Origin: Candidatus Poribacteria bacterium
GTDB lineage: Bacteria > Poribacteria > WGA-4E > JAJDTR01
DNA length: 64,000 nt
Assembly: GCA_965197465.1 (NCBI GenBank)
Contig: OZ240209.1
Coordinates: forward strand, 5,078,477 to 5,142,476
Direction of reading: 5' to 3'
Below the pieces are notes generated by a model. The model was not told where the DNA came from and did no database searches. It was given only the letters and a program-made list of their open reading frames with translations. A program made the translations under genes and the position numbers. How positions within the stretch are numbered: the stretch's first letter is position 1; each line of letters opens with the position of its first letter. Positions 1-64,000 of the stretch are shown here, one piece after another.

Positions 1-492
1 CGAACAATCATGATTGAAGGACACTCAAAGACTTATGCAATGACCGGCTGGAGGTTAGGCTACGGCATCGCGCCTAAGCCCATAGCCGATAAGATCACCC
101 AGTTGACAATTAACTCCACTTCCTGTACAACCACGTTTATACAGATTGCGGGTATTGAAGCCCTCAAAGGCCCACAAGACTTTGTGGCGAATATGGCTGC
201 CGAATTCAAGATTCGTCGCGACGCCATTGTCGACGGTCTAAACGCACTTGAGGGAATTAGTTGTCGTAAGCCGCTCGGGGCGTTTTACGTATTCCCCAAC
301 GTGACGCAACTCCCCCTTTCTTGTCGCGACCTAGCCGACCATCTGCTCAATGAAGTTGGCGTCGCGCTTTTGCCGGGAACGGCGTTCGGAAAGTTCGGCG
401 ACGGGTATTTACGACTTTCGTACGCAAACTCCTTGGAAAATATCCATGAAGCCCTAAACCGTATGGAAGCAGGGATTGCAAAAATAGCCTAG
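1..492 (+). CDS. Class I/II PLP-dependent aminotransferase, C-terminal part (5' end outside window)
   Basis: The ORF is in frame from position 1. C-terminal aminotransferase-like sequence (..GWRLGY.., ..LPGTAFG..GYLRLSYA..). Followed 5 bp downstream by thrB. Confidence 0.7.
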   Translation, partial: RTIMIEGHSKTYAMTGWRLGYGIAPKPIADKITQLTINSTSCTTTFIQIAGIEALKGPQDFVANMAAEFKIRRDAIVDGLNALEGISCRKPLGAFYVFPNVTQLPLSCRDLADHLLNEVGVALLPGTAFGKFGDGYLRLSYANSLENIHEALNRMEAGIAKIA

Positions 493-496
493 GTGT

Positions 497-1417
497 ATGT
501 CTCGTAAAGCGATTGCGCGTATCCCTGCAAGCACGACCAACCTCGGTCCCGGCTTTGATGTGCTTGGGCTTGCGCTCCAACTGTATAGCAGCGTCGAGTT
601 AGAAGAGACGGAAAGCGGCAAGGAAGTTGTTGTATCCGGTATTGACGCGGACAAGATTCCCGGCACTAGCGAAAATATCAGCTTCCAAGCGGCAGAACTA
701 ATCTACAAACGCAGCGGAAATCAACCCAAAGGGCTTAGATTAGCTCTAACGAACGGAATTCCGGCAACCCGTGGGTTGGGAGGTAGCGGGACTGCCATCC
801 TTGGCGGTCTGTTGACGGCAAACGTGCTTTGTGGAGAACCGTTCTCGCACTCCGAACTCCTCAATTTCGCGTGCGAAATTGATGGGCACCCCGATAATGT
901 AGCTGCCTCGCTGCTAGGGAGTTTGGTTGTTTCCGTAATGGACTCGGATGTCGTCCACACGCTCAAGTTGGATTGCGGTACGGATCTCCATGTTGTGTTG
1001 GCAATTCCGGACTTCCCACTGTCAACCAAGGACGCACGTCGGCTTTTGCCCAAATCGGTCGAATTCAACGATGCGGTTTTTAATGTGAGTCGCAGTTCAT
1101 TGCTAGTCGCCGCCGTTGCGACGCGGAACTTCGAGATGTTATCGCAAGCGATGAACGATCGGCTACATCAGCCCTACCGAATTCCCCTAATACCCGGTTA
1201 CGATGAAATCGCGGAAGCGGCAACGCAGGCAGGTGCGTTGAGCGTTGCGCTGAGTGGGGCGGGACCGTCGGTTGCCGCCTATTGCACAACCGCGATGCAT
1301 GAGGTTGCCGAGAAGATGTCTCAGGCTTTCGCCCGCCATCAAGTCGCTTGTGATGTCAAGATTCTGCCCATTGATGCAACGGGCGCAACGGTACAACTCA
1401 TCCAACCAACGAATTAA
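497..1417 (+). CDS. thrB: Homoserine kinase (GHMP kinase family)
   Basis: 306 aa. GHMP motif PATRGLGGSGTA. N-terminal ..IPASTTNLGPGFDVLGLAL.. is typical of ThrB. Confidence 0.85.
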   Translation: MSRKAIARIPASTTNLGPGFDVLGLALQLYSSVELEETESGKEVVVSGIDADKIPGTSENISFQAAELIYKRSGNQPKGLRLALTNGIPATRGLGGSGTAILGGLLTANVLCGEPFSHSELLNFACEIDGHPDNVAASLLGSLVVSVMDSDVVHTLKLDCGTDLHVVLAIPDFPLSTKDARRLLPKSVEFNDAVFNVSRSSLLVAAVATRNFEMLSQAMNDRLHQPYRIPLIPGYDEIAEAATQAGALSVALSGAGPSVAAYCTTAMHEVAEKMSQAFARHQVACDVKILPIDATGATVQLIQPTN

Positions 1418-1539
1418 GTGCCCGCTTGAAAACCTATTTGGACCCGCCCCATTTGTCCTGAAGTCGATTTCCCTTCTTAGAACCTGTTTGAAAACTAGAT
1501 GGATAAGTCATTTTTGGGCATTTGGAGTGCTATTACCTG

Positions 1540-1665
1540 TCGCCCCGCTGGGGCTTAGGTGCATGGGGTTTCGGCGTTGCTACACACCTTTAGGATCTCT
1601 ATCGCACTCGCTATTCGCTCGCTTGATCCCCTCTGGGGCTTTTAGAAGCTGGTGCGCTGACACCC
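1540..1665 (+). repeat. Dispersed intergenic repeat, family A (GGGATyTCTATCGC..CTATTCGCTCGCTTGATC core)
   Basis: An inverse-orientation copy is duplicated at 9275-9440. Further copies at about 2950-3070, 4060-4290 (x2), 8200-8240, 20165-20210, 23700-23830, 25500-25600, 28590-28690, 35840-35880, 51340-51410, 52950-53170, 55490-55790, 57150-57240, 59290-59350. Confidence 0.8.
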
Positions 1666-1928
1666 TACAAGAGTGCTGATGAAAACCTTGGTTTTGAGGC
1701 GAATTGTGCTACAAAAATCAATTTTCAAACAGGCTCTTAGCTCGACTTTGTACAAAACTAGAATACTGAGGAGAATTCGTAGCAGGCCAATCGCACCCTA
1801 CAGAGGATATCCGCTCCTTTAATCGCTCGATTAACCCTACAACATGGTGGGCAGTAAGAGGGGGAATCAGGGATCCGACTATCCCCGATCCCACCTTACA
1901 GGACCTTGAAGTTAGCGGGCGTCGCAAG

Positions 1929-2765
1929 CTACGTTGTTAGTTCTCGGCTAACCACGGCTCTCGCCAAGTGTGGGAAGAGTTGGTCGTGGATTTCCATCGG
2001 CTGGCGGAGGTGAACCATGCGGTTCTCGTCAGCGGTATCTATCATGGTGGGATAGTATACGCCGGCTCCCGTTTTGAGCTTGTAACCCCCCGGCGAATGC
2101 GTGCTGAGGTATCGACGCGCAATGTCGAAATCTTCAGGTGACTTGGCGCGGCGGGTGCAATTCATGGTGAACATGCGCCTTCGATTTCCGCCGCCGAAAG
2201 AGGCGTGATAGAGATCGTGATTAAAAACCACAACATCGCCGGGATTGGTTTCCATAGCGACGCTGCCGGGGAACTCCCCGGGCGGGATACCGAAAAGCTC
2301 GAGCGAATTATTGACATCTATCTTCTGTGTGCGAACGTAGTGATCAGGTTTATGGCTCGCGGGAATGAAACGCAGCGCGCCGGTGTCGCGGGTTAGCGGA
2401 TCCAAATAGAACGCAATCTTGGCGGCGAAGAGTTTTCCCCAGCTTCCGTCAGGGTGCCAGCCGGTGTTGCCGCTGTAATAGTTGCCGTCACCGCCGCAAT
2501 AATTGAAATCCTCTCCCAGAATACTTCCGATGAGGTCAAGTATCACGGGGTGATCGAGTAGCGCGCACATGTCGGGTCTATGTTCAATGGGTTTCAGAAA
2601 CATGGTGCGGTGTGAACCGTCGTGATCTCGTCCGCCGCCGCAGTTCTGAATTGACCATTCAAATCTTTCGATGATTTCGTCTGTCTCTTCGGGTGGAAAC
2701 AGTTGTGGAATCATCAGGTAGCCAAAGGTGTCGAAGAAGCTCAGTTGTTCTTGAGTCAGTGGCAT
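1929..2765 (-). CDS. Phytanoyl-CoA dioxygenase (PhyH) family Fe(II)/2OG oxygenase
   Basis: 278 aa with PhyH-like sequence features (WHPD.., HxD..H arrangement). Confidence 0.6.
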   Translation of the reverse strand: MPLTQEQLSFFDTFGYLMIPQLFPPEETDEIIERFEWSIQNCGGGRDHDGSHRTMFLKPIEHRPDMCALLDHPVILDLIGSILGEDFNYCGGDGNYYSGNTGWHPDGSWGKLFAAKIAFYLDPLTRDTGALRFIPASHKPDHYVRTQKIDVNNSLELFGIPPGEFPGSVAMETNPGDVVVFNHDLYHASFGGGNRRRMFTMNCTRRAKSPEDFDIARRYLSTHSPGGYKLKTGAGVYYPTMIDTADENRMVHLRQPMEIHDQLFPHLARAVVSRELTT

Positions 2766-3058
2766 TTCTGTAACCTCCTAGAAGAAGGGGGTGGAAGGAT
2801 GGAAGCGGGGAAGGTTGGAAGGCTCCTTTTCGCGCCGCGTCCTATCCTCCGGAGCAGAACAAATGGGGGACAAATTGTTGGGTTTCACCGGGTTCAACGC
2901 AACCTACGGGATTGAAGGGGCGTAGAAACCGAGTTTTCAAGAAACACTCGGTTTCGTCGCGATTCGGAGATCGCTCCTACAGCCGGGCTGGAGGGATCTC
3001 TATCGATCAAGGGAGCGGCTAGTGACCGCGATAGAAATCTTGCTCCCTATCCGCTCGC

Positions 3059-3880
3059 TTAATCGCTCTGATTTGACCAGACGAGCGGGGTCTGAGATTC
3101 GTTGTTGAGGACATCTCCGATATCAAGGCTTTCTACCTGCTCATCGGACAGAACGTTTTGGATACCGTTGAATGTCGCACCATCCGGCATATAGATGCAG
3201 GTCATCGCCCGACGCGGATACGGTGTCATATTGGGGCCTGCGGCATGGGCAGTGAGTCCGTTGTGAAAACCGGCAGATCCAGCCTTCATCTCGGCAGCCA
3301 CAGGCTCAATCTCTCTGAAACCGGGATATTCGTCGAAGAGAGCTCCTATAGTGGGCCCAAAGTGCCCTTTCTTTTCATAATTTGTTAACTTGTGTGAGCC
3401 GGGCAGGTAGTACATGCAACCATTCTGTATCGTGGCGTCGTCCAAGGCAATCCAAATGGAGATTGCGTTAGGTGAGTGAAAAGACCAATTGGGATCGTCC
3501 ACGTGCCAGGACGTGGGGTTGTCCCAGGCACGTTTCTGCAATGTCTGATCGTGCCATACGCGGATGCCGTCAACGCTTGCGAGTTTGCACAGCATTTTCC
3601 CATGCTCGGGGTTCAGAAAATACTTTTTGACGGTGTCATTGATTTTCCACAGGTTGACGCGCTGGAGGAAGACTCTGTTGTAATAGGAATCCATCCCTTT
3701 ATTGAGCGCTTTGTTGCTTTCTCCTCCGTCGGCAATCCTGTCGTTCCCCATCTGCGTCACGGCTCCATTGACAGCGGAGCACATTTCCTCGAGTTCGTCG
3801 GAGGTAAGAAAGTCCTCGATTATGAGCCAGCCTTCGCGCTGGTAGGCTTCAATTTGTTGAAAGGTTAATGCGGTTTTCAT
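3059..3880 (-). CDS. Phytanoyl-CoA dioxygenase family protein (paralog A)
   Basis: 273 aa. About 75% identical to the neighbouring paralog at 4258-5103. ..WHVDDP.. / ..HNGLTAHAAGPN.. motifs. Confidence 0.6.
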   Translation of the reverse strand: MKTALTFQQIEAYQREGWLIIEDFLTSDELEEMCSAVNGAVTQMGNDRIADGGESNKALNKGMDSYYNRVFLQRVNLWKINDTVKKYFLNPEHGKMLCKLASVDGIRVWHDQTLQKRAWDNPTSWHVDDPNWSFHSPNAISIWIALDDATIQNGCMYYLPGSHKLTNYEKKGHFGPTIGALFDEYPGFREIEPVAAEMKAGSAGFHNGLTAHAAGPNMTPYPRRAMTCIYMPDGATFNGIQNVLSDEQVESLDIGDVLNNESQTPLVWSNQSD

Positions 3881-4257
3881 CTCAAAACTTGCCTGAATCG
3901 CGGATTAAACAGATTAAAGGATTTCACGGATTAAGATTGGCTAAGCGGTAAATCCCCTAGGGGTTGCGAAACATGACTCTTGTGCTAACTCCGTAAGATT
4001 TGAATAGTTAGAAAATATTCCATGTTAAGGCAGCCTAACATGGAAAATCTCTATCGCATTGGGAGTTCTATCGCACGGGATTAGCTATCAAGACTTTCTA
4101 TCGCCTTCACTATCCGTTCTGTTGATCGCTCGCTATTCAGTCGCTTGATCCTCGCCTACCATTATCGGGCGAGGGAACCTCGCCCCTACGGGCAATCGAC
4201 GTGAGTTGGGGCAACAGGATTGCTATCGCGGTCATTATCCATTCCCTTGATCCCTCG

Positions 4258-5103
4258 CTATTCACTCGGTTGATCGCTACCTGCAGCAGGCAGATTGGAC
4301 CAGACGAGCGGGGTCTGAGATTCGTCGTTGAGCACATCTCCGATATTGAGGCTGTCTACCTGTTCATTGGACAGGACGTTTTGGATGCCGTTGTAGGTCG
4401 CTCCATCCGGCATATAGATGCAGGTCATCGCTCGGCGCGGATTCGGCGTCATGTTGGGACCTGCCGCGTGAGCAGTGAGTCCGTTGTGAAACCCGGCTGA
4501 GCCAGCCTTCATCTCGGCGGCCACAGGCTCAATCTCTCTGAATTCGGGGTATTCGTCGAAGATTGCTCCCATATTAGGTCCAAAGTGCCCTTTCTTTTCA
4601 TAGTCTGTTACCTTGTGTGAACCGGGCAGATAATACAGGCAACCATTCTGAAGCGTTGCGTCGTCCAAGGCAATCCAAATGGAGATGGCGTTAGGAGAGT
4701 GAAATGACCAACTTGGATCGTCCACGTGCCAAGACGTGGGGTTGTCCCAGGCAAGCTTCTGCAACGTCTGATCGTGCCACATGCGGATGCCGTCAATGTC
4801 AGCGAGTTTGCATAGCATTTCGCCCAATTCGGGGTTCAGGAAGTACCTTTTGAGGGTGTCATTGATTTTCCATAGGTTGACTCGCTGCAGAAAGACTCTT
4901 CGGTTAAACGGCTTCACATCTTTGAAGAGCGCTTTGTTGATTGTTCCTCCGTCCGCAATTCTGGTGTCTCCCATCTGCGTCACGGTTTCACTGACAGCGG
5001 AGCGCATTTCCTGCAGCTCATCGGAGGTGAGAAAGTCTTCGATGATGAGCCAACCCTCGCGCTGATAAAGTTCAACTTGTTGGGATGTCAATGCTGTTTT
5101 CAT
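4258..5103 (-). CDS. Phytanoyl-CoA dioxygenase family protein (paralog B, tandem duplicate)
   Basis: The ORF runs to 5250, but the alignment with paralog A and an MKTALTSQQ start place the start codon at 5101-5103. Two dispersed-repeat copies lie in the spacer between the two paralogs. Confidence 0.6.
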   Translation of the reverse strand: MKTALTSQQVELYQREGWLIIEDFLTSDELQEMRSAVSETVTQMGDTRIADGGTINKALFKDVKPFNRRVFLQRVNLWKINDTLKRYFLNPELGEMLCKLADIDGIRMWHDQTLQKLAWDNPTSWHVDDPSWSFHSPNAISIWIALDDATLQNGCLYYLPGSHKVTDYEKKGHFGPNMGAIFDEYPEFREIEPVAAEMKAGSAGFHNGLTAHAAGPNMTPNPRRAMTCIYMPDGATYNGIQNVLSNEQVDSLNIGDVLNDESQTPLVWSNLPAAGSDQPSE

Positions 5104-5326
5104 CTTAATGCCTCCAAGTGATAGATTGTTGGAAATGAACGTAGCATCTCCCCTGCTCAAGCAAGTAGGTAGTTGATATATGCTTGCGCCAGCGAGTGCG
5201 AGATCTTGTCTGGAGCGTGTTAACCTAATCGCGGCTCCGATTCCCGACAAGTCGCGATTCGAAAATCGCTCCTACCGTTTAACGTAAGGTGGTTTACGGC
5301 ACATGGAGAACCACTTTGAAACGATG

Positions 5327-6178
5327 TCACCTAGGGTTTTTTATGTGCGCCCATGTCGTGACGAGTTTGCCTGTCGGAAAAACGGCTAGCGCAGCAGCCA
5401 ATCCCTCCTCGACAATTTGTCCGAGATCTTCATCGGACAGCGCATGATTAAAGACGGCAACATCGTCAATCATGCCGTCCAGATAGTGTTCGTCACGCGG
5501 CTTTGCCGTTCTTCCAATGTTTAGAGGCGCCCCTTTAGCATTACCCGCCGCGAGGGTGGTGGTCCAGTTTTTCTCGCCAATCAGTTTTCCATCGTAATAC
5601 ATCTTCATTTTGTTTCCGCTGCGCGCCATGGCGTAATGATGCCACTCCATATACTTATAGCGACCAGGGACTTGGGGGCCCATATCCGTACCACCGCCTC
5701 CTCCTCCGCCGCAACCTATACAGAAGTGAAAGTATAATTGTTCGCCGGCGCAGCAATGCCTTAACCTAAACCACCATCCATCCCAGAATACCGCATCCAA
5801 GTGTACAGTTGTATAGCCCATGATGTTGTAACGTCTGTCTTTTCCTCGTTGATCCATAAGGACGTAGGCAGCGATGGTAAAGTCGTCGTCTCCAAATGCC
5901 CAAGCATCGTTGGCGTTCGGCACCTCGACATAACTATCCTCGCCGTCCAGCACTATGCCGCCGCCAAACTTCCCCTTTCCCCAAGTGGCACCTCCCTTGA
6001 GTGTTCCGATGTTCCCATTACGGCTGAGATCTGCGCTTCGCTTTCCCTCACCTTCATCAAAGCTCAACGCGACTATGGCGCTCCTGATATTAATCTCGGC
6101 ATCGCTGGTTTCCATCATCAGACTGAGAGAGACTATTGCCACAGTTACCATGAGTGACGCATAAAGTAGACGTTTCAT
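5327..6178 (-). CDS. Secreted LamG / concanavalin-A-like lectin domain protein
   Basis: Signal peptide. ..LDGEDSYVEVP..DDFTIAAYV.. is a LamG_3-like signature, with a Gly7 linker. The C-terminus ..GKLVTTWAHIKNPR resembles the shared tail motif. Confidence 0.55.
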   Translation of the reverse strand: MKRLLYASLMVTVAIVSLSLMMETSDAEINIRSAIVALSFDEGEGKRSADLSRNGNIGTLKGGATWGKGKFGGGIVLDGEDSYVEVPNANDAWAFGDDDFTIAAYVLMDQRGKDRRYNIMGYTTVHLDAVFWDGWWFRLRHCCAGEQLYFHFCIGCGGGGGGGTDMGPQVPGRYKYMEWHHYAMARSGNKMKMYYDGKLIGEKNWTTTLAAGNAKGAPLNIGRTAKPRDEHYLDGMIDDVAVFNHALSDEDLGQIVEEGLAAALAVFPTGKLVTTWAHIKNPR

Positions 6179-7407
6179 TGGTTCACCTCTTAAAATTACA
6201 GTTCGTTCTCGTATAGCTTGGCCATTTTGAGGACGAACCGGTGATTGGATGTATACGGGTTCAACGCAAGTAACCTGTTAATGCGAACGGCAACATGCCT
6301 AATCCAAAAGTGAGTGCAGCAGGGAAGGGAAGAAACACACCTCATATCACGAAAACGTGCTGAAATTTTCAATGTCACCGCTGTTGAATTCTCGGGTCTG
6401 TCCACGGCAACTCGAGGCCTAGAGCGATCTGCACATAATCTCGATATGAGTCTACGTATGTTTTCAAGTTTACTATATCACATTATATGTTTTTTAATCA
6501 ACCTATCCCCCTTTTTAACTTATACGTTTGAGTTATTCCATTTCCAAATTTATGGGTTTCCAATGCCCGTGATCGGTTGGGTTATAGTTTGGTACATATT
6601 CAACCCGATACACAAAATCACCCCTTTTTGCCTGTCCTTGCCATTTATTTGTTTGGGGGTTAAGGTGGATATTTCGCACTGTGGAATAAGTAATCTTCAG
6701 GTTGCTAGATACTAGCCTATCACCCGAAATTGTTACTAGGGTTTTCTGTTGCTCAAGTTTTACCTGTAGGCAAGCCCTATCGGTTGCTGTGTGTTCTAGT
6801 AATTTACTTAAAACTTCCTCAGTGATTACGCTTGGCATATCTTGACTTATTCATCTATTCGGGGTTGGCTACAACGATCAACATGCCTGAGAATAGCCCA
6901 TAATTGCCCTGTATTCAATTCTTTTGGGGTTTTACGAACGGGTTTTTGCAGATAGCCAATCGCTCCTATTTCATCTTGACAGTTAATCCGTATTCTGTCA
7001 AGATTGAAAATGAGTTACTTCAGCCTTATTATTATACCAAGGGAGATTCCACCATGAAATTACGTGCAAGCGTGTTGATTTTCATTCTCAGTCTGTTGTG
7101 TGTAGAAAATGCAGATAGTACGATTCTAGACCTGAATGGTGTAATGCACTCACCAGAATCCTTCAGGCGTTGAAATTTGACCAGAATTAGTCGGGTTTTA
7201 TTACTAAAATCTCCTTATTTTCTGTATAAAGGATGGGGATAAGTTCACGTTTGGCTACGAGTATTCGCAACAAAAAGGTAACTTTCGGGTAGTAGAACTT
7301 ACCCTTATTGAAATTTTGCTTCATAATTGCTTTACATATGCTTTATATTTTATTGACTTTTTACTTGACACCCTTTTCTGCCAAGTGTTAATATGCCATA
7401 GTCAAAA

Positions 7408-7656
7408 ATGGGTGATTTCAAGTTAGCAGAATTTGAAAACAGAGAGAGGTTTATCATGGGCACAACGAAAAATCCGAAATCTATAAATCAAGTGATTGCA
7501 GAGCCACCAATGTTAGTTACACGTATGGCAATCCCTGAAGATGAGGATGATTTTTTGTACACCGATGAATCTATCGTAGCTTCTTTGAATCGGGCAAGAG
7601 AAGAAATGAGGCAGGGAAAATTCATCCCAAAAGAAGATGTAATAGAAGATGTTTGA
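7408..7656 (+). CDS. Type II antitoxin (RelB/Phd-like; alternative start 7456)
   Basis: Small acidic protein. Overlaps the downstream RelE/ParE toxin gene by 8 nt. AT-rich island. Confidence 0.5.
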   Translation: MGDFKLAEFENRERFIMGTTKNPKSINQVIAEPPMLVTRMAIPEDEDDFLYTDESIVASLNRAREEMRQGKFIPKEDVIEDV

Positions 7657-7903
7657 TTACCGCTTCATCAATGAATCAAGGAAGCAATATAGAAACCTTG
7701 ATGAGCCTACAAAACAACGTGTAAACGAAGCACTGAACGATATAATGGAATCACCGTTCCGAAATCCTCATATTAGCAAGTTGAAGGGAAGGCAAGATGA
7801 ATACAGATATAAACTTGGGGATTATAGGATTGTTTACCATACAGACAAACAGGAGAGAATGTGTACCATCCTTGCAATAGTAAGCCGTGAGGGTGCATAC
7901 TAG
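7649..7903 (+). CDS. RelE/ParE family type II toxin
   Basis: 84 aa with a RelE/ParE-like C-terminus (..GDYRIVYHTDKQERMCTILAIVSREGAY). Confidence 0.7.
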   Translation: MFDYRFINESRKQYRNLDEPTKQRVNEALNDIMESPFRNPHISKLKGRQDEYRYKLGDYRIVYHTDKQERMCTILAIVSREGAY

Positions 7904-8094
7904 ATACTCTTCCCGCCAAAATACCCCTCCATTATCGTGGCAGGTTAAGGAATGGTTTCAGAGTTGAGACTTTTATTGTCCGAAAACTGCCATCGGATTC
8001 GCCCGCTTTTAGTTTTTCTGAGTAGCCCTCGCAACTTTTTTCTAATCTCCCCAGATAGCTATCCATCCCCTAGCTAATCACTCAGTATTCGTGA

Positions 8095-8300
8095 ACTGAA
8101 CTTACCCCCATCCTTTAGACAGAAACTAACGAGATTTAAGTAATAAAATCCGGTTAAACTTGGTCAAATTTCAACGTCTGAGGTTATTGGAAATACACCT
8201 GGTAGGGATCTCTACCGCACGCGCTATCCGCTCGCTTGCTGGTGTACAGTAATCGAGCGATTGATGAAACCGATGTGAGTGTCGATGGGGAGATTCCTGT
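8095..8300 (+). repeat. About 200-bp direct repeat, copy 1 (promoter region plus 5' end of small Cys-motif gene)
   Basis: Near-identical to 20058-20262 (cttacccccatcctttagacagaaactaacgagatttaagtaataaa..ggtagggatctctaccgcac..gtaatcgagcgattgatgaaaccgatgt..). Confidence 0.85.
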
Positions 8301-8424
8301 TTACATTACTAAATCGGGCAAGAAATATCACAGGGAAAATTGCCGTTGGGTAAATAGACCGTTATCATTGGCAAAGGCAAGGGAAATCTACTCGCCATGT
8401 AACAAGTGTAATCCACCGAAGTGA
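8236..8424 (+). CDS. Small Cys-motif protein (..GKKYHxxxC..C-x2-C), putative Zn-binding
   Basis: 62 aa. Paralog of 20197-20472 (N-terminal 25 aa nearly identical). Confidence 0.5.
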   Translation: MLVYSNRAIDETDVSVDGEIPVYITKSGKKYHRENCRWVNRPLSLAKAREIYSPCNKCNPPK

Positions 8425-9200
8425 AGAGGAAGAAAATGTACGAAGAATACATAGACTTTGCTGTAACAGCCAAAGCCCATGTCAGGATTGTACAAGACGC
8501 TCTATTTTCTATAGAAAGTTCCCTAGAAAAGATTGCTGCGAACTACAATAAATGTGTAAACATCTTCAGAGCAGAATTGATTAGAAGAGCGTTGATTCAT
8601 GATAATGATAAGTTCGATGATGATGTTATCATCAATGGGAAGCAAGTACCTTTTCAGTTTGCCGAATACACCGTGGGCTCTGACTATTTCTTTGGCAATG
8701 GAGCTGCAGATATGGAATACGACTCTGAAGAATATCGTAAAATCAAATCAGCGGCGTATGCCGGGCTCAACGCTTTCGATAATCATAAAAAAAAGATTAA
8801 TGATCATCACCCAGAGTACCACGAAGACTGCAAAAAAGACATGAAACTTCTTCCACTAATTGAAATGGTATGCGATTGGTGGGGCTCTACTGCCTACTCT
8901 AATGAAGATCCGAAGTCTAAGTTTCGAGCAGATTCAGCCAAGAATATTTGTCATTATAGTTTTGACGGCTATCAGAAATTCGTAGTAGAACGAACTCGTG
9001 ATTTCATAGACACTCGTGCCGAAGATTTGATTGAAATCATTTACAAAGGGTGTACGAATTACCCGAAAGATTCTATGCCACCGTGTACTTCGGACGCCGA
9101 AAGTCAATTCTATAGAGAATTGAATGATTTTCTCAAAGAACGAATAAATTCACTAGCGCAAGCTAAAGCTAGGCGATCTAAAGCTTGGAAGACACTATGA
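8421..9200 (+). CDS. Hypothetical protein, possible HD-domain phosphohydrolase
   Basis: 259 aa, AT-rich. ..ALIHDNDK.. resembles the HD motif HDxxK, followed by a ..DHHPEYHEDC.. His cluster. GTG start at 8421 or ATG at 8436. Confidence 0.3.
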   Translation: MKRKKMYEEYIDFAVTAKAHVRIVQDALFSIESSLEKIAANYNKCVNIFRAELIRRALIHDNDKFDDDVIINGKQVPFQFAEYTVGSDYFFGNGAADMEYDSEEYRKIKSAAYAGLNAFDNHKKKINDHHPEYHEDCKKDMKLLPLIEMVCDWWGSTAYSNEDPKSKFRADSAKNICHYSFDGYQKFVVERTRDFIDTRAEDLIEIIYKGCTNYPKDSMPPCTSDAESQFYRELNDFLKERINSLAQAKARRSKAWKTL

Positions 9201-9948
9201 CTGAGAATCAGAGACAACACCTGATTGAGGGGTACAAAGCCCTAAGAGCCTGTTTGAGGAGTACATTTGTAGGGTGCGCACTGCGCACCAGCCTCTAAAA
9301 GCCCCAGAGGGGATCAAGCGAGCGAATAGCGAGTGCGATAGAGATCCTAAAGGTGTATAGAAACGCCAAAACCCCGTGCACCAAAGCCCCAGCGTGGGAT
9401 CAAACGAGTGGATAACGAGTGCGATAGAAATCCCACAGGTACGTAGCAGACAACAATAAAAACCTTCCTACAAATGACCAAAAATGGCTTTGCTACCGAT
9501 TATTCAAGCAGGCTCTAATGCAATACGGCGTACAATTGTCTCAAGACCATCTAAATTATGATAGAATAATCATGCCTCTGTCACTTGTCCCGGCTTATTT
9601 TGTATTAACCTCATTGGACGTACGAGAGGCCGGCTGGCCAGCCGAAGTATTGATATGGTGTGCAGGCCCTGTATTATTATTGTTTTGGCATCACCGTAAC
9701 TTGCGAAGCCAGGATAGGCTATATAAACTTTAGGACACAGTAGCCTGCATCAAGAAAAGGCTTTGCATCGTCGCCTACAGCACGGCCCACGATTATATGA
9801 ACGAATCACCCACACGACCTGACTTTAAATTAAAGGCTATGTTTGCTAAGGGTGTAGGATTGATATATTTTCTTGTGTTGTGCTACATGTTCTGGCGTTG
9901 GTCAACATGCTAAAAACGTCCGGTAAGAGCTGTTAAAGGAGGTGCATA

Positions 9949-10287
9949 GTGAATAAAAAGCATTGGTGGTGGATCGTCCCCGTCGCTTGCTTCCTGTTAT
10001 TCTGTTGTTTTAGCGCGTTCATGATATTCGTCGACGACGAATACGAGGGCCGTGTCCACCGAGATTTCGTGCACGTTAGGCTGTCCGAATTGACAAGAGG
10101 CGTTGAATACCCCAGTGAGGAATGGGACGCCGCCGCCGACCGTTACTTGGCCGAATATGATATGGTTATTGAGTCTTTGCCCCTGCGCCCTAAAGTAGAG
10201 CACCGGCTATGGCAGGTCTGGATCCCCATAGTATTCGACTTACGCTTAATTGACCTCTGGTTTTATCTAACAAACCACTTCCGATAA
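9949..10287 (+). CDS. Hypothetical membrane-anchored protein
   Basis: 112 aa. N-terminal TM segment (WWWIVPVACFLLFCCFSAFMIF). Confidence 0.3.
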   Translation: MNKKHWWWIVPVACFLLFCCFSAFMIFVDDEYEGRVHRDFVHVRLSELTRGVEYPSEEWDAAADRYLAEYDMVIESLPLRPKVEHRLWQVWIPIVFDLRLIDLWFYLTNHFR

Positions 10288-10319
10288 TGGCTGTTATGTG
10301 CCACTAGCTATTACGCTCC

Positions 10320-10510
10320 ACGATTTCACCTCATCATTTGTAGTTGTCCCTACCCATAGGTTACCCTGACACGGCACGACCCCACGAATTGTATCAAACT
10401 CACCCTCCGATGTGTCGCAGCGTTTCGTACTTTCCTATCTAACAAGTGAACACCAATGTTCATTTTTTATGCAAGAGGGGCATTGGCAGTTCTCGCAACA
10501 GTGCCTCTGT
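10320..10510 (-). promoter_or_regulatory. Conserved paralog-array leader element (orphan copy, no propeller gene downstream)
   Basis: About 85% identical to 11957-12235 and 46003-46262. Contains the gtgaacaccaatgttcatttttt palindrome. Confidence 0.6.
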
Positions 10511-10534
10511 CTTAACAATTTCTAGGGTGCGTCT

Positions 10535-10717
10535 ATGAAACGCCAGCTCGTTAAGGAAACGGTGATTAACAAGCAGACGCTGCTATTCGTATACACTGGT
10601 GGTGGAGCGTTCGGGCATGAGTTGGGGCTCGTTTTTGACGTTGGAGGAGGCAGAGGCGTTTGCCCGGCGCCACACCCACGGAGGAAAGGTGAACGATGTA
10701 TCAAGACAGGGGGCTAG
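10535..10717 (+). pseudogene. Degraded copy of the small divergent ORF (paralog of 12240-12458)
   Basis: Same N-terminus MKRQLV(K/R)ETVINK.TLLF. A roughly 20-bp deletion relative to 12240-12458 shifts the frame. Confidence 0.4.
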
Positions 10718-10845
10718 CCTCCCATGAATGTTTGAATCCGTACGAGGCGCACCTGTGGTGGCTGCCGATGTTCTTCTGGCGCAGCGCCCCGGATGTGACG
10801 ATGGCGGCGGTTGTTTTATCCTTTCTTCCTACCGCCTCCCCCATT

Positions 10846-11956
10846 TTATTGTTTTTGCTTTATGGCGCCCCAGGTGACGGCGGCTTTGTTGTAGGGTTGA
10901 AGGCGGGGAAAGGCGGCGCGGTAGATGCCCTCGTCCGTGGCGGCGTACAGGTCCGATCGATGGGATACGAGCGAGTCTACTTTGGCGCCGTTTAGTCCTA
11001 CGTAGGACCAGGTTTCGGATCGCTCATTAAACACGTACACGCCCCGGCGTCGAATTGCGGCAAAGATACGGTTGTCATGGGAAACCAGCGCATCTATATA
11101 GGCCCACTGCGAAGCCGATCGGTGATCGCGCGGGTGCGGCGGAAGGCCTTGGACAAGCGGGTGACTCAACGCGTTTTCGTATCGTGCGAAATAGGCGGTT
11201 TCCCCTTCGTCCCCTTCGTGATACTCTGCGGCAACATAGATTCGATTGTTGTGCACCACCCAGGCGGTAGGGAACCGGAGGCTTCCGTGCTGGGGGAGTA
11301 CGAATTCCCATGTGCGGCCGTTGTCTGGCGAACGTACTATCGTATATTTCAGGGCTGCCCACAGATAGCCGTCGAACTCTAGCAACTGGGCGTCATTATA
11401 AGAGAGGTAGTCATCAAGTGCGCCCTCGGCCGGCACGATCCACTCCAGCGTTACGTCCAGCCAGGTCTCGCCCCGGTCGTAAGATATATATATTGGGCCG
11501 CGCATCACGGCGATGACCGCGCCGGAACGTGTGACGAGTATTTGTTTAATCCAGCCGTAATAGGTACCTCCGTCGGCATATTCGAATAGGCGGAGCCCGT
11601 TGTTTATGGGCTTCCATGTCTCCCCCCGGTCGTCGGATCGCAACATGCCGACATCCCTATACGATCCGACATAGATGGTATTTCCATGGACGGTGAATGC
11701 GCTAACACCACGTTCGAATTCGGTCGTACGCCAAGTCCAAGTGGCACCGTTGTCGTCCGAGACTTCAAGTCCGCGCTCTGTCGCGCCGTAGAGGCGGCGC
11801 CCATCGGATTGGAGTCTGTACACACGATTATTGACCTCGGCGCCGCCGACCGGAATCCAGATAGTTTGGATGTCGGCATTCGATTGGTCCGCTAGCATAG
11901 TCATCATTACTAAGAAAATGAAAGCGGTTCGGATAAAACGTCGAGTCCATACCATT
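10846..11956 (-). CDS. Secreted BNR/Asp-box repeat beta-propeller protein
   Basis: Asp-boxes (RSDDRGETW, VSDDNGATW, SYDRGETW, RSPDNGRTW). Signal peptide starts at MVWTRRF, with the start codon at 11954-11956 behind a GGAGG RBS; the upstream in-frame extension to 12138 is probably not translated. C-terminus ..QPYNKAAVTWGAIKQKQ. Confidence 0.7.
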
Positions 11957-12235
11957 GGATTTCCTCCCTTCGAATCGATGGCTATCGGATTGATTGTGTT
12001 AGTAGAACTTGAGCAAGTTTTGTGCCACGCCCATAAGTTGCCGTGACTCGGCAGTATCCCACGAATTATATCAAACTTGCCCAGATGTGTCGCGGCGGTT
12101 TGTACTTTCCTATCTAACAAGTGAACGCCAATGTTCATTTTTTGTGCAAGAGGGGCGTTGGCAGCTATCGCAACAGTGCTTGTGTCTTACAATTTCGTGA
12201 GAGTGCAGGGCGGTGAACGCTCGGTTCAATTTCTA
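11957..12235 (-). promoter_or_regulatory. Conserved leader/promoter element upstream of the BNR gene
   Basis: Shared with 10320-10510, 14255-14381, 38860-39010 and 46003-46262. Palindrome tgaacGccaatgttca followed by T6. Confidence 0.6.
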
Positions 12236-12239
12236 GGAT

Positions 12240-12458
12240 GTGTCTATGAAACGCCAACTCGTTAGGGAAACGGTGATTAACAAGCGGACGCTGCTATTCT
12301 ACCGTCTGGAGAGCGGTTCGTATACGCTGGTGGTGGAGCGTTCGGGCATGAGTTGGGGCTCGTTTGCGACGTTGGAGGAGGCCGAAGCGTTTGCCCGGCG
12401 CCACATGCAGGGAGGGGAGGTGAACGATGTATCAAGACAGGGGGCTAGCCTCCGATGA
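12240..12458 (+). CDS. Small hypothetical protein, divergent from the BNR array
   Basis: 72 aa. Intact counterpart of the degraded copy at 10535-10717. Confidence 0.35.
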   Translation: MSMKRQLVRETVINKRTLLFYRLESGSYTLVVERSGMSWGSFATLEEAEAFARRHMQGGEVNDVSRQGASLR

Positions 12459-12974
12459 ATGTTTGAATCCGTGCAAGGCGCATCTGGGGTGGATACCGAA
12501 TGTTCCGGATCGGTTGGACGAAACCCCGGAGTAGGGTGACATGCTGTGTTTGTGGCCGCTGTTTTTGATGCGACCGGGCGACGGTACGATAGAGCACCGC
12601 GCCGTACACGCAGTGTGCTGATACGGTTCTGAGTGGAAGAGGCAGCCGACGTGCATCCGGCTCATTCGGTCAAGACGATCGACCGCATTAGGGATTCAAT
12701 GAAGGTACCTCTCCTTCGGTCAATCTCCGCATGCGTAGCGTAACAACGCGCCGCCGGAATGGCATTTCAGTCGTACCGCAATGCCGGCTTCGGCGGCATT
12801 GGCAGTTTCGTTCGTACAGTACGTCCAAATCTTCAGTGTCCGCCTTTCCAAATACCATTTCAAGATGGGGATTGTCGGACCGTTATCGGAGTCGGGTGCA
12901 TTGGTGACGGTGAGGCCGATAGGCGGTTCCGAAAAAACGACCTACGAGTAGGAGCAGTAGGATTAGTGGCTTCA

Positions 12975-13397
12975 TTAAGGTGTCCATGTGCGCAGTGTTG
13001 TGCGTCCGCAGCTCCACATTAAATCCCATTCGAGGACCTCGCCGCTGACAGGCGTGAAACGAATGCGGGATATGTCCTCGTTTCCAGCGCTGTACGACAT
13101 CGGACGACGAGGCCCATCGTGTTTAGCTCGTAAATAGCCGATGGGAGCCGAGAAGTAGACAGTGAACGACGCGTCTCCTGTTGCGTCGAATTCAGGGATA
13201 ATGGCACGCTTGGGAACATCATCGGGGGCGCTCCAATCGGCTGTAATGACCTGCATCGGTGGAGATACGCTGACCAGTAGAGCGGGATTGGCATCAAGGA
13301 TTACGTGCGGCACGACGTGGTTATGCTCTTGCGGGTCGTGTTGGTGGTCGCCGCAAGCGAAGAGAACGACCATCAGCAGCAGGCTTAAGCGTATCAT
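12975..13397 (-). CDS. His-rich lipoprotein (paralog family)
   Basis: Lipobox LFAC followed by GDHQHDPQEHNHVVPH. C-terminus ..LMWSCGRTTLRTWTP. Start assigned at MIRLSLLL (start codon at 13395-13397). Confidence 0.55.
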   Translation of the reverse strand: MIRLSLLLMVVLFACGDHQHDPQEHNHVVPHVILDANPALLVSVSPPMQVITADWSAPDDVPKRAIIPEFDATGDASFTVYFSAPIGYLRAKHDGPRRPMSYSAGNEDISRIRFTPVSGEVLEWDLMWSCGRTTLRTWTP

Positions 13398-13417
13398 GTT
13401 TTTCTCCTTTCGCCGGT

Positions 13418-13864
13418 TCACGGCGTCCAAACGGGCACTCGCGCGCTGCCGCAGTTCCAGATTAGTTCGAATTCCAGGTAGCGCCCCGGATAAGTCCGCG
13501 TGGACCACTGCACGTAATCTTGGCCCCCGGCCCCGGTGCCGTACCAGTTTACCGGAGGCGGATGCGGTCCGAGGTAACTAATGTGCACGTATAGCGGCGG
13601 CTTTGAGAAGGTGACGGTGATGACGTGGTCTTCTTTGTCGGCCGGCTCGAGGATAACGGCCTGCTTGACGACCGATGGGTGTGCGTCCCACTCGTCGGTT
13701 ACGGGCTTGAGCGGCGGGTCGATGTCTATGATAATAGCCGCGTCGGCGTCCACAACAAGCTGTGATACGACGTGTTCATGACCGTCGTCATGCTCGTGGC
13801 TGCAGGCGGCGAGTAGTAGCAGGAGTGGGGTTAGGATAAATGTTAAGCCGAGTTTGTTATTCAT
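13418..13864 (-). CDS. His-rich lipoprotein (paralog)
   Basis: LLAAC lipobox, then SHEHDDGHEHVV. C-terminus ..LIWNCGSARVPVWTP. Shares ..ITVTFSKPP.. with the 43978 and 44391 lipoproteins. Confidence 0.55.
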   Translation of the reverse strand: MNNKLGLTFILTPLLLLLAACSHEHDDGHEHVVSQLVVDADAAIIIDIDPPLKPVTDEWDAHPSVVKQAVILEPADKEDHVITVTFSKPPLYVHISYLGPHPPPVNWYGTGAGGQDYVQWSTRTYPGRYLEFELIWNCGSARVPVWTP

Positions 13865-14106
13865 GAATGGGCTCCTTCATTTTTTTTTAACGGCGAGCCA
13901 CCAGGGGGCGGCCAGCGGTTGCTCTTATCCGGCCATATATTCACAATCTGGACGTTCGGGCGGGGGGCGTCCGCCACGACGTGCGGCGGTGGGGATTCCT
14001 CGCCGCAGCCGGTTATCAGGACGACAGCACCGATGAAAAAGAATGCGTATAGGGCGACGATCACCGCCGCCTTAACGATTCGTACGAACAAATTGGAGCC
14101 GTTCAT
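13861..14106 (-). CDS. Small membrane lipoprotein
   Basis: 81 aa. TM segment then a ..ITGCGEE.. lipobox. A truncated relative lies at about 38700-38760. Confidence 0.4.
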   Translation of the reverse strand: MNGSNLFVRIVKAAVIVALYAFFFIGAVVLITGCGEESPPPHVVADAPRPNVQIVNIWPDKSNRWPPPGGSPLKKNEGAHS

Positions 14107-14254
14107 AGGGTTTTCACCTTTTCGGCAGTGTTAGTTCTCATAGCGGCAGCACTTCGTGAAAGTCGATCCGAGTTGAGTGCACAAAATTTGCCGTCTCTTG
14201 TAGAGTTGATAGTTCTTGAATTGATTGCGTTATTCGAGTGTGTGCAAGTTATGC

Positions 14255-14381
14255 GCCACTATCTATCACGCACCAAGGCTGTCCTAGTCCATAAGCTGCC
14301 CTGTATTAGCACTACCCTACGAATTGCATCAAACTCACCTCCTGCTGTGTCTTATTCGTATCTAACAAGCGAACGCTCGGT
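14255..14381 (-). promoter_or_regulatory. Conserved leader element (shorter copy)
   Basis: Aligns to the 5' part of the other leaders (..ccacgaattgcatcaaactcacc..tatctaacaagcgaacgc..). Confidence 0.5.
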
Positions 14382-14882
14382 TCAATGAAGGAGCCGCTCC
14401 GACGGATCTGCGCATGCGTACCGTAACAACGCGCCGCCGGAATGCCATTGCAGTCGTACTGCAAAGCCACCGCCGCCGGCTGCCGCTGTTTCCTCCGTAC
14501 AGTAGGTGGAAATCTTCGGTGTCCGCCCTTCCAAACGCCATCCCGATATGGGTATTGTAGAACGTCCGTCGGGGTCGGGTACGTCGGTGACGGTGAGGTC
14601 GATAGGCAGTTCAGAAAAAAGGACCCAGACCTGCTGCAGCCCCTCGTATGTGAGTTTTCCGATGCCGATTGGTTGTTTATCGCTGACGGATTGGCCCGGG
14701 TCTTCCCAGATGATTTGCGCATCGGGGTATGTGACTGGGGCGTGGGTATGGTCGGCCAGGCTGTGTTCGTGTGCTATGAGCGTATGCTCGTGGGTGTGGT
14801 CGTGTTCGTGTTGGTGGTCTGTTAGCGGGTGGTCGTGGCTGCAGGCGAGGAGGGTGATGAGCAGGAACATGAAGATTCTCAT
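14382..14882 (-). CDS. His-rich lipoprotein
   Basis: Lipobox LLAC followed by SHDHPLTDHQHEHDHTHEHTLIAHEHSLADHTH, a strong metal-binding signature. Confidence 0.55.
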   Translation of the reverse strand: MRIFMFLLITLLACSHDHPLTDHQHEHDHTHEHTLIAHEHSLADHTHAPVTYPDAQIIWEDPGQSVSDKQPIGIGKLTYEGLQQVWVLFSELPIDLTVTDVPDPDGRSTIPISGWRLEGRTPKISTYCTEETAAAGGGGFAVRLQWHSGGALLRYACADPSERLLH

Positions 14883-14896
14883 GAAACTTTGCCTCT

Positions 14897-15915
14897 TTAT
14901 TGTTTTTGCTTTATGGCGCCCCAGGTGACGACGGATTTGATGTGGGGGTGAACGACAGGTATTCTGGCTCGGTAGAGGCCTTTGTCTTCGACGGCGGCGT
15001 ACAGGTAATCCTGATGGGGTATGAGATCGACGACGAGAACATCGTGCAGCCCCGCCTTAACAAACGTTTCGGTGTGGTGGTCAAACTGGTAAACACCGGC
15101 GAAGAGGCGGCCGCGATGCACGGCCAAGCTTGTGAAATGCGGGGAGTCAGGTGAGGGTGGAAGCCCTTCGCTGAAATACTCCCAGTCGTGTTCGTCTTCG
15201 TTCCACCGGCCGAACACGTGGCGGATGACGTACAATCGGCCGTTAAATTCTTGCCAGTCGTCTATGCGGGTGAACTTAAATTTTTTAGTCCATCGCCACG
15301 TTTTGCCTCTGTATGGGGAACGGGTGATACCGCCGGTGGTGGCGGCCCACCAGTAACCGTCGAACTCGGCCATGGACCAGATATCGTGGCTAATGCGAAT
15401 CGTATTGTTAAAGTTCCCGGGAACGCGCCAGAGTTTGTAGGTACTCTTCCACCACTCGCCGCGGTTGGTGGATATATAGGCGCCCGCGTAATACTTGCAG
15501 GTTATGGCGGTGCCGGGGAGCGCGTAACGAGTATTTGGTTTACTTCGGCATACCTGCGCTCGTCGACAAACGGGCCAATGTCAAACGTGTCAATGCCGAC
15601 ACTTTTGTGTTCCCATGTGACGCCGCCGCTGTCGGAGCGGTATAGGCCGTGCTTAAGCGTGCCTGCATAGACGGCATTCTTACCGACGCCTATTGCAGTA
15701 ACGTGGCGGTCCGGCAGGGTTAATCGGAAGGTATAACCGGGGCCCCGGGACATGTAAAATCCGCCCGAATACCCGAGATAGAGGCGGTGCTCGTCGGATT
15801 CAAGGATGGTTGCATAATTCAGATCGTCGAAATCATAGACGAGCTCCCAGTCAACTTGAAGCGCGGCGTGGGCGACGGCAGCGAGTAGCATCGCGAGCAG
15901 AACTAGGTATTTCAT
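14897..15915 (-). pseudogene. BNR propeller paralog disrupted by frameshift/internal deletion
   Basis: N-terminal part (15502-15915, signal peptide MKYLVLLAMLLAAVAHA) and C-terminal part (14897-15373, ..EFDGYWWAA..VVTWGAIKQKQ) lie in different frames. About 70 bp is missing relative to the paralogs. Confidence 0.55.
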
Positions 15916-16943
15916 GGTCGTTTGATTGCTCCCCAGGTGACGGCGGCTTTGTTGTAGGAACTCAAGCGGGGGAAGGACGCGCGGTAGATCCCTTCCTCGG
16001 TGACGGCGTACAGATCGGATTGGTGGGATAAGAGCGAGGTCACGGTCACGCCGTCGAGGCCTGCGGGGAACCACTCTTCGGAGCGCTCGTCGAACACGTA
16101 AACGCCCCGGTTCACGAGTCCGGCGATCACACGACCGCGGTTAAGAACCAAGGCGTTTACCTCGCAACGGAGGGTTACGCCGCTGCTGTCCGGCAACCCG
16201 GCTACGGGATACCGCCACTGGTTGATGCGGTCGAACCGCGTTAAAAACGAGTTGCTCATCGGACCGTACTCCTTGGCGGTGATAAACACGGTATCATCGA
16301 GCACGGCCCAACCGGTAGGCCAAGCGAGCCAACGGAAGACCAGGTTACTATACTCGAAGATGCGAAAGCGGGCATCCTCTTCGGCTTTCAGTACGGCGGC
16401 GGTGGGGCTGCCGTGTTTGTCCAATATCGCGACGCCGCGTCCCACATGCCAGTCGGTGGCGTCGATGCGCCAGTTTCCACCAGCATCGCGCCACAAATTG
16501 CGGCCGTAGGGGGACTCATCGGTGCAGCACGCCATGGCACTGAATACAACGCCGTGAGGGGTGTAGAATTTGTACCGGTAGAGGCCGTAGTCAGCACCAG
16601 CCGGGAAGTCTCTTTGGGTATCGAAAAAGTGCAGCCCGCCGCCGACGTGCTCCCATGTTCTGCCACGGCTATCTGATCGATAGACGCCGTCATAGGCATT
16701 CGAGCCGACATAGACCTCGTCCGGGGTGGCTTCCAACACGCGCACCGGTTGAGTAAATCCGGTTAAACGCCAGGAGTGGCCGTTATCAAAGGACCGGTAG
16801 AGTCCGCGGGCAGTGCCGGCGTAGATGTTGCCGCCGTCACTTTTAATGATGTGCGCCGAATGTTCCGGGCCGTCGATTGGCGTCCAGGGCGAGGCGTGGA
16901 CGGAAGCGGCGAGCAGGATCACGATTAGGCTCAGGTATTTCAT
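15912..16943 (-). CDS. Secreted BNR/Asp-box beta-propeller protein
   Basis: Signal peptide MKYLSLIVILLAASVHA. Asp-boxes. C-terminus ..SSYNKAAVTWGAIKRP. Its stop TGA overlaps the ATG of the next copy (ATGA). Confidence 0.65.
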   Translation of the reverse strand: MKYLSLIVILLAASVHASPWTPIDGPEHSAHIIKSDGGNIYAGTARGLYRSFDNGHSWRLTGFTQPVRVLEATPDEVYVGSNAYDGVYRSDSRGRTWEHVGGGLHFFDTQRDFPAGADYGLYRYKFYTPHGVVFSAMACCTDESPYGRNLWRDAGGNWRIDATDWHVGRGVAILDKHGSPTAAVLKAEEDARFRIFEYSNLVFRWLAWPTGWAVLDDTVFITAKEYGPMSNSFLTRFDRINQWRYPVAGLPDSSGVTLRCEVNALVLNRGRVIAGLVNRGVYVFDERSEEWFPAGLDGVTVTSLLSHQSDLYAVTEEGIYRASFPRLSSYNKAAVTWGAIKRP

Positions 16944-16951
16944 GGTTTCCT

Positions 16952-17449
16952 CTAGCGGATGCCGAGGGTTAGCTTGGACTCGCCGATGGTGTAGAAATCG
17001 TTTCCGCTGATGAAGCTTGATATTTCGACGTCTATGGAGGTCACGATGCCCCGCCATTCGGGGTCGTGATTGTTTTTGTCCCAATCATAGGGCCACGCAT
17101 TGTAAAGGGAACAGTAAAAGTCATCCAATACTTTGGGAAAGATGCCGTAGTAAACGCTTGTGTCGGGGTATACGGTCACGTAGTACGGGGCGTCGTCTAT
17201 GACAAAATTACCGCCATCCCCGCTGAATCCTTTGTACGCAGCCCCCACGCGGACGGCTACCTGATAAGGCAGCGGCTCTCTCGCAACCAGCTTGTAGTGG
17301 TAGTATCTGTCAGAATCGGGAAAGTCCTCCTCCAGGGCTTCCTCGCCGCAGCCGGCTAACAGGCTTAACGCGGCGACGATGAATAGCACGGCGAGCGCAA
17401 TGAGCAGAGACAATTTTATGAGGCGTTCGTAGGCTTCGAAGCTGTGCAT
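16952..17449 (-). CDS. Lipoprotein, unknown function
   Basis: 165 aa. TM/signal then an LLAGCGEE lipobox. Tyr/Asp-rich. Confidence 0.5.
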   Translation of the reverse strand: MHSFEAYERLIKLSLLIALAVLFIVAALSLLAGCGEEALEEDFPDSDRYYHYKLVAREPLPYQVAVRVGAAYKGFSGDGGNFVIDDAPYYVTVYPDTSVYYGIFPKVLDDFYCSLYNAWPYDWDKNNHDPEWRGIVTSIDVEISSFISGNDFYTIGESKLTLGIR

Positions 17450-17750
17450 TTAGGTTGTCCTTGAGAAGTGACGGCATCCGGATAGACAATGACGGGCGAT
17501 AGAGGGCAAGTAGCGTGCCACTAGCGCAAACGCCGTCGCGGGCGTGGTTTTGCGGGGCGGCGGTTACAACAAAATGGACAGTGGTGTTCACTTTGTGTGC
17601 ACTGGCGAGGGTGGAATCGGGTGGGCTATTCTCGCCGGGAAAGGATGAATTAAGGTGAGAGAACGCATCAACCATTGCGATTGGCGGGCATCATAGCAAA
17701 GGTAAAATCGAGGTGTAAACAGAGAAACAATTAAGAAATACCAAGAGAAG

Positions 17751-18116
17751 TTGCAATTCTCATTCCCATCAGCTAAAATAGAGCACCACTTTTTTTGGGA
17801 AGGAGAATTACCAGTGCCGCAACGAACAAGCAAAATCTCGGATACCACACTCGTTGAGATTATCGCAAAACGGCTCCTTGGGGTAACACAGTCGGAAATT
17901 GCGAAAGAGTATGGGGTATCCAAACAAACCATTCAGTATTACGAGACAAAAGAGACCTCGAAGGATTTGAAGAAGATTGTACTTCAAAGGATAGCCGAAA
18001 CTGTGGGTGACGCACTCGGAGAACAGGCGCTTGAGCAACTGGCGATCCGGAAACATGATAAACCCGATAATGAGCCGGATGTACAGAGCGGCAACTTCGG
18101 CTTGAGCGCGAAATGA
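17751..18116 (+). CDS. HTH domain protein (putative DNA-binding)
   Basis: ..LLGVTQSEIAKEYGVSKQTIQYY.. is a classic helix-turn-helix. The start may be internal. Confidence 0.4.
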   Translation: MQFSFPSAKIEHHFFWEGELPVPQRTSKISDTTLVEIIAKRLLGVTQSEIAKEYGVSKQTIQYYETKETSKDLKKIVLQRIAETVGDALGEQALEQLAIRKHDKPDNEPDVQSGNFGLSAK

Positions 18117-18361
18117 AAAAGAGAACTGTTAATGCTATAAAGAAAGCAGTTTTGAATGCCGGCATCCCGTTTACGCTCTGCACGATCATTATAACCGTGG
18201 TGTTCATCGTGGTGATGAGACGAGACCAGATCCACGGTATTGAACTCTTGTACTGGTTTCTGGACTACGCTTTCGATTACATCGGCCTGCTCTGGATGGC
18301 GGCGTTCACCGTGTTCATCTTGGCGCTCTACTTTTACCAGTCGTCGTCCGACGACGAATAA
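18113..18361 (+). CDS. Small 2-TM membrane protein
   Basis: 82 aa with two hydrophobic helices. Overlaps the upstream stop. Confidence 0.35.
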   Translation: MKKRTVNAIKKAVLNAGIPFTLCTIIITVVFIVVMRRDQIHGIELLYWFLDYAFDYIGLLWMAAFTVFILALYFYQSSSDDE

Positions 18362-18389
18362 CCGTCCACGGCCCAATAGGGAGGAAACC

Positions 18390-19241
18390 ATGTTACGCCT
18401 AGCCTTTGTCCTTCTCGCCATTGTCCACGCCGGCTGTTCCCAGCATAAACCCGTCGAAGCGCCCGCCCCCGAGCCGTGGCCAGACGATAAACAGGCGCCT
18501 GTCGTTCATTACTGGCTCACGAACGATTTCGTTGACCTGACCCATAAGGACGTGGTCAAAATCGGCTCCGACATGGCGATAAGCTGCGGCACCGCACAAT
18601 TCCACGTGGGTTCCGGAGCGGCGCGGCACCGCCGAGAAGCGTTGGAGGACAGACTCAACCACTGGTTCGCCTCGATCGTAAAGCGCGTGGACGACGAGAT
18701 GAAGGCCGGAGGCGATGTGCGGGTGGTGCTCCGCCAGCTACAGGACGAGATCGGCCAACCCATCAACATCTTCCTGTCCAACGAAACGCTGACCGCCGAG
18801 GACGGCGGCAGGAGCGGCTTCATGGAACGCCTCGCCGAGGAACTCTACTTCGCCGAACGCACATTGGGAATGTCCCTCGAGCAGTTTGTTTCGGCAGCCT
18901 TTTACCACATTCAGGAAGGGATCGAGGCGGAACGACAAGACGAAGTTACAATAGAACTTCCGCCCGACATCAAAGCCGAGATCGCAGACGCCGAGCACCA
19001 ATTGGAGGACGCCGAAACCATGTGGCACGTCATCGAATCTGGCGTGGCACAGATGGTACGTGCCGAGACCGCATTAAAGGAGGTCGAAGAACTCTTCGAA
19101 GCAAACAGGCCCGGCTTAACCGAATCCGAAATTCGAGAATATGAGCGGCAAATCGGATACGCAAAGAGCGCTTTCCAATCCTTGAAAGAGCAAACCCGGG
19201 AGCTGCTGAAATCGACCGACAAGCAGATCCAACATGAATAG
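18390..19241 (+). CDS. Lipoprotein (paralog 1 of tandem pair)
   Basis: GGAGG RBS then ATG at 18390. Signal peptide ..LLAIVHAGCSQ. ..RREALEDRLNHWF.. is shared with paralog 2. Confidence 0.55.
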   Translation: MLRLAFVLLAIVHAGCSQHKPVEAPAPEPWPDDKQAPVVHYWLTNDFVDLTHKDVVKIGSDMAISCGTAQFHVGSGAARHRREALEDRLNHWFASIVKRVDDEMKAGGDVRVVLRQLQDEIGQPINIFLSNETLTAEDGGRSGFMERLAEELYFAERTLGMSLEQFVSAAFYHIQEGIEAERQDEVTIELPPDIKAEIADAEHQLEDAETMWHVIESGVAQMVRAETALKEVEELFEANRPGLTESEIREYERQIGYAKSAFQSLKEQTRELLKSTDKQIQHE

Positions 19242-20061
19242 CCCGTTCAGACGCCGGCTTTTAGCCGGACTACCTATACTCGCTGTGGCAAGCATCGTCC
19301 TAGCCGCCGGCTGTTGCGCCCACAAAGCAGCCGAACTGCCCTATATCGAGGAAACGATCGTCGCCCAAGTCGCGGGTTTTGCATGGGATACGCGCGATTT
19401 CGTCACGGCCAATAAACAGGGCAATTCCATAGACATGGGCAACATGAATACGACGGCGGACGGCACACGGGCCATGTACGACTACAACAACAGAACCCGC
19501 GAGCGCCGAGAAGCCTTGGTGGCCAGACTCAACGCCTGGTTCAAACCGATCGACCTGAGTGTTCTCACTCTGCTTGTCAACGGTGTCGACCCGCGGAACG
19601 TGATTACCAACTTGCCCGACCATGTCGGCAAGCCCTTCACGCCCTTCCTCTCGCCGGAAACCCTGGCTACCGAGAACCGCGAGGACTTTCTCGAACGCGT
19701 CGCCGATGATCTAGCGTTCGCCGAAGGAGCCTTGCACACCTCGCTGAGCAAATTTAGAGACCATGTGTCGTACTATCTCAAGGAGAAGATCAACAACGCC
19801 CTTGATGAGAAGTTCAAGCACCACCTCGAGCCGCCGAAATCGAAAAAACGCGACCATCCGAGTTACATATACGACCAAACCGCGGAGAAACTGCGACGCC
19901 TGTCCCTCGCCGAGCGCCGCGAATACCTCGAAGCACTGCGCGTGTCGTTGATCGAGGAATATAAAGATTCCCGGGATCCAGAATACCATGAGTTTTTGAT
20001 CCGCAGGTTCCTTCGCACCATGGAGGACCGGGACATCATTTTCGACGAAGAACGATACTGA
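19234..20061 (+). CDS. Lipoprotein (paralog 2 of tandem pair)
   Basis: Signal peptide ..LAAGCCAHK. ..RREALVARLNAWF... Overlaps paralog 1 by 8 nt. Confidence 0.55.
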   Translation: MNSPFRRRLLAGLPILAVASIVLAAGCCAHKAAELPYIEETIVAQVAGFAWDTRDFVTANKQGNSIDMGNMNTTADGTRAMYDYNNRTRERREALVARLNAWFKPIDLSVLTLLVNGVDPRNVITNLPDHVGKPFTPFLSPETLATENREDFLERVADDLAFAEGALHTSLSKFRDHVSYYLKEKINNALDEKFKHHLEPPKSKKRDHPSYIYDQTAEKLRRLSLAERREYLEALRVSLIEEYKDSRDPEYHEFLIRRFLRTMEDRDIIFDEERY

Positions 20062-20262
20062 ACTTACCCCCATCCTTTAGACAGAAACTAACGAGATTTA
20101 AGTAATAAAGTCCGGTTAAACTTGGTCAAATTCAGCGCCTGAGGTTATTGGAAATACACCTTGTAGGGATCTCTACCGCACTCGCTATCCGCTCGCTTGC
20201 TGGTTTACAGTAATCGAGCGATTGATGAAACCGATGTAAGTGTCGATGGGGAGGTTACTGTT
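20058..20262 (+). repeat. About 200-bp direct repeat, copy 2
   Basis: Near-identical to 8095-8300. Confidence 0.85.
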
Positions 20263-20472
20263 TACATTACTAAATCGGGAAAGAAATACCACCTAAAGAA
20301 ATACCACCTGGAGAGTTGCAACTGGGATAATAAGCCTATATCATTGACAGAGGTTAGGGATAGCTATGCTCCATGTGCTGTTTGTAATCCGTCGAAGTGT
20401 TCATGGCTCAAACCCAATAGAATTTCCTTGCTACTTGCCCGTAGCATCGTGTATGATAAGCACATGGTCTAA
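20197..20472 (+). CDS. Small Cys-motif protein (paralog; ..GKKYH..C..C-x2-C)
   Basis: N-terminus MLVYSNRAIDETDVSVDGE..VYITKSGKKYH is identical to 8236-8424. The C-terminus diverges. Confidence 0.45.
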   Translation: MLVYSNRAIDETDVSVDGEVTVYITKSGKKYHLKKYHLESCNWDNKPISLTEVRDSYAPCAVCNPSKCSWLKPNRISLLLARSIVYDKHMV

Positions 20473-20575
20473 TGTGGTCCATTTCTGCCACTCCCCCCAA
20501 TAGGTTGCAATTAGTAGGCTATATCTACCCACTGGCTCGAGTGGGAGCATTTAAGGTAGACTTTAAAGAAGTGTC

Positions 20576-20914
20576 TTGCTTGTCTTAGAACCTGTCGAGG
20601 AGATACGGATGTTTATCAAGACCGAATCTGGTATTATCCTTAATTGGGACGCAATAAGTAAGGTTGTCGTAGAACCACATACTAGTCGAGGTAATACATT
20701 TTTCACTCCTCCGCCGAATTGCAAAGTTGTAGCATACCTAGCACATTCAAATTCACCCATTGTAATTTCGTATTGTCATTTTGCAATGGCAAGAGAGATT
20801 ATGGATGCTATCGAAGAGGCACTAAGTGAGTCCCTCACACATCCCGATTTAGGGTCAATCTTTGCGAAACGACAACTCGCTCGTGAATTAGCAGGGCAGA
20901 ATGCCAATGAGTGA
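20576..20914 (+). CDS. Hypothetical protein (AT-rich island)
   Basis: ORF with a likely start at MFIKTESG. No recognisable domain. Confidence 0.3.
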   Translation: MLVLEPVEEIRMFIKTESGIILNWDAISKVVVEPHTSRGNTFFTPPPNCKVVAYLAHSNSPIVISYCHFAMAREIMDAIEEALSESLTHPDLGSIFAKRQLARELAGQNANE

Positions 20915-21323
20915 CGGGGATCGGGTTTCTCCGCTAAGTTTCAGAATCAAGTATCTGAAATCAGACTTGGTCTTTTTTTCTGTCGTATTATGTGTGTATA
21001 TTTTAATATTATTTCTGGACAAATCTCATACGGGGCTAGAGCGCATAATTTGGATTGTTGATCGTGTTGGCGTAGCTATACCTGTTGCCATTGTATTAAC
21101 ACTATACTTAGAATTAGGAGGGCTAGGTTTCGTGTTGTTAGCAAATTGGTACAACGAAATCCGCAATGCCAAGCGTGAGAAAGAACTTGAAGAGGCCAGA
21201 GAAGAAGGGCGACGTCAAGGACGTGCTGAGGCCGAAGCAGCGATGGAAGCGGCACAACAGGAGTCGTATGATGAAACTGCTTCCGATGCAGGAAACGAAT
21301 CCAGCTCGGACGAATCAGAGTGA
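20901..21323 (+). CDS. Hypothetical membrane protein with charged C-terminal tail
   Basis: Two or three TM helices, then a KREKELEEAREEGRRQGRAEAEAAMEAAQQE.. charged coil. Confidence 0.35.
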   Translation: MPMSDGDRVSPLSFRIKYLKSDLVFFSVVLCVYILILFLDKSHTGLERIIWIVDRVGVAIPVAIVLTLYLELGGLGFVLLANWYNEIRNAKREKELEEAREEGRRQGRAEAEAAMEAAQQESYDETASDAGNESSSDESE

Positions 21324-21401
21324 TTGGTTCGACATTTCGCACGCCGTGTTCTAATCCCTAGTTGTAAAGTTCTCCTGCGCCTATATTTACTTACTCAACA
21401 T

Positions 21402-21740
21402 CTAGTATGACTCCAACACTTGCTTAATCACTTTTCTCATCCCCTTTGTCGAGTTTGCGATATTGCACCCGCTATTCCCCTTTAACAATGGGTAGGTAGA
21501 ATTATATGGAGATTCCCTACCTTCTGTTAGCACTTCACAGATCGCTTCGCAAATCGGGGGAAGTGTTTTGACTGCCGATTCAACTTTGCCCAACAGTTCA
21601 TTCTCAATGACTACATTTGAGGGAAATCGTAATCGGGTTTCCTCAAGTGCCAACACATAATCATCTTTCAATTCTGCCTGCTGTTCATAATTACGAAGCC
21701 CAGCCTTGACTGACGCCACGCAGTCTGTTCGACAAAGCAA
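21402..21740 (-). CDS. Hypothetical protein
   Basis: 112-aa ORF in the AT-rich island. No recognisable domain. Confidence 0.25.
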   Translation of the reverse strand: MLCRTDCVASVKAGLRNYEQQAELKDDYVLALEETRLRFPSNVVIENELLGKVESAVKTLPPICEAICEVLTEGRESPYNSTYPLLKGNSGCNIANSTKGMRKVIKQVLESY

Positions 21741-21789
21741 AATCGCTGAAATTGCCTATGTCCCTTGCCTCCTTGTGGTCACGTGTCGC

Positions 21790-23598
21790 TTACTGCACAG
21801 GCAAGACTTGTGCGGGGATAAACCGTTTGACGTCGTGCATTGGCGTACTCCCCGATTTGAGGTGTTCGCGTTGGAAGAAGAGATATCTGTTCTCCGCGGC
21901 TTCGTCGTCGGATTCGCGCGGGGTGATGTCGATCACCGTGTTGCCTCGAAACTTCACCGTGTAGAGCGTGCCACAGATGGTATAGCGTTCGGTGGTTTCC
22001 GGCATGGGAAATTCAAGGTGAAGTTCCTCTCCGCCGGCAAGACCGTCGAACCGAATGTAACCGCCAACGCGGTGTACACCAATCGGCTTATTGTCCACGT
22101 AACAGGCAACTTGAGGCGCATCAATCCACCTCGGGAGGCGCACGTAAACCGCCCGCGCCTGCTTGTTACGGATGGCGACCTTGCCTTCGTAGGGGAGATA
22201 ACTGTGGATGTCCATCCACGGCGCCGCCCGATTGAGGAGCAGATTCACGGTGGCTGCGCCGTTGGAAAACCGCGTGATGCCTTCCCACACGGTATATAAA
22301 GCGCGGCTCCCGTTTGCCGTACAGCATCCGAAAACGGAGGAGTGCGGGTTGACGAGTAACTTTGCTTGCGTGAAACCGCCCAGAAATTGCCGATGCACTT
22401 CATCGTATGCGTGGCTGCCACAGGCATGCTGCATGCGCTCTAGGTCTGTCACCTGTAACTCCACGAAATGGTTGCGAACAATGCTGTCTACGTCATCCCA
22501 ATAGTCGCCCAGCCCGGCATCGGTGAGTCGAATCGCCAGGATCAGCGTGTCCGCAACCCCGCAGCCTTCATTTTGCTCCAGACTCCACTCTCGGTCCCTG
22601 CCCATCATCGGCTTGATCCAGCCGGGCATGAAGCCTAGCCGAATGACGCCGTGGCGACGTGCATGTTCGTAGCCTTCCCGCACAACTTGCGAGAGCGCTG
22701 AATCGTTTTCGGTAAGGGCAAAATGTAGAAGGGTTTCCAAGAAACCCATATTCCCGTGGAAATGTCCGGTAAACTGACCATGTTCATGCGGCGGGACGCT
22801 CGTATCGTCAGTCTCCTGGCTCCAGAGTGCCGGCTTCAGGCAAAACTTGACCAGCTTTCGTGCGCAAATCAGCGCCTCCTCATCGCCCGTCATTTGGTAA
22901 CATTGCATTAGCGCCTTGATGGGGGCGGCGTGCTCGAACTTCACCGTGCCTTCCTGCCCCTGCGAGTCGTGTATCGGTTCGTCGGGCGGCGAGTAGGGGA
23001 GATATCCGGGTGCGTCGCCGCGACCGCGCAGCGTCCAACGCCAAACACCTGACGAATCGAGGCTGCATTCAGGGGGGATATAGGCGTACTCTCCGCAGTC
23101 AATCATCCCTCGCTTCAGACCACGCCACAGTAGGTGAAGCCATGGCAACCAGACATCGTCCCCGTCGACTCCGATCCGCAACGCCAATGCCTGCGCCAAG
23201 ATACCGTTGAACATCGGGTAGGAGGTGTTAGGAGGGGGACCATCGCCGCTGATGGGGCAATAGAGCAAGCCATCGGGATGAATTTGGTTGAGGAACGCCT
23301 GCCACGCTAGGTTTTCCGCATCAAGATTTTGATCGCTTCCGCACATCAAGCGGACGAGCGGCAATGTCCTCAAGAATTTGGGTGTCAGCCAGTTCGGCGG
23401 TCCTATCATCGGCGGCTGTTGGCTAAAGCGATATGTTTGCGTTATGGCATAGCCTTCATCGGGGCGGAAATTCGTCAGTGCGTTAACCGCCAGCGTTGCG
23501 CGCTCCGCCAAATCGAGCGTATCGGGGGCAGTAGTCGTATTGTGCTCCCCGGGTGGGGCGCCAATGGCAACGTCATGATGATTCATGGTTTTTAGCAT
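21790..23598 (-). CDS. Hypothetical protein, possibly (alpha/alpha)6-toroid glycoside-hydrolase-like (GH127/DUF1680-like?)
   Basis: 602 aa. The assignment is a guess from size and composition; no catalytic motif was verified. Confidence 0.3.
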   Translation of the reverse strand: MLKTMNHHDVAIGAPPGEHNTTTAPDTLDLAERATLAVNALTNFRPDEGYAITQTYRFSQQPPMIGPPNWLTPKFLRTLPLVRLMCGSDQNLDAENLAWQAFLNQIHPDGLLYCPISGDGPPPNTSYPMFNGILAQALALRIGVDGDDVWLPWLHLLWRGLKRGMIDCGEYAYIPPECSLDSSGVWRWTLRGRGDAPGYLPYSPPDEPIHDSQGQEGTVKFEHAAPIKALMQCYQMTGDEEALICARKLVKFCLKPALWSQETDDTSVPPHEHGQFTGHFHGNMGFLETLLHFALTENDSALSQVVREGYEHARRHGVIRLGFMPGWIKPMMGRDREWSLEQNEGCGVADTLILAIRLTDAGLGDYWDDVDSIVRNHFVELQVTDLERMQHACGSHAYDEVHRQFLGGFTQAKLLVNPHSSVFGCCTANGSRALYTVWEGITRFSNGAATVNLLLNRAAPWMDIHSYLPYEGKVAIRNKQARAVYVRLPRWIDAPQVACYVDNKPIGVHRVGGYIRFDGLAGGEELHLEFPMPETTERYTICGTLYTVKFRGNTVIDITPRESDDEAAENRYLFFQREHLKSGSTPMHDVKRFIPAQVLPVQ

Positions 23599-23959
23599 AC
23601 GGATTTATGCCTTCTACAAGGGTTGGCTATTTAGCTATTCCTGTATTAGTGGTTTTCTCGCCGAGTGAATAGGGTAAGTGTTGGGTGTCGATATTTAACA
23701 TTGTCTGAACTGTGATTCATGGGATCTCTATGGGATTTCTATCGCAGTCACTATTCGTTCCTTTCATCACTCGCTATTCGCTCGCTTGATTGGTCGGTTG
23801 ATTCTACGGAGTTGCGAGTAAAACTCGCTCCTACAGAGGACACGCAATAAATGAAGATCCCATCTTCGATTTGACGATCGAAGGGCGCTACTGTAAACCG
23901 AACTGCGTAAATCCTATATGTTTAATTCTTAGTTGCACTGACTATAGTAGCGAATTGGG

Positions 23960-25429
23960 TTAGTACGCCACTGAGGTCAGAACCTCGTGTACAATGATCG
24001 GGTTGTCTGTCTTATCTAGCTTAGAATCGCACCAGACAGTTAGGTCGTTGCGTCCCACGTTCATGATGTCGGAGGGTACTTCTGCCGAATAGCAGCCGTT
24101 CCGGGGCTGCAGGTCTAGCAGCGTATGGTTGAGGCGCATCCAGACCTTTGCGTCAGTGCCTCCGCCGGTGGTCAGTGCATGAATCCGGAAGTGCGCGTCG
24201 GGATTATTCGCGTCGGGTCCCATCTTCAGAGGTAATCTGCGTTCATGGATGTCCAACGGAATGGGAAGCGGAGCGATCTCGGAAGCCTGACTGAACATTC
24301 CTGCGACCGCGAGCGGTTCGATGCCGTAAAGCTTGTTCTTGCCGGCAATTTCGGCAGGATCGCCAATTTCTTTTAGCGGCGCGTGGACACGCTTGCTATC
24401 CAATCCCCGCACGTCTACGTGGGTGAAAATGTTAAACAGATAAATACCATTAACGCCTTCGTGCCACCACCAGGCGGCGGCTCCACGGATGTATTCCTGC
24501 CATGCGTAAGGCTGCGCCGCTATCTCGGGGCACCACCGGAGAGGAGGTCTGGCACAGAACGAAGGATAGACGGACACCCCGTAACGCTCCCCCACGGCTT
24601 TCCAGCCCTCTAGATTGAATGTGAACGGCATTAACCCCATGCCGACAACCAAGACATCCACCAGCCCTTGCGACAGCCAGGTTTCGATGTCCTGTCCAAG
24701 GAGAAGGGAGCTCTCAATGGAATCCATCACACGCACCACCAATGTGTATGGACGATTACGTTGGCGGGCGATAGCGTTCAACTCAGAGCGTACGCTCCGC
24801 ACGAAGTCTGTCATGAGCGGGGCAAGTTCGCGTTCTCTGCCCAACGGGAAGTTCCAGATCCAGCGCGAAAAATCCAGCTCGTAGCCGTCGAAGTCGTGGG
24901 CGGCGGCATTGCGGCGGATGAAATCGAGCCGATACTCTCGCACTTCGGGGCGCTCGAAGTTGAAGGCGGTACGCAACATACGTTCAATCTGTTCTTCGGG
25001 GAGATTGCGGTCGTCGGACTTTCCGATTAGGTATTCGGGATGTTCGGCTTTAAGGGGATCGTTGGTTTCCTCCATGTCGAGTTCGTGGTCGTGCAGGTCG
25101 TTCATGCGAAGCGAACCCCAGATCTCCATCTGCTGGGCGTGGCACGCTTCGACGATGAGGTCGGTTGCGCGCTGTGATGAACCGAGCACGGGCCAGACAG
25201 GGCCACGGTGTTTGGGACCCCAAACGGGCCCCCACGGCGGATCGCAGCCGTTTCCGACACACCAGACGTATGTGTCGACGTGCGTGTCGAAGGTCGGTGT
25301 GGTTCTGGCATCAATGAACGATTGCTCGTCGGTGACGTTGTACCAGTGTTTGCGGCTGCTCTGGTTTGTTTGCTGGTATGCGTCATCGTTATAGATGAGG
25401 CGTCGTTTTCGGTGCTTTTCAAATAGCAT
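23960..25429 (-). CDS. Hypothetical protein, possible TIM-barrel glycosidase-like
   Basis: 489-aa ORF rich in Trp and acidic residues. Family not recognised with confidence. Confidence 0.3.
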   Translation of the reverse strand: MLFEKHRKRRLIYNDDAYQQTNQSSRKHWYNVTDEQSFIDARTTPTFDTHVDTYVWCVGNGCDPPWGPVWGPKHRGPVWPVLGSSQRATDLIVEACHAQQMEIWGSLRMNDLHDHELDMEETNDPLKAEHPEYLIGKSDDRNLPEEQIERMLRTAFNFERPEVREYRLDFIRRNAAAHDFDGYELDFSRWIWNFPLGRERELAPLMTDFVRSVRSELNAIARQRNRPYTLVVRVMDSIESSLLLGQDIETWLSQGLVDVLVVGMGLMPFTFNLEGWKAVGERYGVSVYPSFCARPPLRWCPEIAAQPYAWQEYIRGAAAWWWHEGVNGIYLFNIFTHVDVRGLDSKRVHAPLKEIGDPAEIAGKNKLYGIEPLAVAGMFSQASEIAPLPIPLDIHERRLPLKMGPDANNPDAHFRIHALTTGGGTDAKVWMRLNHTLLDLQPRNGCYSAEVPSDIMNVGRNDLTVWCDSKLDKTDNPIIVHEVLTSVAY

Positions 25430-25699
25430 GTGCTCACAATCTTCCTAAAATATCTATTCGCCAAGAATTTATGGTAGGTATTGGGCGTCGGAAGTTTACA
25501 TTGTCTGAATTGTGATTCATGGGATTTCTATCGCACGGGATCTACTATCGCGTTCCCTATCCGGTCACTTGATCGCTCCGCTGGAGCGAAAGAGTGAGCG
25601 ATTCAATTCTGATTAGAAATCCGTTGGGTTTAATAAGGCAGTAACTCCGGTCATTTATGACAATGGGTTTGCTGCCCATCTGATGCAGTCCATCGGTTT

Positions 25700-26953
25700 T
25701 TACTGATAAAACCATTCCAATGGATAGATGCGCAGTACACGTTCACTGGTCAAGCGTGCCTCCTCGCCTTGCTGTGCCATCCAACCGCGGGAGTAGATCA
25801 CGTAGACCTTGTCGGCGGCGAAGCAGATGTTGGGATAGTAGATGTTCGCGTAATCATCGGGCAGAGTGCCGACATAGTGCTGGGATCGCACCGGTCGAAT
25901 GGGGTATTCCGCGGGGATGCGCTCCACATCCTCCAGCCCCGCGCTAAGCTCCAAAGTCTTAAAGTTCTCCCAGGTTGCACCGCTGTCACGGGATATTGCG
26001 GCTGATAATCGCCCTCTGAGATATCCGCGGCGTATCTCTGCGTTAGAGACCTGATTCCACACACATATTAGATCGCCCGTCCCAGGGATGCGACGCAGCC
26101 GCGGCGGTGAATAGGAGCACCCCAATTCGGTGGGCTTGACGGCACTCCACGTCTGGGCATCGTCTCTGCTGTAGCTGTAGAGTATCCTGCCAACGGTCGA
26201 TCGAGCAAAGAATAACACCCCGCCGTCTTTGGTTTCAGCTACCGAGGGCTCATCACAGGGCGTCACGCCGCAATTGCCGTTGACCACACCCTCGAAATCG
26301 AACCAACCCATCAGGCAGCCGTATTCCTTAAAGGGGCTCCACGTGCGCCCCTCATCGTCGGAGTAGTACACGAAGGCAATCTCCATCTGTGGGCAGTGCC
26401 CCTCTCCTTCGACCGAAGCCGGCAACCCTTTCCAGGTGCCCCATCCCTCGCACTCCGGGACACGGGACGCGCCGCCTATCGGCAACCCAAAGCCATCGTC
26501 AGGATGGTAGCCTCCCAACACGGTTCTTCGCGGGCACAACAGTCTACCGCCGGACAGTTGGATTATGGTGTCAGACCAGCCGCGTTTAGCGGTATCCAAG
26601 GGAATATGGCGAGGTCTATCCCACGTTTCTCCATTGTCTTGCGATATCCATATCCGGTCGTCGCTCGTCAGCGCTATTGCGCCTGAATTGAGGCAGGTCA
26701 ACCCGTTTCCGTCTACCCCGTCACCGAATGAGCGTGGCTCGCTCCAGGTTCTGCCTCCGTCCGAGGAGACGCTCCCGTTTTGCGCCAGCAGGCTTCCATC
26801 GGGCAGCTCCACAAGGCTGCTGACGCCGGTACCGATAATTTCGACCACTCCTTCGGGGGGCGGCTTGCGCCAGCCTGGCTTGGTTGCTGCTTGTTCAGCG
26901 GTGTTGCCAACGGAATTGTATACTAGAGCGCCCAAAAAAGTTGATATTTGCAT
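25700..26953 (-). CDS. BNR/Asp-box repeat sialidase-like (GH33-like) secreted protein
   Basis: Asp-boxes SSDGGRTWSE, SQDNGETWDR, SDDEGRTWSP, SRDDAQTWSA, SRDSGATWEN. Signal peptide from MQISTFLGAL. Lacks the TWGAIK tail. Confidence 0.6.
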   Translation of the reverse strand: MQISTFLGALVYNSVGNTAEQAATKPGWRKPPPEGVVEIIGTGVSSLVELPDGSLLAQNGSVSSDGGRTWSEPRSFGDGVDGNGLTCLNSGAIALTSDDRIWISQDNGETWDRPRHIPLDTAKRGWSDTIIQLSGGRLLCPRRTVLGGYHPDDGFGLPIGGASRVPECEGWGTWKGLPASVEGEGHCPQMEIAFVYYSDDEGRTWSPFKEYGCLMGWFDFEGVVNGNCGVTPCDEPSVAETKDGGVLFFARSTVGRILYSYSRDDAQTWSAVKPTELGCSYSPPRLRRIPGTGDLICVWNQVSNAEIRRGYLRGRLSAAISRDSGATWENFKTLELSAGLEDVERIPAEYPIRPVRSQHYVGTLPDDYANIYYPNICFAADKVYVIYSRGWMAQQGEEARLTSERVLRIYPLEWFYQ

Positions 26954-27459
26954 GGTATGATTTTTCCTGGTCAAGTATCTATAGGAGAACTTAGCGTCGG
27001 TGACTCTCCTGTCGCCTTGTTTTCCATCCGGGGATAGCGGTCATTAAAAATTATACCATTTCTATAAAACGAAAGTGCATTGATAATGTGATCGAGTAAA
27101 GAAACTTGCGTAGAGTGGAGTAAGAACCCTTGTCTCCGCGCAAAGTCGGCGGGGCAAGATGCCCCGCCTACGGAAAAATTGAACGATATCACCAAGACAT
27201 CATATGCACTGTCATTCAAGCGAAATGGTATTAGTTTTCCGTGAGACGGCGTTTTTGGCAGCGGACACGCCCAACATTGGTGATTCTACTCAATCTTTGG
27301 GACAATGTCAAGAAGTCGGTACAGGAGAACCGCATCTAAAGGCCTGTTGTCGGTGATTAGGGGTGAGTTAAAACCAAAGATTTGCGAAGGAGTCCATCTT
27401 CGATGGGTTGGGCAGCACCATCGGCAAAAACAACCCGCACAGTTTGAGGTGTTCTATTT

Positions 27460-27545
27460 CGGTTCAAGTCTGCCTCATTGAAAAGCGGAAGCTCATTGTG
27501 CTTGATAGCCATTCGCGTTTAACCACTCAACCCAACCCACGGCAC
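27460..27545 (+). repeat. About 90-bp direct repeat, copy 1 (flanks the coiled-coil gene)
   Basis: tttcggttcaagtctgcctcattgaaaagcggaagctcattgtgcttgatagccattcgcgtttaaccactcaacccaacccacggcac is about 93% identical to 28415-28500. Confidence 0.8.
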
Positions 27546-27654
27546 TGGCCACTGTCTTTCCGCTTGACACCATCGCGAAACTAGACTATAATTGGTTTGT
27601 ACCGAGATAGATAGTAGGTCCAACCTTCAGCACATTGAGCGGGAGTATTAAATC

Positions 27655-28053
27655 GTGTCCTTGTCGGAACTAATACCATTATTGGCACTTGTCGTTACCA
27701 ATCTAGTTGCAGTGGTGGGTATTGTCTATTATATGGCATCGACACTAGGCAAGCGAATAGACGGTCTCGACAAGCGGATAGACGGTCTCGACAAGCGGAT
27801 AGACGGTCTCGACAAGCGGATAGACGATCTTAACTCCAATATGAACGCGCGGTTCAGCGATGTGAATGCGCGGTTAGGCGATTTAAGCCACCAGATGGAC
27901 ACTCGCTTTAGCGATATGAACGCCCGGATCGATGACCTCCGAACACAAATGAACCGGGAACACGACAACCTCTCCCGGAAAGTCGATACCCTGACCGACA
28001 CAGTCACCGCTCACATCGCCAATCAGGAAATTCACCAGAGCCCGCGAGTTTGA
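27655..28053 (+). CDS. Membrane-anchored coiled-coil protein with tandem heptad repeats
   Basis: N-terminal TM. Four tandem repeats of GLDKRID encoded by exact 21-bp tandem DNA repeats (27750-27833), followed by NARFSD-like repeats. Confidence 0.55.
   Translation: MSLSELIPLLALVVTNLVAVVGIVYYMASTLGKRIDGLDKRIDGLDKRIDGLDKRIDDLNSNMNARFSDVNARLGDLSHQMDTRFSDMNARIDDLRTQMNREHDNLSRKVDTLTDTVTAHIANQEIHQSPRV
27750..27833 (+). repeat. Four tandem 21-bp repeats inside the CDS
   Basis: gacaagcggatagacggtctc x4 with minor variation. Confidence 0.85.
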
Positions 28054-28414
28054 GGACAATCCGCCTAAGGAGAAAACGCCTCCGTAAGTGCTTAGGTCCA
28101 CGTAATACGATCTCAAAATCGTAACTGTTTAGTCCATTGTTTTCTGGGGTCGAGTGCTATAAATATAGACGGTCTTTTTGCTATTTTTTCAGGCGTACAA
28201 CGTGTGGACACCCATTCCTCTGGTTCGTAGTAGGGCAATTCATTGCCCGTCTTATGCCTTCAGGGGGTTTACTAACCACTAATCACTAGCCACTAAACAC
28301 TTACTCAAAATCTATATGTTACAGCCGATTCGAGACGCGCAATGAATTGCGCTACTACGAACCCTTGGTTCTTGTAACTTACGGAATACGAATTAGTATA
28401 AGTTGGGTTTCGTT

Positions 28415-28500
28415 CCATTTCGGTTCAAGTCCGCCTCATTGAAAAGCAGAATCTCATTGTGCTTGATTGCCATTCGCATTTAACCACTCAACCCAACCTA
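28415..28500 (+). repeat. About 90-bp direct repeat, copy 2
   Basis: Matches 27460-27545. Confidence 0.8.
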
Positions 28501-28727
28501 CGGCACCTCCATCTACAATCACCGACTCCCCAATCTCTCTCTCCCTGCCACGCTTATGGGGTCGCGACCGGGAGGTTGCTCCTACCATGGGATTTACTAT
28601 TGCCTTAAGATTTCTATCGCGTGCCCTATATGGTCACTTGATCGTTCGCTTGATCCCACCCCACAAAATGGCTTGATCCCTATGTCGCGCCTAACGATGT
28701 CCTCTTGAGGGATTGACGCGCCTTGGT

Positions 28728-30710
28728 TTAGTGAATTGAGAAGGTATAGGGCGGGATGTGGAGGATGATGCCAAGCGCGCTCCAAAAACTACCCACCACA
28801 AATTCGCCGAGGACTAGCCCCAAGAAAAACGGAATGGCTTTCCGATGAGCGCGTAACCCGCCGCATTTGATGATTACCCATTTTGCAACGGTACTAATCA
28901 CCAAGCAGAACCAGATATAGTCTGTACCAAAGTTGATGGAGAAGGCGTAGCCTGCCGGGTGAAATGGCCACCAGAGGAATCGCTGGCGCATCGCCATCAG
29001 CAGCATGGTAAAGCTAAACCCGAGCCCCATAGCTAGAACCGCACCGTAGTTTGTTCCTGACGGGTGAGACAACCCTTTGTGCATCGCCGTGAAGCCCTCC
29101 CTCCCGCTGAAGGTAAACGGCATCCCGCCTTCGTACGAATAATGCAACAGAATCCAAAAGGAGGTGGGAATTGCCACAACTGCCGCCAACATCATGCCGA
29201 TCACGAGATGCCGTAAGCCTATATTCGCCTGCTCGCCGATTTTAAGATTTTCCAAGTATTCCGGCATCGGATGACTGGGATAATTGCGGTTGAAAAACCG
29301 GAAAAGGGCAATAACACTCAGGTTCGACGCTCCCAATCGACGAGGGCCGAAAACATTTACGACGATTCCGCTTGCATTGACAGCCCACAAATTCTGGTGA
29401 GCGGGGGCACTCTCCGCACGCGCTCTCGACAATGCGAGGAATATGGCGTAGTCGATGCCGAAAAACACCACAATGACCCAAGGTGACATCCCGGCATAAT
29501 AGGAGAACCCAAAGATAAACAACATGCTCCCAGCGAGTCCTACGAATGCCCACCGCTGATGCCGTACTTCCTCCCAATTCGATGCGGTGCGGGGTCGGAG
29601 TAATCCCCGGAAAACCGTCACGAAATGTCGACGCGTGAGCCACAACGCCAGAACGGCTATGCCCAACCACGCGCCTTGGGCTTGATAATCGAAAAAACGG
29701 CCGCTGCCCCGCGGGTAACTGTGGCCGCCTGCAATGGCTACCGGTACCTGAAGTATCTTCCTAAAGAGATAGAAAAACCAGAGAGAAAAGGATAGATCCA
29801 GCGGCAGGAAAAAACTCATGCCGATGACGAAGGGATAAAACGAAATGGGAGTCCAGCCGATAGCGTTCCAAGGCGGCTCTGTGAAAAGTGGGCCAATACT
29901 GCGCAGTTTTACGTGTAGATAGGGAACAACTGGGAATAGGAAGTGGAGTCCGTTAAGGGTATCAATCCCCGCAGCAATGGCAAACCCCGCCCACAGCAAC
30001 TTTGACTTGAACACCCTAGACTGCCTGTGTGTCATCACGAGCGGCACCTGAATGACAGGATAGGCGAGTTTTTCACGCTCGACCCACTGCTTTCGGACAA
30101 TTACGCAGAGACAGAACATACCTGTGAGGAGCGCCAGGATGAACAGCGACCACCAGAAAACGGGAACAATCCACGTGAAGACGTGCAGGTCGGTGTAGAG
30201 GGTGGACTGCCCCTCGAAGAATCCCTGTACAGCGCGTTTGTCGCTGATGGTAAGCCAGGTGGGAACGTGAGGGTGGATGAGTTGCGCCCATTCATTTTCC
30301 GGGGTTGCAAACCAATGGGCATAAGGAATAGTTGGGACAAGCAAGGGGAGAAAATGATGTCCGGCAATTGAGGTTGCAACACACAGCATGGCGTAGATTG
30401 TCAATAACTCCTCGCGCCGCATCGCCCTTAACGGGGCAATCTTCTGCAGTAACCGATTGATTGACAGGAGGACGAATAGACTAAAAACGGTGTTGAAGAA
30501 TAGCGTTGTAAGTGTCGGATGCCCCGCATTCCATATATCCTCCGACATGATAACCCAGTAACAATTTAGGGGTACCAGCACCAATCCGAGCGCAATAGTG
30601 CGCCAAGGCGTGAGGGTAGAGGAACTTGGTTTGTGCGAGGACGCTTGGAATTGGCTTGGTTCAAGCGGCATGGAGTAGGCTCCATTTGTTGCAATAGCGC
30701 AGACATGCAA
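28728..30710 (-). CDS. Large polytopic membrane protein, unknown function (paralog of 61885-63816)
   Basis: More than 12 predicted TM segments. Shares ..ATPENEW.QL.., ..EREKLAYPV.., ..EPPWNAIG..FYPFVIG..LPLDL.FS.W.F.. blocks with the 61885 gene. Alternative start at 30671 (MPLEP). Confidence 0.55.
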   Translation of the reverse strand: MHVCAIATNGAYSMPLEPSQFQASSHKPSSSTLTPWRTIALGLVLVPLNCYWVIMSEDIWNAGHPTLTTLFFNTVFSLFVLLSINRLLQKIAPLRAMRREELLTIYAMLCVATSIAGHHFLPLLVPTIPYAHWFATPENEWAQLIHPHVPTWLTISDKRAVQGFFEGQSTLYTDLHVFTWIVPVFWWSLFILALLTGMFCLCVIVRKQWVEREKLAYPVIQVPLVMTHRQSRVFKSKLLWAGFAIAAGIDTLNGLHFLFPVVPYLHVKLRSIGPLFTEPPWNAIGWTPISFYPFVIGMSFFLPLDLSFSLWFFYLFRKILQVPVAIAGGHSYPRGSGRFFDYQAQGAWLGIAVLALWLTRRHFVTVFRGLLRPRTASNWEEVRHQRWAFVGLAGSMLFIFGFSYYAGMSPWVIVVFFGIDYAIFLALSRARAESAPAHQNLWAVNASGIVVNVFGPRRLGASNLSVIALFRFFNRNYPSHPMPEYLENLKIGEQANIGLRHLVIGMMLAAVVAIPTSFWILLHYSYEGGMPFTFSGREGFTAMHKGLSHPSGTNYGAVLAMGLGFSFTMLLMAMRQRFLWWPFHPAGYAFSINFGTDYIWFCLVISTVAKWVIIKCGGLRAHRKAIPFFLGLVLGEFVVGSFWSALGIILHIPPYTFSIH

Positions 30711-30911
30711 ATCTCAGTGTTGCAGTTTGCCTTTTGAAGCGACTAGGACAGATAGGATTGGAAGGATGGAAGGGTGGAAGGTTCCCATCCACGCCACCTT
30801 AAATTCTCGGGAGCGAAAAAATGGAAGCCAAAAAGTTGGGTTTCACAGGGTTCAACCCAACCTATAGGTTAGATAAAGATTTTCCGGATTTGTAAATTCA
30901 GCAGGAGCGAC

Positions 30912-31331
30912 CTAAACCTTGATGGAATTGCAGCTTTCAATATAATAGTTTACGCACTTAGTAGATTTTGGCTCATTGTGCCGAGAATTTTTCACACTAG
31001 ATAGTTTCCGACTTTTTCTCGGTGGTGAGGTTTGCAATTGTCGGCTGGAAAATGCGAGTTGTAGAGATGGCCGTGTGGGCATTTTTGGGGAAAGAGAAGG
31101 GATTGCATAAGAAAGGGCATTATGCGTTCCTGAAGGTTTCCAGTCTATTCCTAAATCCTTAACAGTTGCACGGAAAGTTCCTATTGGCACATCGTTGCCA
31201 CCGTGACATGGCAAAGTGGCAATCCTTTGGTTACGTGAGTTTAACCACCCTCGGTGCGAACCCTTGCCGTATCTTTTTAGCTCCGAACATCCTAATCGTC
31301 TGAGTTTTGTTGCAACTCTTCGATAATTCAC
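30912..31331 (-). CDS. hicA: HicA family toxin (mRNA interferase) with unusual C-terminal extension
   Basis: The N-terminal ~65 aa (MNYRRVATKLRRLGCSELKRYGKGSHRGWLNS..) is HicA-like. The ORF continues for about 70 more low-complexity residues. Confidence 0.55.
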   Translation of the reverse strand: MNYRRVATKLRRLGCSELKRYGKGSHRGWLNSRNQRIATLPCHGGNDVPIGTFRATVKDLGIDWKPSGTHNALSYAIPSLSPKMPTRPSLQLAFSSRQLQTSPPRKSRKLSSVKNSRHNEPKSTKCVNYYIESCNSIKV

Positions 31332-31633
31332 GGCGTGTGGAAAGCAGATCCACTAGGAGATACAGCGGTTTGGAAGCACAAATTAGTTACATTGTCTTTC
31401 GGAGTAATTGTTTGGAACTTTGCGCTAGGAAACTCATCTACGATAACACTATCTGGCAATGAACGTCCTAATGATTCATATGTTTCGAGTAAGGTAACAA
31501 ACGCATCTGCAGCATTCTCCAATGCTTCGTCAATTGTTTTGCCATCCGTTACTAACCCAGGAAAATCCTCAGACGTTACAACATAATAATCTTCTGGCTG
31601 ATACTCCAGTGCCACACGCACTTTATAGTACAC
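31328..31633 (-). CDS. hicB: HicB family antitoxin
   Basis: ..YYVVTSEDFPGLVTDGKTIDEALENAADAFVTLLE.. is a HicB/UPF0150 fold. Overlaps hicA by 4 nt. Confidence 0.65.
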   Translation of the reverse strand: MYYKVRVALEYQPEDYYVVTSEDFPGLVTDGKTIDEALENAADAFVTLLETYESLGRSLPDSVIVDEFPSAKFQTITPKDNVTNLCFQTAVSPSGSAFHTP

Positions 31634-32074
31634 TGTGCATCCTCCCCAATGGACAGTCGATAATCTTTACAGCGCCTAGCTCAACCAATACTAATACCAT
31701 TTCGCTTAAATGATGGTGCATATGATGTCTGAATTGTATCGTTCGCCTTCTCCGTAGGCGGGGCATCTTGCCCCGCTTTGGAAAGACTTGATTAACGCTT
31801 TTTATGCACTGCAAATATAGAGAAATGGTATAACAAATCCTCATTCTAATTTGAAGTGGCCTACATTTATTGTTTTTTCGGAACTCGTAACCGTATCAGA
31901 AAACCAGTCAGAATAATACCATGTAAGTCCACTTTTTTCAAATCACAGTTGGTATACATACGCCGCGGCGGCTAGGTATATTCCGATCAACTATGAATTT
32001 CAAGATAATTTGGCGTGAGGCGGAATTGAATTTGTAGGATTTCAATTGCGCTTTTTGTGTAAGTCCCAATAAAT

Positions 32075-32929
32075 TCAAATGCGGGATGTTTCGTCAAGGA
32101 GCGGACGCAGAAAATCGCGGAAGCGGATTGTTTCACTCAGATTGTCAGCTCGGTTGCAGCCCTCCCAGTCGACCCATACATACTCCAAGGTGAGGAAGCC
32201 TGAATACCCGACTGACTTCATCGCTTTCACGATCCGCGCGAAATCGATTGTGTTGTCTTGGAATGTTGCTTGGAGCATTCCTCGTCGGGCGCCACGGACG
32301 TGGAAATGGCTCGCATGGGGGATGAGGGGTTCAACCTCGGCGTCGGGGACGCCAACGCAGGTGAAATGTCCGTAGTCAAGAGAGAAGGTTAACCCCGGCA
32401 CCTTGGAAATCAGCCGAAGCGCCGATTTGGGTCGAGAGGCAATTGAGCGGATGTGCGGCTCTACGCCCATGACAATCTGGTAGGCGTCGGCACGTTCTAT
32501 CCGCCACGAAAGTTCGTCACAACCACGTGCGCGCGAATCCGCCCGGGGTTGATCATCGAAATAGACGCCCGGGCTTATCGTCACATGCTTGGCGCCGCAT
32601 GCAGCGGCATAATCCAACGTGCGCTCAAACCAGTCGCGAGCCTTTCGGCGGCGCGAGGCATCCGGCTGATTGATGGCGTAAGACATGCCATCGTCGTCAA
32701 CTTGAAGGAACACATCCGCGAGATTCAAGCCCTTGGAATCCAACCTCTTTTTCAAGGTTTTTGCCGAACGGGTGACGTTCTCGAATTGGTCGGACGGCTG
32801 CAAGTGGGACCGATGCTCGAACAGACCGATATCCACGTCGCGAATGCCAAGCATAGCAATCAGTGTCAGAACGTCGTCGTGCGGTAATAATGGAAATGTA
32901 TAGTCAGCGCAGGCGAGTTTAAGTGTCAT
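32075..32929 (-). CDS. Sugar phosphate isomerase/epimerase (xylose-isomerase-like TIM barrel)
   Basis: AP-endonuclease-2 / xylose-isomerase-like sequence. Start at MTLKLACADYTF. ATGA overlap with the upstream oxidoreductase gene. Confidence 0.6.
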   Translation of the reverse strand: MTLKLACADYTFPLLPHDDVLTLIAMLGIRDVDIGLFEHRSHLQPSDQFENVTRSAKTLKKRLDSKGLNLADVFLQVDDDGMSYAINQPDASRRRKARDWFERTLDYAAACGAKHVTISPGVYFDDQPRADSRARGCDELSWRIERADAYQIVMGVEPHIRSIASRPKSALRLISKVPGLTFSLDYGHFTCVGVPDAEVEPLIPHASHFHVRGARRGMLQATFQDNTIDFARIVKAMKSVGYSGFLTLEYVWVDWEGCNRADNLSETIRFRDFLRPLLDETSRI

Positions 32930-34017
32930 GGCGCCGAACCCTCCTCTACGATCACGTTGCCACCGGTACGCGCCGACTCGCACGCCGCTTCAATCAATTT
33001 CATGGCACTGAATCCCAGCTTTGCAGGCGACTGGTTGGGCGCAACGCCCAGGACGGCATCTACCAAATTATCGGTTGGCGCGTATATGGGATAAACCGCA
33101 TCCTCGGGAAGATTCGGATAGTTGTACACGTTGCCCGCACGAGGGTGGTATTGCATCGCTCCCTTCCATAGTTCCATGAATATCATGCCTTCGCTCCCGA
33201 AAACGCGCACTTCATAGTTCCGATCGCTAGGCATAGTGGCTCCGGTGCTGGAAATCGACACAAGGGTTCCACTATCGAGTTTGACGTTCAGTGTGTTATA
33301 CACATCAACGCGTGTACCATGATTGTCAAACCGTGCGAATACCTCAATGGGTTCTTGACCGGTAATGAATGCCAAGTGTCCGCCGACGTGCGAGACTTGG
33401 TTGTAAATCTGACCGCCACCGCACACCGCCGGGTCGCTGCTCCCCGCCGGTTCCGGTTTCAGGTAGGGCGGCTGCGCGGTCTCAAACGAGTCGGTATCTG
33501 CGAAGATCTCCTCCCAGGGCAGCCCGCGAAAAAAACCCAAACAGAAATTTGTCATCAACACGCTAATCATCTTGATGTCGCCAATCGCACCTGATTGGAT
33601 CAAACGCCGCGCCTCAACACCATGCTCGGTGTAATGCCAGGGGCCGCTGATTAGAAACTGCACCCCCTGTTCATCCGCGAGATCGACCAGTGTCTTGGCT
33701 TGGGTTGCGTTGAATGTCATCGGCTTTTCGATTAGCACGTGAAGCCCCTGTTCCAACGCCGCTTTGGCTTGCGGATAGTGCATATTTACCGTGGAACTGA
33801 TAACCACCGCGTCAAGGACATCAATCGCAAGCACGTCGTCCACGCAGGACACACCGAGGGGGATTCCAAAATCGTGGGCAATTTTTCGTGCAGTGTCTTG
33901 GTCGCGATGATGGACGCACAACAGTTCTGCTTTGGGGTGGCGTAGTAACGCGGGTATATGGGCGGTGGTGCCCCACCAACCGGCGCCAATGACTGCGCAA
34001 CGCACTTTGTTTTTCAT
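32926..34017 (-). CDS. Gfo/Idh/MocA family NAD(P)-dependent oxidoreductase
   Basis: N-terminal Rossmann ..RCAVIGAGWWGTTAHIPAL... 363 aa. Confidence 0.75.
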   Translation of the reverse strand: MKNKVRCAVIGAGWWGTTAHIPALLRHPKAELLCVHHRDQDTARKIAHDFGIPLGVSCVDDVLAIDVLDAVVISSTVNMHYPQAKAALEQGLHVLIEKPMTFNATQAKTLVDLADEQGVQFLISGPWHYTEHGVEARRLIQSGAIGDIKMISVLMTNFCLGFFRGLPWEEIFADTDSFETAQPPYLKPEPAGSSDPAVCGGGQIYNQVSHVGGHLAFITGQEPIEVFARFDNHGTRVDVYNTLNVKLDSGTLVSISSTGATMPSDRNYEVRVFGSEGMIFMELWKGAMQYHPRAGNVYNYPNLPEDAVYPIYAPTDNLVDAVLGVAPNQSPAKLGFSAMKLIEAACESARTGGNVIVEEGSAP

Positions 34018-34563
34018 GGTGGACTCAGAATACGTTGGGTTTCAACGCCGATAGCGTGCTATCAACATGCGAGACTCATCTTCGATTTGATGATCGAAGA
34101 TCTCCACCGGAGCGGGAGGGCCTCGCTAATCATGTTCTATCAACATTCCGCACCTCTGGAGCGTGGAGCGCTACAGAATTTTGCAAGAAAGAAACCAATC
34201 AAGCGAGCGGATGGTGGTTGGCCAAAACTTCTGGTTGCTGAAGCCGGTCGGTTCATCGGGCAGTAGAAATGCGAGAACTGTTGCACCCGTTGAGAAGGAA
34301 TGGTCGGGAAGGGCTGAAACGCAAAAGTTGTGTTAAGTCTCGTGAAATGGGGTTATTAACCTACGAAAGGTTCAGGGGTAGATAGAACAGCGCACATGCA
34401 GAGGTTGGATGCGATTCTTGATTTAGCGGAGTGACAACGGTGGCGTGCACACGACAAACCAAAAGGGCGTTGGGTTGACGTGCGCACCATACCGTTGATG
34501 TTAGAATCCACACGAAAATCGGATATCGCTTGCACCCGAACTACCGATGGGCTGCAAGCAGGG

Positions 34564-35385
34564 CTAATGGTCAGCTTTTATCTGACCCCAGATTAGCGGA
34601 AGTTTCCCCACGGGTTCAACAGCAGTAACGGCGGCTCCGCTCATTGCTTGAACAATTTGTGTTTCGTTCAAAGCCCCCCTCCACGCGCGAACCTCGTCGA
34701 TCAGACCGTCAAACCAACCCCTATTCTTGTGGCTTCTGCCAAGATACAGATTGGTGGTGTTATCAATTGAACCAGCGGCTGCGGCTTCTCCAATTTCGTG
34801 GTCGAGTACACCATCTATCCAGAACTGGATGATTGATGTATCCTTCCGAGTCACAACCACATGATGCCATTCGCCATCGGCAACCGAGGTGTCACCACCC
34901 CTAACGAAGCCTTCGTTGGCGAGCCGGTCTTCGTCCGGGACGCCATCATTGAATATGGTATCAAGCTGGCCGCCCGGCTCAATAGTAAGCCGGTATCCCC
35001 TACAGCACGGAGTTTCCGGCGCCTCCCAGGGGCCCCACTTGTTAAAGATGTAAGACTGCTCCTGGTCAAAAGGAGTCTTAACCCAGGCTTCCAAGCTAAG
35101 ATCGCCAGTGCCAAAGTTTGTGGCGGGATCCGGGAAAATCTCAATGGCTTGTTCACTAGCACGTGTGAACTGAATTGCGTTTCCGTGTTTACCGGCAACC
35201 ACGGCGGGACCATTTTCAAGAATTCCCACCATGCCATTGACATCCATGGTTTCGTCACCATTTATTTCATCCATGGTGAAGTGGAATGCTACTTCGGGGA
35301 CTTGGGCGCTATTTCTCAGAACAGGGAAGACACTGACAAACACGACGATAAAAAAGCAGATTGCGAGGTGTTTCAATCGCACCAT
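34564..35385 (-). CDS. Secreted LamG / concanavalin-A-like lectin domain protein
   Basis: Signal/TM from MVRLKHLAICFFIVVF. LamG-like core. C-terminus ..VGKLPLIWGQIKADH resembles the shared tail motif. Confidence 0.5.
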   Translation of the reverse strand: MVRLKHLAICFFIVVFVSVFPVLRNSAQVPEVAFHFTMDEINGDETMDVNGMVGILENGPAVVAGKHGNAIQFTRASEQAIEIFPDPATNFGTGDLSLEAWVKTPFDQEQSYIFNKWGPWEAPETPCCRGYRLTIEPGGQLDTIFNDGVPDEDRLANEGFVRGGDTSVADGEWHHVVVTRKDTSIIQFWIDGVLDHEIGEAAAAGSIDNTTNLYLGRSHKNRGWFDGLIDEVRAWRGALNETQIVQAMSGAAVTAVEPVGKLPLIWGQIKADH

Positions 35386-35763
35386 TTTGGTTTCCTCCAA
35401 TTTATGTTTTAGTTGAGCCTTACAGTGTCGAATTATCCCAATTCACCACCCGATTAACATCAATTTGGGTGGCTTCAAACGCAGACACCGTGAGGAGTTG
35501 AGCGACTCTTTCCGTGGTTCCTGACCTTCTGATGCACATGGCTTACCGTCCACATTCTCTAAAGTAGCTTATGCGAACGAATGGATATCAGGAATTATAG
35601 GGGTTGATGGGTACGAAGTCAAGCACAAATATTAAGATTCTGCTTGACTAATGGCTGGCGCTAGTCAAGTGTTGCGGAAAAACGGAAGATATTTTGATTG
35701 TCTAGCTTCTTGGTTGACCATTGAAAATGTCGCCCGTGGTTTATGATATCATGCAGATGAGGT

Positions 35764-35832
35764 GTTGGGTTTCACTGGTTTTAACCCAACCTACGGGTTA
35801 GCTGTGGGCGGGGCAAGATGCCCCGCCTACGC
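35764..35832 (+). repeat. Dispersed hairpin repeats, families B (GTTGGGTTTCAC..AACCCAACCTACGG) and C (GGCGGGGCAAGATGCCCCGCC)
   Basis: Family B also at 2877-2912, 30835-30870, 46365-46480 and 49900-49935. Family C also at 27150-27175, 31750-31775, 49978-50003 and a degenerate copy at 56940-56960. B is often preceded by TGGAAGG-rich runs (2780-2830, 30745-30790, 55415-55450). Confidence 0.75.
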
Positions 35833-36588
35833 TGCTAGTGGGAACTCTATGGGATTTCTATCGCGCTCCTTTTAACATATGTATGGTACATTTTAGTAGA
35901 GATTAAGCTGTTGTGTCGGAAAAATTGGCACTTCCGAGATCTCGATAGGAAAAATAGGTTTCAGGATTCCTGAAACCTATTTATTTGGATTAACACCGTT
36001 GGACGCTTGAAGCGCTGCAAATTGGGGATTGATTGCCGAGAAAGCGTCTCACGCTCCGACAGTCATCGACGAGTTTGGCAAGCATTTCCTTTGTTTGTTC
36101 GGCCGAGGCTCGGTAGAGTCGGTAGAGCTTGCGCGGCGGCGGTAGGCGAAGTCGTAGTATCTGAAGGGGACACAATTCTTCATTCTGTGCGGTTCCTCCG
36201 TGCGGTACATTGTTAAGGCTGGATTGGTCAACGACATTGCAATGCTCAAGAGTTCAAAATGATTAAGTACGACCTGAAAATCTATCAGAGCGGCGAATGC
36301 ACCAAGAAGACGCAGTGCTGGGCAGATACAGCGCAGTCAGCAAAGAATTACGCCACGCGCTGGGCGATGCGGACGATCAGGTTGCCGTTGAACAAGCGGT
36401 ACCGCTGGTCGCCACTCTACAACGAGACGCGCGGCATTGTGGGCTTCGTGCGGGATTTTGTGAACTGCTCCGTTCTGATTAAAACTAACCAGAACATTAC
36501 CGTCTAAAATGGTAGTGTGCTGCAAGAGCCCGCCGGCGGCGGACGCCGGCTGATTCAATAACTTAAACGATGTTAACTAGGGAGGTTT

Positions 36589-37329
36589 ATGATGAAATAC
36601 GTTGTGTCAACACTAACGCTGCTTGCGCTTTGCTTCATGAATGTTTCGTATGGAGCGATGGGCATAAGCAGGGACAATCTGGACATTTTATCGCATTTGA
36701 AAATGGTTGAGAATTCTGAATTGGTCGTCACGGGTCGGGTGAAGAGTATGGTATTTGCGCACCGTACCAACGTCACGCCGGCCGGAGGCGGTATGCCCAC
36801 GACCGACGTCACGATCGCGGTTGACGAGGTCATCAAAGGCACCCCCAACGCGGGGGAAGAGCTTGTCACATTTATGATCGAAGGGGGCAAAGGCGTCAAT
36901 CCCGAGACCGGCGAGGGGCAGCATTTAAAGGTTACCCACCAGGGCAATTTTAAGGTTGGAGAGGATGTACTGCTTTTCCTGGGAAAGGCGGAGGGCGACG
37001 CCTACCACGCCAATTTTGCTCATGACGGGTTACATCTATATTTTGGTGATTACGGCAAGCGGCTGGTTAAGGATGATATCGTGGGGCTCTTATACGAGGG
37101 CGCGGGTAAGAGACTGAAACTTACCAAGGTGCCGGTCGATTTGGCTGTGACACTCGGGCAAGCGGCGGTGCTGGACATGGAGCGTGCCGCCCTGGTCGAG
37201 AACGTCATCAAAGCACTGGTGCTCGCCGAATCGGAAGACACTGTTTCTATCACGACGGCGATATCGGCCGTTTTGACTCAGAATGCGCAACAAATCATCG
37301 ATGACAACACCGAGTCTGAAAGCGACTAA
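36589..37329 (+). CDS. Secreted hypothetical protein (first gene of operon)
   Basis: Signal peptide MMKYVVSTLTLLALCFMNVSYGA. 246 aa with an acidic C-terminus. Confidence 0.45.
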   Translation: MMKYVVSTLTLLALCFMNVSYGAMGISRDNLDILSHLKMVENSELVVTGRVKSMVFAHRTNVTPAGGGMPTTDVTIAVDEVIKGTPNAGEELVTFMIEGGKGVNPETGEGQHLKVTHQGNFKVGEDVLLFLGKAEGDAYHANFAHDGLHLYFGDYGKRLVKDDIVGLLYEGAGKRLKLTKVPVDLAVTLGQAAVLDMERAALVENVIKALVLAESEDTVSITTAISAVLTQNAQQIIDDNTESESD

Positions 37330-37383
37330 ACCGCAAACGGGCGGCTGGTCTATTCACAACCACAAACAATAGGAGGGTATATC

Positions 37384-38067
37384 ATGTTACGGAAACGCGC
37401 GGCATTGGTTGGATTTATTTTTTGTCTGGTTCTTTCTTCCGCTTATCTCGTCTGGTCGCATTGCCACAACACGGACAGCTGCGAAGACCTGGTAAATGAT
37501 TTGGTGGCGAATCAAGCTTGGAGCAACCCTAACATCGATTACAAAGTCAATGTGCTGCATAACTATGGCAAGGATGAGTTAAGGCCAACCCTGGAAGCTG
37601 CGACTCCCGCCTGGAGCGATTTGCGCGTTAACGGGGTGGACATCGAATTTTCGTTGCACTACGCCGGGACAACGTATGAAACGCCGGGCGGCAACTCGGA
37701 CGGCGAGAATACCATAGGCTGGAGAAACTTGGGCAACGGCGACGGGTATCCATTGGCTCATACGTATACCTATTTGCACCCCACCGACTCCAGCCGGATC
37801 ATAGAATGCGATCTCGGCTTCAACTATTACCAGCCTTATGACGAGCATGGAAGTACGAACGATACGGAATATTGTATTCAAAACGTAACAACACATGAGT
37901 TTGGACATTGGGTTCGGTTGTTCGACTTAGGCCAAACTAACGGTTGTAATAGCTCCTATAGTCATTACACAATGTGGAGAACGGCTGGTAAGAACGAACA
38001 CACAAAAGAGGACCTTCGGTGCGAAGACAAGTGGGGACTGTGGTACACCTATCACGGTAGTCCGTAA
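37384..38067 (+). CDS. Secreted zinc metalloprotease, metzincin/snapalysin-like (M7/M10-like)
   Basis: Signal peptide. ..GYPLAHTYTY..ECDLGFNYYQPYDE.. then HEFGHWVRLFD (HExxHxxxxxD, Asp third ligand as in snapalysin). 227 aa, similar to the snapalysin precursor length. Confidence 0.5.
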   Translation: MLRKRAALVGFIFCLVLSSAYLVWSHCHNTDSCEDLVNDLVANQAWSNPNIDYKVNVLHNYGKDELRPTLEAATPAWSDLRVNGVDIEFSLHYAGTTYETPGGNSDGENTIGWRNLGNGDGYPLAHTYTYLHPTDSSRIIECDLGFNYYQPYDEHGSTNDTEYCIQNVTTHEFGHWVRLFDLGQTNGCNSSYSHYTMWRTAGKNEHTKEDLRCEDKWGLWYTYHGSP

Positions 38068-38079
38068 TCGCAGGTTAGA

Positions 38080-38526
38080 ATGACGTGGAGAAATTACGGC
38101 AAATCTGCCGCGGTAGGCTTTTTCTTTTGGCTGTTGGTTGCGTTGTTGCTTACGGTTCACCATTTCTGTTTCGCCCACGACGGCGACATAGGCGGTACGC
38201 ACAAGGTGCGTGATGAAGGGGTTAAGGAACATTACTATTATCACGAGCATAAAGGCAAAAATCAGTGGGGGCACGTTATTAGACATGACAAGCCCACTCA
38301 TTTTCATCGTGTGGGTCATCATATTACAGGACCGACGAAACAAGATGGGGCACCATACGCCTATGAGTTCCACTGGCACGAGGGCGAGGAAAACAACTGG
38401 CATCCGGCAGAAACAAGTGGGTGTCAAACGATTGCGGACACGGCAATGCTGCACGAGCATTCTCATGCCCATATAAACACGCCGACCACCTTTAGCTCGA
38501 CTTTGTACAAAACTGAAGGGGAATAA
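38080..38526 (+). CDS. Membrane-anchored extremely His-rich protein (putative metal-binding)
   Basis: N-terminal TM, then HHFCFAHDGD, HYYYHEHKGKNQWGH, HDKPTHFHRVGHH, EFHWHEGEENNWHP, LHEHSHAHIN. 13 nt downstream of the protease gene. Confidence 0.5.
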   Translation: MTWRNYGKSAAVGFFFWLLVALLLTVHHFCFAHDGDIGGTHKVRDEGVKEHYYYHEHKGKNQWGHVIRHDKPTHFHRVGHHITGPTKQDGAPYAYEFHWHEGEENNWHPAETSGCQTIADTAMLHEHSHAHINTPTTFSSTLYKTEGE

Positions 38527-38859
38527 GGTAAAATTAGTCGAAAAAGCAATACCATTCGACTGAGGAGGTACGCCTTGATTCCCCATTGCTAATAACGCTG
38601 GTAACTCCGTTTGAATCGTTGTTTCGACGCCCTAGCCGGGTTAAATTCCAAATCTTGATCGTTGGAGCAATTCTGTTATAACCAGTAGGCAAACAGGGCG
38701 ATGGTCACCGCAGCCTTAACGATTCGTTCGAGCAGGTCGAAAGCGTTCCTTTGTTTTCACCTTTTCGGATGCGCGCGATGATGCTTCGCACGGTATGGAC
38801 ATGCACGGTGTTGCCGGTCTCCTTCTCGAGGATAATTGCGCTAGAGTAGCTAACGCAAG

Positions 38860-39010
38860 TTGTGTGCCATTATCTATTACGCACCAAGATTTCACTTCAT
38901 CATTTGTGGTTGTCTCAATCCATAGGTTGCCCTGACTCGGCACTAATCCACGAATTGCATCAAACTCGCCCCCCAATGTGCCATGGAGACGCAACAGAGC
39001 CTGTGTCTTA
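38860..39010 (-). promoter_or_regulatory. Conserved leader element (partial copy) with truncated small-lipoprotein remnant downstream (38700-38760)
   Basis: Aligns with the 5' part of the leaders. The remnant encodes ..ERIVKAAVTIALFAYWL and lacks a start codon. Confidence 0.45.
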
Positions 39011-39560
39011 CAATTCTGGTATACTCAGCATCGGTTAATTTTGCGCAATTGTGCACCGAAGGTTTGTAGGAGCGATCTCCGAATCGCGACGGTCGGGAAT
39101 CGGAATTCCCTCCTACCACCTGCAAAACTCACGCTCCATTTCTTGACTCTAAAAAAACGCAACTTCCAACAGCGTAGAGTATAGAGCACCGGTGCTGACC
39201 TACCCTCGTGTTGGTAATACCATCACAAGAGGCATAGCCCTGTCGGAGCCATTCTCTCTTTGGCGGTGGTGTTTGCCCTAATGGACATAGCACAACCTCA
39301 ATGTCTCCTCATACCAATTCGTAATCCATAAGTTACAAGAACTGGGGGTTCGTAGTAGCGTAATTCATTGCGCGTCTCGTATCTGCTGTAACATTTAGAT
39401 TTTGAAATCGTATCAGAATTTATTATTGTCGTTCGGCAGTAGGGAATAACGATTGTTGAAAGAAGGGAAATCGACGATTTGATGATTCTCGATTTCTACA
39501 AACCCTTTGCCGCAATATCAAATTATTGCCAAAATCATCATTTTGCGCGTTCTGTGTACG

Positions 39561-40313
39561 TCAGTCCTGGCACCTGACCACGACATCGGTACTTAGCTCC
39601 AAGGCGGGGTTAATCTCAAGCAGCACACAGAGCAGCGATGTATCCACAAGGCTTTGATTGTGGTAAAGACCGAGCCCGCGCAATTGGATTAAGCCCGCCA
39701 ACGGCGTGATGTCCGTGATTTGATTATGGGCAAGGTGTAGCCAGCCTAATTGAGTTAAGCCTGCCAATGGCGCGATGTCCGCGATTTGATTGTGGGAAAG
39801 TTCTAGCTCGGTTAATTGGGTTAAACCTGCCAACGGCGTGACATCGGCAATCTGATCGTGGGAAAGGAATAGCCTGGTTAATTGGGTTAAGCCCACCAAC
39901 GGCGTGGTGTCCATAATAATTGGATTGCCCGGGTCGTCCAGAATTCGATTGTAGAAAAGCCACAACTCTCTTAATCGGGTTAAACTCGCCAATGGCGTGA
40001 TGTCTACAATCTGATTGGAGTCAAGTTCTAGCGTTGTCAGACTGGTGGCAAAATTCAAACCCGTTAAATCGCCGATGTTGCTATTTACCGCGCTAAGATC
40101 GGCCAACGTCGCCATCTCCTCGTCGGTGATGGGGGCGCCCTGCGCTTTACCGAGCGCCCGTTCAACCGCCTTACGGAGGTTGGGGTCGGGGATGTTCACT
40201 TGTACGGGGGCGGGTCGATAGCTTCCGATTAATTCTTCACGTGGATGTTCAGCCTCGCCGCAACCTGACGCGAAAAGGATGAGGAGAAAGACGAGGGGAA
40301 GCGTGCGAGTCAT
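39561..40313 (-). CDS. Leucine-rich-repeat (internalin-like) lipoprotein
   Basis: Lipobox LFASGCGE. At least eight 22-aa LRRs (LxxLxLxxNQIxDIxPLAGLTQL), encoded by near-identical 66-bp tandem DNA units around 39680-39960. Confidence 0.65.
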   Translation of the reverse strand: MTRTLPLVFLLILFASGCGEAEHPREELIGSYRPAPVQVNIPDPNLRKAVERALGKAQGAPITDEEMATLADLSAVNSNIGDLTGLNFATSLTTLELDSNQIVDITPLASLTRLRELWLFYNRILDDPGNPIIMDTTPLVGLTQLTRLFLSHDQIADVTPLAGLTQLTELELSHNQIADIAPLAGLTQLGWLHLAHNQITDITPLAGLIQLRGLGLYHNQSLVDTSLLCVLLEINPALELSTDVVVRCQD

Positions 40314-40467
40314 TTGTTTTCACCTTTCTTGATGCTTTGGATTATAGGTCTGAGGGAGCTGACTCGGATGGTGGTGCCAACGATTGTGCCGATGAGCATG
40401 ATGCCGGCGCCGAGCAGGGCGCAGGCGAGTAGGAAGATGAGCGGGGAGCGGACTTTTTCGCGTTTTT

Positions 40468-41565
40468 TCATCGTCGTTTAATGGCACCCCACGTGATGGC
40501 GGCTTTGCCGTAGGGTTGCACGGTCGGGATTGAAGCGCGATAGATGGCTCCGGGGTCGTCGGTTGCGGCGTAAAGATAGGATTGATGGGATCCGAGTGCG
40601 GTAACATGAAACTCCTCCAGACCGGCGGGAAACCACTTTTCGGATCGCTCATCAAACATGTAAACTCCGAATTCGTAGAGTCCGGTAAAGAGACGCCCGC
40701 GATTAACAGCCAGGCTTGTTATGCCTTTCGGCGGGAGTCCTTGGCTGAGATCCTCCCATGTGAGTTCGGTTTCGTTCCATCGCCCAATGCCTTCGTGCCC
40801 GACGACATATAATCGATCGTCAAGCACCGCCCAGTCGACGATTGTGCCGAAGTCGGCAATGCTGCCGCCGTCTGCCCAGTAGGGAAGACCTTCCCACATT
40901 TCGCCGTTGTCAGGGGAACGGAATGCCTGGCTACTCGAATAGGCCACCCAAAGATAGCCGTCGAACTCGGTCATCGACCGGACGCGGTGGGCTATGTAGA
41001 CGGGCGGGAATCCGCGCGGGCCGTCTCTTCCGGGCCGTATCCATTCGTCTGCGACGTTGTGCCATGTCTCGCCGTGGTTGTTGGATATATACGTGCCGCC
41101 GGTGTACCCCACTGCGATGACCGTGCCGGAGCTGGTGACGAGTATATCCGAAAAGATTGGGTATCCACTCTCTCCGTTGTCGCGCTCCCACATGCGGATG
41201 CCGTTGTTTTTGGGATTCCATGTTTCCCCGGGACTGTCGGAGCGAAATACGCCACGGAGAAACGTGGCTGCATACACAACATCCCTACTGATTGCAATTG
41301 CACTAACACCGTGTTGCGGCTCGGTTGAACGCCAGGTGTCACCGTTATCAAGGGAGATGTAGACCCCCTCCCACGTCGCGGCGTAGAGGCGTCGTCCATC
41401 GGTTTCAATCGCGTTCACGCCCCAGCCCTCCGTGCCGGGGAGTGGAATCCACTCCACCCGGATTTCGGCATGGGCGTTTGGCGCGCAAGACCTGATGGCG
41501 ATCGCCAGCAGAGCAGAGGCAATGAGAAGGCTTAACAGGGTGACGATAAAGGTTAGGAATTTCAT
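40468..41565 (-). CDS. Secreted BNR/Asp-box beta-propeller protein
   Basis: Signal peptide MKFLTFIVTLLSLLIASALLAIA. Asp-boxes. C-terminus ..QPYGKAAITWGAIKRR. Start overlaps the stop of the upstream paralog (ATGA). Confidence 0.65.
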   Translation of the reverse strand: MKFLTFIVTLLSLLIASALLAIAIRSCAPNAHAEIRVEWIPLPGTEGWGVNAIETDGRRLYAATWEGVYISLDNGDTWRSTEPQHGVSAIAISRDVVYAATFLRGVFRSDSPGETWNPKNNGIRMWERDNGESGYPIFSDILVTSSGTVIAVGYTGGTYISNNHGETWHNVADEWIRPGRDGPRGFPPVYIAHRVRSMTEFDGYLWVAYSSSQAFRSPDNGEMWEGLPYWADGGSIADFGTIVDWAVLDDRLYVVGHEGIGRWNETELTWEDLSQGLPPKGITSLAVNRGRLFTGLYEFGVYMFDERSEKWFPAGLEEFHVTALGSHQSYLYAATDDPGAIYRASIPTVQPYGKAAITWGAIKRR

Positions 41566-42608
41566 TTTTGTTTAACGGCGCCCCAGGTGGTGGCGGCTTT
41601 GCCGTAGGGTTGGATGATCGGGATTGAAGCGTGGTAGATGCCTAGGGGTTCGGTGCTGTTGCGGATTTTCTCAGAGGCTGCCGCGTACAGGTCGGATTGA
41701 TGGGATACGAGCGCGGCAATTCCGAACTCCTGCAGGCCTGCGGGAATCCATGTTTCGGAGCGGTCATCAAACATGTAAACACCGTAGTAGCGTAGTCCGG
41801 CGAAGAGACGGCCGCGATTCACTGCCAGGCTTGTAAAATGCGGCTCGTCGGTCCCGGTTTCAAGACTTTCGCTAAAATACTCCCAGGCTCGTTCGGCTTC
41901 GTTCCATCGCCCGAAACTGTACTCTCCGGCGGCGTATAATCGATCATTAAACACCTCCCAGTCGGTTATCCGGCCGTGGTTAAAGTGCCTAGTCCATTTC
42001 CAGGTTTGGCCCTTGTCAGCGGAACGTAACATGCCTCCGGTTGAGGTGGCGGCCCAAAGATAACCGTCGAACTCGGTCATGGACCAGATATTACCGCCTA
42101 GGCGACCAGATTCAACGACCCAGTCGTCGTATATGTCGTGCCACGACTCACCTCGGTTGGTGGATATATAGGTGCCGGCGTGGTACTTGCCAGCGATGAC
42201 TGTGCCGGACCGCGTGACGAGTATTTGCTCTATGGGGGAATACTGGGGCGGTCTGCCAGCGAAGGTGAATAAGGCGAATCCGGCGTTTTTGGGTTTCCAT
42301 GTGTTGCCGTGACTGTCGGAGCGAAATAAGCCGTGTTTAAATGTGCCTGCATAGACAGCATTCGTACTGATAGCAATTGCAGTAATTTCGTGGTCCGGGA
42401 GGGTTAAGCGCCAGGTATAACCGTGATCTCGGGACATGTAGAGCCCATCCCTCCTCCCGAGGTAGAGGCGGTTCTCGTCGGTTTCAAGCGTGGTCACATA
42501 ATTGATATCCTCGCCCTCAACGAGTTGCTCCCACTCGGCGTGAATCCGGGCATGGGCGTGGCTGCATCCGAGGAGGGCGATGAGTAATAGGACGAGGGTT
42601 CGTGTCAT
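41562..42608 (-). CDS. Secreted BNR/Asp-box beta-propeller protein
   Basis: Start at MTRTLVLLLIALLGCSHA (start codon at 42606-42608). C-terminus ..QPYGKAATTWGAVKQK. Confidence 0.65.
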   Translation of the reverse strand: MTRTLVLLLIALLGCSHAHARIHAEWEQLVEGEDINYVTTLETDENRLYLGRRDGLYMSRDHGYTWRLTLPDHEITAIAISTNAVYAGTFKHGLFRSDSHGNTWKPKNAGFALFTFAGRPPQYSPIEQILVTRSGTVIAGKYHAGTYISTNRGESWHDIYDDWVVESGRLGGNIWSMTEFDGYLWAATSTGGMLRSADKGQTWKWTRHFNHGRITDWEVFNDRLYAAGEYSFGRWNEAERAWEYFSESLETGTDEPHFTSLAVNRGRLFAGLRYYGVYMFDDRSETWIPAGLQEFGIAALVSHQSDLYAAASEKIRNSTEPLGIYHASIPIIQPYGKAATTWGAVKQK

Positions 42609-42619
42609 GGTGCCTCCTT

Positions 42620-43189
42620 TCAGTCGCACCAGAGGCCTAACCAAATGGTGGACGGGTCGCCAACCTTGTACGGGTTGAACTGATAACCTTCGGGCAACTG
42701 GATGTCCCCCTGATGGTACGGCAGGTGTTGGGATCGTTCGTCCATCGACTTTATTTGCAGCTCTAAGTAGGACGGTGAGTAGTCATAGCTCTCGAAAGGA
42801 CATACTTTCGAGAAGACGACGCGCTCGGATTCGAGCTCGCCTTCGGCCATGCGGACGAAACGGTCGTTTACCAAAATGTAGGTTGTGTTCGGTTTGGGGA
42901 TATCCGACGCCAGCCAGAAATAAGCGGAGCGGCGGATGGTGTTATCCGAGCGAGTCCCCCTACCCCCTCCACTGTCCTTTGGAGAAAAGCTAATGGTGGG
43001 CACCGGCGGTTCGGGGGCTGGCATAGGGCGATTATCCGTCTCGCTGCAGCCGAGGCACATGTTCAGCGCCAGGAGCAGGATGATTATGAGGTACTCGATG
43101 GGTACGCGGCTTAACGAGGCTCGTGTTCCGTGTTCCGTGGCCTCGGAAGCGTTGAACGATAAGGTAGCTAAACATGAGAATTGTGGCAT
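42620..43189 (-). CDS. Lipoprotein, unknown function
   Basis: Hydrophobic leader ..IIILLLALNMCLGCSE. The start may be a non-ATG codon upstream of MCLGC. Confidence 0.45.
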   Translation of the reverse strand: MPQFSCLATLSFNASEATEHGTRASLSRVPIEYLIIILLLALNMCLGCSETDNRPMPAPEPPVPTISFSPKDSGGGRGTRSDNTIRRSAYFWLASDIPKPNTTYILVNDRFVRMAEGELESERVVFSKVCPFESYDYSPSYLELQIKSMDERSQHLPYHQGDIQLPEGYQFNPYKVGDPSTIWLGLWCD

Positions 43190-43275
43190 TCGCCAGGAGC
43201 GACAAAAGGTTTGACAGGAATTCGAGAGCGGTTTCTCCCGGCGACGCCAATTCTATCTCCTTTTTTGGACGTCCG

Positions 43276-43330
43276 ATAACACCCATTATCGAACTTTCTG
43301 TTTTATGGCGCCCCAGGCGGTGAGGGCTGC
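43276..43330 (-). pseudogene. Orphan remnant encoding only the conserved C-terminal tag (..AALTAWGAIKQKVR*)
   Basis: The reverse-strand translation reproduces the tail motif, with stop codons immediately upstream. Adjacent 11-bp perfect hairpin ggctgcttaac..gttaagcagcc (43322-43352). Confidence 0.5.
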
Positions 43331-43428
43331 TTAACGGAGGGGTTAAGCAGCCGGACGGGCGGCGGTTGTCTTATCCTTTCTTCCTGCCGCCTATCCATTT
43401 TTATTACAACAATACGTGATAAGTACGA

Positions 43429-43935
43429 TCACTGATTGGGAATGCGTTCCCAATAAAAAATCCAATGAACACCGCTTTTAAATCTACCAAATTCCAATTT
43501 TAGGGTGTTTCCCAGCCACCAAAAATGGTTCCCACCAGTAATGGTGCGGACATCGCTATCGAGATGCAGATAGGTTAAGGCGACGCGATCGGGCTCGTCA
43601 TATTGGGGCCTTGGTTTCAGAACCTGATACAAACCCTTGATACGAATGCGTTCCTGCGGCAGCTGCACATCCATTGCAAATGTACCGGTTCCTAGTGTTA
43701 ACTGCCCGGTGATATGCGGATATTTATAGGTAGTTTCTACCTTGGTATACACGATAGGATCGTCGCGGTTGGGGCCCCCGACATCCATTATGTCATGGCC
43801 GACGGCTTTCGCGAGGATAAATGTGCATTTGAACGTCTGGTTTATCGGTTCGACGAGATCCGATTCGCTGCAGGCACTGAGGGCGAGGCAGATGAGCATA
43901 ATGATACGGTAATCATGCTGAAATTGTGAAAACAT
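43429..43935 (-). CDS. Lipoprotein, unknown function
   Basis: LICLALSACSE lipobox. 168 aa. Preceded by the conserved RBS-bearing sequence ggcggcaggaagaaaggataa. Confidence 0.5.
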   Translation of the reverse strand: MFSQFQHDYRIIMLICLALSACSESDLVEPINQTFKCTFILAKAVGHDIMDVGGPNRDDPIVYTKVETTYKYPHITGQLTLGTGTFAMDVQLPQERIRIKGLYQVLKPRPQYDEPDRVALTYLHLDSDVRTITGGNHFWWLGNTLKLEFGRFKSGVHWIFYWERIPNQ

Positions 43936-43977
43936 GGTGGTTTTATCCTTTCTTCCTGCCGCCCCTCCACTTTATTG

Positions 43978-44370
43978 TTATTCGTCCGGGCACCTATAGC
44001 TGAGTTGCATGTAGCCTGTATCCCAGTGGACTCTGAAAACAGTCGTCCGACCCGGGGCTCGCCGCCCTACCCAGCCGCAAGATGTTCGTATCGTGAGGAC
44101 GCGGTCTTTCAGCACCCATTGAGACACCTTAGGGTATGTATAAGATACGCCTAGGCCTTTAGGTCTTTCGGAAAACGTTATGGTGATCGGTTGCCAGCCT
44201 TCCTCGGTTAAGTCTGCAAGGTTCATTTGCGCTTCGTGGGGACGCCCTTCGTCGAGGATCGGAGGGTCGACGCTAACGATATAGGCGCCGGTAGTCGGCT
44301 CGCCGCGCTCAGGTGTCTCGCTGCAGGCGAGGAGGGTAAAGCATAGGAGTAAGACGAGGGTTCGTGTCAT
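43978..44370 (-). CDS. Small lipoprotein (tandem paralog 1)
   Basis: MTRTLVLLLCFTLLACSETPERGEP... ..ITITFSERP.. shared with 44391 and with 13418. Confidence 0.5.
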   Translation of the reverse strand: MTRTLVLLLCFTLLACSETPERGEPTTGAYIVSVDPPILDEGRPHEAQMNLADLTEEGWQPITITFSERPKGLGVSYTYPKVSQWVLKDRVLTIRTSCGWVGRRAPGRTTVFRVHWDTGYMQLSYRCPDE

Positions 44371-44390
44371 GGTGTAGGGCCTCCTTGTTC

Positions 44391-44774
44391 TTAGTCCGGG
44401 CACTTATAGTTTAGCTTGATGAAGCCTGCATCCCAAGAGACGACATAGGTAAACGTCCGGCCGGGGTACCATCGCGAGTCGCAAAATGTTTTTATAGTAA
44501 GTACGGGGCCTATCAGCACCCATTGCGATGCCAGGCCGTCATTGAGATTTATCCATAGGTCGTCAGGTCTTTCGGAGAAGGTGATGGTGATGGGTTGCCA
44601 GCCGTCCGTTCTTAATTCGCCAATGTTGATCTGATCGTCGTCGGGCTGGCCTTCGTCCAAGATCGGGGGGTCGATGCTAACGATATAGGCGCCGGTGACG
44701 GGTTCGTCCCGCTCGGGGGTTTCGCTGCAGGCGAGGAGGGTGAGGAAGATGAGTAGGAACATGGAGATTCTCAT
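44391..44774 (-). CDS. Small lipoprotein (tandem paralog 2)
   Basis: MRISMFLLIFLTLLACSETPERDEP... About 60% identical to paralog 1. Confidence 0.5.
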   Translation of the reverse strand: MRISMFLLIFLTLLACSETPERDEPVTGAYIVSIDPPILDEGQPDDDQINIGELRTDGWQPITITFSERPDDLWINLNDGLASQWVLIGPVLTIKTFCDSRWYPGRTFTYVVSWDAGFIKLNYKCPD

Positions 44775-44907
44775 GGTACTGTACCTCCGAGTGTAGGTGA
44801 CGGGATACCGGAGCATCCCGTCGGTTGGGAAAGGTAGGTGCACACATTCAGAAAATAAACAGTTAGTCCCTGACATTTTTCATAACACGCACCTCTAATT
44901 CACAGAT

Positions 44908-46002
44908 TCATTGTTTTATGGCGCCCCAAGTGGTGGCGGCTTTGCCGTAGGGTTGCACGGCCGGGATTGAAGCGCGGTAGATGCCTTTGTCATCGACAGC
45001 TGCGTACAGCTCGGATTGATGGGAAATGAGCACACTAACTGAAGAGCCCTGAAGACCTGCGGGAACGAACGTGTCTATGCGGTCATCAAACATGTAAACA
45101 CCTCCCTCAGCTCCGGCGTGATCGTAAAGTCCGGCAAACAAACGGCCGCGATAAACGGTCAGGCTTTTTATACTGGCTGTGGCTCCGATGGATAGGACTG
45201 GAAGCCCTTCGGAGAAATACTCCCAAGCCGGTTGAGTTTCGTTCCATCGGGCAAGGCCGTTTCGCGTACCAGCGTATAATCGACCATTGAGCACCGACCA
45301 GTCGGCTATCTGACCGTACTTTTGTTCGCGAGTATATTCCCACGTTTGGCCATTGTCAGTGGACCGGAATATGGATCTGGAGGTGCTTGAATAGACTGCC
45401 CACAGATAGCCGTCGAACTCGATCATCGACCAGATGCTATCGCCTATTATCCAGTCGGGCGCTACGCGTTGGCGCACTTTCCACTCTAGTGTTACGTCGT
45501 CCCATGTGTCGCATCGGTCGGTTGATGTATGCGTACCGCTGTGGTACCCCACAGCGACGACTGTGCCAGAACTAGTGACCAGTATTTGCTCAATGTATGG
45601 GAGACGGATTTCGCCGTTATCAACATTAATTGTGCGGATTCCGTTGTTTATGGGCTTCCATGTGTCCCCGAGATTGTCGGAGCGAAATACGCCGTGCGAA
45701 TCTCCTCCTGCATACAGAGTATTCTGATCAATTGCAATTGTATTAACGCTGTGATTCAGCTCGGTTGGATTCCAGGTGTAACCGTTATCTCGGGAGATGT
45801 ACAGTCCACTCTCCGCTCTGATTCCCGCCGCGGCGTAGAGGCGGAATCCATCAGTCTCAAGTACGCGCACACGATCCATGGGCTGCCCGTCAGTGAGTTG
45901 AGCCCACTCGGCGCGGATATTCGCATCCGATTCGTTCGCTAACATAGTCATCGTTACTAAGAAAATGAAAGCGGTTCGCATTAAACGTCGAGTCCATATC
46001 AT
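44908..46002 (-). CDS. Secreted BNR/Asp-box beta-propeller protein
   Basis: Start at MIWTRRLMRTAFIFLV. Asp-boxes. C-terminus ..QPYGKAATTWGAIKQ. Confidence 0.65.
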   Translation of the reverse strand: MIWTRRLMRTAFIFLVTMTMLANESDANIRAEWAQLTDGQPMDRVRVLETDGFRLYAAAGIRAESGLYISRDNGYTWNPTELNHSVNTIAIDQNTLYAGGDSHGVFRSDNLGDTWKPINNGIRTINVDNGEIRLPYIEQILVTSSGTVVAVGYHSGTHTSTDRCDTWDDVTLEWKVRQRVAPDWIIGDSIWSMIEFDGYLWAVYSSTSRSIFRSTDNGQTWEYTREQKYGQIADWSVLNGRLYAGTRNGLARWNETQPAWEYFSEGLPVLSIGATASIKSLTVYRGRLFAGLYDHAGAEGGVYMFDDRIDTFVPAGLQGSSVSVLISHQSELYAAVDDKGIYRASIPAVQPYGKAATTWGAIKQ

Positions 46003-46262
46003 TGGATTGCCCCCCTCAGAACTGATGGCTATCGGATTGATTGCGTTAGTAGAGTATGAGCAAGTTATGTGCCACGCCCACAAGCTGCCCCGACTTGGCA
46101 CTACCACACGAATTTCATCGGCATTGTCGTCCGATGTGTTCCGGAGACGCAACGGCGTTCCGTGCTTTCGTATCTAACAAGTGAACACCAATGTTCATTT
46201 TTTGTGCAAGAAGGGCATTGGCAGTTCTCGGGACAGTGCCTGTGTCCTACAATTCTGGTAGA
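46003..46262 (-). promoter_or_regulatory. Conserved leader/promoter element upstream of the BNR array
   Basis: About 85% identical to 11957-12235, including the gtgaacaccaatgttcattttttgtgcaag palindrome with T-run. Confidence 0.6.
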
Positions 46263-46566
46263 GCACCAATGTTGCCCCAACCTACGAGGTGGAAGCCTGC
46301 TCACAGGAGTTATGGAACGAGTCTCATGTTTTGTACGGGGTTGTGGACGGATTAGGTTTGGCTAACAGTGTTGGGTTTCGCTTGAATTGCGGCGTTTTCG
46401 GGCAGAATGAAATATCGGAAGTCTTGTCTCTGTGCGCGATTTCAATTGGATTTCCGCTCAACCCAACCTACGGGCTAGGGCATTCAAAGGCTGGTGCGCA
46501 GTGCCCACCCTACAACTGTACGAAGTCGAGCTTAGCATGACAGTCGATTGGAGTTTTAACGTCAGG

Positions 46567-48003
46567 TTATTGCGCTTCGATTTGCCGAATCATGGCTTTT
46601 GTCTTATCGGCTTCCGGGAAGCGAGGCGAAAGCTCCAAAGCAATCTTGAACGCCTTCAGCGCATTTCGGGTGTCCCGATTGCCGAAATATGCCATGCCGA
46701 GATGGTAGTAAACCGTGGGTGAATCGGGGATAAATTGGAGGGCGAGTGTGAGAGTTTTCAATGCGGCAGTGTAATTGCCTCGCTTGAAATACACCCAGCC
46801 CAGCGTATCGAGAGACATGGGGTGCCCCCCATCCTCGGGTCCAACTTTCGCGGCTTTCCGGGCAAGGTTCAGCGCTTCGTCCAAATTCCTGCCGTTCTCG
46901 GCATAGTAAAACGCCAAGTTGTTCATTGCTCTGATCGATGTTGGGTCGAGCGCCAAAGCCTTCTGCAGATACCCTTCAGCCAGTTCCGGATGTCCTGCTC
47001 GACCATGGGCGATTGCAAGGCTGTTATAAATCTTCAGCAGGTCTTTCTCGTTCTGATGGTCATTGCTGCGGCTGGCAGACAGCGCACGTTCCAAGGCTTC
47101 GGCTGCCGCCTCGTAGCGTTCGATTCCGAGCAAAGAGACACCGTAGAGATACCAGATTAACGGGTTTTTCTCGCCCTCCGAGACTACAACAGCCAGTTCT
47201 TCGACGGCACGTTCAAAATCTTTTGCCATGAAGTACTGCCGTCCGCGCCGCGTGAACCAGAACTTGCTTACACCGGCTTTTTCGATCTCCTTGTATAGCG
47301 GGTCGGGCATCTCATTGTATTTTGTCGGCACCTGCGTCGCTTGAGCGTGCCGATTGGCGGCGTTCTTGTCACCTAATGCCAAGTAGACTTGCGCGAGCGC
47401 GGCGTGCACCTCACTCTGTTTTGGATTCAGCGTCAAGGCACGCTGCAGGTGGTCACGCGCCGTCTCGAACTGTTTGGCGGAGAGCGCAAGCTGTCCCAAT
47501 CTCAATTCGGAAAACGGATTTTGGGGTGCCAGTTCGAGGGCACGCTCGAAATGCCGTTGTGCAATCTCTAACTTGCCTATATTTCTGAGGGCATTGGCAT
47601 AGCGAATATGGGCGGGCGCGTATGTCGAGTCCAAAAGGATTGCTTTCGCGTACACATCAGCCGCGTTCACAGGATCATTGTCTACGGCTCTCCCAAGGTA
47701 GTAAAGCCAGCGAAACGCATCAGGGGCAATCTTTGCCGCGTTTCGGTAACAGCGGGTGGCTTCGGCGCGCCACTCGTGAGCCAGATAGACATTGCCCAGC
47801 CGACCCCAAGCGGCGGCGGATGCGAGGTTTTTCGCGAGGGCGTTCTGGGCGGATTCGACTGCCTGCAGGAGCCGGTCATTGGAGACTTGTGCGAGATCGC
47901 GCGGCTGAGGTATTCCGTCCGGTGCGATTGGCTGGGGGATTGCCGCTTCAATGCCGGTAACGCCAACACAAACAGAGAGTATCACGAAGAAGAGTTGCTT
48001 CAT
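46567..48003 (-). CDS. Secreted tetratricopeptide (TPR) repeat protein
   Basis: Signal peptide. More than 10 TPR-like 34-aa repeats (..AWGRLGNVYL.., ..YYHLGMAYF..). Confidence 0.7.
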   Translation of the reverse strand: MKQLFFVILSVCVGVTGIEAAIPQPIAPDGIPQPRDLAQVSNDRLLQAVESAQNALAKNLASAAAWGRLGNVYLAHEWRAEATRCYRNAAKIAPDAFRWLYYLGRAVDNDPVNAADVYAKAILLDSTYAPAHIRYANALRNIGKLEIAQRHFERALELAPQNPFSELRLGQLALSAKQFETARDHLQRALTLNPKQSEVHAALAQVYLALGDKNAANRHAQATQVPTKYNEMPDPLYKEIEKAGVSKFWFTRRGRQYFMAKDFERAVEELAVVVSEGEKNPLIWYLYGVSLLGIERYEAAAEALERALSASRSNDHQNEKDLLKIYNSLAIAHGRAGHPELAEGYLQKALALDPTSIRAMNNLAFYYAENGRNLDEALNLARKAAKVGPEDGGHPMSLDTLGWVYFKRGNYTAALKTLTLALQFIPDSPTVYYHLGMAYFGNRDTRNALKAFKIALELSPRFPEADKTKAMIRQIEAQ

Positions 48004-49694
48004 AATGCGTCCCCGCTTCCTTTACGGACAGTCAGTTCTCGGTCAACTCCGGGTACCGTGAAACGTTCTCGGCTATTATCTTGCCACTTTACTTCAATTG
48101 ATTTAACTACCTTGGTTGCGCCGAGGCCAAAATGTGCGCGTAGTTCGCTGCTACTGAGATAGCTGTAGCCGGGGAGTATAAGTCTGACATAGTTAGCCTC
48201 CGCCGTCACGACCGTCACTTCTGCGCCGATTGCGTCTCGGTTTCCATCAATGGCTCGCACGCGCAGCCAGCGATTGCTCGGCGGAGGGGCATCATTGCGG
48301 AACACCCGCATCCCACCGAGGTTTCCAACGACCAAATCGATGTCCCCATCCAGATCGGTGTCGCCAAAGGCGAGTCCGCGACTCACTTCAACTTGCTCAG
48401 CGAAAGCGCCCGCGAGCGAACTGATATCGGTGAAATTGCCGCTGCCATCGTTTTGGAACAGCAGGTTCGGCTCGGCGTACAAGTTCCAGAATTCGCCGAG
48501 ATTCGCTCCCGGGAACTTCGATCCGCGCCTGACGCTGCCATTGACAAGGGCGAGGTCAAGGTCTCCGTCGTTATCATAGTCGAAGAATCCGCAGCCGAAA
48601 CCGGTGTAACCTCGATCGATTGCCGCTAAGCCCGAAGTTTCCGATGCGTCAATGAAAATCCCGTACTCCGTGGCGATATAGAGCGTGTTGGTCTCATCTC
48701 TCAGGTGTGTCATGAACAGGTCGAGGCGCCCGTCGCCGTTTACATCACCGGCGGTCACACCCATGCTTGCTTCCGCCTCTCCGTAGGCATTGAACGCAAC
48801 GCCGCGTATAACGGCTTCGTCAGTAAAAGTACCATCCCCTCCGTTGACCCAAAGGTGGTTTGCCTCCTGATCGTTGGCGACATAGATATCTACCCAACCA
48901 TCTCCCGTCAAATCTGCGCAGACTATACCCAATCCATTGCCCGGTAAGGTGATGCCAGCCTCTGCAGTTACGTCGGAAAAGCTACCGTCCCCGTTATTAC
49001 GGTAGAGCGCGTCAAGCACCCCTTCGAAGCTTTGGGGGCCGCAATAAACCGGTCTGTCAGTTCTGCTACGACACTCGATGCCGGAGTCGAATAGAAGATA
49101 GTGTACGATGTAGAGGTCAAGATCGCCGTCGCGGTCGTAGTCGAGGAATGCACCCGACGAACTCCAATGGTCACCGGAAAATCCGGCGGTAGCGGTGGCG
49201 TTGACGAAGGTACCATCTCCGTTGTTCAGGTAAAAAGCGTCACGTCCAAAGTTGGTCACGTAGACATCCAAGTCGCCGTCGTTGTCGGTGTCTCCGACTG
49301 CGGCGCCCTGTCCATAACCCGGGTCATCCAAGCCGGCAGTGGATATCACATCCAGAAACGTCCCGTCGGGCTGCTGTTGGAAAAGCCGATTGGGTGCCGG
49401 CAGGTGAGGCTGACCGGGCGGAGGGAAGCATATCCGGAGAAGGTCGAGATCGCTGTCGCCGTCGTAATCGAACAGGGAAACGCCCCCACCCATAATTTCC
49501 GGCAGGGAATAGGTGCCGTCGGGCAGCAGATTGGGCGTGGCGTTCAAGAGTAAGTCTGAAGTGATTTCGGTGAAGAGTGGTTTGATCCCATCGGTGGTCG
49601 TGGGTGGAGGATTTCCTATTGCAACGTGGATTGTCGCGGAGAGGAAGAGAAGATTGAGAGCCGTCGTTCTGAGGAGGGTTGTGGTTTTGTGCAT
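48000..49694 (-). CDS. CRTAC1-like protein (FG-GAP/VCBS repeats + ASPIC/UnbV C-terminal domain)
   Basis: Repeats DYDGDSDLDLL, GDTDNDGDLDVYV, DYDRDGDLDLYIV. C-terminal ..RWLRVRAIDGNRDAIGAEVTVV.. is ASPIC/UnbV-like. Start at MHKTTTLL (start codon at 49692-49694). ATGA overlap with the TPR gene. Confidence 0.65.
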   Translation of the reverse strand: MHKTTTLLRTTALNLLFLSATIHVAIGNPPPTTTDGIKPLFTEITSDLLLNATPNLLPDGTYSLPEIMGGGVSLFDYDGDSDLDLLRICFPPPGQPHLPAPNRLFQQQPDGTFLDVISTAGLDDPGYGQGAAVGDTDNDGDLDVYVTNFGRDAFYLNNGDGTFVNATATAGFSGDHWSSSGAFLDYDRDGDLDLYIVHYLLFDSGIECRSRTDRPVYCGPQSFEGVLDALYRNNGDGSFSDVTAEAGITLPGNGLGIVCADLTGDGWVDIYVANDQEANHLWVNGGDGTFTDEAVIRGVAFNAYGEAEASMGVTAGDVNGDGRLDLFMTHLRDETNTLYIATEYGIFIDASETSGLAAIDRGYTGFGCGFFDYDNDGDLDLALVNGSVRRGSKFPGANLGEFWNLYAEPNLLFQNDGSGNFTDISSLAGAFAEQVEVSRGLAFGDTDLDGDIDLVVGNLGGMRVFRNDAPPPSNRWLRVRAIDGNRDAIGAEVTVVTAEANYVRLILPGYSYLSSSELRAHFGLGATKVVKSIEVKWQDNSRERFTVPGVDRELTVRKGSGDAL

Positions 49695-50022
49695 CAGTAC
49701 AGGACGTGCAATGAATTGCACTACTACAAACCTGAAATCAGTGACCAATGCCACTTGGGGTACGTGTATAATGATAAGGCGAATGCATGCTGTTCTCAGC
49801 CTCCATAGAATCGGAGGCGATGGCTCTGCATTCGCCCCAGGAATAAATGGACTAAACGGGTACAATAATCGTAAGCAATTATCAAGAATGAGAGCTGAAT
49901 TGTTGGGTTTCGCTGTGCTCAACCCAACCTACGGGGATAGCAGTAGGCCGAGCAAGATGGCGTGCTCTATTCACAATCCGGCGGGGCAAGATGCCCCGCC
50001 TACAGAAAGGCAATAAATGGTA

Positions 50023-51225
50023 TTATGGTCTTGTCGGGCTGCCGTCGGGCAGTCGGGTCTGTGTCCAGCCTACTACCTCGTCGGTGCAGGGGTATTTTGC
50101 GGCTAACTCCTCGTTGACATCGATCCCCAAGCCGGGTTGGTCGTTGGGGTACATGTATCCGCCGCGAACTTCGGGGGTGCCGGGGAAAACCTCGTACACA
50201 GCTTCGGAGAAACGGCACCATTCCTGGATGCCGAAATTCGGCGCCCAGAGATCGAGGTGCAGGTTGGCGGCGTGTCCCACGGGCGAGGTGTCGCCGGGGC
50301 CGTGCCACGCGGTTCGGATGCCGTACATGTTGGCGAACGCGGCGACGTTGCGGGCAGGGGTTATTCCTCCCATCTGGCTGACGTGCATGCGGAGGAAATC
50401 GATCAGCTTGTCGGCAATCAGGGGCTGCCACTCGCGCGGGCTATTGAAGAGTTCACCCATGGCGATTGGCGTGCTGCATTGCTGTCGGATATGGTGGAAC
50501 CATTCCAAATCTTCCGGCGCCAAGGGATCTTCCAAGAAGAACAGCTTGAAACGCTCGACATCTTTGGCGAATTGGACGGCGTCAATGGGTATCAAGCGCT
50601 CATGGATGTCGTGCAGGAGTTCAATCTCGTCGCCGACTTTGGAGCGTACGTGTTCCATCATTCGCAGCATATCGCGCATGTACGCCTTGGGATCGAAGTA
50701 CGCCCCCGGCGGAGCGCCCTCGGGTTTGACGAGCTTTTCGGCTTGACCGCCGTAGCCGCCCATCTGGATGCGTATGTAGCGGTAACCTTGCGCTATGTAC
50801 TTTCGGACGCTGTCTTCGACTTCGTGCTCATCTCTTCCGTCGGCGTGGCCGTAGACCGCCGCCCCCTCGCGGCATTTCCCGCCCAAGAGCTGGTAGAGCG
50901 GCATGTCGGCTTGCTTGCCTTTGATGTCCCAGAGGGCTTGGTCTGCGCCGGAGATGGCGTTGTTTAGGACGGGTCCGTTGCGCCAATAGCCGTTGACCAT
51001 CCCCATCTGCCAGATTTCCTCAATGCGGGAAACGTCTCGTCCAATCAGAAAGGGTTTGAGGTGTTTTTCGATTGCGGCGTGGACGGCGTGAAAGCGTTGC
51101 GTGAAGGTGGCGCAGCCGAGACCGTATAGCCCTGGCTGCGATGTGATGATTTTCACGATGATTAATCGTGAGCCTTCGGGTTGAGTCAGGATTGTTTGGA
51201 CGTCTTTGATGGTTGTGGTAGCCAT
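50023..51225 (-). CDS. Enolase-superfamily dehydratase (mannonate/galactonate dehydratase, MR/MLE-like)
   Basis: 400 aa. ..IIVKIITSQPGLYGLGCATFTQR.. N-terminal capping domain, with acidic metal-ligand blocks (..LHDIHERL.., ..FLEDP..). Confidence 0.65.
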   Translation of the reverse strand: MATTTIKDVQTILTQPEGSRLIIVKIITSQPGLYGLGCATFTQRFHAVHAAIEKHLKPFLIGRDVSRIEEIWQMGMVNGYWRNGPVLNNAISGADQALWDIKGKQADMPLYQLLGGKCREGAAVYGHADGRDEHEVEDSVRKYIAQGYRYIRIQMGGYGGQAEKLVKPEGAPPGAYFDPKAYMRDMLRMMEHVRSKVGDEIELLHDIHERLIPIDAVQFAKDVERFKLFFLEDPLAPEDLEWFHHIRQQCSTPIAMGELFNSPREWQPLIADKLIDFLRMHVSQMGGITPARNVAAFANMYGIRTAWHGPGDTSPVGHAANLHLDLWAPNFGIQEWCRFSEAVYEVFPGTPEVRGGYMYPNDQPGLGIDVNEELAAKYPCTDEVVGWTQTRLPDGSPTRP

Positions 51226-51694
51226 TTTGGGTTTCCTGTAGGATTATGTAAAATTGATTCTCTACGGATAATCTATTTCGCGGTTGATATAGACGCGCAC
51301 GAGTTATCATGGAACGGCACAGGGGCCGTCCCCTACAGCGGTTTTGGTCGCGATTCGGAGAAGATCTCTATCGCCCTCCCTGTTCGGTCGGTTGATCGTT
51401 AGCCATTTTGGATCCCCTGAACGGTTATGAAAGATTGATTCTATACCGATAATCTAGAGTTGGGTGTAACAAGCCATTATAACACATTCGAGAATGGGTG
51501 TATACAGTTCGGTGTCGAGTTTTGGAGGGAATGTCTGAATCACGGATTAGGAGATTGTACGCGGGCACAGAGGGCAGGGGAGCCGACGAGAGGAAGTCGG
51601 GATTCGGTGATCGCAGATTGCATCCTAAAGGAATGTGCAAGAAAGTAACCGAGTTTTGAGGAAAAAACTCGGCTTCGTCACGGTCGGGAGATTG

Positions 51695-52498
51695 CTACAA
51701 CTTTCTGGGGCAGCCACCGTCAACGTTTAGCATTTCGCCGGTGATGAATTGAGAATCGTCTGACACCAAGAACAGCATCGCGTTGGCGATATCATCGGGT
51801 TGACCGGGGCCATCCAGAATCTGCGTCATGTCAAAGAGTGCTTTGAACCAGTGGTCGCCCTGATCGTTCGTCGCACCGGGAGTATTGACCTGGCCAGGGC
51901 GTATACCATTAACCCTGATGTGGTGCCGTCCACCTATGCCCGCGGTGTAGCGGGTAAAGGCGTCCACGCCGGCCTTGGCGGCGTAATAGGAGGAGGAGGC
52001 AATACCCCCACCGATGACATCTAGCATGTTCTTGTTGAAACCGGCTGTTGCCGCCAACGATGAGATGTTGACGATGGCGCCGCCTCCGGCGGCTATCATG
52101 TGGGGCCACACCGCTCTGGACATGTAGAACGTGCCGTAGAGATTCCTTTGAATCACGGCATCAAAATTGTCATCGTCTTCGTTCGGAAAGTTCTGGCCGC
52201 TGCCGCCACCGGCGTTGTTCGCGAGGATATTGACAGTTCCGTAGGTTGCGACCACCTTTGCCACCGCCGTATCAACCGCGCTACTGTCCGAAACGTCGCA
52301 GGCGATAAACGTGGCTTCTCCGCCATCGCTCTGAATTGCGTCCTGCACGGCTCGACCTTGTGGCTCTCGGCGTGCCATGAGAGCAACCTTTGCGCCTTCT
52401 TTCGCAAACAGATGGGCGGCGGCTTCGCCGATGCCGGAGTTTCCGCCGGTTACGATTGCGACTCGTCCTTCCAGTTTCTTTGCCATTATTGCCTCCAT
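51695..52498 (-). CDS. SDR family oxidoreductase
   Basis: TGGNSGIG cofactor motif. ..NNAG.. and a YxxxK arrangement. Confidence 0.8.
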   Translation of the reverse strand: MEAIMAKKLEGRVAIVTGGNSGIGEAAAHLFAKEGAKVALMARREPQGRAVQDAIQSDGGEATFIACDVSDSSAVDTAVAKVVATYGTVNILANNAGGGSGQNFPNEDDDNFDAVIQRNLYGTFYMSRAVWPHMIAAGGGAIVNISSLAATAGFNKNMLDVIGGGIASSSYYAAKAGVDAFTRYTAGIGGRHHIRVNGIRPGQVNTPGATNDQGDHWFKALFDMTQILDGPGQPDDIANAMLFLVSDDSQFITGEMLNVDGGCPRKL

Positions 52499-53327
52499 TC
52501 GGCTAGATATTCCTTAAGAGTGTACGATAGCGAAATCCGACATCTGCGAGTTTCTGTTTGGGTTGTGGAATCGTTGCCTCCTTTTTTTAAGGGTGAGAAC
52601 ATCAAACGTACTATCCTAACAATCTCTATTATAGCAAAATTGCAGAAGCAGTTAAACAGAAACCATATCTCCAAGAACTCACATCTTGCTCTCGTTTTGG
52701 GACTCTGATTCCCGGAGGTAAGTCCTTGATGTTATACCCGCACGGTGATACAGCCATAGCCCTGAGGTCGCACGAAGGCGGGGTCGGGTGTATTTTTCTG
52801 TTTCTGGCGATTTTTGGTTACTTTCCCTGTTTGCCTATGATAAAATGGCACTGCAGAGGGAGAACCGCGAATCGTAACTGTTTACAACCTGTTTGGCTAA
52901 TGGGAAGGAAATCCATTTTCGGTCATTTGAGTTCCTATGCACCGTGGAGATCTCTATCGCGCTGGGGCTTTTGATGTTCGTGTAAAGAGAAGGGGAAAAA
53001 TCGGTGATTTAGTGATTGCAAAGAAGATTCCTCCAGCTCTAGAATCAGGTGCGATTGCCCTGATGAGACAACCTTTTATCACTGCTATCAAGTAACACTC
53101 GACATTGCGCTCCGCTGGAGCGCGGGAATTTGGATCTATCGTATTCTATCAACATATCAATCCTCTGGATCGAAAACCTGAACTCCATGTAGTAATAAGT
53201 GTTACTTGCTGAAAGAATCATTCCGACAGGAATGGTGGGGTGCTATAAACTGAGCTAAACAGTTGCCAGAATTTTTATTATTGCGAAAGCTGAGGCAGCA
53301 ACACCACCAAAACCATGGAGGTAACCG

Positions 53328-55025
53328 ATGCACGATTTAGTCATTCGCAATGGAACTATCATCGATGGCACCGGAAAGCCGGGCGTCAAGGGCGATGTCG
53401 CCATTGATGGTGAACGTATTACGACTGTTGGCAGGGTGACCGAACCGGGATACAAGACGATTGAGGCTAAAGATCGTCTGGTAACACCAGGGTTCGTTGA
53501 TACACACACGCATATGGACGGTCAGTTCATGTGGGATCCGCTGGGTACACCCGCCTGTTGGCACGGCATCACGACGCTAGTTTTGGGCAGTTGTGGTGTT
53601 AGTTTTGCGCCTGTTAAAAAAACAGATCACATGATGCTCGCGAAAGTGCTGGAAAGCGTCGAGGGTATTCCTGCAGAGAGTATCATGGCGAGCTTGCTTT
53701 GGAATTGGGAAACGTTCGGCGAATATTATGATGCGCTTGATGCCTGCCCGAAGGGCGTGAATGTCTGTGGCATGATTGGGCACGTTGCCACACGTCACTA
53801 CGCTCTGGGCGAAGAAAGTGTCGACAAAGACAGACAACCCACTCCCGACGAACTGAAGACGATGGGACATCTTGTCGATGAGGCGATGGAAGCGGGCGCA
53901 CTCGGCTTCTCGACTTCTCGAACCTTGAGCCACAGAACTTCAACAGGTGTTCCGATTCCCGGAACATTCGCACATCTTGAGGAATTGGTCGCTATGGCGC
54001 AAGCAGTTGGTCGACACAACAAGGGGGTTTTCCAATGGGCGCCTGGTTTCGGGGAATATGAAAATTACCCCACGGAGGACTATCCGGAAGCGCGGAAGGA
54101 GATCCACCGTATCGCCGAAGTCAATCGGCAGAGCGGGCGTCCAGTAATCTTCAGTGCGTTCACACATAAGTCCGTACCAACGATTCAAACCCTATATCTG
54201 GGTTGGCTCGATGAAGAACGAGCGGCCGGCGCGGACGCGCGACCAATGGTTTCTTCACGTGTCAATACGGTGATGGTCGGGCTTTGCAACTGGATGCCGA
54301 ATGTTCGGGATTCTGCCGGCTGGAGAGATTTGTACAACCGTCCATATCCGGAGCGCCTAACGGCGATTCAGGATGAAGCGACTCGGCGACAACTGCTGGA
54401 TGTTCCGGCAGACAGCGATGAACGTCTGGGTAAACTGTTGTACATATTCGGCCCTGAAGAGTGTTCATATGTTCCCACGCCGGAAAACCTATTAGCCAAC
54501 GTTGCAGCAGCAAATGGCGAACGTCCGGTAGAAACAATCGTTCGACTTCTCTGCGAAACCGATGGGCGTCAACTTTTCAACTACGCGACCAATAATCACA
54601 ACATCGGCCATGTCGAGGAGGTGTTGACTTACCGCGACACAATTCTCGGTTTGGGAGATGCGGGCGCTCATGTGAACGCTATCTGCGACGCTTCACTGAC
54701 AACGCATGCCTTGACGCATTGGCACAAAGAGCGGAATGTCTTCAGTCTTGAAGAAACGATACGACGACTAACTTCCGACGGTGCCGAGGCGTTTCAGATT
54801 CCGCAACGTGGCGTGTTGAAGCCTGGTTACTACGCTGATGTTAACGTCATCGACTTCGACAATCTCCGCATGGAAGTTCCTGAGTTCGTTTTTGACTTGC
54901 CAGTCGGAGCGGGGCGCTGGACGCAACGGGCGCAGGGTTACGACTACACCATTGTTAACGGTCAGATTGTTATTGAGAATGATTGCCATGCTGGACGTCT
55001 CGTTGGAGACCTTATCAGAATTTAA
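53328..55025 (+). CDS. Amidohydrolase, N-acyl-D-amino-acid deacylase (D-aminoacylase) family
   Basis: 565 aa. N-terminal ..LVIRNGTIIDGTG..PGFVDTHTHMDG.. is typical of D-aminoacylases. Confidence 0.7.
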   Translation: MHDLVIRNGTIIDGTGKPGVKGDVAIDGERITTVGRVTEPGYKTIEAKDRLVTPGFVDTHTHMDGQFMWDPLGTPACWHGITTLVLGSCGVSFAPVKKTDHMMLAKVLESVEGIPAESIMASLLWNWETFGEYYDALDACPKGVNVCGMIGHVATRHYALGEESVDKDRQPTPDELKTMGHLVDEAMEAGALGFSTSRTLSHRTSTGVPIPGTFAHLEELVAMAQAVGRHNKGVFQWAPGFGEYENYPTEDYPEARKEIHRIAEVNRQSGRPVIFSAFTHKSVPTIQTLYLGWLDEERAAGADARPMVSSRVNTVMVGLCNWMPNVRDSAGWRDLYNRPYPERLTAIQDEATRRQLLDVPADSDERLGKLLYIFGPEECSYVPTPENLLANVAAANGERPVETIVRLLCETDGRQLFNYATNNHNIGHVEEVLTYRDTILGLGDAGAHVNAICDASLTTHALTHWHKERNVFSLEETIRRLTSDGAEAFQIPQRGVLKPGYYADVNVIDFDNLRMEVPEFVFDLPVGAGRWTQRAQGYDYTIVNGQIVIENDCHAGRLVGDLIRI

Positions 55026-55829
55026 CGCTGTCACGGCTTCAGAAAGGAGCTCCACTTATGACTAAAGAGGCACAAACACCGACCTCAGACGATCCAAAGA
55101 GCGAACGGTTCAGAGCGTATATTCGTGAGCGACAACTCGAAATGCTCTCTGAAGAATTGTGGGATGAGTTTTTATGGGGAGAGTTGGGAGCGGCCAGACG
55201 CGATTTCGACACAGAGGAATGGGGCAAAAACCAAGAACAAGCGAGCAAAGTGCCGTCACAGTGACTTGGTTCTTTCCAGGCGCCTCACGCGCACTTCGAT
55301 CTCCGCGTCTTTGCGTTGAATAAGCATCCGCGGGAAGGTTGTCATGGAAATGTTTTTCCCCGTTGACGCCATGGAGTTCCCACGTTTTTCCGGCATTCGC
55401 ACCTTCATTAGGAAAAATAGGATTGGAAGGCTGGAAGAGTGGAAGATTCCCTTCCATGCCACTCTCAATCCTCTGGAGCGAGAGAATGGAAGCGGAATAG
55501 TTGGGTTTCACTGGGATTTCTATCACGCTGGGATCACTATCGTACTCGTTGTACACTCAGTTGCTCGCACGCTGGGCTTTTGATGTTCGTGCAAAGAGGA
55601 GCGGGCAAATCGGGGATTTGATGATTGTCGATTGAACAAGACATCGCGACCGGGAGATCGCTCCTACAAGGACCTACACTTGGAGGCCCCCATCTTTAAT
55701 TTGATGAGGGATTTCTATCGCGGTAGGATCTCTATCGTACTCCTTGTTCAGTCGCTTGATCTTCCTGGATTGCGCTAGAAGCTGTATTAGTCAACGAGAT
55801 GGTTTACACGTCGTACTGCTTCCGCGGAT

Positions 55830-56849
55830 TCAGCGTAGTCTAAGCTCGTACTTGTAGTCTTTCGCGATCCCCAGCTTCGGCGGGCCGGGCTGCTCTTTTG
55901 CCTTGTAGCGGTAATCGGGATCAGCGTTTTCCTTGGGGCTAACGATGTTGCGCAACACGCCGATGCCTTCGACCTCAAGCTCAACTACGTCTCCCGGCTG
56001 GAGGAAGCGAGCATTTTCGTTGCCCTTGAGAATCGCTTCCCCAATTGAGCCGCCCCCAACAGTGCCACTTCCCAACACGTCCCCCGGGGCGATGCGGCTA
56101 TCCTTAGACGCGCGCTCTACAAACGATCCCCACGTGTGATACGAGACGCCGCCCTTACTTTCTCGCAACCAGACCTCGCCATTGACCGTGGCGGTACAAT
56201 TCACGTGTAGTCTGCCGTCACGGAGGTATGGCGCCATTTCATCTGTCGTGACTAGCCACGGGCCGAGGGACGATGCCGAGTCCTTGCCCTTGGCGGGGCC
56301 AAGACCAACGGCCATCTCATCACGCTGGAGATCGCGGCAACTCCAGTCGTTGAAGATGCAGAAGCCGGAGATGTATGACAACGCATCCGCCTCCGAGATG
56401 TTGCTTCCTTCACGACCGATAACACATCCGAGCTCAAGCTCGTAGTCAAGTAGCTCGGATGCCGACGGATATGGAATGTGGTCATCAGGTCCGAAGATAC
56501 GGAGCGGGTTGGAAAAGTAAAAGACTGGCATGCGGTACCATGCCTCTGCACACTTCCTGGTACCCTGACCTGTGGTGTGTTCCTCAAAACTCATGAAGTC
56601 GCGCACGGTGGGCGGCTGCAGGATGGGGGCGCGCAGCCGAACGTCGCCCAGAGGCACGCGCGGCGCGGCGGTGTTCTCCGCCAGTGCGTCGCCCACTCGG
56701 TCTATTGGCGAGTCTCCAAGCTCAAGCAGCGCGCGGACATCCCGCAAGGTTCGATCAACGCCGAGCAACGCAGTCACATCGACTGCGCAGTCGTCCTGAA
56801 GGACACCACAACGCGGTCCGGTTCCTGTGTCATATGTCAGCAGTTTCAT
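55830..56849 (-). CDS. Fumarylacetoacetate hydrolase (FAH) family protein
   Basis: 339 aa with an FAH-fold C-terminal domain (..ELELGCVIG.., ..GDVVELEVEGIG..). Confidence 0.65.
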   Translation of the reverse strand: MKLLTYDTGTGPRCGVLQDDCAVDVTALLGVDRTLRDVRALLELGDSPIDRVGDALAENTAAPRVPLGDVRLRAPILQPPTVRDFMSFEEHTTGQGTRKCAEAWYRMPVFYFSNPLRIFGPDDHIPYPSASELLDYELELGCVIGREGSNISEADALSYISGFCIFNDWSCRDLQRDEMAVGLGPAKGKDSASSLGPWLVTTDEMAPYLRDGRLHVNCTATVNGEVWLRESKGGVSYHTWGSFVERASKDSRIAPGDVLGSGTVGGGSIGEAILKGNENARFLQPGDVVELEVEGIGVLRNIVSPKENADPDYRYKAKEQPGPPKLGIAKDYKYELRLR

Positions 56850-57231
56850 CTATTCTCACTCCTCCTTTTCACGGGCGAGATGATTCTTATACCATTTCCC
56901 TATATTTACAGTGCATAAATGGCGTCAATCAAGTCTCTCTAATGCGGGGCAAGAAGATTTCTATTGCGCACGCGGGTCGGGCTGGATGAAGATTAAGTAT
57001 TTAAATCGGTAATTTCAGTTTTCCTTAAACTCGGTAGGTGCGGTTTCTAACCGCACCGAGCATCGTTAGAACATTACCGACTTATTTTTTAAACTTCATG
57101 AAGCCCGACCTACCGAAAATGGGTAGTAACCGTGGTCGCGACCAGGAGGGAATCTCTATAAGAACTCTATCGCACAGGATTTTCTATCGCGGTCACTATC
57201 CGTTCCCTTGATCGCCCCTATAAGGATTATG

Positions 57232-59187
57232 TCAATCCGTTTGGGTAAACTCGGATATGGCGCTGGGGTTGAGGCCGGCGCGGACAAGCGCGTCCCAACT
57301 ATGAACCGGCGAGGTTTTGAGTGTCGTTAGGAGGTGCTCCCGCAGGTCGCGGATAAGCGGCGGTGTCGACTCTCCCTGCGGCTGCAAGTTGGCGAGGCGG
57401 GTTAACGCATCGGAAGCGAATCCGACGCATACAGTGTTCCGATCGTCTTGCACGACGGCTTTCAGCGCATGTATCGTCGGCTCGAGTGCATCGCCCATGA
57501 TTGCGGCACCATGTGAGCAGAGCATGACGATAGACCACAGGACGTTTTCGCGCACCGCCGAACGCACCGGCTCAAAACGCTCGTAATCGTCCTGTATCGG
57601 TCCGCCCTCACACACATCGCACTCTTCCGTCGGACGTGCAAACTTGATGCCCCGGTTTTGCGCCCGGTTCACACACAGCCGATTCGCCTCGCGCTCCAAA
57701 CTCGCCGCCAGCGCCTCAAGGCAGGCGGGAATCAGTGATGTGCCGACGCCCGCGGCGATGGCGCGCCGCCCCAAACACCCCAAACTTCCGGCGGCAACGG
57801 AACGCACATAGACCGACGGGTCATCCTCCAGACGGGTTACAACGGCTTTCAAAACCTCATGGTTGAGCGGGCTGACATCGCCCAGACCGAATACGCCCGC
57901 CTTGCGGACCCATTTGAGCGGCGAGGTTGCCGCCTCAAGAAAGACGCCGGTCGCGTCCCGTCCAACGGCAACCAGTCCATAGGTAGCGGCTCGCCGTACG
58001 CTCTCCCGTTCGTCGTACAAGGCATCGGCAAGCAGCCTTAACGCCAATTCGTTGTCACCGATGGAGGCAAGTCTATAGGCTGCGCCGATTCGTGCGGGCT
58101 CCGCTTGGTCGTGTTTCGCGTAAAGCTGCTCCGATAGTCCTGCAGCCTCTTTTTCCCGTTTTTCAGCCGCCAAGGTAGCAGCATCCGATCGCGGCGGAGG
58201 CAGTTGACCGGTGTGCATCCAGTGATAGTGATGCCGCCAGACCGCAGTCAGGTCGTCGCCGGCTTGGATCAGATCGGTGCGGGTCAGCGGGTCTATGCCC
58301 AGCCCGTTCCAATCAATTTCGGGCGGCGATCCGTTCCCGCGGTAATCGGCAGGCTCGGTCGTGCGGTACAGCCAAAACCGCCACATGAAGCGCGGGCGAA
58401 CGTTCCACGTACGCCAGTCGTCGCGCCTGTGATTCGCTCGATGGAAGATGTTGTGAGAACACAGGATGACGCTGCCGGCGCGCAGCGGTGCCACCTCAAA
58501 CTGGCGCACAAGCGGCCAATTCAAATCGGAGACCGCCTTTTTCATCCGGATGTCATGCGCCGTACGGCGGTGGATGATGTCGTCTTCGTCGTATGGGGAG
58601 TCGGGTCCAGTGACAGATTGATTTTTCATGTTCTCAATCATGTAGTTGAAATCAATATGGTCCGACCCTGCGAAATTGTCCTGATTCTCTTCGTGATTGA
58701 GCGTCCAGTAGTGAGAATAGGGCGCGATCGCCGTCGGTCCCATGTCATCGGCGACCGCCTGCGGATAGTACAGTATCTCGATCTGCACGGCGTGGTGGTG
58801 ACGCTGTTTTCTGCCGTTCGCGGGGCTGTTGTCGTCCTTGTGCCAAATCTGATCTTTGCCGTTGCTGGCGAGGGGCACGGCGGTAAACGGAACGATTGCC
58901 CAGTTCTTGCCCACGAGTCGGTTGCACGCGGCGACGACGCCGGGCGCGTTGAGTATCTCTAGCACCTCCGGGACTTGAGAAAGCAGAGCACGTTGCGGGG
59001 GTTCGGTCGCACGCTTTTGGCGCTTATAGATGCGGTCGTGAGTATTGAGGGGAATCCCCAGGTCCTCCGGCGCGAGGACAACCAGCCCTCGGCAGGCGAA
59101 GTCTTGGATGAGTCGGTCGGTCGGGGTGTATATCAGTGGATTCGAGTCGGGGGAATCAGAAGCGACCGGTGTTCTGTCGTCGGTCAA
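57232..59187 (-). CDS. Phytanoyl-CoA dioxygenase-like domain fused to C-terminal HEAT/PBS-lyase repeats
   Basis: The N-terminal ~330 aa is PhyH-like. The C-terminal ~300 aa has repeated ..VRRAATYGLVAVG.. / ..VYVRSVAAGSLGCLG.. HEAT-like units. Confidence 0.5.
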   Translation of the reverse strand: MTDDRTPVASDSPDSNPLIYTPTDRLIQDFACRGLVVLAPEDLGIPLNTHDRIYKRQKRATEPPQRALLSQVPEVLEILNAPGVVAACNRLVGKNWAIVPFTAVPLASNGKDQIWHKDDNSPANGRKQRHHHAVQIEILYYPQAVADDMGPTAIAPYSHYWTLNHEENQDNFAGSDHIDFNYMIENMKNQSVTGPDSPYDEDDIIHRRTAHDIRMKKAVSDLNWPLVRQFEVAPLRAGSVILCSHNIFHRANHRRDDWRTWNVRPRFMWRFWLYRTTEPADYRGNGSPPEIDWNGLGIDPLTRTDLIQAGDDLTAVWRHHYHWMHTGQLPPPRSDAATLAAEKREKEAAGLSEQLYAKHDQAEPARIGAAYRLASIGDNELALRLLADALYDERESVRRAATYGLVAVGRDATGVFLEAATSPLKWVRKAGVFGLGDVSPLNHEVLKAVVTRLEDDPSVYVRSVAAGSLGCLGRRAIAAGVGTSLIPACLEALAASLEREANRLCVNRAQNRGIKFARPTEECDVCEGGPIQDDYERFEPVRSAVRENVLWSIVMLCSHGAAIMGDALEPTIHALKAVVQDDRNTVCVGFASDALTRLANLQPQGESTPPLIRDLREHLLTTLKTSPVHSWDALVRAGLNPSAISEFTQTD

Positions 59188-59356
59188 TCGGTTTGTCCTC
59201 CGTTTTTGTGCGGGTTACGGCATACGGAGTATGCCTACTACGATTCAGGTTACGGCACGACAGAGCGTGCCTACTACGTTTTTCCGCCTCAGTTGGATTG
59301 AGTTCAGTTGATCCTATTCGGTCGCTTGACCCATTCGTTCTTTGATATCCCTTGAT

Positions 59357-59632
59357 CTATTCCCAGGTAGACTTCAACTTACCCGGGGGCTCCACCGCCC
59401 GCGCAAAACGGGTTCGAACCAAGCTGGCTCGCTGTCCCGTAGCGGGATTGTTTGTCAACCTGGTTTGTTTCCTCCCATCGGTATTCATGACGTAGATTTC
59501 AAAGTGCCAATCCCGATTGGAGTGGAAGACCATCTGCGCTAGTTCGGTCTCTTGCGCCGATGGCTTTATCATTACCACAATACCACTCAATAGCACGAAA
59601 ATCGTTAACATAGTGAATCGGGATTTCCACAT
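59357..59632 (-). pseudogene. TolB-like beta-propeller fragment (single repeat, probably truncated)
   Basis: 91 aa. Signal peptide plus ..VFHSNRDWHFEIYVMNTDGRKQTRLTNNPA.., a single TolB/WD40-like repeat. Confidence 0.4.
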
Positions 59633-60059
59633 GGCGAAAACCTCCGGCGTACGCGTACGCTTCTATTTTGATCCTCGCTCTACACTTTACTGCTCCGCTA
59701 AAAATCGTAATGCTTTTCGCCAGTTGCACAAACACGCCACCACGCAGCGAAAATGATGTAAATTAGGGTTTCATTGTCACGCGATTTGCTTTCAGGTACA
59801 GAAAACCCCAAAAACGGAACAAACAACCCTTGAATCGCATCTGAATGAGGGAACGTTCACGTCTTCATGTGATTGTATGATATACTGTTGGTTACGTCAA
59901 TAGAATGATCGCCAATTCGTAGGGCAGTCGTCTCCGATTTCAAGGTTTCAGTGATTCGCGTGGATTGTCGTGCGACGGAAATCGTATACAATGATATACT
60001 TATACTAATTGTTGATCTATGAGCTACGAATAGGTATAATGATAGTCTGCAACACTTCT

Positions 60060-61200
60060 GCGGCGTTGATTAGAGTCAGCAAATTTAGTGTGTAATCAAT
60101 GAACCACCCCTCCGCACGAGCAAAGGAGGCATCATGCCCGAACAGAACATAGACCCACTCAAGCAGCGGCTTGAACAAGCCGCCACCCTTTCGGAGTACC
60201 GCCGTGTGCAATGCGTCTATCTAAGAGAGAACTACGGTTATTCCTCGCACCAAATCGCTGAAATAACCAGTTATCACCCAGTAAGTGTCCGGAGAATCCA
60301 AAGTGAATATCGTAAAAATGGGATTGCTGCGCTAACACCCAAGTCTAAAGGGGGCAGATATCATCAAAACCTATCTCTTGCTGATGAGCAAGTGTTTGTT
60401 GCCGATTTAGCGACAAAGGCAGAAAGTGGTCAACTCATTGAGATTTCGCAGATTCATCGCGCCTATGAAGAAAAAGTGGGAAGACCGGTAGGAAAATCGA
60501 CAGTTTACGCGCTGTTGCGCCGACATCAATGGCGAAAAGTGGTACCGAGACCCCAACACCCGAAACACGATGAGCAAGCTGTTGATGCTTTTAAAAAAAT
60601 TCCCCACACTCATCGAACAAGCTCAACAGGAAGCCGAGCAAAGCGGCCTGCCTTTGCGAGTCATGCTCCAGGACGAGGCGCGGTTTGGTCGAATCAATGA
60701 ACCGAAACGATGTTGGGCTCCCAAAGGCATTCGTCCTGTGGTTTTGAAACAAACTGTCAGAGAATACACCTATGCATATGGAGCAGTTAGTCCGGTTGAT
60801 GGCGTGTGCGATTTCCTGATTTTGCCTACGATGGACAGTTATTCCATGAACCTTTTCCTTAATGAAGTGTCCCAAAGACACCCCGATGAGTTCATTTTAA
60901 TGATATATGACCAAGCACCAAGCCATAGCAAATCCGCCTTGCAAATTCCGGAGCAGATGATGGTTGAAACGCTGCCTCCCTACTGCCCGCAACTCAATCC
61001 GGTTGAAAATGTCTGGGACGAATTGCGGGAGAAATACTTCCCTAACCTAATCTTTGACGATATGACACACTTAGAAGACAAGTTGATTGAAGGTTTGCTT
61101 TACTTTGAGGCTCAATCAGACATCGTTCAATCCATTACCGGTTTCGACTGGATTGTGTGTAATATTTAGATTTGTAATTGGTATAAGACCTCACGTTGTT
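60060..61200 (+). mobile_element. IS630/Tc1-mariner family insertion sequence (boundaries approximate)
   Basis: Transposase in two ORFs (60134-60700 and 60570-61169), shifted at the ttttaaaaaaatt tract. DDE-type catalytic region (..DEARFG.., ..YDQAPSH.., ..NPVENVWDELRE..). Terminal inverted repeats not confidently identified. Confidence 0.7.
60134..61169 (+). CDS. IS630-family transposase (frameshifted; N-terminal HTH + DDE domain)
   Basis: ORF1 ends ..DAFKKIP.. and ORF2 begins ..KKFPTLIEQAQ... A single extra A in the A7 run would fuse them into one ~345-aa transposase. Confidence 0.7.
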
Positions 61201-61884
61201 CACGATCTAAGGACCTCCAAAATGATTTGTCGGGTAGCAAGAGGTTGCTTTGATTGTTCATCGCCATGTTCATCTCCGTTTATTTGACTCCGTTCTAATT
61301 TGCTTCGGCATCCTCCGCCTCCCTTTTGTAATGTTCAGCAAACAGTGCACCGCAATTTTCGTGAGCGTCTCATCTGTTATAGGTGAGAAATTCAACAGAG
61401 CCACCTGCTTTTTGATTTCAGAGGCTATCGCATGTTTTTCAATCTCAGGGAGTTGGTTGAATGCTTCCAATATGTTTTGTGGGGTTGCGTACACTCGGAC
61501 CTCCGTGTGGCAAGAGCGTAAAGTTTGTGCGAATTATACACGATGCCTTGACGAAATTTAAAGCTTTCTCTACATTCCAATAGAGCCATCTAATTTTTGG
61601 TTCTCTGTCGGTGGTCCAGTGTAAGTTGCAATTCAGCAACCACGCCGAAGGTTCAACCGATTTCACTTCACCATTAAGTCAAATTATGGCTAAGAAGTCG
61701 CGACCTGGAGATCCCTCCTACAGACGTTTTGTTGTAACAATCTTCAGTCGTCAAATCAAGCATTTTCGTTCTTTCCATTTCGTGTCTGATGGGGCGTCCA
61801 CTTGCCCGTACCGCAACATGTGTAAATATATGAATGCAAATGACTATAGACAAGATTATGACACGTTCTGCGAAGCGGTAGAAG

Positions 61885-63816
61885 ATGAATAGGGTGAACA
61901 GGATGTCCCCCGGCATTACCTGGAAATCCATAGCTATAACGATCGCCTTAATTCCATTCAACTTCTACTGGATAATCGCCGGTGAAGTGGGACTTGTCGG
62001 ATATGCTCTGAACACCTACGCTGTCCCATTCTACAATGTCATATTCTCAGTATTTGTGCTCGTACTTCTGAGGATTATCGTAAGAGGAGCTCTCGGCGTT
62101 TCCATCCTTGACAATGCGGAACTGCTTACCGTATACGTCCTATTGAGTGTAGCCTGCGCCCTCCCCTCAATAACGTTGATGACGCTCTTGGTTACGAGCG
62201 TGGGTCACGCTTTCTGGTACGCAACTCCGGAGAACGAGTGGCAGCAACTGTTCTGGAACTATCTCCCCGACTGGCTTGTCGTTAAGAACAGGAGCGTCCT
62301 GGGCGGTTATTATGAGGGAGAGTCAACTTTATACACGCTTTCTCATGTCAAGGCGTGGCTTCAGCCGGCAGCATACTGGACGATATTCACCACCTGTCTC
62401 ATATTCGTGATGTTGTGTATAAACTCGATCTTGAGGAAGCGATGGATCGAGCGCGATCATCTGGCTTATCCTGTCACACAGATCGCCTATCAATTAGCCT
62501 GCAACACCAACAGGCTCTTCTCCAGCAAGATGCTCTGGATGGGGTTTGCGGTAGCCGCCTCGATAGCTATCATTAACGGGTTGAGCTTTCTGTTTCCCGC
62601 CATACCCACCATCCCAGTAAAACGAGACAGCAGTTGGCACGGCATCGGTCATCTATTTACAGAAAAACCGTGGAATGCCATCGGCCACATCCGCTTCTCA
62701 TTCTACCCGTTTGTCATCGGTCTCGGTTTCCTTATGCCTCTGGATCTTGCATTCAGCAGTTGGCTCTTCTTTCTATTCTACAAGGCGGAACTGATACTCA
62801 CCAGCGCTCTGGGCATAAACATACCCGGATTTCCCTATCACAATGAGCAATGCTTCGGAGCGGCAGTAGGAATATGCCTGACACTTCTCATATGCAGCAG
62901 GAAATATGTATTCGGCGTTTTCAAGGCAGCGTTTACGAATAGCCCCATGGATGATGAAGACGAGCCTGTGGGATACAGATTTGCCATAGTGGGCATCATT
63001 CTGGGATTCGCTTTTCTCGTTATGTTTTCTCTAAGGATTGGGATGTCTCCCTGGCTCATTCCCATATTCTTTGCCATCTACTTTGTCATATTACTCGTGA
63101 TAACCAGAATGCGCGCCGAGCTGGGTTTCCCTGTTCACGCCATGGAAAATATGCCGACTTACGGCATTTTAACAGGTTCTATCGGGACGCAAACGCTAGG
63201 TACAAACAATCTCGTAGCGCTATCACTTTACAAGTGGTTCAATAGAAGTTTTACCAGCAATTCGATGCCGCATCAGATGGAAGGGTTTAAACTGGCTGAT
63301 AGGTCCGGAATCAACACCAGAAGGTTGTTTTTTTCTATCATCGGAATAACAGCTCTAGGTTCGGTTACCGTGTTCTGGGTCATACTCCACTCATTCTATA
63401 AAGTCGGTGCGGTATCGGGGCGCGGTTGGTCCCTGGGTTTTGGATGGTATGTATATGACGGGCTAAAGAACTGGCTTTATTCCTCGACGGAACCCAACTA
63501 TTACGCTGTGGGGGGAATGACTTTCGGTTTGCTGTTCTCGCTTATACTGACGTTCATGAGGTCAAGGTTCCCTTTCTGGCCGTTCCACCCCATCGCTTTT
63601 GTGATATCCGGTGATTGGGGCATGAAATACTTATGGAGTTGCATGTTGGTCAGTTCTGTTGTAAAATGGATGGTGCTGAAGCTTGGAGGGCGAAGAGCAT
63701 CGCAGCAACTTGTCATCTTTGCCATCGGTCTTATACTTGGCGATTTCATCATAGGCGGTTTATGGAGCCTGCTTGGAGTATTCACAAAGACGCCAATGTA
63801 TAACTTCTGGCCATAG
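61885..63816 (+). CDS. Large polytopic membrane protein, unknown function (paralog of 28728-30710)
   Basis: 643 aa with more than 12 TM segments. Conserved blocks shared with the 28728 gene. Confidence 0.55.
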   Translation: MNRVNRMSPGITWKSIAITIALIPFNFYWIIAGEVGLVGYALNTYAVPFYNVIFSVFVLVLLRIIVRGALGVSILDNAELLTVYVLLSVACALPSITLMTLLVTSVGHAFWYATPENEWQQLFWNYLPDWLVVKNRSVLGGYYEGESTLYTLSHVKAWLQPAAYWTIFTTCLIFVMLCINSILRKRWIERDHLAYPVTQIAYQLACNTNRLFSSKMLWMGFAVAASIAIINGLSFLFPAIPTIPVKRDSSWHGIGHLFTEKPWNAIGHIRFSFYPFVIGLGFLMPLDLAFSSWLFFLFYKAELILTSALGINIPGFPYHNEQCFGAAVGICLTLLICSRKYVFGVFKAAFTNSPMDDEDEPVGYRFAIVGIILGFAFLVMFSLRIGMSPWLIPIFFAIYFVILLVITRMRAELGFPVHAMENMPTYGILTGSIGTQTLGTNNLVALSLYKWFNRSFTSNSMPHQMEGFKLADRSGINTRRLFFSIIGITALGSVTVFWVILHSFYKVGAVSGRGWSLGFGWYVYDGLKNWLYSSTEPNYYAVGGMTFGLLFSLILTFMRSRFPFWPFHPIAFVISGDWGMKYLWSCMLVSSVVKWMVLKLGGRRASQQLVIFAIGLILGDFIIGGLWSLLGVFTKTPMYNFWP

Positions 63817-64000
63817 AATTGACCCTGATTATTCCTATGAAGTGTGGCTGCGAGAATTGTCCACTTTGTAAATCCCTTAGCGCCCATTCACCCACGAATG
63901 TGCACAGTGCCCTGATTTTGATGTGGCAAAATTCTGGATGAAAGGGTTTTGCACAGCAATTCTCATTTTGAATTTTAGTGATTTTGTGGTTTGATTCTGT

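Follow-up and report, generated by a model that had tools for sequence, protein, structure and literature searches.

Which genes at a small secreted locus of a Candidatus Poribacteria bacterium belong together, and what might one of them do to a neighbouring protease? The locus lies in a stretch of 64,000 nucleotides (the window) and consists of three consecutive reading frames, here designated A, B and C. The original prediction, made from the sequence alone, read them as a three-gene secreted operon encoding a protein of unknown function, a snapalysin-like metalloprotease and a His-rich membrane protein. In our analysis the protease and its upstream partner are retained, the protease is moved to another family and the third frame is set outside the conserved unit.

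Layout of the locus

The three co-oriented ORFs were recovered with the positions and lengths first reported for them, together with the ribosome-binding sites of the first two:

36589..37329, + strand: gene A, ORF of 246 aa; secreted partner protein; a signal peptide, then a predicted OB-fold core of TIMP/NTR type, then a helical bundle at the C-terminus
37384..38067, + strand: gene B, ORF of 227 aa; putative secreted matrixin-like metzincin zinc endopeptidase
38080..38526, + strand: ORF C, 148 aa; strain-specific His-rich secreted ORF, outside the conserved unit
36580..36585, + strand: Shine-Dalgarno GGGAGG of gene A, read from the sequence, 3 nt ahead of the ATG at 36589
37372..37376, + strand: Shine-Dalgarno GGAGG of gene B, read from the sequence, 7 nt ahead of the ATG at 37384

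A and B are separated by 54 nt on the same strand, and both have a perfect GGAGG ribosome-binding site and a signal peptide. The codon score of A (0.275) falls inside the range of the confident genes. The gap between B and C measures 12 nt, one less than the 13 nt originally given. Promoter and terminator scans of the locus yielded nothing above shuffled expectation. Secreted LamG, LRR and BNR/Sortilin-like genes are neighbours of the A-B pair in the window.

Gene B, a putative matrixin-like metzincin

The features of B that bear on its assignment are the following:

37384..37458, + strand: signal peptide of B (aa 1-25, ..LVWS/HCHN); pattern kept across the family, putative cleavage site
37459..37488, + strand: N-terminal motif HCHNTDSCED (x-C-H-[ND]...C-E-[DK]); family-specific, at the predicted mature N-terminus
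37894..37926, + strand: extended zinc-binding motif HEFGHWVRLFD, with H171, E172 and H175, R178 in place of Gly, and D181 as putative third ligand
37966..37974, + strand: candidate Met-turn YTM (M197), based on conservation

The motif HEFGHWVRLFD occurs exactly where it had been placed, at 37894-37926, and its residues H171, E172 and H175 are shared by all 50 family representatives. In metzincins (clan MA(M)) the third zinc ligand, a His or an Asp, follows the first His by ten residues; at this position (181) the representatives have Asp in 38 cases, His in 11 and Asn in one, and Asp at +10 is common within the prokaryotic clade to which B belongs. The conserved downstream Met of metzincins has its counterpart, at the sequence level, in M197, which lies 16 residues past D181 and is invariant (50/50), with Y195 and T196 nearly so. 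The Gly at +7 of the consensus HExxHxxGxxH/D is lacking in the window protein, which has R178; among the 50 representatives, Gly occupies this position in 29 and Arg in 9. The exchange of Gly for Arg had been regarded as an unusual variant, a view that does not hold because non-Gly residues are common at +7 in the prokaryotic clade (53% of the close and 69% of the distant B relatives). The replacement of the turn-forming Gly by R178 nevertheless speaks against B as a standard metzincin. B evolves under purifying selection, with a dN/dS of 0.26-0.32.

Besides 16 close homologs of B, an exhaustive profile search yielded 2631 relatives. The Pfam family Peptidase_M10 was recognised in 44/51 distant relatives and, at E<=1, in 32/50 close family members (best 1.8e-7); window B itself matched no Pfam family even at E<=10 and stayed under every peptidase threshold. 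Searched against the PDB, the B-family profile returned metzincins only, with MMP-11 at E 0.007 and snapalysin chains at E 2.9-3.2, and the blocks upstream of the active site that had been called metzincin-like aligned to strand I and helix A of MMPs. By contrast, neither B nor any of the 50 family members matched Pfam M7 (PF02031), not even at E=1, and the assignment to the M7 snapalysins gives way to one close to M10. Two observations had been named that would speak against a metzincin, a lack of similarity to metzincin profiles and a non-conserved HExxH; both were looked for and neither was made. The results support the view that B is a divergent zinc protease of the metzincin type whose third-ligand position holds Asp, as originally predicted. 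Its sequence relationships are best explained by membership in a large prokaryotic branch of matrixin-like (M10-related) enzymes, most of them of the Asp type. An AF2 model of B built from 12 sequences (pLDDT 40) is unreliable; its order of elements, a strand, a helix, strands, the HExxH helix and a C-terminal helix, is compatible with the catalytic domain of metzincins, which has a five-stranded sheet and three helices.

The segment that follows the signal peptide of B is strongly conserved in the family (C27 in 48/50, H28 in 45/50, C33 in 46/50 and E34 in 45/50 representatives). Cysteines are lost in pairs, C27 with C213 and C33 with C188, leaving C164 as the odd one out. The mature N-terminal segment HCHNTDSCED is thus probably pinned to the catalytic domain by C27-C213 and C33-C188 disulfides, as judged from this co-loss. 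A cysteine-switch mini-propeptide formed by the invariant CH...CE was considered and rejected, since the co-loss is disulfide-like. Metal binding of the ATCUN or Ni-hook type at the x-C-H N-terminus of mature B is disfavoured if C27 is disulfide-bonded.

Gene A, a predicted TIMP-like barrel

Three parts can be distinguished in A:

36589..36654, + strand: signal peptide of A (aa 1-22, ..NVSYG/AM); hydrophobic helix 2-22, then a low-confidence linker in the model; putative cleavage site
36721..37134, + strand: predicted OB-fold beta core (aa 45-182), AF2 strands; the part common to distant and fused A-like domains
37135..37311, + strand: predicted C-terminal three-helix bundle (aa 183-241; helices 183-195, 197-213 and 223-241); Poribacteria-specific, missing from distant A-like domains

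A matched no entry in Pfam/NCBIfam. Its structure was predicted from an alignment in which the fused proteins of the exhaustive search (see below) were used, and the AF2 model obtained (pLDDT 89, pTM 0.82) is that of a TIMP/NTR-type OB-fold barrel. In a Foldseek search of the PDB, the top 15 matches were TIMP-2, TIMP-1, agrin NtA, NTR and C345C domains, all above generic OB folds; the best was TIMP-2 bound to MMP-13 (2e2d_C, E 3.5e-4), and the TM-scores to TIMPs were low (0.29-0.50). Sequence comparisons were not significant: profile-profile alignment (hhalign) with the N-domains of TIMP-1/2/3 gave a probability of 1.7%, the A profile reached only E>=0.34 against PDB sequences, and Pfam NtA was weakly matched by 1/47 A-family members, a fused homolog (E 0.0012; 3.8e-4 in a second search). 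The likeness of A to TIMPs is therefore one of predicted fold only, sequence homology being undetectable.

The sole cysteine of A, C15, lies inside the signal peptide and mature A is cysteine-free. TIMP N-domains, by contrast, have six cysteines, which form conserved disulfides and include the zinc-binding Cys1 with its free amino group. Since mature A has none, it cannot use the zinc-chelating Cys1 wedge of TIMPs.

HMM matches of distant homologs span positions ~35-165 of the A profile, and the conserved core motifs are vv.G.V, TDvt..V..iKG, V.F.I.GG, F..GE.vLLFL and GK. In addition to the helical bundle, the Poribacteria proteins have an extra variable N-terminal stretch of ~20 residues. No lipobox Cys is conserved among the A homologs, and window A has a plain signal peptide without an anchor.

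Linkage and fusion of A and B

A adjoins B in 33/34 Poribacteria copies, and tandem arrays, with as many as 4 pairs, are frequent. Beyond this phylum, 45/69 distant matrixin-like genes come with an A-like domain: in 14 it is fused to the protease, always at the N-terminus, in 11 it is encoded upstream and in 20 downstream. The lineages concerned include Methanosarcina, Methanoperedens, Patescibacteria, Zixibacteria, Eisenbacteria and Nitrospirae, among others. The exhaustive search added 19 proteins in which an A domain at residues ~1-170 precedes an M10 domain at ~190-400 (E 1e-19 to 1e-42). Synteny and domain fusion strongly support the earlier suggestion that the upstream protein is a partner of the protease. 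Near-identical strains reassort A and B alleles, the same B being found with two A alleles that are 80% identical, which argues against tight allele-specific recognition.

An origin of A-B from a phage, as in Listeria, found no support: PHROGs gave no matches, tblastn with A-like and B-like proteins against 50,697 phage genomes found none, phage PSA is without the pair and IMG/VR contained no relatives.

Proposed mechanism and alternatives

The identity of B, its linkage and fusion to A and the predicted fold of A are direct results. From there we infer that A acts on B in trans, as a prodomain or an inhibitor. We judge it probable, if by no great measure, that A and B, in this order, make up the conserved unit as a secreted two-gene module, and that A binds exported B as a detached prodomain and keeps it latent. 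In B, H171, H175 and D181 would bind the zinc, E172 would serve as the catalytic base and M197 would form the Met-turn. Both proteins would be exported before A binds B, and B would be kept latent, perhaps also aided in its folding, until A is released or degraded. The cleft of B might be filled by the acidic loop that follows the conserved GG motif of A or by the N-terminal segment of A. The place of the A-like domain in the fused proteases, N-terminal to the catalytic domain, is that of a zymogen prodomain, which supports the prodomain reading.

A might instead be a substrate or effector that B cleaves at a specific site, setting free a TIMP-like fragment whose target might be, for instance, the cell envelope or proteins of the host matrix. 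In the sole bacterial metzincin/TIMP-like pair that has been studied experimentally, the Listeria metzincin cuts the TIMP-like lipoprotein at a point ~50 residues from the N-terminus, the phenotype needs both proteins and no inhibition was shown (PMC8235301), which also speaks against A as an inhibitor. The A-like proteins encoded downstream of the protease in Methanosarcina and Patescibacteria have an N-terminal membrane anchor and a long linker before the barrel, as a released fragment would have, and the variable N-terminal stretch and added helical bundle of the Poribacteria proteins would likewise suit a substrate. However, the classic prodomain position of the A-like domain in the 14 fused loci and 19 database proteins, the plain signal peptide of window A and the lack of a phage or mobile-element context at A-B make it rather unlikely that A serves mainly as a substrate. 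Cleavage and inhibition are, moreover, compatible, since prodomains are cleaved too. It is very unlikely that B is a catalytically dead pseudo-protease and A-B a binding module rather than an enzyme with its regulator. Such a role would account for R178 in place of the chain-turning Gly and for the failure of window B to reach any Pfam peptidase threshold, but among the 50 representatives H171, E172, H175 and M197 never vary and D/H181 hardly does, whatever the residue at +7, the clade as a whole tolerates non-Gly residues there, and B remains under the purifying selection noted above.

The three-gene reading, in which the zinc of a snapalysin-like (M7) protease is provided, buffered or held back by His-rich C, draws on the close spacing of C behind B on the same strand, on the C frame having the best codon score of all six, on the 18 His in HxH clusters among the 116 residues of mature C and on the Asp at the third-ligand position of B, as in snapalysin. 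Several of its premises changed on inspection. The His content, put at about 25%, amounts to 13.5% overall (20/148), 15.5% in the mature protein and <=22.5% in any 40-residue window, and the N-terminus, taken for a transmembrane segment, resembles a cleavable signal peptide (..FCFA/HD) rather than a membrane anchor. Among 5.8 billion proteins, the homologs of C form one cluster of 97% identity. C was found in the loci L007, L008 and L009 and is missing downstream of B in L010 and every more distant locus (L001-L006); in one strain, whose B is 78% identical, an unrelated gene takes its place. The ribosome-binding site of C is a weak AGG, its codon score (0.135) is just under those of the confident genes (0.151-0.369), and its dN/dS is uninformative, as 4-5 substitutions are too few to show selection. 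The B family, finally, matches M10 and not M7. A zinc-donor operon is highly improbable on these grounds: the conserved unit comprises only A and B, and the co-occurrence of a His-rich gene with the protease, to be expected in other genomes of an integral zinc donor, sink or inhibitor, does not extend beyond near-identical strains. C is best explained as a recent lineage-specific addition, a putative ORF that would be dispensable for the A-B module. That C is a decayed copy of A or B was rejected, as all six-frame HMM scores were negative.

Relation to known protease-partner pairs

Known precedents for a protease with a TIMP-like or OB-fold partner are Mtz-Tim of Listeria and potempin-karilysin. 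In Listeria monocytogenes, a secreted metzincin with the motif HEXXHXXGXXH/D and a Met-turn is encoded beside a secreted protein of predicted TIMP-like fold (LMRG_00713/00714), and the pair is conserved in many genomes (PMC8235301). A and B resemble this pair in arrangement and predicted fold, with a secreted metzincin gene beside a gene for a predicted TIMP-like protein, and many distant A-like genes lie downstream of the protease and encode membrane-anchored proteins, like Tim. The gene order differs, however: in Listeria mtz precedes tim and Tim is a lipoprotein, whereas window A lies upstream, lacks a lipobox and has an additional helical bundle at its C-terminus. The Listeria genes occur in a prophage or mobile-element context, unlike window A-B, whose relatives are absent from viral contigs, and tandem arrays and N-terminal fusions are undescribed for Listeria.

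In the KLIKK-peptidase/potempin system of Tannerella forsythia, the secreted OB-fold protein potempin A is encoded directly upstream of, and co-transcribed with, the MMP-like protease karilysin, which it specifically inhibits (PMC9890683). By analogy of arrangement this pair offers the closest mechanistic model for A-B, A being predicted to have an OB fold and lying immediately upstream of an MMP-like protease. Potempins are outer-membrane lipoproteins of 98-132 residues, whereas mature A has ~224 residues and is no lipoprotein, and no potempin was among the Foldseek matches of A. The third ligand of karilysin is the canonical His, in contrast to the Asp of B.

The A core finds its best structural matches in metazoan TIMP/NTR domains (MEROPS I35; TIMP-1, -2, -3, agrin NtA, PCOLCE NTR, complement C345C). 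In the short-form A domains, the mature N-terminus lies ~16 residues before the first core strand, which equals the spacing from Cys1 to LVIRAK in TIMP-1, and A, like TIMPs, is coupled, here genetically, to a matrixin-like protease. Unlike TIMPs, the A-like domain can be the N-terminal domain of the protease itself. For B, the nearest profile family is that of the matrixins (MEROPS M10A; Pfam PF00413): the alignment with MMP-1, -11 and -13 covers the active-site helix as well as the block of strand I and helix A (..Y.vN....d..aa..Ws). B differs from matrixins in having Asp instead of His as the putative third ligand, Arg for Gly at +7, no PRCGxPD cysteine-switch prodomain and a family-specific, putatively disulfide-stapled CH...CE segment at its N-terminus. 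With snapalysin (MEROPS M7), the small neutral protease of Streptomyces, B shares an HExxHxxGxxD-type motif and Asp at the third-ligand position, but mature B is larger (~200 residues versus ~130).

Distribution and significance

TIMPs are generally regarded as animal inventions. Tim of Listeria, described in 2021, is the only bacterial TIMP-like protein in the literature searched, and its authors found no earlier record (PMC8235301). The present data suggest that a matrixin-like protease with a protein of predicted TIMP fold is a widespread prokaryotic module that takes three forms, N-terminal fusion, upstream gene and downstream gene, and ranges over Poribacteria, several other bacterial phyla, and Methanosarcina and other archaea. 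For many uncharacterised prokaryotic MMP-like enzymes it offers a testable hypothesis on how latency might be achieved.

Transfers of MMP genes between bacteria, archaea and animals have been reported (PMC12587646), and given these the A-B module is relevant to how the MMP-TIMP pair arose. We consider it unlikely, nonetheless, that the A domain and the metazoan TIMP/NTR module are truly related by descent and that the animal MMP-TIMP system, or the inhibitor fold, was derived from or exchanged with the prokaryotic unit. Were it so, prokaryotes would already own a matrixin and a TIMP-like regulator, which would occur as a fused prodomain and also as the product of its own gene, and a TIMP-like barrel free of cysteines would keep metzincins latent in a new way.

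Poribacteria live in the extracellular matrix of sponges (PMC3909097). Their A-B pairs are multiplied, divergent and recombining. This habitat, the multiplied recombining pairs and the secreted LamG, LRR and Sortilin-like neighbours fit a role of A-B at the host-matrix interface.

The conserved unit of the locus

Three open reading frames (ORFs) lie in the same orientation on the plus strand, exactly where they had been predicted:

36589-37329, +, gene A (secreted partner protein), ORF of 246 aa
37384-38067, +, gene B (matrixin-like metzincin), ORF of 227 aa
37459-37488, +, HCHNTDSCED, predicted mature N-terminus of B, family-specific motif x-C-H-[ND]...C-E-[DK]
37894-37926, +, HEFGHWVRLFD, zinc motif of B, read in the sequence
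38080-38526, +, C (His-rich), ORF of 148 aa

Both A and B encode a signal peptide and are preceded by a perfect GGAGG ribosome-binding site; the ribosome-binding site of C is AGG only, and the gap between B and C measures 12 nt, not 13 nt. Pfam and NCBIfam returned no match at a meaningful E-value for A, B or C.

In the Poribacteria loci fetched, an A homolog adjoins a B homolog in 33 of 34 copies, often in tandem arrays (two pairs in L002 and L004, three in L019, four in L015; L numbers denote homolog-bearing loci from other genomes). A-B forms the conserved unit, to which C does not belong. C has one homolog cluster, at 97% identity, occurs only in the near-identical strains L007, L008 and L009, and is absent from all more distant loci; in L010 an unrelated 191-aa gene takes its place and DNA similarity to the window ends at the end of B. 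The three-gene arrangement of the original prediction is thus confined to the window and these strains, C being peripheral and outside the module.

His makes up 13.5% of C as a whole and 15.5% of its predicted mature part, and no stretch of 40 residues exceeds 22.5%, short of the approximately 25% once ascribed to C; the N-terminus taken for a transmembrane segment looks like a cleavable signal peptide instead. The codon score of C (0.135) is the best of the six frames there and lies below those of all 19 confident window genes (0.151-0.369). C may be a real young gene; a decayed copy of A or B was ruled out. A 219-aa antisense ORF (37927-38586, -), longer than C, covers C entirely together with the end of B; its codon score of -0.02 is that of non-coding sequence, and it is most likely a side effect of the many His codons on the sense strand.

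Across 37327-37386 A and B share a reading frame, the 54-nt spacer holding no stop except the TAA of A, and the stop-to-stop ORF of B begins at 37330. Read-through of the TAA would recreate the fused A-B architecture known from other phyla; the shared frame is probably a coincidence, since the frames differ in L004. An 82-aa ORF upstream of A (36259-36507, +), a possible gene that gene calling also reports at L007 and L009, has a GC3 of 0.76, a borderline codon score of 0.154 and no Pfam match. Short intergenic elements, which may be REP- or MITE-like repeats, flank the A-B-C block (35872-35985, with a perfect palindrome of 14-bp stem at 35952-35982, and 38807-39021), and several copies recur in L010.

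The protease

A word-indexed search of 5.8 billion proteins yielded only 16 relatives of B, one named Candidatus Poribacteria, and a PDB sequence search yielded no match. An exhaustive profile search recovered 2631 relatives at E<=1e-3, 59 of them at E<=1e-30; among 185,579 reference species the full-length family occurs only in Candidatus Poribacteria genomes. The PDB matches of the family profile were metzincins only, the best being MMP-11 (E=0.007), followed by MMP-1, -13, -8, -2, ulilysin and mirolysin, while snapalysin reached E about 3. The alignment takes in the active-site helix as well as the strand/helix-A block at the N-terminus. Pfam assigned the M10 label to 32 of 50 close-family representatives (best 1.8e-7), followed by M43 and the reprolysin families, and to 44 of 51 distant relatives (Peptidase_M10); M7 did not appear among the close-family labels. 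Of the snapalysin-like metalloprotease originally proposed, the protease and its metzincin similarity are therefore upheld, with M10 as the nearest family, and the assignment to M7, of which B is not a member, is given up.

The proposed zinc motif is present in B, and H171, E172, H175 and M197 are invariant in the 50 close-family representatives, so that HExxH is conserved, as the original prediction required. Position +10 after the first His of HExxH (D181 in B) is Asp in 38 of these and His in 11, a swap of the kind a metal ligand would show, and at position +7 (R178) 29 have Gly and 9 have Arg. Among all relatives recovered, Asp at +10 predominates (57 of 81 close, 46 of 55 distant) and the +7 residue is other than Gly in 53% of the close and 69% of the distant relatives, which makes the Arg, formerly regarded as an unusual variant, ordinary for the branch. 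The dN/dS of 0.26-0.32 indicates purifying selection on B. Based on the M10 matches, the Asp majority at +10 and the frequent non-Gly residues at +7, it was concluded that B is, by its sequence, a divergent member of a large, mainly Asp-type prokaryotic branch of matrixin-like metzincins; all sequence hallmarks of an active metzincin are present. B is nearest to the M10 matrixins and would work like them, but it falls outside M10 in being below the Pfam threshold, in its Asp ligand and in having no cysteine switch. Since its AlphaFold model (alignment of 12 sequences) was unusable, with a pLDDT of 40, its fold and geometry are inferred.

Five cysteines of B are nearly invariant among the 50 representatives, and their rare losses are paired, C27 with C213 and C33 with C188; C164 is lost alone. 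In our reading, two disulfides (C27-C213 and C33-C188) would pin the N-terminal segment to the catalytic domain. A cysteine switch in the N-terminal motif was rejected because the losses come in pairs.

The A domain

The interesting part of the locus is the upstream gene A, which the original prediction overlooked beyond naming its product as a possible substrate or partner of the protease; a partnership is strongly supported by the adjacency and by N-terminal fusions elsewhere. Next to distant matrixin-like genes of many phyla, an HMM of A picks up an A-like domain that corresponds to profile positions ~35-165. At 69 loci outside Poribacteria, the domain is fused in the same ORF at 14, always N-terminal to the catalytic domain, and is encoded by a separate upstream gene at 11 and a separate downstream gene at 20 (Methanosarcina, Methanoperedens, Patescibacteria, Nitrospirae, clostridia); at the other 24 the HMM detected none. 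Independently, the exhaustive search with B recovered 19 multi-domain proteins in which the A domain at residues ~1-170 precedes M10 at ~190-400 (E 1e-19 to 1e-42). A-B is an obligate genomic pair in Poribacteria and a single polypeptide elsewhere. The fixed order in fusions, together with the variable gene order when separate, is strong evidence for a direct functional link between the A-like domain and the protease.

With these A-M10 proteins as the alignment, AlphaFold produced a confident model of window A (pLDDT 89, pTM 0.82). In it a signal helix and a pair of short helices precede the beta core (45-182), and a Poribacteria-specific bundle of three helices (183-241) forms the C-terminus. 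In a Foldseek comparison with the PDB, TIMP-2 (both free and bound to MMP-13 or MT1-MMP), agrin NtA, PCOLCE NTR, TIMP-1 and complement C345C fill places 1-15 (E 3.5e-4 to 2e-2) with modest TM-scores of 0.29-0.50; generic OB folds (ribosomal proteins, SSB) rank below them. A is thus predicted to have a TIMP/NTR-type barrel, and one fused homolog has a sub-threshold Pfam NtA match. Homology to TIMP cannot be demonstrated from the sequence: against verified TIMP-1/2/3 N-domains, hhalign gave a probability of only 1.7%, though the alignment pairs the equivalent first strand and strand-KG segment. TIMPs are defined by a mechanism in which the amino and carbonyl groups of a disulfide-held Cys1 bind the zinc. 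Mature A contains no cysteine, which excludes this mechanism; the likeness to TIMP is one of predicted fold. Short-form A domains have a conserved mature N-terminus, A|[LV][VM]xKK, about 16 residues before the first core strand, a spacing equal to that of TIMP-1. This N-terminus and the conserved GG-x-V-G-[DE] loop are candidate cleft contacts, to be taken as leads only.

Proposed latency or cleavage

In the proposed model, A and B would both be exported and A would bind B as a detached prodomain or inhibitor, keeping B latent and possibly helping it to fold; latency would end once A is removed. The fused A domain occupies the position of a zymogen prodomain, and the logic would be, by analogy, that of potempin A-karilysin, in which the gene of an OB-fold inhibitor lies immediately upstream of, and is co-transcribed with, that of an MMP-like protease (PMC9890683). 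The main rival is taken from Listeria Mtz-Tim, in which the metzincin cuts a TIMP-like lipoprotein and thereby sets an active fragment free (PMC8235301). In archaea and Patescibacteria, the A proteins of the anchored, downstream type bear a closer resemblance to this system. Latency and cleavage are not mutually exclusive.

The window was compared over 36589-38067 with L007, L009 and L010, strains otherwise ~96% identical. Between the window and L007, A and C are 97% identical (dS 0.03 and 0.01) and B 78% (dS 0.57), whereas L007 and L010 share an identical B allele and have A alleles of different groups, about 80% identical. This mixing among near-identical strains indicates that A and B are reassorted by recombination, and at this divergence such reassortment speaks against recognition that is strictly allele-specific. 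It points to frequent recombination or gene conversion between A and B, possibly from paralogous pairs. Over long distances the identities of A and B co-vary (r=0.93; 0 of 2000 permutations reached the observed value), but co-inheritance alone would yield this correlation.

Listeria and other Firmicutes are already known to have a metzincin paired with a TIMP-like protein, and Tannerella a protease with an OB-fold inhibitor encoded upstream. Relative to the literature searched, the wide occurrence of the protease/A-domain association in bacteria and archaea, the fusion of the A domain to the N-terminal side of the protease, and the Poribacteria expansion with its extra A helical bundle and stapled B N-terminus appear to be new. 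In L057, L062 and L074 (Methanosarcina) and L077 (Methanoperedens), each archaeal MMP-like gene has a membrane-anchored A-like gene after it; L057 has two such pairs. Archaeal MMP-like genes are treated as horizontally acquired in PMC12587646, in which a search for inhibitor, prodomain and adjacent genes found no mention of A-like neighbours.

Genomic neighbourhood

The A-B-C block is surrounded by genes of secreted Laminin-G, LRR and BNR/Sortilin-Vps10-like proteins and by no phage genes, and viral contigs and phage genomes contained no relatives of the A-like or B-like proteins. Poribacteria abound in the extracellular matrix of sponges and have many eukaryote-like surface proteins, including the LRR family found near A-B (PMC3909097). 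Processing of host matrix or surface proteins is a plausible candidate role.

The LRR protein (39561-40313, -) has 250 aa in the window and 360 aa in L007 and L009; matches of 39653-40428 to these loci in many shifted registers indicate repeat copy-number variation. Tandem paralogs (40468-41565, -; 41562-42644, -) encode secreted BNR/Sortilin-Vps10-like proteins of ~360 aa, and similar genes of 360-369 aa recur near A-B pairs in L001, L002, L007, L009 and L010, so that the protease module may be loosely associated with this family. In the distant Poribacteria loci L003 (2336-9975) and L004 (463-10427), the A-B pairs have as neighbours repeated coiled-coil proteins of 114-123 aa that bear a transmembrane helix at the C-terminus, a 251-aa protein (faintly GH108-like), a Tricorn_N/PD40 protein and fragments of transposases; in L002 a similarly built 96-aa protein is encoded upstream of the pair. 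Unrelated to A-B, a 660-aa protein (28728-30710, -) matches DUF6785 (E 5e-157) and DUF6784 (2e-33).
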